Source of the DNA: a virus
Lineage: Duplodnaviria; Caudoviricetes
Length of the DNA stretch: 25,158 nucleotides
Strand: one strand, 5' to 3'
IMG/VR virus record: IMGVR_UViG_3300014613_000458
Location: 1-25,158 of that record
The notes beneath the pieces are model-generated. The model did not search any database. It had not been told where the DNA came from and saw only the letters and a program-made list of their open reading frames with translations. Of this stretch, positions 1 to 25,158 are shown piece after piece. The position numbers were made by a program, and so were the translations under genes. How positions within the stretch are numbered: position 1 is the stretch's first letter; each line of letters starts with the position of its first letter.

Positions 1-17
1 AAATTGAGGGAGGAGAA

Positions 18-116
18 ATGATTGAGATAGGGGAGAACCTTACTGAAGTTATCGTGTTTGGGATATTTTTAGTTACTTTTGTGGCTATGATGTGGATTAT
101 TAAAAGGGGGAAGTAA
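18..116 (+). CDS. small membrane protein, 32 aa (MIEIGENLTEVIVFGIFLVTFVAMMWIIKRGK)
   Basis: Hand-translated; not in the ORF track. Strong SD (GAGGGAGGAG) before ATG 18, one hydrophobic helix with a basic tail, TAATG coupling to the next ORF. Confidence 0.7.
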   Translation: MIEIGENLTEVIVFGIFLVTFVAMMWIIKRGK

Positions 117-229
117 TGGATAAAGAACCTAAATGGGCAAAAACCAAACTCATCTTGTATTTCCCTATTCATAAAAGGATATGGCGATTGTTAATGTTAA
201 TTATAAAAGGTTGGTGTTATTGGGATTGA
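116..229 (+). CDS. hypothetical protein, 37 aa (MDKEPKWAKTKLILYFPIHKRIWRLLMLIIKGWCYWD)
   Basis: Hand-translated; starts in a TAATG overlap and ends overlapping the convergent minus-strand ORF by 13 nt. Confidence 0.55.
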   Translation: MDKEPKWAKTKLILYFPIHKRIWRLLMLIIKGWCYWD

Positions 230-513
230 GTTCTTTTTATACCAATGAGGTCGTCACACATTAAAAGATACTGGTCATCGGTCATCGCCTCACACAACCG
301 GATGAACTCACCTAATGTTATCCCGGCAGGTTGAGGGACAATCTCTCTCCGAGGACTCAGACCTAAATGGAACTTCGGTAGTAACTCCGCTAACTCACCC
401 TCCGCTATCACGAACTTTCTCTGAGGGCTGGATGCGGAAAACCTGACCTCCACTCCACATAACAGAGCTTCTATAACTTTCATACACCTGATTGATAAAG
501 ATAAGTTGTCCAT
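217..513 (-). CDS. hypothetical protein, 98 aa; last gene of the late operon
   Basis: ORF track; TAATG coupling with the upstream ORF at 513. Confidence 0.7.
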   Translation of the reverse strand: MDNLSLSIRCMKVIEALLCGVEVRFSASSPQRKFVIAEGELAELLPKFHLGLSPRREIVPQPAGITLGEFIRLCEAMTDDQYLLMCDDLIGIKRTQSQ

Positions 514-776
514 TAGTATACACCAATAAGGTGTAACACTACCGATGTTATCGCCATGATAGCTAATCCTATCCCTCTGCTAATCCACCGTTGAATGGCA
601 AGACCCTGTTTATTGTTAGAGACCTGACTGTTGAGTTTTAACAAGTGTGCTATAATAGCATCTTGCTGGCGGGTATTGGCTTGAGCGTTTTCCTCAATGC
701 TACGTTTTAGCCACTTGATATCGTTGGCAGCTTCCGTTGTCACTACCAATAATTCATGCAGGTCTTTTTCATCCAT
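513..776 (-). CDS. coiled-coil protein with C-terminal transmembrane helix (XhlA/holin-accessory-like), 87 aa
   Basis: Heptad-like N-terminal two-thirds followed by GIGLAIMAITSVVLHLIGVY; located in the lysis position. Confidence 0.6.
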   Translation of the reverse strand: MDEKDLHELLVVTTEAANDIKWLKRSIEENAQANTRQQDAIIAHLLKLNSQVSNNKQGLAIQRWISRGIGLAIMAITSVVLHLIGVY

Positions 777-808
777 TATCTAGCCTTTCTTGTCCACGTA
801 GGGGCGTG

Positions 809-846
809 TTACCTATTCCGGGTATCCTCTTACCCACATTGGGTAT
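809..846. promoter_or_regulatory. tandem palindromic operator-like sites TTACC-N6-GGGTAT x2
   Basis: TTACCTATTCCGGGTAT (809-825) and TTACCCACATTGGGTAT (830-846); 21-bp period; intergenic. Confidence 0.4.
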
Positions 847-875
847 TAAACTCTGTCAGATTTCGATGCTCACGC

Positions 876-1046
876 CTATTTCGTTAATGCTGTTTTGGTT
901 ATTAGCCGCAACGCAACGACAAAGGCTCCAGCAATAGCTTGAGAGATTGATGTCCCTGCTGGTAGTCCCGCAAAATATTCAGCAACACCCAAACTTACCA
1001 TCACTACACCCGCCCATAATAACTTGCTTGTATACCAGGGTTTCAT
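876..1046 (-). CDS. putative holin, 56 aa (MKPWYTSKLLWAGVVMVSLGVAEYFAGLPAGTSISQAIAGAFVVALRLITKTALTK)
   Basis: Hand-translated; not in the ORF track. SD GGGGAG, two hydrophobic segments, KPWYxSKxxW start and LRxxT end typical of small two-TM phage holins. Confidence 0.75.
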   Translation of the reverse strand: MKPWYTSKLLWAGVVMVSLGVAEYFAGLPAGTSISQAIAGAFVVALRLITKTALTK

Positions 1047-1055
1047 ATTACTCCC

Positions 1056-1601
1056 CTAAAATATTATACCACCAATCAACCATTTTATTTGAGAGTCCCT
1101 GACAGGCCAAGGGTCGGGAGAAGCATTTGAAATCGGATTGTCCCCTTGGAATATCCAGTTCCTACCATGAGAGTCTAAGTCAACTCTTATCAATCGGTGA
1201 ATGACCAGCCCTCCGTTGTGTGCATAAACACAGATATTCATAAACTTCTTGTCACACTCGTTCTCTAACCAGTCTAGCATAATCTTGTGGTTCTCGGTAT
1301 CTTTTGGAGAAACGCAAATCCCGATATGTTCCGAATCCATAGTCCCATCCATTGACCCAGTATCGGCTATCGCACAGGCAAACAAGTCGGGTTGATTGGT
1401 AAAGGGAATTGAAAGGATGTTACTTAACACCATTCCCCCATCCTCTGCTTTCAGGGAGCCTCTTAGAAATATATCAGAGCATGACGGGAGTTCATTCCAC
1501 GCCATATCCTGTATGGGAAGTTTCCTCACATCGGGAACAGGTATTATAATACTATCCCGCCACTTATTGATGAGTTCTATTATCGCTTTATAAATTCCCA
1601 T
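1056..1601 (-). CDS. S26-family (signal peptidase I, Ser-His type) protease-like protein, 181 aa
   Basis: Motifs in order: DTGSM (catalytic Ser box), VIHRL (His box), QGDN, PDPWPV...I. No TM anchor. Start reassigned to 1601 because of TAATG coupling. Confidence 0.75.
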   Translation of the reverse strand: MGIYKAIIELINKWRDSIIIPVPDVRKLPIQDMAWNELPSCSDIFLRGSLKAEDGGMVLSNILSIPFTNQPDLFACAIADTGSMDGTMDSEHIGICVSPKDTENHKIMLDWLENECDKKFMNICVYAHNGGLVIHRLIRVDLDSHGRNWIFQGDNPISNASPDPWPVRDSQIKWLIGGIIF

Positions 1602-2902
1602 TACACTACCGTCCATGTACCAACGGCACTTAGAGCAATCCAGTCTCCATTGCCATCTGCAATTAACTCAACAGATTCCGGTATACCGTTGGCTGAGATA
1701 TAAGAGTCATCTCCTTGTTTCCCACCGTTAATATATATCCCTCCCGCAGCGCCAGGGTCTACCCGTAACTCTTGATTAGCCATCACCCCAAACTTAAAGG
1801 TACATCCTGCTCGAGCGTCCTGTGGTAGCGTTAGTGTAATTGCACCACCCGCACCTAGATTTGTGTGGATTGATCCAGACTCATACTTAGTTAAAGTGTC
1901 ACTAGTGGTATGATGTTCGATGTTGCGTGCCATCGTTCCTGGAGTGTTGACTACATTGGTTGTTACTCCCGAACTGTCCGTCCACCCTGCAGTATCTATT
2001 AATGCAGTCCCGTTGATTACGTTCCCTGTCGCGCCAGATTGTATCAGTATACCGCTGTCAGCAGGGCAACCTGCGATTTCCAACAACTCATAGATGTCGT
2101 TGTCCCCGAAGATTTCGACACCTGCTGTTGCTCCCGCAGCAGCCCTGCCGACATGATAAGTGTTCCCTTTAATCCCAGTGGCTCCAGAACTTCCTACCTT
2201 CAAGTGTATACCACTGGTAGCCGATATACCAATACTCATCTTATTGCTTCTGTAAGCGTTAGCCCCACTAGAAGCAATGTGAACATTGTACTCACAGGCA
2301 GCCACATCATTGACTTCTATGATATTATGGTGAATCTGCCCCGCTCCCGGGGTGAACAACAGCCCTGTGCTTCCGACATTATACGCACCTGATTTATTGT
2401 AGATACCCGATAACAATATCCGATTACTCCACACGCCTACTTGCGCATCAATAGGGGCATTGTTGACTGGCTTGAACTCAATAAATGTATCAGTTATACC
2501 ATTAGTTGTATTACCAGAACCTACAACATGAAGATATACCCATGAGTCCAGGATTGAGTCGAATCTTATCCCCGCATGATCTCCCGCAACTATAAAAGTT
2601 GTTCCCCTGGCATCTATTACATAGTTTTGGAGTACCGGAATATCCAATAATGCACCAAGATAGAAAATACCTGGCCCCCACCTGAGAGATTTATTATAAT
2701 TACCAGCGTCATTGATAGAAGCAAGTAATTCGACTTCATCGTTTCTCCCAGAACAAACCTTGTAAGCCTGCATTCTTACATCAAGGGGCGCATCATAAGC
2801 CGCAACCACAAGGTCAGGTGCGCCTTTAAGTATAGTGTGAGTGTGTACCGTATTGGACTTGAATTGCTCGTCGTAAACTTTCTGTTGTGCTACTAATGTC
2901 AT
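1601..2902 (-). CDS. tailspike-like right-handed beta-helix protein, 433 aa
   Basis: N-terminal VVAAYDA...VCSGRNDEVELLASIN motif typical of pectate-lyase-like helices; Asn/Gly/Ile-rich repeats; C-terminal TNLGAGGAITLTLP domain. True start MTLVAQ at 2902 (GGAGG SD, ATGA overlap), not 3007. Confidence 0.65.
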   Translation of the reverse strand: MTLVAQQKVYDEQFKSNTVHTHTILKGAPDLVVAAYDAPLDVRMQAYKVCSGRNDEVELLASINDAGNYNKSLRWGPGIFYLGALLDIPVLQNYVIDARGTTFIVAGDHAGIRFDSILDSWVYLHVVGSGNTTNGITDTFIEFKPVNNAPIDAQVGVWSNRILLSGIYNKSGAYNVGSTGLLFTPGAGQIHHNIIEVNDVAACEYNVHIASSGANAYRSNKMSIGISATSGIHLKVGSSGATGIKGNTYHVGRAAAGATAGVEIFGDNDIYELLEIAGCPADSGILIQSGATGNVINGTALIDTAGWTDSSGVTTNVVNTPGTMARNIEHHTTSDTLTKYESGSIHTNLGAGGAITLTLPQDARAGCTFKFGVMANQELRVDPGAAGGIYINGGKQGDDSYISANGIPESVELIADGNGDWIALSAVGTWTVV

Positions 2903-5196
2903 ACAACAACCTCCTGCCATCGTATCCTTAATCCTAAACGTGGAGGTAGATTTTTCTCCTGGATAACTTCTACTTCTTGAGGATAACCTGGCTGTAGTAT
3001 AACCCACGCATAATCCGTTCCTGCCGTCCCAGCCGTATACTCACCATAGCGTAAGTCTGCGAATTTTACGAGACTGGTAGACGTTCTTGCAGTTCGGAGG
3101 TTGCTCCTGAAGGTTTTGGCTTTACGTTGTGGCATATCTCCAATATCATACACCGCCTCATGCACACGAATAACTTCCGGTTTCTCTATCCCTCTTGCTT
3201 GAAAGAATAGAACCTCTGGAGTAGTGGTACTGTCTGTTGTTGCCAGGTGTAATTCAAATTGTATCCTGTTGCTACTTAACACTGAGGTTAGTGATGTCTT
3301 AACAATCCCATTAGTCGTGATAGCAGATGTTAAATTCGTAGCAATAGTATCAACATCCTTCCGGTATTTAGGGGTTACAGTCTCGTTAGCTGAACAACCT
3401 ACCGTTTCTGTAATTATTGTCTGGAAGAGTTTATCCCAGTACGGGTTCGACCCGTAAGTGTAACTCATCCTGAGAAATCCACTTGAAGCGAATAATGCAC
3501 TATTGTCAGCAGTAGGGTTGTCTGTCAGTTGAACATATCCCGTATGTGTACTATAGGCAAACCATAATCTTCGGTCAGCAGCAGAATGGGATACTGTCCC
3601 GATTACTTTACCCCCATTTGTACCAAGATAAATAAAGGGACACCAACTCCAACGGAGTTGACTGTTACTATCTCGGTATTCATGCCCTTTATAAATATGT
3701 ATAACTGACCATTCTCTAACAGCTACATATAACCAGTCTCGGTCTGCTGCTATCCCAACAATATCCCCTACCTTGTTGATGTCCTCAACATCAACAAGAG
3801 GCCCCATTGCTTTCGTTGTGTTATAGGCTGATAATTCACCCATCTGCTTTGCCAGAGAATAGTAGGCAGACGACTGGAAATTAGCAACATACTCAAAGTT
3901 TGCCGATGATTTGTTCTTTTTCAGGTCAGACATTTGAGGATGAACTCCGCCATCAGAACTGTATCTGTAAAGTTCATCAGTTTTCCCAACGAAAAGTTGG
4001 TCATTGTGAAGAAATAAGTTAGTTGCATTAGTGGATGTATCCCCAATATAAGTAACACTGCTCCATTGAGAACCCCCTCCTGCTACAGTTCTTCCGTCTG
4101 TAGTATAGGAAAGTTCGTTAGGTGTTTTAACCTTCCATAGAACATCTTGGGTTCCTGACGGGTTGGGTGCTACCAGGAATTTGTTGGCATAACCAGCAGT
4201 AAGGTCTGTAACCGTCCAGGTTATTCCATCAGAGGAATAGTAATATAAACTACTTGCTCCCAAAGCAGCATAGATAATCCCGTTATACTCGATAAGGTCT
4301 GTGACACCAGCCACATCTGTAGTAGCTGCTATCCATCCTATGCCATTATAATAATAAATCTTGGAGATGCAAGCGGTTAAGTACACGCCTGCGGTTGTGG
4401 CATATAGAAATACGGATGGTGCTGAGTCTAATTCAGTTGCCCCAACTGCCCACTCTTCAAATAAAAAATCTCTTGTAGCTATAGTAGTCCAGTTTGCCCC
4501 AGCATCGCTACTGGTATAATATTGACCTCCTGTATAAGTAGGAGATGTAGCGTCTGCTCTCCATATAAGAGAGGTTTGCGTAGCATTAGAACTAGTCCTT
4601 ACTACTAGGGCATAAACCGTCCCGGATGTGAGACTTAAACTTCCGTGAATAGGAATAGTTACCCATGCCTTAGTTGTAGATAGGGTGTTTCCATCAATAG
4701 TACCTATAGCCAAATCATCGCCTGTTGGAAACCCTGAAGCAGTTGCTCGTATACCAACCCGTATAAATCCAGGATACATATTTACAGTTCTTGCTAGATA
4801 TAGTTTTACTCCCGCTATTACATGCGTTGAAGCAGGGGTAAACGTCTGAGCTTTATAAACACCGCCACCAAAAGAAACATCGGAATCATCACCTGTAATA
4901 TAATATTGCTTTCTGGCTGCTCCGGCCTCGACTTCTGTAATCTTAGGGCCGAGAAAGACCTTACCCTCTTGTGTCGTATCAATGCTCTGACCCTCAAAAT
5001 ACATACTGGGGTCTGCTGTAGTGTGTTGCCCGTGACCACCACGCCAGTCCATTTGAGAGAATAACATTGGATTCTGATATTGAGGAATGTCCTCCGCAAC
5101 AGAGTACATCGCTCTGCCTTCTTCATCTCGAAGTAAGTTTAATCCGTATGTGTCGCTGCCAACTACAATCTCATGGTCGTGGGTTCTTTTGGGCAT
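2899..5196 (-). CDS. tail nozzle/hub-like protein (P22 gp10 / T7 gp12 analogue; beta-propeller), 765 aa
   Basis: Size, position after the adaptor-like gene, Asp-box-like motifs (SSDAGANWT, SSDGITWT) and beta-rich blades. Start MPKRTH at 5196 by TAATG coupling. Confidence 0.6.
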   Translation of the reverse strand: MPKRTHDHEIVVGSDTYGLNLLRDEEGRAMYSVAEDIPQYQNPMLFSQMDWRGGHGQHTTADPSMYFEGQSIDTTQEGKVFLGPKITEVEAGAARKQYYITGDDSDVSFGGGVYKAQTFTPASTHVIAGVKLYLARTVNMYPGFIRVGIRATASGFPTGDDLAIGTIDGNTLSTTKAWVTIPIHGSLSLTSGTVYALVVRTSSNATQTSLIWRADATSPTYTGGQYYTSSDAGANWTTIATRDFLFEEWAVGATELDSAPSVFLYATTAGVYLTACISKIYYYNGIGWIAATTDVAGVTDLIEYNGIIYAALGASSLYYYSSDGITWTVTDLTAGYANKFLVAPNPSGTQDVLWKVKTPNELSYTTDGRTVAGGGSQWSSVTYIGDTSTNATNLFLHNDQLFVGKTDELYRYSSDGGVHPQMSDLKKNKSSANFEYVANFQSSAYYSLAKQMGELSAYNTTKAMGPLVDVEDINKVGDIVGIAADRDWLYVAVREWSVIHIYKGHEYRDSNSQLRWSWCPFIYLGTNGGKVIGTVSHSAADRRLWFAYSTHTGYVQLTDNPTADNSALFASSGFLRMSYTYGSNPYWDKLFQTIITETVGCSANETVTPKYRKDVDTIATNLTSAITTNGIVKTSLTSVLSSNRIQFELHLATTDSTTTPEVLFFQARGIEKPEVIRVHEAVYDIGDMPQRKAKTFRSNLRTARTSTSLVKFADLRYGEYTAGTAGTDYAWVILQPGYPQEVEVIQEKNLPPRLGLRIRWQEVVV

Positions 5197-6491
5197 TAGA
5201 TACTCCACCGCTTTGTTACAGGAGGCAATGACATACCAAATTTAACTTGAGCATTTTTTAGTTCGTTCATCCAGTACGCTAACCCTGTAGTGAAATCCTG
5301 AGAAGAACCAGGGGATGCCTGTGGTAATATCGCTTGGCGGAAGAGATAAATAATAGCCTCTGCCACTAGAATGTCGGTCTGAGGTGAATCTATGCTGATA
5401 GTATCCGTCCAGTCTGTGCCTGAATCCCCACTGGTATCCAGGAAGTCGAGATAGTCTTCCCCCTCTATTTTTAAAAACCAGTCCATCATAGTAGTTGGAA
5501 GATGAAGGTATTTGTCATTATCCGTCCAGAAATTATGAAACCCGTCCCATCGGTCATTATGAATAGAACTTTGAGATGTTTGCGATACAGCAGATGGTTC
5601 ATTCTCTCTAATGTTCAGATAGCCTATGTATATCTTTTCTTGCGTGCCTGAGATTACTCGAACATCCTCGATATAACTTGTGCCTGCATCCAGGTCATGG
5701 TCAATCTCAAAAGTAACCTCCGTAGGTTCGGCAGCTAATGTAACCTCTACTTTCAGCAAGTTCCTGTTAACATCATCCCATGAACTATCCCCATCGTGGT
5801 ATTCGGAATAGGTTGAGGTAGTGCCATCGTATACTTTAAGTCTTAAACAGGAAGCGGTGTCGCACCAACCCCTAGCTTGAAACCTTACTGCATTACCTGC
5901 TAATTGATTTAATAAGGCATTATTGGTGTTTGTTTGTTTCAGACTACCAGCAGCCGTACTTAGTTTAAGACTTCTATCCCCGTACAAGTAATACGGAGCG
6001 GTAGTATTCTTGGCGGCTGTTACGTCAGTTCTCGTCCAGTCATCAGGCCCCGTAGCTAGAGTCCACTTGTAGAAATTGCCTGCGTTCTTTAGCCAATCTC
6101 CAGCACGAAAAGCCGTATATCTTCGTTTCTTGTGTATATACGGAAACCCATGCCGAGCAGCATAGACAAGGGCAGTCCTCTTTTCTGAGGCAGTCCATAA
6201 TCTATGCACTTCATACGTGACCGCAGAAACAATCTGACCACCATGTGCTAATGTAGTAAGTGTGCCTGTGGTATTAGCTAGAGAGGAAATAGAACGCTCT
6301 TCCTCGTCATATGTTCCTGAAGTTACACGGTCATAAGCAACATCGGTAATCCAATCGTTTTCCTTTGCTTTCAGACCAGTATCTACAATAGTTGTTCCAC
6401 CAGCAGCACCATCTGATGTGGCAGTTCCAGTATAGTAATCTCCAATCTGCTTTGATAATTCAACCATGCAGTTTTCGAGTGTAGTCGTCAT
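5196..6491 (-). CDS. head-tail adaptor-like protein with an internal beta-sandwich domain, 431 aa
   Basis: Helical N-terminus (TLENCMVELSKQIGD) and C-terminus (ILVAEAIIYLFRQ...YWMNELKNA) as in gp4/gp11-type adaptors; central CBM-like segment. Confidence 0.55.
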   Translation of the reverse strand: MTTTLENCMVELSKQIGDYYTGTATSDGAAGGTTIVDTGLKAKENDWITDVAYDRVTSGTYDEEERSISSLANTTGTLTTLAHGGQIVSAVTYEVHRLWTASEKRTALVYAARHGFPYIHKKRRYTAFRAGDWLKNAGNFYKWTLATGPDDWTRTDVTAAKNTTAPYYLYGDRSLKLSTAAGSLKQTNTNNALLNQLAGNAVRFQARGWCDTASCLRLKVYDGTTSTYSEYHDGDSSWDDVNRNLLKVEVTLAAEPTEVTFEIDHDLDAGTSYIEDVRVISGTQEKIYIGYLNIRENEPSAVSQTSQSSIHNDRWDGFHNFWTDNDKYLHLPTTMMDWFLKIEGEDYLDFLDTSGDSGTDWTDTISIDSPQTDILVAEAIIYLFRQAILPQASPGSSQDFTTGLAYWMNELKNAQVKFGMSLPPVTKRWSI

Positions 6492-6500
6492 CAGGTCTCC

Positions 6501-6707
6501 TTATGTTACCAGTTGTTTTACATCTTGCGCTAAACCTTTAAGATTTTGGGCTTCGTCCTTTGCCAAACCTTCAAGAGCAGTAATCTGGCCAGACGTTAAC
6601 GGAACCCCAGACACTTTCCCTGCCTCAAGACAACTTATTACATCAGCTATCCTTATGGCAACTTTCTGACTTTCAATGAGTTTTGATCTGATTATTTCAT
6701 AGTCCAT
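6501..6707 (-). CDS. hypothetical helical protein, 68 aa
   Basis: ORF track. Start uncertain: the good SD upstream points to an out-of-frame GTG at 6735. Confidence 0.6.
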   Translation of the reverse strand: MDYEIIRSKLIESQKVAIRIADVISCLEAGKVSGVPLTSGQITALEGLAKDEAQNLKGLAQDVKQLVT

Positions 6708-6749
6708 CTTCTGCTGGATATCCTATTGTTTTCACTATACGTCTCCTTC

Positions 6750-7097
6750 TTAATTTTTACTCAACAATCCCTTTGCCATTAAGCGGTTAGCCACTTGAGG
6801 AAACTCAGCGATTATTACATCAACTAATTCGTCAATCCTTGCCCTTGTCTGGTAGATACCGCCAGCCAGTAGTCTGACCATTGGTTGTATCTTCATCATG
6901 TATCCAGAACCAGTGTCTTTGCGACTTAACACGCCAATGTCCGCTAATAGTTCTCTATTGTTCTGCTGGATACCTTGTCTTTCATGGATTGCCTGTATCA
7001 ACTCATTGCGCTGTTGTTCAAGTGTCTGAAATTTTCTGATAAGGTCATTTAGTTCAGTCTGGTATTTTGTTTTTTCTTCCTTTGTATTTATATCCAT
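6750..7097 (-). CDS. coiled-coil protein, possible tail-fibre chaperone-like, 115 aa
   Basis: ORF track; TAATG coupling; N-terminal heptads; the C-terminal half is reminiscent of fibre chaperone tails. Confidence 0.6.
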   Translation of the reverse strand: MDINTKEEKTKYQTELNDLIRKFQTLEQQRNELIQAIHERQGIQQNNRELLADIGVLSRKDTGSGYMMKIQPMVRLLAGGIYQTRARIDELVDVIIAEFPQVANRLMAKGLLSKN

Positions 7098-7321
7098 TAT
7101 TTACTCACTTCCGCCTGTGGCAACACCACATTTTTGACATGGTTTATGATTGCAGACTCTTGAGCTTCAGTCAGTTCTATGCTAATGCCCTTCCGCATCG
7201 AGAACTCTGGATACTCATCAGCCCCAACGGTCAGGTGGGCAGTCTCAGAGACCACAACCTCGTCTTCCTCATCCCTTGTGACTACGATTTGAATGGTTAC
7301 ACCTTTTATTATCTTTGCCAT
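7097..7321 (-). CDS. small fibre-associated hypothetical protein, 74 aa
   Basis: ORF track; SD AAGGAG; follows the fibre gene. Confidence 0.75.
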   Translation of the reverse strand: MAKIIKGVTIQIVVTRDEEDEVVVSETAHLTVGADEYPEFSMRKGISIELTEAQESAIINHVKNVVLPQAEVSK

Positions 7322-7334
7322 TTTTATCTCCTTC

Positions 7335-8750
7335 TTATGCGGCTGCTATAAGCCCATGAGTTATCATTGCATCTCGTAGTGCATCTATAACACCACCCGT
7401 AGTCGCGTCATAAGCCCCTAGTGATACGGCGTCATCTGCCCTTGCGTCAACTACTCTTGCACCAACGACTTGAGTTCCATTGACTTGATAACTAGCAAGT
7501 GCGTTTAGCACACCAGCACCTGTTAGTGTCAGTGGTGTCAGTAATGAACCCGCACTAATCAACCGTATTCTTATATTTGCTGTCTCAGATGTGTCAGTCG
7601 GGTCAGTAATTCGGAAAGCAAAGTCTCCGTATAGAGTATCGTTATTTCCGCTATCCCTTGCGTTTGCAGAGAATTTGAATATCGCATCATTAGCGGCAGG
7701 AGAGGTAGAGATATGATTACCACCTATATTGACTCCACCAGCATCCTCATTAGTTGCTTGGAGGGTTAAAGTCTCACCACCAGTAGTATTTATCTGTGCC
7801 GAACCAGCCCCTGCATTAAACGCTTGCCCAGTGACTGTCATAGCCCCGCCAGCTGTCCAAGCAGGCAATGTCCATGTCCCACTGGCAGTCCATGTTCCTT
7901 TGCCAACTGAAGCATCTAATGTCTTATTGTCCAGTTCCTCACTTCCAGCAAGCGTAGCCAATGTACCTGTGGTTGGTAGGGTAACTCCAGTTGTGTTCGT
8001 TACCGTTAATGTAGTAGCATAATTCCCTGTTATGGTTAGCGTGGAGGCTGTGTTATTAGCTATGCCTGTTCCACCATAGACAGGGTTGATTACTGTAGCT
8101 GTCCACGAACCTGATGTGATTGCCCCAGTATTAGCTGTGATAGCTAATCCATTTATAGTTCCTAGTCCTGTTACATCCTGTGAACCACCAGTAATCGCTC
8201 CACTGAGAGTTGCTGCTCCAATAGTTGGAGTTCCACCAAGTGTGTACGTTCCCAGTATCGTCCCTGAAAATGTCGCCCCCGCTATTGTGCAGACATCGGT
8301 GCCAGCCGTAGTAAATGTGATAAAGGTAGTATCATTAGCTCTTAGAATCAAGGTGTCATTAATAGTAGAACCAGATGCTAGGATTGACCCATTGGTGAAA
8401 GTCATGTTGCCAACGCCTGTCCATGTCTGGTCTCCACCTGCTACTGCCCCTGCCAATGTTAATGCCCCGAATTGCATTGTATCTGTAGCACCACTGGTTA
8501 ATGTAATAAAGGTGGTTCCTGACAGTCCGCCTGCTTTGAAGAGTAATGTATCCCCGTTAGTTGCACCAGCAGCTATAATCGAAGCTGCGGTGAATGTCAT
8601 ATCGCCTACACCTGTAAACGCCTGGTCTCCGCCAGCGATAGCTCCACCTAAAGTCAATGCAGGCATCGTGACTGTCCCTGAAGCAGTCCACGTACCACGC
8701 ATGACAATGTCGTTTAATACTTCTTTCCCGTTAATCCAAATCGTATCCAT
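7335..8750 (-). CDS. Gly/Thr-rich tail fibre / needle protein, 471 aa
   Basis: Internal repeats (GTWTASGT x2, GAxAGGDQxxTGVGxMTF x2). C-terminus SYQVNGTQVVGAR...DALRDAMITHGLI resembles the P22 gp26-type needle tip. Confidence 0.7.
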   Translation of the reverse strand: MDTIWINGKEVLNDIVMRGTWTASGTVTMPALTLGGAIAGGDQAFTGVGDMTFTAASIIAAGATNGDTLLFKAGGLSGTTFITLTSGATDTMQFGALTLAGAVAGGDQTWTGVGNMTFTNGSILASGSTINDTLILRANDTTFITFTTAGTDVCTIAGATFSGTILGTYTLGGTPTIGAATLSGAITGGSQDVTGLGTINGLAITANTGAITSGSWTATVINPVYGGTGIANNTASTLTITGNYATTLTVTNTTGVTLPTTGTLATLAGSEELDNKTLDASVGKGTWTASGTWTLPAWTAGGAMTVTGQAFNAGAGSAQINTTGGETLTLQATNEDAGGVNIGGNHISTSPAANDAIFKFSANARDSGNNDTLYGDFAFRITDPTDTSETANIRIRLISAGSLLTPLTLTGAGVLNALASYQVNGTQVVGARVVDARADDAVSLGAYDATTGGVIDALRDAMITHGLIAAA

Positions 8751-8761
8751 TATTTACTCCT

Positions 8762-9718
8762 TTAAAATACCGTCTGAATTGAAACGGTTAATCCGTAAGT
8801 TCTCGTATCAGTATTAGTCCATGCGGTATCAATCTCATCGTCTTCCTTGCAGTCCAATCCACCATCCCATGTTCTGGCAAGGTCGGTAATACCAGCCATT
8901 GCTTCGCTTACAAGTAACTGGTCGTAGACATTGGCAAGTCTGCCAGCGTCAATAGTCACTGTAAGAGTTTGCTGTGTTGCAGCAGTGTTAAGATGGGTAA
9001 GATGACTGAGTAGTTTAAACGGAGTCTTTGGGGATACAGTGTGGGCAATAGCTGCCGCACCAGTGGCATATATCTGAACTGGTTGCTTATCGGCTTCACC
9101 TGGTTTTAATGGAATAGGAATACCGTTGAGTTTAATCTCAGCTATCCATACCTGGTCGAATGTCCCCGATGCTTCCCAACCCATTTCAAATGTAATACGG
9201 TAAATCACCCAGTCTTTGAAAAGCGGGTCTGCTTGGAACTGATCCCATGTATATCGTGTACCAGCAGTAAGGTCAGTTCCAGTCGTGCCTTCACCGTAGA
9301 AAAACATTTGGGTTACAGTCTGGTCGAATTCGTGGGCATTCCAACCTGCGGTTTTCTCAAGAGTTGCGATATTACCCGCTTGAGTTATCTCGGCACGTTT
9401 GTCAAAATCATCCGCATCGTGAACCCAGATAACCATGTTTGCACCCATTGTTTGTGTAGATGTCATGTAGTATGCCCATTGAGCATCGGTAAATGCCGTA
9501 ACAGGCATTTCGTTAACGGGGATGTAAACAGCAGCCCAGTCATTCCCATCCTGTACGCCAGCATGGAGACAGGGCATCCACCCTCCACCTTTTTGATTGT
9601 ATGGGGATACAGTTGGTCTCGCCCAATATGCGGTAGAGTTTCCATCTGCCCGTAATACCGGATGACCGAAGAGCCAACTAGCGTTATTGACATTCTTGAG
9701 AGCCTGTCGTTTTGCCAT
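8762..9718 (-). CDS. putative virion accessory protein with beta-sandwich/lectin-like domains, 318 aa
   Basis: ORF track; SD AAGGAG; Trp-rich beta pattern; located among fibre genes. Confidence 0.55.
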   Translation of the reverse strand: MAKRQALKNVNNASWLFGHPVLRADGNSTAYWARPTVSPYNQKGGGWMPCLHAGVQDGNDWAAVYIPVNEMPVTAFTDAQWAYYMTSTQTMGANMVIWVHDADDFDKRAEITQAGNIATLEKTAGWNAHEFDQTVTQMFFYGEGTTGTDLTAGTRYTWDQFQADPLFKDWVIYRITFEMGWEASGTFDQVWIAEIKLNGIPIPLKPGEADKQPVQIYATGAAAIAHTVSPKTPFKLLSHLTHLNTAATQQTLTVTIDAGRLANVYDQLLVSEAMAGITDLARTWDGGLDCKEDDEIDTAWTNTDTRTYGLTVSIQTVF

Positions 9719-9741
9719 GTAATTCTCCTTGAGTGCTTATT

Positions 9742-10368
9742 CTATTTTTTTGTTGTTTTCTTTTTATGAATTGGCTTTGTCTCTTGTTCCCCTTTATTCA
9801 TGTTCGTAGATGCCTGTTGCATTAAGAATCGCTGGAGTTCCCTGTCCTCCTGTCTTTCTCTCCGTATTCTTACATCTTCGATAGCCAACCATTCTTTCCT
9901 GTGCTTCTTCTGCATGTGCTGGGTGACTTCATACGTGTTGGTGAGATTGGATTTCGGGCAAACCCTCAATCCCATACTGTCATAAATACTGCGTTCTGGA
10001 CTGTCTGGATGTAACATGCACTTTAGGCTTCCCCTTACTGGAGGAACTTTCGGGTCGTTGGTTGTCCAGATATAAGACCCGTCTTCCCGTTTTCTCCTCA
10101 GAACAGCAGGAAGCATGTAGTATAGGACTGGGGCATATTCCCGTGTTCTTGTATCCCATACGCTGACATATCCCGCACTGGTCATCTCCTTAACTGTCAT
10201 TGGTGCTGGTTGGTCTGCATCACCTGCATGAACTACTGGATTACGTCTTAACTCATCATCTAGTTCTACGGACTGCGCATCCCTCAGCATCTCCTGTATT
10301 AAGGATTCATTGTTCTGTGCCTCTGGAGTCTTCTCTACTCCAGTTGTAAGTGTTTCATTCTCAGCCAT
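9742..10368 (-). CDS. hypothetical protein with C2H2-like zinc-finger motif, 208 aa
   Basis: KCMLH...VCPKSNLTNTYEVTQHMQKKH; SD AAGGAGG; basic C-terminal tail. Confidence 0.65.
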   Translation of the reverse strand: MAENETLTTGVEKTPEAQNNESLIQEMLRDAQSVELDDELRRNPVVHAGDADQPAPMTVKEMTSAGYVSVWDTRTREYAPVLYYMLPAVLRRKREDGSYIWTTNDPKVPPVRGSLKCMLHPDSPERSIYDSMGLRVCPKSNLTNTYEVTQHMQKKHRKEWLAIEDVRIRRERQEDRELQRFLMQQASTNMNKGEQETKPIHKKKTTKK

Positions 10369-10398
10369 TTTTTCCTCCTTCGGCTATTTTGTTTTCAC

Positions 10399-10719
10399 TT
10401 ATTCAAACTTAGCATTGTCTAATTCAAGCCAATCCTTGACATCTATATTAGTCTCATACCTGAGTGCTATGGCTAACTCAATCAATTCTTCTACCGAGTG
10501 TTCCCATAACGAAGGGATATTGATTTGCCTGATACCCTTCCATTTCTTTGCGTCACCTAAATCCTCACGGTATATGGCTATTTCGCCATCACGATTTACC
10601 CCTATATCACGGTATCTTCGAAACCCTTTCGAGCCAGGAGACTGCGCATGATACTCTTGTAAAGCCCATGCCTTCTCATTTACATCCACCACTTGGGTGA
10701 ATATTTTTAAGGTACTCAT
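10399..10719 (-). CDS. hypothetical protein, 106 aa
   Basis: ORF track; SD GGAGG. Confidence 0.75.
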   Translation of the reverse strand: MSTLKIFTQVVDVNEKAWALQEYHAQSPGSKGFRRYRDIGVNRDGEIAIYREDLGDAKKWKGIRQINIPSLWEHSVEELIELAIALRYETNIDVKDWLELDNAKFE

Positions 10720-10740
10720 AACTTGCCCTCCATCAAACTA

Positions 10741-10809
10741 TTTTTTCCTGCATGGCAGGGCTGTTAAGCCCCACCACACAGGCGGAGGGTTCCCGCCCCG
10801 AAGGGCAGG
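10741..10809 (-). other. structured intergenic RNA: C(UUCG)G hairpin plus a 16-bp G-U-rich hairpin
   Basis: Minus strand CCTGCCC-TTCG-GGGCGGG, then CCTGTGTGGTGGGGCT-TAAC-AGCCCTGCCATGCAGG with four G-U pairs, followed by A6. Confidence 0.65.
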
Positions 10810-11223
10810 CTACCCTATTTCAACAAACTCGACCAATGCCTTCAGAATTTCAGGCTTAATGGTAATGTCCTCTGGAAGTCTTATTTTCTTGAAGCTAAGG
10901 TCTTCCGTCTTCGCTTCCAGAAGCTCACTGAACTTCTCCATAAAAGCCTGAAGATTTTCAGTCTTTAACTTATTGGTCGCTTCCTCGTTATCACCTTCAA
11001 TGGTGCAGATAAACTGAATAGTCCCTTCAGTTTCCCCAGCCTGAGCTTTAACTGAGTATTTCTTGTATAGATTGCTCAAGACTGTACTGTAAGCCTTTGC
11101 CTGAACATCGACCATATTAGAAATGATAGCCGTGTCCAGACTGGCTTTGATGGGTAAGTCTAACTCCATCAATCTTGCCAAAGCCCTTTGCGTTTCTAGT
11201 GCCTCCATGTTTGTAAGTCTCAT
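10810..11223 (-). CDS. fibre-associated helical protein (DUF1617-like by recalled pattern), 137 aa
   Basis: MRLTN...LMELDLPIKAS...KKY...FSELLE...IKPEILKALVEFVE pattern seen in proteins next to phage fibre genes; SD AAGGAGG. Confidence 0.55.
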   Translation of the reverse strand: MRLTNMEALETQRALARLMELDLPIKASLDTAIISNMVDVQAKAYSTVLSNLYKKYSVKAQAGETEGTIQFICTIEGDNEEATNKLKTENLQAFMEKFSELLEAKTEDLSFKKIRLPEDITIKPEILKALVEFVEIG

Positions 11224-11244
11224 ACTACCCTCCTTTTATTTTTC

Positions 11245-11274
11245 GGCGGTGATTAAGGCTCGCCGCCAAGCCTT
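11245..11274 (-). other. pseudoknot-capable intergenic element, copy B
   Basis: AAGGCTTGGCGGCGAGCCTTAATCACCGCC: AAGGC/GCCTT plus GGCGGCGA/TCACCGCC (one mismatch). Confidence 0.55.
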
Positions 11275-11279
11275 GAAGT

Positions 11280-13166
11280 TTAACCGCTAACTAAGAATAT
11301 CCACCGAATACCAACACCAGGGATGTAGACCCTTAGCCCGCCATAACCTGTACCAGTAGTGATAGAGTTATCAATGAATTTACCACTACCAACTGTCAAG
11401 GCATCCCCAAGAGTGAGGAAATTTGCATCTGTATCTATGATAGATGCAACCCCTGTCCCACCACCATTGCAGTAGAAGAATGAAGTCGCCGTTCCTGTAC
11501 TAGCCCCAGTATCAGAGACAAGTTCGGCTTCAATCGCTGCGTAGTTGCCTGATGTAGTCCCAGCCGAGAGTTTAAGCTCAGCACAGAATGAAGACCCTAA
11601 ACCAGTAGTTCTACCCGAAGACCCATAAACCATATCTGATTTTAGTGCATTAGACCAACTCCCAAGAGCAACATCGGCTGTCATGTAGAATCTAGCACGT
11701 CCACCAACCTGACCTATACCTGTTAATGTAGTAGAGACTAAGAATGGTTCGGCACTAGTACCAACTGCGCCAGCACAAGTTGAGTAAAGTTCGAAGATTG
11801 GAGCACCAGCCGTTAAGACGAGTGGAGTTCCAGTTAAACCTATGTCTATTTTAGAAAGCCCCGTGAAGGAAAGTGTCCCAGCACTGGCATCCCATAGCAT
11901 TGAATCGCCAGCAGTCTGCCCGTAGAATCTAACATCCACACCGTAGTCATCTACACCAAAGTCCCATGACCCATTTGTATCAGTAGTTGGATTCCAGACC
12001 ACATAGTAACCAGTTACGTCACCGTACCAGGTGGTCATAATGCCTTCGGTATCCGCTCCGAAATACCACGCCCCGTCCGTGTCGCCATTGGCATCCCAGA
12101 AGATGAAACGTCCAGCGTTTGCTCCGTGGAATTTAACATCTGCACCAGTTCCATCCGCACCAACGATGAGGTTAAGTGTAACACCAAGCCCACCATCGGT
12201 TTGAATAGAACCAGTAAGATTAGTTGTTGAGTCAGTAGTCCCGTTTACTATAAACTGAGTTGCAGTTCCATTTAAGATTAAATCATCAGTACTCTGATCC
12301 CATTTCATGGAGCAGGTGTTAGTAGCTCCATAACAAATAAGATCAACACCCTGGTTGCCACCAGCAGTACCAATGTTTAAAGTGCCCTGATCGCTGTCAC
12401 CCTGGGCATCCCAGAATATACCGCAACCAGTAACGATACCATAAAAGTTTACGTCTACACCCTTTGTGTTGGCACCGAAATACCACGTCCCATTAGTGCC
12501 TCCACTTGGGTCCCATTTAACATAGTATCCAGTCGTGTCGCCATACCAAGTCGTCATAATACCCTTGGTATCCGCTCCGAAATACCACGCCCCGTTTGTG
12601 TCTCCATCAACGTCAAACCAGACTTTATAGGAAGCCGTAGTACCCCAAAGCGTAAGGTCTCCAGAAGGAGTACCAGAAGCTCCCATTGTCAATGCCCCAC
12701 CAACCATAGTTAGAAGGCTTGAAGAATGTGTGATTGTGACATCGGTGTTATCAAAGTAGATAACTCCGCCACTTGCCAGGAATAGGTCGCTCCACATCAA
12801 AGCAGATGTGCCCAAAGCTGCCCCATTAGTTGTAGTTGGTGATACTGCACTTCCAGAGATAGAAACCTCTGAAGTACCTGCTACAAGAATTTGAACAGTA
12901 GTTGCCCCAACACCATCAATGTACGCATTAGTAGCATCATGGTACATCTTTATATATTCGGTTGCAGGATTTGTTGCGCTATGAAGATATACTGTGGGAT
13001 GCGTAGCTACCGCTACTGCCCAATCAGTTCCTACATCTCCAGGTTCACAAATGTGAAGTTGTTTACTATAATTGTCAACAACCAGAGCTAACGCAGGGAC
13101 ATCTTCGTTCCCTACAGTCCACTTAAAACCCTTAAAACTTACATGCTGATTATCGCCGTCACCCAT
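11280..13166 (-). CDS. repeat-rich fibre protein (head or tail fibre), 628 aa
   Basis: About seven G-x-[DM]-x-x-[FWC]-[YH]-G...W-[DN] repeats; Gly/Thr/Asp-rich; SD AAGGAG. Confidence 0.65.
   Translation of the reverse strand: MGDGDNQHVSFKGFKWTVGNEDVPALALVVDNYSKQLHICEPGDVGTDWAVAVATHPTVYLHSATNPATEYIKMYHDATNAYIDGVGATTVQILVAGTSEVSISGSAVSPTTTNGAALGTSALMWSDLFLASGGVIYFDNTDVTITHSSSLLTMVGGALTMGASGTPSGDLTLWGTTASYKVWFDVDGDTNGAWYFGADTKGIMTTWYGDTTGYYVKWDPSGGTNGTWYFGANTKGVDVNFYGIVTGCGIFWDAQGDSDQGTLNIGTAGGNQGVDLICYGATNTCSMKWDQSTDDLILNGTATQFIVNGTTDSTTNLTGSIQTDGGLGVTLNLIVGADGTGADVKFHGANAGRFIFWDANGDTDGAWYFGADTEGIMTTWYGDVTGYYVVWNPTTDTNGSWDFGVDDYGVDVRFYGQTAGDSMLWDASAGTLSFTGLSKIDIGLTGTPLVLTAGAPIFELYSTCAGAVGTSAEPFLVSTTLTGIGQVGGRARFYMTADVALGSWSNALKSDMVYGSSGRTTGLGSSFCAELKLSAGTTSGNYAAIEAELVSDTGASTGTATSFFYCNGGGTGVASIIDTDANFLTLGDALTVGSGKFIDNSITTGTGYGGLRVYIPGVGIRWIFLVSG
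12048..12595. repeat. 29-bp perfect direct repeat GGTATCCGCTCCGAAATACCACGCCCCGT at 12048-12076 and 12567-12595
   Basis: Read directly. Offset 519 bp (173 codons, in frame); a 13-bp partial copy at 12475-12487. Confidence 0.9.
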
Positions 13167-13211
13167 TGTTTACTCCTTAGCCGAAAAGTCGGCACTTGAT
13201 AAGTTTATTTG

Positions 13212-13243
13212 GGGAGTGTTTTCAGGCACACTCCCTGAAGCCT
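13212..13243 (-). other. pseudoknot-capable intergenic element, copy A
   Basis: AGGCTTCAGGGAGTGTGCCTGAAAACACTCCC: AGGC/GCCT plus GGGAGTGT/ACACTCCC. Confidence 0.55.
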
Positions 13244-13250
13244 CTAAATT

Positions 13251-13949
13251 TTAAGTAGCTGAACGACCTTTTGCGACATAGAGATAGTCCAGATCAATGT
13301 CAAGTGCTGTCCCCTGTTCGTAATTCATAACACATGGGACTAAGTCAACCGCACCGACCAGCACACTAGAGCTCTCTTTCCTATATACCTCTTCACCATC
13401 TACATACCACACAGCCGATTTTCGGTCAAGTGATAGATAGCAACCGAGTGTTATTGGCGTTAACGCTACAGGATTATATGCTGAACCAAGAGCTTCTGCT
13501 ACCGTAACACTGTCAGACGCAGCCGCTACACACCATAGAGTCTTTGTGGTGGCATCTTGATCGAAGAAGATGCCAATAGAGTCAGACTGCGTGCCAATAG
13601 CTGTGACATCAGCAGGGTTATCCCACATAGTTTCATCAGTTGAAGGCAGACTATCGCCAAACCCAACAAAGTATCTATTGTCGGTAAGGGCTGATAGAAT
13701 TATTCTAGCCTCCATCTTCAGGTATCCATCGCCTGCTGTGAAGTTAAGGTTAAAACCAACACCAGCTTTATCATCATCATCGGTAGTGCCTGTGCTAATC
13801 TCAATTCTTCCATCAGCAGCGTTTGCCCTGACTTCAGTGGCTCCAGTGTCTGTAACAGCAATGTAATCTACCTCTGGTAAATCAGCAATCGCCGTAACTA
13901 AAAAGTCCTCGAATTTCCTTACTTCTCCAAATGAAGTATCACTAGGCAT
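13251..13949 (-). CDS. probable capsid decoration/cement protein (jelly-roll/lectin-like), 232 aa
   Basis: Directly downstream of the capsid gene; FEDF start and WYVDG...LDIDLDYLYV end typical of ConA-like folds; SD AGGAGG. Confidence 0.55.
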   Translation of the reverse strand: MPSDTSFGEVRKFEDFLVTAIADLPEVDYIAVTDTGATEVRANAADGRIEISTGTTDDDDKAGVGFNLNFTAGDGYLKMEARIILSALTDNRYFVGFGDSLPSTDETMWDNPADVTAIGTQSDSIGIFFDQDATTKTLWCVAAASDSVTVAEALGSAYNPVALTPITLGCYLSLDRKSAVWYVDGEEVYRKESSSVLVGAVDLVPCVMNYEQGTALDIDLDYLYVAKGRSAT

Positions 13950-13998
13950 TTTTTCTCCTCCTGCTGTACTCTTTCGTACACTAACAGAATTTTATTTT

Positions 13999-14874
13999 CT
14001 AACTTGTTGGGGCTGTCGCATCACTCTTGATTAGATAAACCCAGTTGGACAATCTCTGCCCATAGGCATACTCATCATAGTGATAGATGTGTTCCCCACC
14101 ACCACCACGCTTCTCGTTCCTTACGGATACGATTCGTGGAGCACGACCTTGAACTAATATGATTCCGTCCATTGCGAATACGCCAGCCTGGGCATCACCG
14201 CCTGAATCAATGGTAATGTTGCCATCTTCGTATACCTCCGCACCCGCTACCGGAAGTTTGAATCCACTTTGGTAGACAGTAGCAGTCGGGCCAGCATCAA
14301 CAACGTAAGTTCCAACACCAGCCACTAGTTCGTCATAGAGGTCTTTCAACTGGAAACCATGAGCCACAAACCTGATAGGTTTCTTGCCAGGTTCGGTTGT
14401 GTTACTGGTAATGTTGTAAGCAGCAGCAGCAACATGCCCTGAAGTCAATGTTACACCCGCACCAGGGGATGCAGTTGTAGAAGCACTGGCGAATAATGTC
14501 AACCCATCGGTACCTTTCTTGCGCTGAATAGCGTTCTGAGCAAGACCCCCGATTTTACTTAGACCTATTTTAGTTATGCGTGCTTTAACCCTATCAGTTA
14601 CAAAGGTCTCAATACCAACAACAGTTGGCGTGATGGTAATTACCGAGTCGGCAATTTCCTGTGGGTTTTCAAGAACAGTGGTTTCTGTGATTGCCTGAGC
14701 AGTTAACTGGTCATATTTAATTTCCAACCAAGAGTTCCCGATACCCTCACCGAGAGTTTGCTTTTCTACCAGTTGGGGCATAACGCCCTCAAACTCACGG
14801 ACTATTCTTGCTGAAGAACGGACACTATCCAGACTATCAGCAAGGGATGAAGTAATAGTATCTCCACTAGCCAT
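13999..14874 (-). CDS. major capsid protein (HK97-fold expected), 291 aa
   Basis: Follows the scaffold-like gene; E-loop-like LTAQAITETTVL...ITITPTVVG, backbone helix (GGLAQNAIQRKKGTDGL), C-terminal YAYG; SD AAGGAG. Confidence 0.8.
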   Translation of the reverse strand: MASGDTITSSLADSLDSVRSSARIVREFEGVMPQLVEKQTLGEGIGNSWLEIKYDQLTAQAITETTVLENPQEIADSVITITPTVVGIETFVTDRVKARITKIGLSKIGGLAQNAIQRKKGTDGLTLFASASTTASPGAGVTLTSGHVAAAAYNITSNTTEPGKKPIRFVAHGFQLKDLYDELVAGVGTYVVDAGPTATVYQSGFKLPVAGAEVYEDGNITIDSGGDAQAGVFAMDGIILVQGRAPRIVSVRNEKRGGGGEHIYHYDEYAYGQRLSNWVYLIKSDATAPTS

Positions 14875-14883
14875 ATTATCTCC

Positions 14884-15603
14884 TTATGAGACCAGACCTA
14901 ATTTCTTAGCTCGGTCATAATTTACTTTTGTTCTTATGTCAACACTTCCGTCAGCAACTTCCTTTATGAAAGCCTCATCTGAATTGTTGGCCACTCCAAA
15001 CCCTCCCTTGTTCGTTGTGTCTACAGAATCAAGACCTAAATCCTTCCTTAAATTAGCCTCCAGTTCTTTAAACTGATTAGTCAAAGCCTCTTTCTCCTTT
15101 ACCCGATTCTCACCTACAATACTCGAAACAGATTTACTCCACCTGTTTCGCCCTGTTATAAAATCGGTTGCGTCTTCAGCCCAGTCAATACGGGAATCAT
15201 TTGGGTCAACACCCAAATCTTTTGCTTCTTGTGTTAACTGTTCTTTTAATTGATTAACAAAGACTTCCTGTTGCTGTCTCTGTTTCTCTTCGGCTTCGAC
15301 TTGTAAGCGTGATTGGTCTCGATACCTGAGTTCTGCCAGTTCGACAGTCTGATTGATATTCCCCTGTTCTGGGTCAAAGTTCTGCAAACTAGCTTTAATC
15401 GCATCTGCTGCGGAATCCTGCCTTACAGCCCTCTGTATACGTGCAATCTCGGCATCCTTGATTCCCTGCATCTCCCGCCTGCCAACATCTTTGGCTTTGG
15501 TAGTTGCTTCTAAAATCATTTGTTGCACTCTTTCTTCAGTCAAAGGTTGTGGTGAAGGGGTCTCCTCTACGGGAACCTGCTCCTGCGAAACGATTTGTTC
15601 CAT
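14884..15603 (-). CDS. capsid scaffolding protein, 239 aa
   Basis: Acidic, E/Q-rich coiled coil immediately upstream of the capsid gene; SD AAGGAGGAG. Confidence 0.75.
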   Translation of the reverse strand: MEQIVSQEQVPVEETPSPQPLTEERVQQMILEATTKAKDVGRREMQGIKDAEIARIQRAVRQDSAADAIKASLQNFDPEQGNINQTVELAELRYRDQSRLQVEAEEKQRQQQEVFVNQLKEQLTQEAKDLGVDPNDSRIDWAEDATDFITGRNRWSKSVSSIVGENRVKEKEALTNQFKELEANLRKDLGLDSVDTTNKGGFGVANNSDEAFIKEVADGSVDIRTKVNYDRAKKLGLVS

Positions 15604-15620
15604 TTCTCCTCCTTTAAAAT

Positions 15621-15667
15621 AAAAAAACCGATATTCTCGGCTTCCTAAAAGCTCACAAAAATATCGG
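15621..15667 (-). terminator. intrinsic terminator/attenuator in the scaffold leader
   Basis: CCGATATTTTT / GAGAATATCGG 11-bp stem followed by T7, ending 17 nt before the scaffold ATG. Confidence 0.75.
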
Positions 15668-15683
15668 CTATCTAATAGCTCAC
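15637..15683 (-). promoter_or_regulatory. tandem 20-nt hairpin repeats GTGAGCT(A/T)TTAG(AT/GA)AGCCGA
   Basis: Units at 15683-15664 and 15656-15637 are 17/20 identical; all three differences preserve base pairing. Confidence 0.8.
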
Positions 15684-15707
15684 TTATTCAGTTGTAAACG
15701 TACTACG

Positions 15708-15875
15708 TTATTCTACCACACCTTGTCTAGTTTCTGCAACTATTAATTTCTGATGTCGGAATACATGATGACGATGACACTTTGAGCGCCAGCATCTTAT
15801 CTCTACCTTATCCTCTAAATCACGTCCGAGGATAGTGTTGCATGAGTCGCAACGAAGATAACCATTGGAGTCTAT
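15708..15875 (-). CDS. Mu Com-like zinc-ribbon protein, about 55 aa (IDSNGYLRCDSCNTILGRDLEDKVEIRCWRSKCHRHHVFRHQKLIVAETRQGVVE)
   Basis: Hand-translated; not in the ORF track. RCxxCNxxL...VEIxCxxxxC signature. No ATG/GTG/TTG precedes the motif in this frame, so the start is uncertain (ATA 15875, ACG 15878, or frameshift). Confidence 0.7.
   Translation of the reverse strand: MDSNGYLRCDSCNTILGRDLEDKVEIRCWRSKCHRHHVFRHQKLIVAETRQGVVE
15710..15739 (-). promoter_or_regulatory. sigma70-type promoter for the scaffold/capsid leader
   Basis: TTGCAG - 18 bp - TAGAAT with an extended -10 (TG-n), inside the 3' end of the Com-like ORF. Confidence 0.55.
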
Positions 15876-16000
15876 CGTTTTTTAGTTCCTTTTAACTTTC
15901 CCTTATTAACAGAAGCATAAAAGACTTCTTTGCCTTTCTTTTCTCCGTAATCCTTTTTCATACTGGCAAGTACCTTTTTCCCTTTATCTGTAAGTGGCAT
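15872..16000 (-). CDS. small basic protein, 42 aa (MPLTDKGKKVLASMKKDYGEKKGKEVFYASVNKGKLKGTKKR)
   Basis: Hand-translated; not in the ORF track. SD GGAGGTG. The MPLTxKGKK...YG.KKG..VFYAS.NKG pattern recalls a recurrent tiny podovirus protein of unknown function. Confidence 0.85.
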   Translation of the reverse strand: MPLTDKGKKVLASMKKDYGEKKGKEVFYASVNKGKLKGTKKR

Positions 16001-16008
16001 CTCACCTC

Positions 16009-19000
16009 CTAATAAAATATTCTTAACGCAGTTGCCATCTCAGGATTCTCGAATTTCAGACGTTTCTTTAGTATGACTATCATTTTTCTAACTCGTATAA
16101 TTGTAGGATTTTGTATCAATAATCTCTTAGCTTCTCTTGGGTCAGTTCGTTCAATGTTGTCTATCTGTACTGCTATCTGTTTCAACTGCGGGTCATATTG
16201 CGCCCATAACTGGTTCTCTATCTCCCAGTACGGTTTTAATGTCACCCTTGCTTGCCTTAAATATTTCACCGCCATTGGCTCGTCAGCACGCTTCTCCCCT
16301 ATAATAGTTTCTACCGATAATAACGCCTGCTCACCATAACGCTCAATAAATGCTTTCCTGCGTCTATCAGCTTCATCGAAACGATACTCCCCATACTGGT
16401 CGAACATATCAGGTGAGTACATCAGTTCGTTATAATCCCTGTATAAGAGTTTCTGCGGCTGCATCTCTTGTCTCTGAATTTCAGTTAATGGTCGCTCGAA
16501 AGTGTCTTTGACAACTCCAAACTCTCCTTCAGCTAGCAGTTCATTCATCATCTGTGCTTTTAACCAGTATGCTCGACTAACTCTTTCTCTGAATTTCTGA
16601 CCATCACCTGTGGTCTCAAACTGCAATGAAGCTTGATTAAGTTCCGTCCCTACAACTTCACCTATCTTATCTGCTCTATCACTGTATTCATTCCATATTA
16701 ACTGTTCACCATGAGCATACCTGGCAGACTCTTCAGATGCCTTATCACTTAATACTTTCAAATCAGGGTCTTTCATAATCTGCATCTGCGCCACCATACC
16801 ATCAGGTCGTTGCCCTAAAGCATCCCATGATACACCATACTGTTCTTGTGCAAGTTTATCCTGTAACTCGCTTAGTTGAACATACGCACCAGCAGGATAT
16901 GCTCTACCACCACCAAACTCAGTCAGTCCTCTAGTAATTCTATCTTTTAAATCTCCACCTTCCATCATTACACTTTGAGTCCATATAGGAGTGAGATTTT
17001 CTAAAACTACTGTCTCGGTGAGATTCATTAGACCTTCTCTGGTTGGGTCTCCCATAACATCCTTCCCTGTGATTAAATCAATACTCGTACCTAAAAATGG
17101 TGAGAAATTACCACGTATAAATCTTCCAGCCTCATAAGTAGCATCTTCAGGGTTCTTGGTCATCTTACCAAATAGATACATTAGACTTCTTACCTTTGAC
17201 CCTGGGCCTATCCTCTGCCCTGCTACATCCCATGTCATAAAATTACTGGACATTGGATTCAGATGCTCGGCAATCGTATCTTCGTCTTCCCCCATTGCCA
17301 GGGAAACAGCAACCGTCATCGCCATTATCGCTGCCGTCCCTTTCGCCATTGCCTGTCGTGCCAGTTGACCTCTTAGATTGCCCTGTGTCAAGTCTGTTAA
17401 TAAAGCACCAACAGCCCTGTTATACTGAGGGGCTAGAATAATCGCCCTTTCTACCTGTCGTTGTGTACTTGAAATACCGATACGTGTGCTTGTCGATAGT
17501 CCTCTGAACTCGTTAATGAAAGCGTCAACCTGCGCTATTCTAGCAGGGGATGTTCCAAGATGCTGATATGCTTCTGCCATGTAGACACCAGCAGTATCTA
17601 AAGATGTTTCAAATCCTCTCTGGAACGGAGTTAGAGGCTTGCCTAAAACTTTTAACGGCCCCTTATGTAAGAATCCTTCTCTAGCCATAGCCTCAGTCAT
17701 TTCCGTAGCACCACCCTTGGAAACAATAAGTCCGGGATGATTTTGGATTGTACTGATATGTTTTGCTATGAAGTTATCGTGATAGAGAGGGTCGAAAAAC
17801 GCTCTTACAAATCCCTTCATTGATTTAAGATATATCGCAGGATGCGCTCCTGCCAAGAACAATAACTGAATCCCGAAGGGACTCACATCTCCTGCCAGTG
17901 CGAAGTAACGCCCAACGGCATTGACCTGGTTGATTGCACTTAATGCAGAGTTGAAAGAAGGATTTAACTCTTTCCGTATGATATTGATATAGTCTTTAGC
18001 TTCTGGTGAAGTAAATACCTTTCCTGCAAAGGCAGGGATATCAGACGCCATAGTACCAGTAAATCCAGGTCTAACTAATGACTTACGTGCCTTTGTGAAT
18101 TCCTTTTTTATATTTGCCCATTCTGCCTTATAGACAGTCTGTTCATTACGGACGAATCTCAACACGCCATCAACATCAGGTTGAGTGTACTTGCCTTTAG
18201 TAAAGAGTTTTAACTGTTCATACTCTTGAGGATAGTATTGCTTGATTCCACGTAGCATCTGTCCTGAGACAGATTCGTTATTCTTTAACCTTAATGCGAT
18301 ATTGTTCATCTGCTTTAGGGCTACTTGAGTCCCCTTCATTGTATTGTTTAGAACAGCAAGGTCGCCACCTACTGCGGTAGACCTATAGGGTACTCTCTCT
18401 AAGAACCAGTCTGCGAATTTTTTATCTGCTACACGATTGTATGCTCCGACTGTGTTATAATATAATGCTTCTTCTTCAGGGAGATACCTGAATCCATTGT
18501 CTATCGCTTCATCAATATCTTTAAAGACACGTACCTTTTCCTGTGCTGTCTTTATTCCTGGTTTAGCAGGTTGTGTACCACCAATAAAAGCTGACTCGAT
18601 TAACTCCCCTTCTGGGGTGAACTTAGCGGCGACCCTTCTTCCTGCATATACCCCACCTTCCTCGAATGTCAATAAAGGTACATCCACTCCATGTCTCTGT
18701 AATAGAGATAACTTCTCTGCTTCTAACGCTTGTGCAGTAGAAATCCACTCTTTCTGCTTTAGTGTCAGTTTATCAGCATATCTTTGGGGATAGGTTCTAA
18801 TTGTATTGAGATGTACTTCTTGCCCACCAATCTTCATTAATCCATCGTCAGTAAGATTAAATAACTTTTTAGAACTACCCATTCTATTCAATGTAGAGAC
18901 TGCTGCTATGGATTTATGAGCACCTTCAAATCTAAGAATAGCTCTACCTACTAAACCTAAAGACGCAGGATTATCAGCCGTAGCCGCTTTGCCTGCGATT

Positions 19001-19725
19001 GCCTCTGCCATACCCTTGAAAGGTTGTTTGCCTGCTATTGTGATATTGACCAAACTTCTTAGTTTACTGGGTTGCGCTGCCGCTGTAAGAGCATCGTTCA
19101 TCGGTTGTAAGTCAGTCATCAATCGAGCAGTCTTATTGATAATAGCAGGTGCTATCTTCTTTGCTGCCATTGAGAGAGGTTTATTTATAGGATAGTTTAT
19201 AATCTTCTCTACCGCTAAAGCTGGTTTTAATGCCTTCGTGCCTAATGCTGCCGCTTTTGTCAGTCCTGAAATTCCAAGACGGGTTCCTATCCCACCAACC
19301 GCACTTAACCCACCTGTAGCAATAGCAGTACCAAACCAAGGGATAGCCTGGATAGCACCTTTAACACCCCAAGGAGCAGACCACGCTTCATACTCTGCTC
19401 TCTCCCTTTCCCAGAATGGCAAATCCTCCGTACCCTCCACAGGTTTAGTAAATGGTGAAGTGACCGCAGTTGCAAATCCCTTTTCTACGGCCTCAAACGG
19501 AGCGGCAATAGCTTGTAGCCCTTGCATATACCAAGGTTGTTGAGGAGGAGTAACTGGTTGCTGGACTGGTTGCTGGACAGTTTCTAAACGAGAACCACGC
19601 AACTGTTCTAACGCAGAAGTACGTGCTTCAGGAGACAACTTACTAAGTTCTTCTGGTAAGCGCTTCTTTAAAACCTCTAACTCTCTTGGAGATAGTGCTT
19701 TTATTCTGTCTTGAAGATTTATCAT
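16009..19725 (-). CDS. large internal virion / DNA ejection protein, 1238 aa
   Basis: Very long, mostly alpha-helical, Ala/Gly-rich N-terminal region with a hydrophobic segment; ATGA-coupled to the upstream gene; no tape-measure repeats. Confidence 0.6.
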   Translation of the reverse strand: MINLQDRIKALSPRELEVLKKRLPEELSKLSPEARTSALEQLRGSRLETVQQPVQQPVTPPQQPWYMQGLQAIAAPFEAVEKGFATAVTSPFTKPVEGTEDLPFWERERAEYEAWSAPWGVKGAIQAIPWFGTAIATGGLSAVGGIGTRLGISGLTKAAALGTKALKPALAVEKIINYPINKPLSMAAKKIAPAIINKTARLMTDLQPMNDALTAAAQPSKLRSLVNITIAGKQPFKGMAEAIAGKAATADNPASLGLVGRAILRFEGAHKSIAAVSTLNRMGSSKKLFNLTDDGLMKIGGQEVHLNTIRTYPQRYADKLTLKQKEWISTAQALEAEKLSLLQRHGVDVPLLTFEEGGVYAGRRVAAKFTPEGELIESAFIGGTQPAKPGIKTAQEKVRVFKDIDEAIDNGFRYLPEEEALYYNTVGAYNRVADKKFADWFLERVPYRSTAVGGDLAVLNNTMKGTQVALKQMNNIALRLKNNESVSGQMLRGIKQYYPQEYEQLKLFTKGKYTQPDVDGVLRFVRNEQTVYKAEWANIKKEFTKARKSLVRPGFTGTMASDIPAFAGKVFTSPEAKDYINIIRKELNPSFNSALSAINQVNAVGRYFALAGDVSPFGIQLLFLAGAHPAIYLKSMKGFVRAFFDPLYHDNFIAKHISTIQNHPGLIVSKGGATEMTEAMAREGFLHKGPLKVLGKPLTPFQRGFETSLDTAGVYMAEAYQHLGTSPARIAQVDAFINEFRGLSTSTRIGISSTQRQVERAIILAPQYNRAVGALLTDLTQGNLRGQLARQAMAKGTAAIMAMTVAVSLAMGEDEDTIAEHLNPMSSNFMTWDVAGQRIGPGSKVRSLMYLFGKMTKNPEDATYEAGRFIRGNFSPFLGTSIDLITGKDVMGDPTREGLMNLTETVVLENLTPIWTQSVMMEGGDLKDRITRGLTEFGGGRAYPAGAYVQLSELQDKLAQEQYGVSWDALGQRPDGMVAQMQIMKDPDLKVLSDKASEESARYAHGEQLIWNEYSDRADKIGEVVGTELNQASLQFETTGDGQKFRERVSRAYWLKAQMMNELLAEGEFGVVKDTFERPLTEIQRQEMQPQKLLYRDYNELMYSPDMFDQYGEYRFDEADRRRKAFIERYGEQALLSVETIIGEKRADEPMAVKYLRQARVTLKPYWEIENQLWAQYDPQLKQIAVQIDNIERTDPREAKRLLIQNPTIIRVRKMIVILKKRLKFENPEMATALRIFY

Positions 19726-20825
19726 TTCACCGTTCTAAGTTGTGGATTCATTCCACTCGGAGGTGCTGCCTGACCTAACCTCCATAAAACATCTTCCGGT
19801 CTTGCTCCTGTTCTGGCTTGTTCATATCCCAAATACTGCTGCTGAGCTGTAGGGGTAGACCTTGCCCAGTATTGTTGGGATGGTGTGGTTAACTGTGGGA
19901 GTTGCGACATACTTGGAGTAGCCCCCTCTTGACCTTGTTGGAATCCAGGCAACGGTGCCCCGGCTACCGTACCAGCATACTGTTGACCCATCAAGGGTAT
20001 CATCCAGGGTTGCACTACTGGTTGTTCCCCTGATGCACCTGCATGTTGAAGCCAACTTATCGGTTGAGAAGCTAACTGTGCTAGGTAATTTTGCTGTTGT
20101 GTCGCTGCCGCTTCCCTGGCTTGTTCCTGTTGCCAACCGAATTGCTGTTGCTGTAAACCAAACTGTTGCTGTTGATATGCCTGTTGCGCCTGAAATTGCT
20201 GTTGCTGTTGCGCACGTGCGGCCTCGTCCGCTTGCTGTTGGGCTAACTGTTCCGCCTGCCGTTGTTTAAGTAATGCTTCAGCATGTTCTTTATCTGCTTT
20301 TTCCTTAGCGGTAAGTTCTATTAGTGCAGCTTCTTTTCTGGCAAGTTCGTCTAATAAGTCCTGTGCAGCTTTAGCATCTCGCTCTCGTTGCAATCTTAGA
20401 GTTTCTCTCTGGTACTCAGTCATGCCTGGGTCATCTACAATGCCCCATATAAAATTTGTACGGTCAAATTCTGCTTTCTTACCAGGAGGAAGATTGGCAG
20501 CCCAAGAGGGTATTTTAGTGGGGTCTGTATTTTCATTCTCTTCATCACCTGGCGGAGGTTCAGGAACACCCAATAAAGTATCAAGTAAGTCCTGAACAGG
20601 GTCAGTCGTTTGAGTAGTTGGGACAATAGGCGACTGAGTATACGGAATAGCCCATGAAGATATAGGTTGTTTAGAAACATCAATACCCAAAGTTTCAGGT
20701 GGAACTCCTGAAGCTAGTAAGTCCTCAATTTCTCTTTGGCTTGGGCCAGTTTTCGCTCGTTGACTAGCAGTTGGCCCTATTACTCTTATATCCTGCTTTG
20801 CTTTTGTAATCCAAGATTTGGGCAT
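19722..20825 (-). CDS. Gln/Pro-rich putative ejection (pilot) protein, 367 aa
   Basis: Coiled coil plus QQQQFxxQQQQF repeats as seen in DNA pilot/ejection proteins; TAATG coupling. Confidence 0.55.
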   Translation of the reverse strand: MPKSWITKAKQDIRVIGPTASQRAKTGPSQREIEDLLASGVPPETLGIDVSKQPISSWAIPYTQSPIVPTTQTTDPVQDLLDTLLGVPEPPPGDEENENTDPTKIPSWAANLPPGKKAEFDRTNFIWGIVDDPGMTEYQRETLRLQRERDAKAAQDLLDELARKEAALIELTAKEKADKEHAEALLKQRQAEQLAQQQADEAARAQQQQQFQAQQAYQQQQFGLQQQQFGWQQEQAREAAATQQQNYLAQLASQPISWLQHAGASGEQPVVQPWMIPLMGQQYAGTVAGAPLPGFQQGQEGATPSMSQLPQLTTPSQQYWARSTPTAQQQYLGYEQARTGARPEDVLWRLGQAAPPSGMNPQLRTVK

Positions 20826-20992
20826 TAGACCTCCTTCTCCAGTTCGAGCATCTCCTGATATTCCTTCTCAAGACTTGCCCTTTGTTTCTCTTTAAAATCT
20901 TTTATAATCTCACCAAAGTCCTCTTTTATGAGTTCTTTGATTAAATCTTTTTCCTCCGCTAATTCGGTGGCTAGTTCCTCATATATGTTCAA
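20825..20992 (-). CDS. small acidic helical protein, 55 aa (MNIYEELATELAEEKDLIKELIKEDFGEIIKDFKEKQRASLEKEYQEMLELEKEV)
   Basis: Hand-translated; not in the ORF track. TTG start overlaps the portal stop (TTGA), SD GGAGGTGG, and TAATG coupling downstream; fills the gap exactly. Confidence 0.8.
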   Translation of the reverse strand: MNIYEELATELAEEKDLIKELIKEDFGEIIKDFKEKQRASLEKEYQEMLELEKEV

Positions 20993-22779
20993 CGATTACC
21001 ACCTCCACCCATACCTTGTGTGGCACTCATAGGTGTCTGACTACGCATCTGCTTTAAAGAATTCTGTAACGCTTCTGGAGAACCTGGAGTGGCTTTATTG
21101 GGAATTGGGGGTACTAATCTCCGCCCTGCTTCTTCTGTCTCTGCTCCCATCGGAGGCGGTGGAGGAAGAACTCCAGACGCTCCCAATTCTTCTTGTATTG
21201 CCATTTGTAAGATTTGTTCTTTAGCTGCCAGATAAGTAGGAGACATCCTTAATAATTCCTTCTCCTCATCTCTAGCCATTGCGTCCGCATCCACATTTGA
21301 CATCTGCCGTCTTGCCCAATCTCTCGTTACGATTGTAGATGATACCAGTCTTTCTAAATCGTCATGCCGTCTGTATTCGTCCTCTTCTGATATAGGAGCG
21401 AATTCGACATAAGCTGTAAATGGTTCTTTTAGTTTATCTTTCTTTATCAGTAGATTGAATTCATCAGTTGGAGTTTTTGACCACACCCTTACATCACCTG
21501 GTATAACGTTCTTTAATAGTTTGGCACATTTAATTAAAACCTGTTCCGTACCATGTCTAAAGGCATCCGAAGCATACCGATACCTTGATGATGCTTCCGT
21601 AATCATTAACCTCCGATCTGCGGCACTTCTTACACCAGTATCGGGAAGTCCTCTAACCGAGTTAGGTGCGGCATGTGCCGAGATGAAATAAGACACTCTA
21701 GCTAGATGTTCTGATAACGCATCAGGTGGAGTCTGAGGAATCATATCCTTCAACTCTACACCTTCAGGTAACGGAGTATACACACCAAACTTTTGCACTA
21801 TTTGCTTTACTGAAGCAGCATTTTCCCCAGTTATCACCCCCCAGGGTAGGGCGGTACGCTTGAATACAACGTCAGATAGAGAGAAGTTTCGGCTTTCCGA
21901 CTTCAATAAGTCGTAAATGTAACGTAAGATACCGACATATCTCATTTCTGGTTTGTTTTCTATACTGATATTACCTAATCCTGTCTCTATAAGTGTATAA
22001 GGAATAAATCCATAGTTATGATTAACCACTCCACCTCTTACACGTAAAATAGGTTCCCCATCTATCAAATCACAACGATAATCCTTGTCCCAATACGATA
22101 TATATTCGACATACTCACTTTCAGTTTTATTTTTCGGGTTACTCCACCTGGGGTGCATCTTCTGAGTATCGTATAAAAGCTGTTTATGTCTTTCTATGAC
22201 GTATAATCTCCCGCCATAGTATGGGTCGGGCATAACATTGGCAGGATTAATTGCCTGAATAACTATTGGGATTGTATTTCCTGTCTCACTGCGCCATTCG
22301 TCCATACGAAAAGCGTAGTTATCCTCGGATTCGCTATCTTTTCTAAGTGGTTTATCAGGCCATAAGTCAGCATCCCATACCGATTTTAACACCGTAAGAC
22401 CATGAACGGCATAATGTTTAGCACCAGAACGCCAGGGTGAGATATCGGATTCCACATTTGTCCTATGAATAAGACCTGTATAAAACTTTCTTAAAAGTTC
22501 CGCTTCTTCCTTGCTGACATTATGGATACTTTTCTCATTTGCGTTTACCCTGGCATGAGAAATATCAATATGGTCAACAAAAGTATCTACTACATCCCTT
22601 GCTGTTGGAAGGACTATACCTTCAGCAGCGTACTCTTCCGGGATGTTTAACTGTTCTTTGAAATCAAGCTCATAGAACTTTTCGTCATTCTCGAAATTAG
22701 TATAAACATCGCCATAGATACCCGCACACTTTTCTGTTAGAGCTATTATTTCCGCAACATCAGGTTTTCCTTTTCTCAT
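20989..22779 (-). CDS. portal protein, 596 aa
   Basis: Directly after terL; motifs AVHGLTVLK, INPANVMPDP, YGFIPY; size and Pro/Gly-rich tail typical of podoviral portals. Confidence 0.85.
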   Translation of the reverse strand: MRKGKPDVAEIIALTEKCAGIYGDVYTNFENDEKFYELDFKEQLNIPEEYAAEGIVLPTARDVVDTFVDHIDISHARVNANEKSIHNVSKEEAELLRKFYTGLIHRTNVESDISPWRSGAKHYAVHGLTVLKSVWDADLWPDKPLRKDSESEDNYAFRMDEWRSETGNTIPIVIQAINPANVMPDPYYGGRLYVIERHKQLLYDTQKMHPRWSNPKNKTESEYVEYISYWDKDYRCDLIDGEPILRVRGGVVNHNYGFIPYTLIETGLGNISIENKPEMRYVGILRYIYDLLKSESRNFSLSDVVFKRTALPWGVITGENAASVKQIVQKFGVYTPLPEGVELKDMIPQTPPDALSEHLARVSYFISAHAAPNSVRGLPDTGVRSAADRRLMITEASSRYRYASDAFRHGTEQVLIKCAKLLKNVIPGDVRVWSKTPTDEFNLLIKKDKLKEPFTAYVEFAPISEEDEYRRHDDLERLVSSTIVTRDWARRQMSNVDADAMARDEEKELLRMSPTYLAAKEQILQMAIQEELGASGVLPPPPPMGAETEEAGRRLVPPIPNKATPGSPEALQNSLKQMRSQTPMSATQGMGGGGNR

Positions 22780-22790
22780 ATCACCTCTTA

Positions 22791-24434
22791 TTATACCATA
22801 GATTCTTTGCGAGCGCTTTCCAGTTCCCTTACTCTGTCTAAGATAGTTGAATCATTCTTCATGTGCAAAGACCTGACAGGTTCCATACTCCCGATACCAT
22901 GAACATCACTTCTTTTCAGCCAGCAAAGACCTACTGTTATAACGTAATCGTCATGTTTTCCGCTACTGGCTTCTATCTTGCCACCTTTTGAGACATTTCT
23001 TATCATGGAATAAAACTGTTTCAGACCATCCCCATTGTAAATTGTTATCTGGAAAGTGTTTATCGCTGATATAAGAGACCCAAATAAGTCAGCACGACTC
23101 TTTTCGTCTGTCCAGAACCCGACTCTCTTAATCTCGGTATCATCTATCGTACTCCAGTGAATAGGTTTATCGCCTTTATAACCAAAATTCCTATATCCCA
23201 GGTCAATCGCTGTCCTGATGACCGTTCTACCGTATAGATTATGCTCAATCCACCATCTCGGATTGCGAAATCGTTTCAATAGACTGATACTATGATAGGC
23301 TAACTCTTCAGGTTTAATCTCCTTACTCATTATATCGGCTACGACTTCACCTGTCTTGGCATCCATGATACATAACGTCCCATAATCTCCCCCAACACCC
23401 AAAGAGACATCGGAAGCTGCGATATACAAGTTGTTGGGAGAGTAATCTTTATATATATAACATATAGTATTATCCAAGTCCCAAAACTCGCCACTGTTGA
23501 TAGGAGACCTGACCCTATCCATCAGGGAATTTAAGACTTTCTTATCAAACACCGCTACAGTAGACGATAGACTAAGGGCTTCTTCTATCGAATGAGGGTA
23601 GTTTTTAGCCATGTATAAATCAGGACTTAACTGGGCTAATTCTCTCTCAGGGATGTTGCGTTTCGTCCGTTCGTACCATTCTTCGTCCCTGTTGGGGATA
23701 ACATTCCATGGAAAAAACAATGGTATGAAATCGTTCTTCCCTTCCAAAGCGTCTACAAATAAAGAAGTAGCTAGATTATCGTTAGAATACGGGTCTGCGG
23801 TGAAAACTGAAACAAACTGTCCGCCCTGGTCTCTTGTAGGCTTACTGGACATATAGTTAGCATCCGCATATGGGTGAGCGGCGTGCTCATCACAGGTCAC
23901 TAAAGAAGCGGTATACGATATTCCAGCACTCTGCGTAGAAGGGAAAGCCTTAATAGCAGAGTTCATAACAGGAAATCCCAACTCCTCGGTAGAGTCGGGA
24001 TCGATATGATATTTCATAAACGGTGGGAGAAGATTATATATCCGATGAGATTTGCTTAAAAGTTCCTTTGCTTCAGGCTGCCCTTTAGAGAAAAGAAGTA
24101 AATTCGCACCTATCTTTGACCTTACCATCCATAAATGATAAGTCGCCATTAACGTAGATAGTCCTATCTGACGTGCTTTCAAAATAACAATAAGCGGACA
24201 GGTGAGTAAATAAGACATGATTTCATGTATGTGGGGGTACACCTCAAATGGGAGAATCCCACCTCCAGTCTGTCCAATAACAGGTGGTTGGATTATTTTT
24301 ATCCATTTCAGAAAACGAAAGAAGTCAACCTTACATAACTCGTTTTCTATCTTACAAAGAGCTAGTTCTTCTTGTGTTAAATCCTTAAAGTCTTTGTATG
24401 CTATTAAACTGATTCTTTCGTCAAAATCATCCAT
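22791..24434 (-). CDS. terL: terminase large subunit, 547 aa
   Basis: Walker A ILKARQIGLST, Walker B LVTCDE, RNase H-like nuclease ASDVSLG...D and GKHDDYVI. Start reassigned to MDDFDER at 24434 (TAATG coupling). Confidence 0.93.
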   Translation of the reverse strand: MDDFDERISLIAYKDFKDLTQEELALCKIENELCKVDFFRFLKWIKIIQPPVIGQTGGGILPFEVYPHIHEIMSYLLTCPLIVILKARQIGLSTLMATYHLWMVRSKIGANLLLFSKGQPEAKELLSKSHRIYNLLPPFMKYHIDPDSTEELGFPVMNSAIKAFPSTQSAGISYTASLVTCDEHAAHPYADANYMSSKPTRDQGGQFVSVFTADPYSNDNLATSLFVDALEGKNDFIPLFFPWNVIPNRDEEWYERTKRNIPERELAQLSPDLYMAKNYPHSIEEALSLSSTVAVFDKKVLNSLMDRVRSPINSGEFWDLDNTICYIYKDYSPNNLYIAASDVSLGVGGDYGTLCIMDAKTGEVVADIMSKEIKPEELAYHSISLLKRFRNPRWWIEHNLYGRTVIRTAIDLGYRNFGYKGDKPIHWSTIDDTEIKRVGFWTDEKSRADLFGSLISAINTFQITIYNGDGLKQFYSMIRNVSKGGKIEASSGKHDDYVITVGLCWLKRSDVHGIGSMEPVRSLHMKNDSTILDRVRELESARKESMV

Positions 24435-24586
24435 TAGTTTAACGCCACCATATTTGAAAACGCCCTGTGACAAGGACAGTCTTTCTTCTTTGCCCACTCC
24501 CAACAGTCACCACAGTATAATAAAGCATATGCCCTGTACCATATCATTAAACTCGCTGCCTGTCGTACCCTGTCTCTTGTGTTCAT
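24434..24586 (-). CDS. small Cys-rich protein, 50 aa (MNTRDRVRQAASLMIWYRAYALLYCGDCWEWAKKKDCPCHRAFSNMVALN)
   Basis: Hand-translated; not in the ORF track. SD GGGGGGAG; CxxC...CxCH; stop overlaps the terL start. Confidence 0.75.
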   Translation of the reverse strand: MNTRDRVRQAASLMIWYRAYALLYCGDCWEWAKKKDCPCHRAFSNMVALN

Positions 24587-24704
24587 CTTTATCTCCCCCC
24601 TTTTTATTATGTAAACCTATTAAGCTGGATTCCTTAAAATATTCTGAGGGTGGTTAACCCAATAATACCAACCCCCTCACCTGGCCATCCCACTTCCCAT
24701 TCTA

Positions 24705-25052
24705 TCACACTAGCCTATCTTTAACCACATCCATTCTAAGACCACCATAGCTAACCGTAGTCAACAGGCTAACAGATTTTCCCAGGCCGGTAGATGTTGC
24801 GTGGTCCAGGGCATCGCATATCATCAGGAGCTTAGCCGCTCTTACGCTGTCGATATATATACCATTATCTAATGTTAACCCCGATGTTAACCCCTCAGAC
24901 ATGGACTCTAATGTTACGCCCTCAACCACTGTTACGCCCTCAGGCGTGGACTCCGATGTTACGCCCTCTTCAGATGTTACGCCCTTGTTACGCCTTCTTT
25001 GCATCCTCAACCGTGATTGTTCCTTGGCTTTCTCTTTGTCCTTCGTTGGCAT
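24705..25052 (-). CDS. hypothetical protein with a basic helix and EGVT repeats, 115 aa
   Basis: ORF track; SD GGAGG; RLRMQRRRNK followed by a DNA-repeat-encoded GVT/GLT region. Confidence 0.7.
   Translation of the reverse strand: MPTKDKEKAKEQSRLRMQRRRNKGVTSEEGVTSESTPEGVTVVEGVTLESMSEGLTSGLTLDNGIYIDSVRAAKLLMICDALDHATSTGLGKSVSLLTTVSYGGLRMDVVKDRLV
24873..24996. repeat. iteron-like array: TGTTACGCC x5 and TGTTAACCCC x2
   Basis: TGTTACGCC at 24912, 24930, 24957, 24975, 24986; TGTTAACCCC at 24873, 24885. Confidence 0.9.
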
Positions 25053-25158
25053 CCTTTCCCTCCAATAGTAATCTATTAGCTATCTCAGCTAGCTTCCTGC
25101 TCTCTAACTCTAACATGTCAGGCGTCAATACGAGAAATTGCCCGGTTACACTGACGTC
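24988..25158 (-). CDS. partial CDS (C-terminal 56 aa), possibly terminase small subunit
   Basis: Open frame from the window edge: DVSVTGQFLVLTPDMLELESRKLAEIANRLLLEGK...AKKA*. Position upstream of terL suggests TerS; the identity is inference. Confidence 0.45.
   Translation of the reverse strand, partial: DVSVTGQFLVLTPDMLELESRKLAEIANRLLLEGKDANEGQRESQGTITVEDAKKA

Follow-up and report, generated by a model that had tools for sequence, protein, structure and literature searches.

A Com-like zinc-finger gene and a hairpin leader overlapping a terminator: a candidate antitermination switch before the head genes of an environmental phage

In the CAT-RAT switches of BglG, SacY and LicT, a weak hairpin held by the protein shares its 3′ arm with the 5′ arm of the terminator, and in ANTAR leaders the hairpin overlapping the terminator is the downstream one. 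A review of RNA-binding antiterminators covers the CAT, ANTAR and HutP systems, and the whole words “zinc” and “phage” do not occur in its available text (PMC12591593). The Com protein of phage Mu has one tested role, the translational activation of mom, according to the available part of PMC6483171. The same source gives the SELEX consensus of Mu-like Com as hairpins of the form GAGNNCC-N2-3-GAGNNCC with a variable 3–4-bp stem, the winning sequences containing an invariant C-G loop-closing pair and a protected GA in the loop. The Pfam family PF10122 was named in one paper, a review, in the available text of which the wider regulatory role of Com stands as unexplored (PMC6240691). A literature search that lay mostly outside subscription journals found neither Com-dependent antitermination nor the leader motif described below in any paper, and in the main texts of PMC2864571 and PMC5737381 Com does not appear as a gene.

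The stretch of DNA analysed here (the window, 25,158 bases) is a virus record found in four groundwater runs belonging to three studies, one of which may be its source; no RNA run was listed among those containing it. On its minus strand, a Com-like ORF is followed by a leader with two small hairpins (hairpins 1 and 2) and a predicted terminator, and then by probable scaffold and capsid genes. The reading proposed, with a probability of roughly two in three, is that hairpin 1 of the nascent RNA is likely bound by Com, which would permit readthrough from a predicted promoter at the end of com into these genes; it draws on sequence, homology, conservation, covariation and co-occurrence, together with predicted folds. 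Such a switch would work like CAT-RAT or ANTAR antitermination, but with a divergent Com homologue as the protein. As in CAT-RAT, the hairpin predicted to be held by Com shares its 3′ arm with the terminator stem, whereas the protein here is a zinc finger of ~55 aa and not a CAT-PRD protein, the genes are phage late genes, and control is apparently exerted by protein level. Two small hairpins, conserved loop letters and a terminator-forming alternative pairing are features in common with the ANTAR leaders of EutV, AmiR and NasR (available text of PMC3369931), but the protein fold is unrelated and a sensor domain is absent here; moreover, it is the upstream hairpin here that overlaps the terminator, while the downstream one is enclosed by it. 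In the available text of PMC6483171, the Mu mom site is likewise a hairpin with a 5′ GA, a short stem, a 5–6-nt loop ending in GA, and CC, and, adjacent to com, an inhibitory hairpin likewise overlaps the target. That hairpin is a translation-inhibition structure in Mu and a U-tailed terminator here, and this locus further differs in having two units and in preceding head genes instead of a DNA-modification gene. An Rfam search of 15300-16100 was empty up to an E-value of 5, and at the gathering threshold nothing in the whole window matched.

The gene order on the minus strand is terminase (PHROG matches), three large ORFs, a 42-aa basic ORF (15872..16000), the Com-like ORF (15708..15878), the leader, the probable scaffold gene (14884..15603, 239 aa) and the major capsid gene (13999..14874, 291 aa). 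The earlier note had placed scaffold, capsid and tail genes downstream of the leader. The capsid assignment was borne out by Atlas feature and structure matches to PF25209 (Phage_capsid_4) clusters; the first gene past the terminator is a probable scaffold gene from its position before the capsid gene and an Atlas lead to PF09306 at 0.88 only; and the downstream ORFs gave no convincing tail-family match in Pfam or PHROG. The 42-aa basic ORF directly upstream of com has a homologue at the same junction in the related locus L081 and no Pfam or PHROG match. Its stop codon, TAG, lies across the start region of com, which makes translational coupling possible. Small basic ORFs of other kinds precede the scaffold gene in L006, L010, L011, L035 and L054. 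Upstream of the terminase, a 115-aa ORF contains short repeats of a GVT-type peptide motif (24880-24990, minus strand).

The cysteine-rich ORF described in the earlier note was confirmed on the minus strand with its end at 15708, and its likeness to Com, then a conjecture, held. The 55-aa product matched phrog_13819 gpCom with an E-value of 7.5e-4 in the PHROG search and was identical to Mu Com (NC_000929) at 14 of 29 aligned positions, and a profile of 14 family members matched Mu Com at 96.5% (E 7.6e-10). Both proteins have a four-Cys zinc finger of the layout R-C-x2-C-N-x-L...E-I-R-C; the four cysteines (C9, C12, C28 and C33) are invariant in 14/14 family sequences, and the second pair is spaced Cx4C here, which is a difference from Mu Com. 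Comparison with L081 over 39 codons gave 23 synonymous differences on 24 sites and nine non-synonymous ones on 93, an excess indicating that the frame is kept as protein by purifying selection. The Com-like proteins of relatives matched phrog_13819 in 6/15 cases and phrog_6417 (“translational regulator”) in 9/15. In the Pfam search PF10122 was not matched by the 55-aa peptide; four of the 14 family members matched it, and its curated cut-off was passed by none of 29 contigs (best 21.6 vs 22.9 bits). Neither a Com model in NCBIfam nor, by Pfam, a CAT or ANTAR domain was matched by the peptide, and no such domain was among the 25 of 61 families listed. The predicted structure was a four-strand model (pLDDT 72). 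In a Foldseek search nothing matched with E ≤ 0.001, the weaker matches being generic zinc ribbons with a “Com family” entry ranked 21st (E 0.79), and a PDB sequence search with the Com-like protein gave unrelated zinc ribbons only; fold and PDB searches do not discriminate Com from other zinc ribbons. By its sequence matches, the protein is classed as a divergent Mu Com homologue and not as a member of PF10122. More widely, an annotated phage collection queried with a relative's Com yielded 20 weak matches, and the Com family profile collected 659 proteins (E up to 0.001, 50%-identity representatives), some of which are unrelated zinc ribbons. At 15811, contigs of runs X1 and X4 have a plus-strand C (Gly, usual in the family) where the window has T (Asp21).

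The com ORF of the window has no ATG, GTG or TTG start. An ACG (15878-15876) is followed there by ATA (15875-15873), which overlaps the stop of the upstream ORF, and the contigs of runs X1 and X4 that cover the com start list no other letter. Ten of ten close relatives have a start codon at this position (seven ATG, two GTG and one TTG), and in comparison com may be weakly made or dead in this copy. A weak start, perhaps by re-initiation, may operate; that this copy is effectively untranslated is possible, though doubtful, and even then the reading at the level of the family is unaffected.

The twin units reported earlier, 20 nt long with a 27-nt period, were found at 15683-15664 and 15656-15637 on the minus strand. 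When folded, each consists of a G-C pair, a bulged A and a short stem, topped by a loop whose last letters are GA or GG. Hairpin 1 (15666..15681, minus strand), the predicted Com site, has a stem of 4–5 bp and a loop ending in GA; hairpin 2 (15639..15654, minus strand) is a second Com-type unit capping the terminator stem. A pattern derived from these same units had two matches in the window against 0.12 expected, and a looser hairpin rule found three sites, two being the twin units, against 1.0 in shuffles. Hairpin-like matches in the terminase gene (23987-23971) and near 25085 were set aside, with no terminator and at chance level. An exact twin-unit pattern, too strict, gave no matches among viral contigs. 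A K-turn (L7Ae-type) reading of GUGA...CGA was dropped, as the flanks vary in relatives while bulge, stem and loop stay. Of the ten fixed positions in the SELEX result (available text of PMC6483171), the window hairpins matched seven and six, the Mu site eight and hairpin 2 of L005 all ten, counts for which no null was computed; in place of the SELEX C-G closing pair the window hairpins have A-U or U-A. In shape, both hairpins resemble the published Com target and are candidate sites.

The earlier note had read the differences between the two units as preserving pairing, and comparison with relatives upheld this for hairpin 2. Located by sequence anchors alone, hairpin 2 was recovered in 12 of 13 twin elements (leaders with both units) with all 36 inner pairs intact, and the units so located had seven different stem sequences. 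A gap-free alignment of 11 of the 13 units (L004 and L133 omitted for length), with coordinates from a script requiring pairing and with relatedness kept in the test, showed pairing in 54 of 55 cells, with 17 double changes, a result obtained in 0 of 500 shuffles; slid controls gave 27–53%. The twin hairpins expected downstream of com homologues were also found. Hairpin 1 is kept in every element, and the second unit is absent from 14 single-hairpin elements. A second phage subfamily (L084, L095, L101, L102, L108, L109, L119, L122 and L125) shares hairpin 1 and the terminator overlap but lacks the second unit; its Com-like proteins are longer, and the genes downstream are different. In L101 the element is apparently present twice. 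The divergent Com-like proteins of L047, L049 and L052, and of L076, are accompanied by different hairpin loops overlapping strong terminators, and these pairs are possible specificity variants.

Co-occurrence of the gene and the RNA was examined in sets selected in three ways. A capsid search among genome contigs gave three loci. For the capsid-selected set, the best 80 of 126 loci and the window were reduced to 40 clusters, of which 10 with <2 kb upstream were dropped. Among the 30 remaining groups (best 80 of 126 loci), five had Com and the element, two Com only, none the element only and 23 neither (Fisher p 1.5e-4, kinship ignored). The Com profiles had been built from element-linked genes, and the capsid-selected positives are therefore partly circular; the Com of L014 was found by profile though outside the training set. 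The two groups with Com only contain, as read by eye, variant hairpins with the 3′ part in a U-tailed stem. A whole-contig search for Com in 20 of the 23 negative groups, mostly fragments, left 19 blank and gave one partial match with a stop. In the capsid tree (best 80 of 126 loci), Com-bearing phages are read as occupying five positions separated by Com-less phages, L042 lying within a well-supported clade with six Com-less groups.

For the RNA-selected set, a pattern combining hairpin 1 with the 3′ half of the boxA word (described below) gave 58 loci in 36 groups. An overlapping terminator was present in 18/36 under a strict rule (null, 2/469 sites) and in 24/36 with one mismatch. Com lay within 1.5 kb in 13 of the 24 terminator-bearing groups vs 0 of the 12 without (p 0.002), and in 9/20 vs 0/12 after removal of four training contigs. 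A second profile, which gave a weak unrelated match in one of 11 control contigs, found Com in nine of the remaining 11, one weakly and one through a near-duplicate contig. A Com-like gene is thus found in the contig or a near-duplicate contig for 22/24 terminator-bearing groups; in the element groups L106 and L131, both fragments, no Com gene was found. Two elements, L107 and L125, share a contig at a distance of 7 kb, a hint of a small regulon. The protein-selected set comprised 11 metagenome loci, namely the window, two loci already known and eight new records (two near-identical); all eight have twin units and the terminator, one of them behind an inserted ORF. By these sequence comparisons, in which kinship was ignored in the counts, gene and RNA travel together and are taken to be a real, conserved module. 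Inserts between com and the leader, HNH-like (a label given by eye) or other, were seen in L192, L003 and L001.

The predicted intrinsic terminator (15621..15669, minus strand) is a long stem enclosing hairpin 2, followed by U7 (15627-15621). The 11-bp stem with U7 drawn around hairpin 2 before the Shine-Dalgarno sequence in the earlier note was placed, from CC at 15667-15666 to GG at 15629-15628, but the stem proved longer and includes the 3′ arm of hairpin 1. The leader (15615-15700) folded at −23.3 kcal/mol with a z-score of −3.9, 1/200 shuffles being as good. In unconstrained folds, the 3′ arm of hairpin 1 pairs with the strand before the U run in 13/13 twin elements. The same arm doubles as the terminator foot, with the overlap in the bottom 3–4 pairs, and the predicted binding hairpin and the intrinsic terminator are mutually exclusive in 13/13 predicted folds. 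Holding hairpin 1 in the 13 twin elements costs 2.4–7.8 kcal/mol and frees the last 3–4 bases, leaving a stem of 8–12 bp at 3–4 nt from the U run which, as modelled, might still terminate. In the window, hairpin 1 forms in nascent folds of 55–70 nt and falls to ~0.05 in the full leader, where the pairing probability of hairpin 2 is 0.92–0.95. The models thus suggest that hairpin 1, and not hairpin 2, competes with the terminator, and that hairpin 2 fits the terminator fold. Hairpins 1 and 2 have like endings, so that the 3′ arm of hairpin 2 can also form a short terminator with the terminator 3′ strand. This alternative hairpin (15626..15642, minus strand; −6.5 kcal/mol; 15646-15622 in the scan) is a possible back-up terminator and is of full length in 7/13 elements; in these models it suggests two locks, or may be a by-product of duplication.

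A sigma70-like promoter within the ORF had been claimed earlier. A TG-extended −10 (TAGAAT, 15715-15710) was found at a conserved position, while the −35 (15739-15734) is poor, with 3/6 letters and an 18-nt spacer, and a consensus promoter scan did not list a promoter at the end of com in the window. The predicted promoter spans 15710..15739 on the minus strand, with +1 estimated near 15704. The end of the −10 hexamer lies 28–31 nt upstream of hairpin 1 in 6/9 elements but not in the other 3/9, and L003 and L082 have a perfect TTGACA −35. The boxA-like word proposed after the ORF stands at the predicted transcript start (15685..15703, minus strand), but in the window it is degenerate, with 7/10 specified letters of the consensus GYTCTTTAANA (available text of PMC5725501); the word of L042 has 9/10. 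Published boxA consensus words are UGCUCUUUAACA in E. coli and AUGAUCUUUGAAA in B. subtilis (PMC13753749, part of the text). The boxA pattern of the phage family occurred in 68/201 genomes of one bacterial phylum, about equal to its backwards control, and only its position before 16S genes is therefore informative: in seven of the 20 loci fetched the word lies ~190–200 nt upstream of a 16S gene of the same orientation, where it continues boxA. The window word has two mismatches to the family pattern found there. In the nascent folds of the window (15703-15650, minus strand), the boxA-like word pairs with the linker, lengthening the hairpin 1 stem (−12 kcal/mol), a pairing not seen in the relatives' folds.

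These features could also be read as processive antitermination of the lambda N type, with the boxA-like word and hairpin 1 as a nut-like site at which Com and host Nus factors would load on RNA polymerase, the modified enzyme then ignoring this terminator and later ones. A boxA-like word with a predicted protein-binding hairpin behind it, close to the 5′ end of the phage transcript, recalls the boxA-spacer-hairpin order of lambda nut and, in its boxA, the rrn leaders (PMC2724277, PMC5725501 and PMC13753749, each in its available part), the two are 3–5 nt apart in nine aligned elements, the related extended word before 16S genes favours it, and the long stem surviving the binding of hairpin 1 suggests that extra help may be needed. 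Such a mechanism is nevertheless unlikely here. The spacing is not fixed in all relatives, with inserts of 52–76 nt in L187, L188 and L195 (3/8 new records); Com-less phages (L013, L058 and L067) carry a boxA-like word in the same slot, whereas the leaders of L047 and L049 have Com and the terminator overlap and no such word; and the window word has three mismatches in the boxA core. Unlike lambda, the locus has neither an N-like arginine-rich protein nor a boxB loop, and its hairpin overlaps the terminator, a fixed overlap which that model does not require. The boxA-like word looks like a separable promoter-proximal module. In L058 (~3140-3250) and L067 (~3070-3175), it stands before the scaffold gene with other nested hairpins and no Com gene, and in L060 (before 3067) directly 5′ of the Shine-Dalgarno sequence, again with no Com gene. 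In L013 (2956-3105), a DUF2292-like small ORF (PF10055, E 4.8e-4, below cut-off) occupies the slot before the scaffold gene, and the leader behind it has a boxA-like word and a U-tailed stem together with a hairpin of another kind; this may be an exchangeable switch that uses a different small protein.

Since hairpin 2 forms inside the terminator fold and keeps operator features under covariation, with a better SELEX match in L005, Com might instead bind it atop the terminator as a negative regulator, stabilising termination and limiting head-gene output. This is improbable, given that hairpin 1 is the unit kept everywhere while the second is dispensed with in the single-hairpin elements, that the folds have the terminator as ground state already without protein, and that Mu Com is an activator (available part of PMC6483171). 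Translational activation as in Mu mom, with Com binding freeing the ribosome-binding site of the scaffold gene, is the sole function tested so far in the family according to the same partial source; the element ends ~7 nt before the Shine-Dalgarno sequence (15606..15614, minus strand) in the window, and in a truncated fragment the 5′ arm of hairpin 2 can pair with that region (z −1.0). This too is highly improbable, as the hidden start signals of a mom-like gene of the Mu type were not found: the Shine-Dalgarno sequence is unpaired in the full folds and the next genes are the probable scaffold and capsid genes. Moreover, its distance from the U run varies, reaching well over 100 nt in L001, while the U run is conserved among element groups. 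A decoy, in which a short promoter-to-terminator RNA would titrate Com or host NusB and head genes would be expressed by leaky readthrough, agrees with the promoter, boxA-like word, two predicted binding sites and terminator lying within ~85 nt, but is scarcely credible, as the 17 nt from the U run to the scaffold start are too short for another promoter and a decoy has no need of a terminator that destroys hairpin 1, as it does in all 13 predicted folds.

Readthrough controlled by Com at hairpin 1 is the preferred reading; promoter activity, binding, readthrough and timing are inferred, as follows. The promoter at the end of com would be a late promoter firing into the leader terminator, and hence off by default. 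Without Com, the terminator 3′ strand would invade hairpin 1 and an RNA of ~85 nt would be released; Com on hairpin 1 would block the bottom 3–4 pairs beside the U run. Hairpin 2 probably acts as a second lock, its 3′ arm and the terminator 3′ strand forming the short back-up terminator, and Com would then be needed on both sites. The boxA-like word, as a separate module, likely recruits host NusB/S10. Com would be made from the upstream packaging transcript, and head-gene expression would thereby be timed after that transcript.

A fuller version of this scheme, somewhat unlikely and put forward tentatively, is a two-lock RNA in which Com on both hairpins and NusB/S10 on boxA at +1 would open the leader terminator and also confer protected elongation through the late operon. 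If that were true, Com zinc fingers would represent an undescribed class of transcription antiterminators, and an N-like late switch would be provided by a 55-aa zinc finger.

The whole switch of ~270 bp, with its natural sequence variants, is directly testable in a reporter. If readthrough controlled by Com at hairpin 1 is correct, a Com-operated terminator would be a second mechanism for the Com family and a zinc finger would join the RNA-binding antiterminators. It would also explain the timing of head-gene expression in environmental phages without a recognised late activator.
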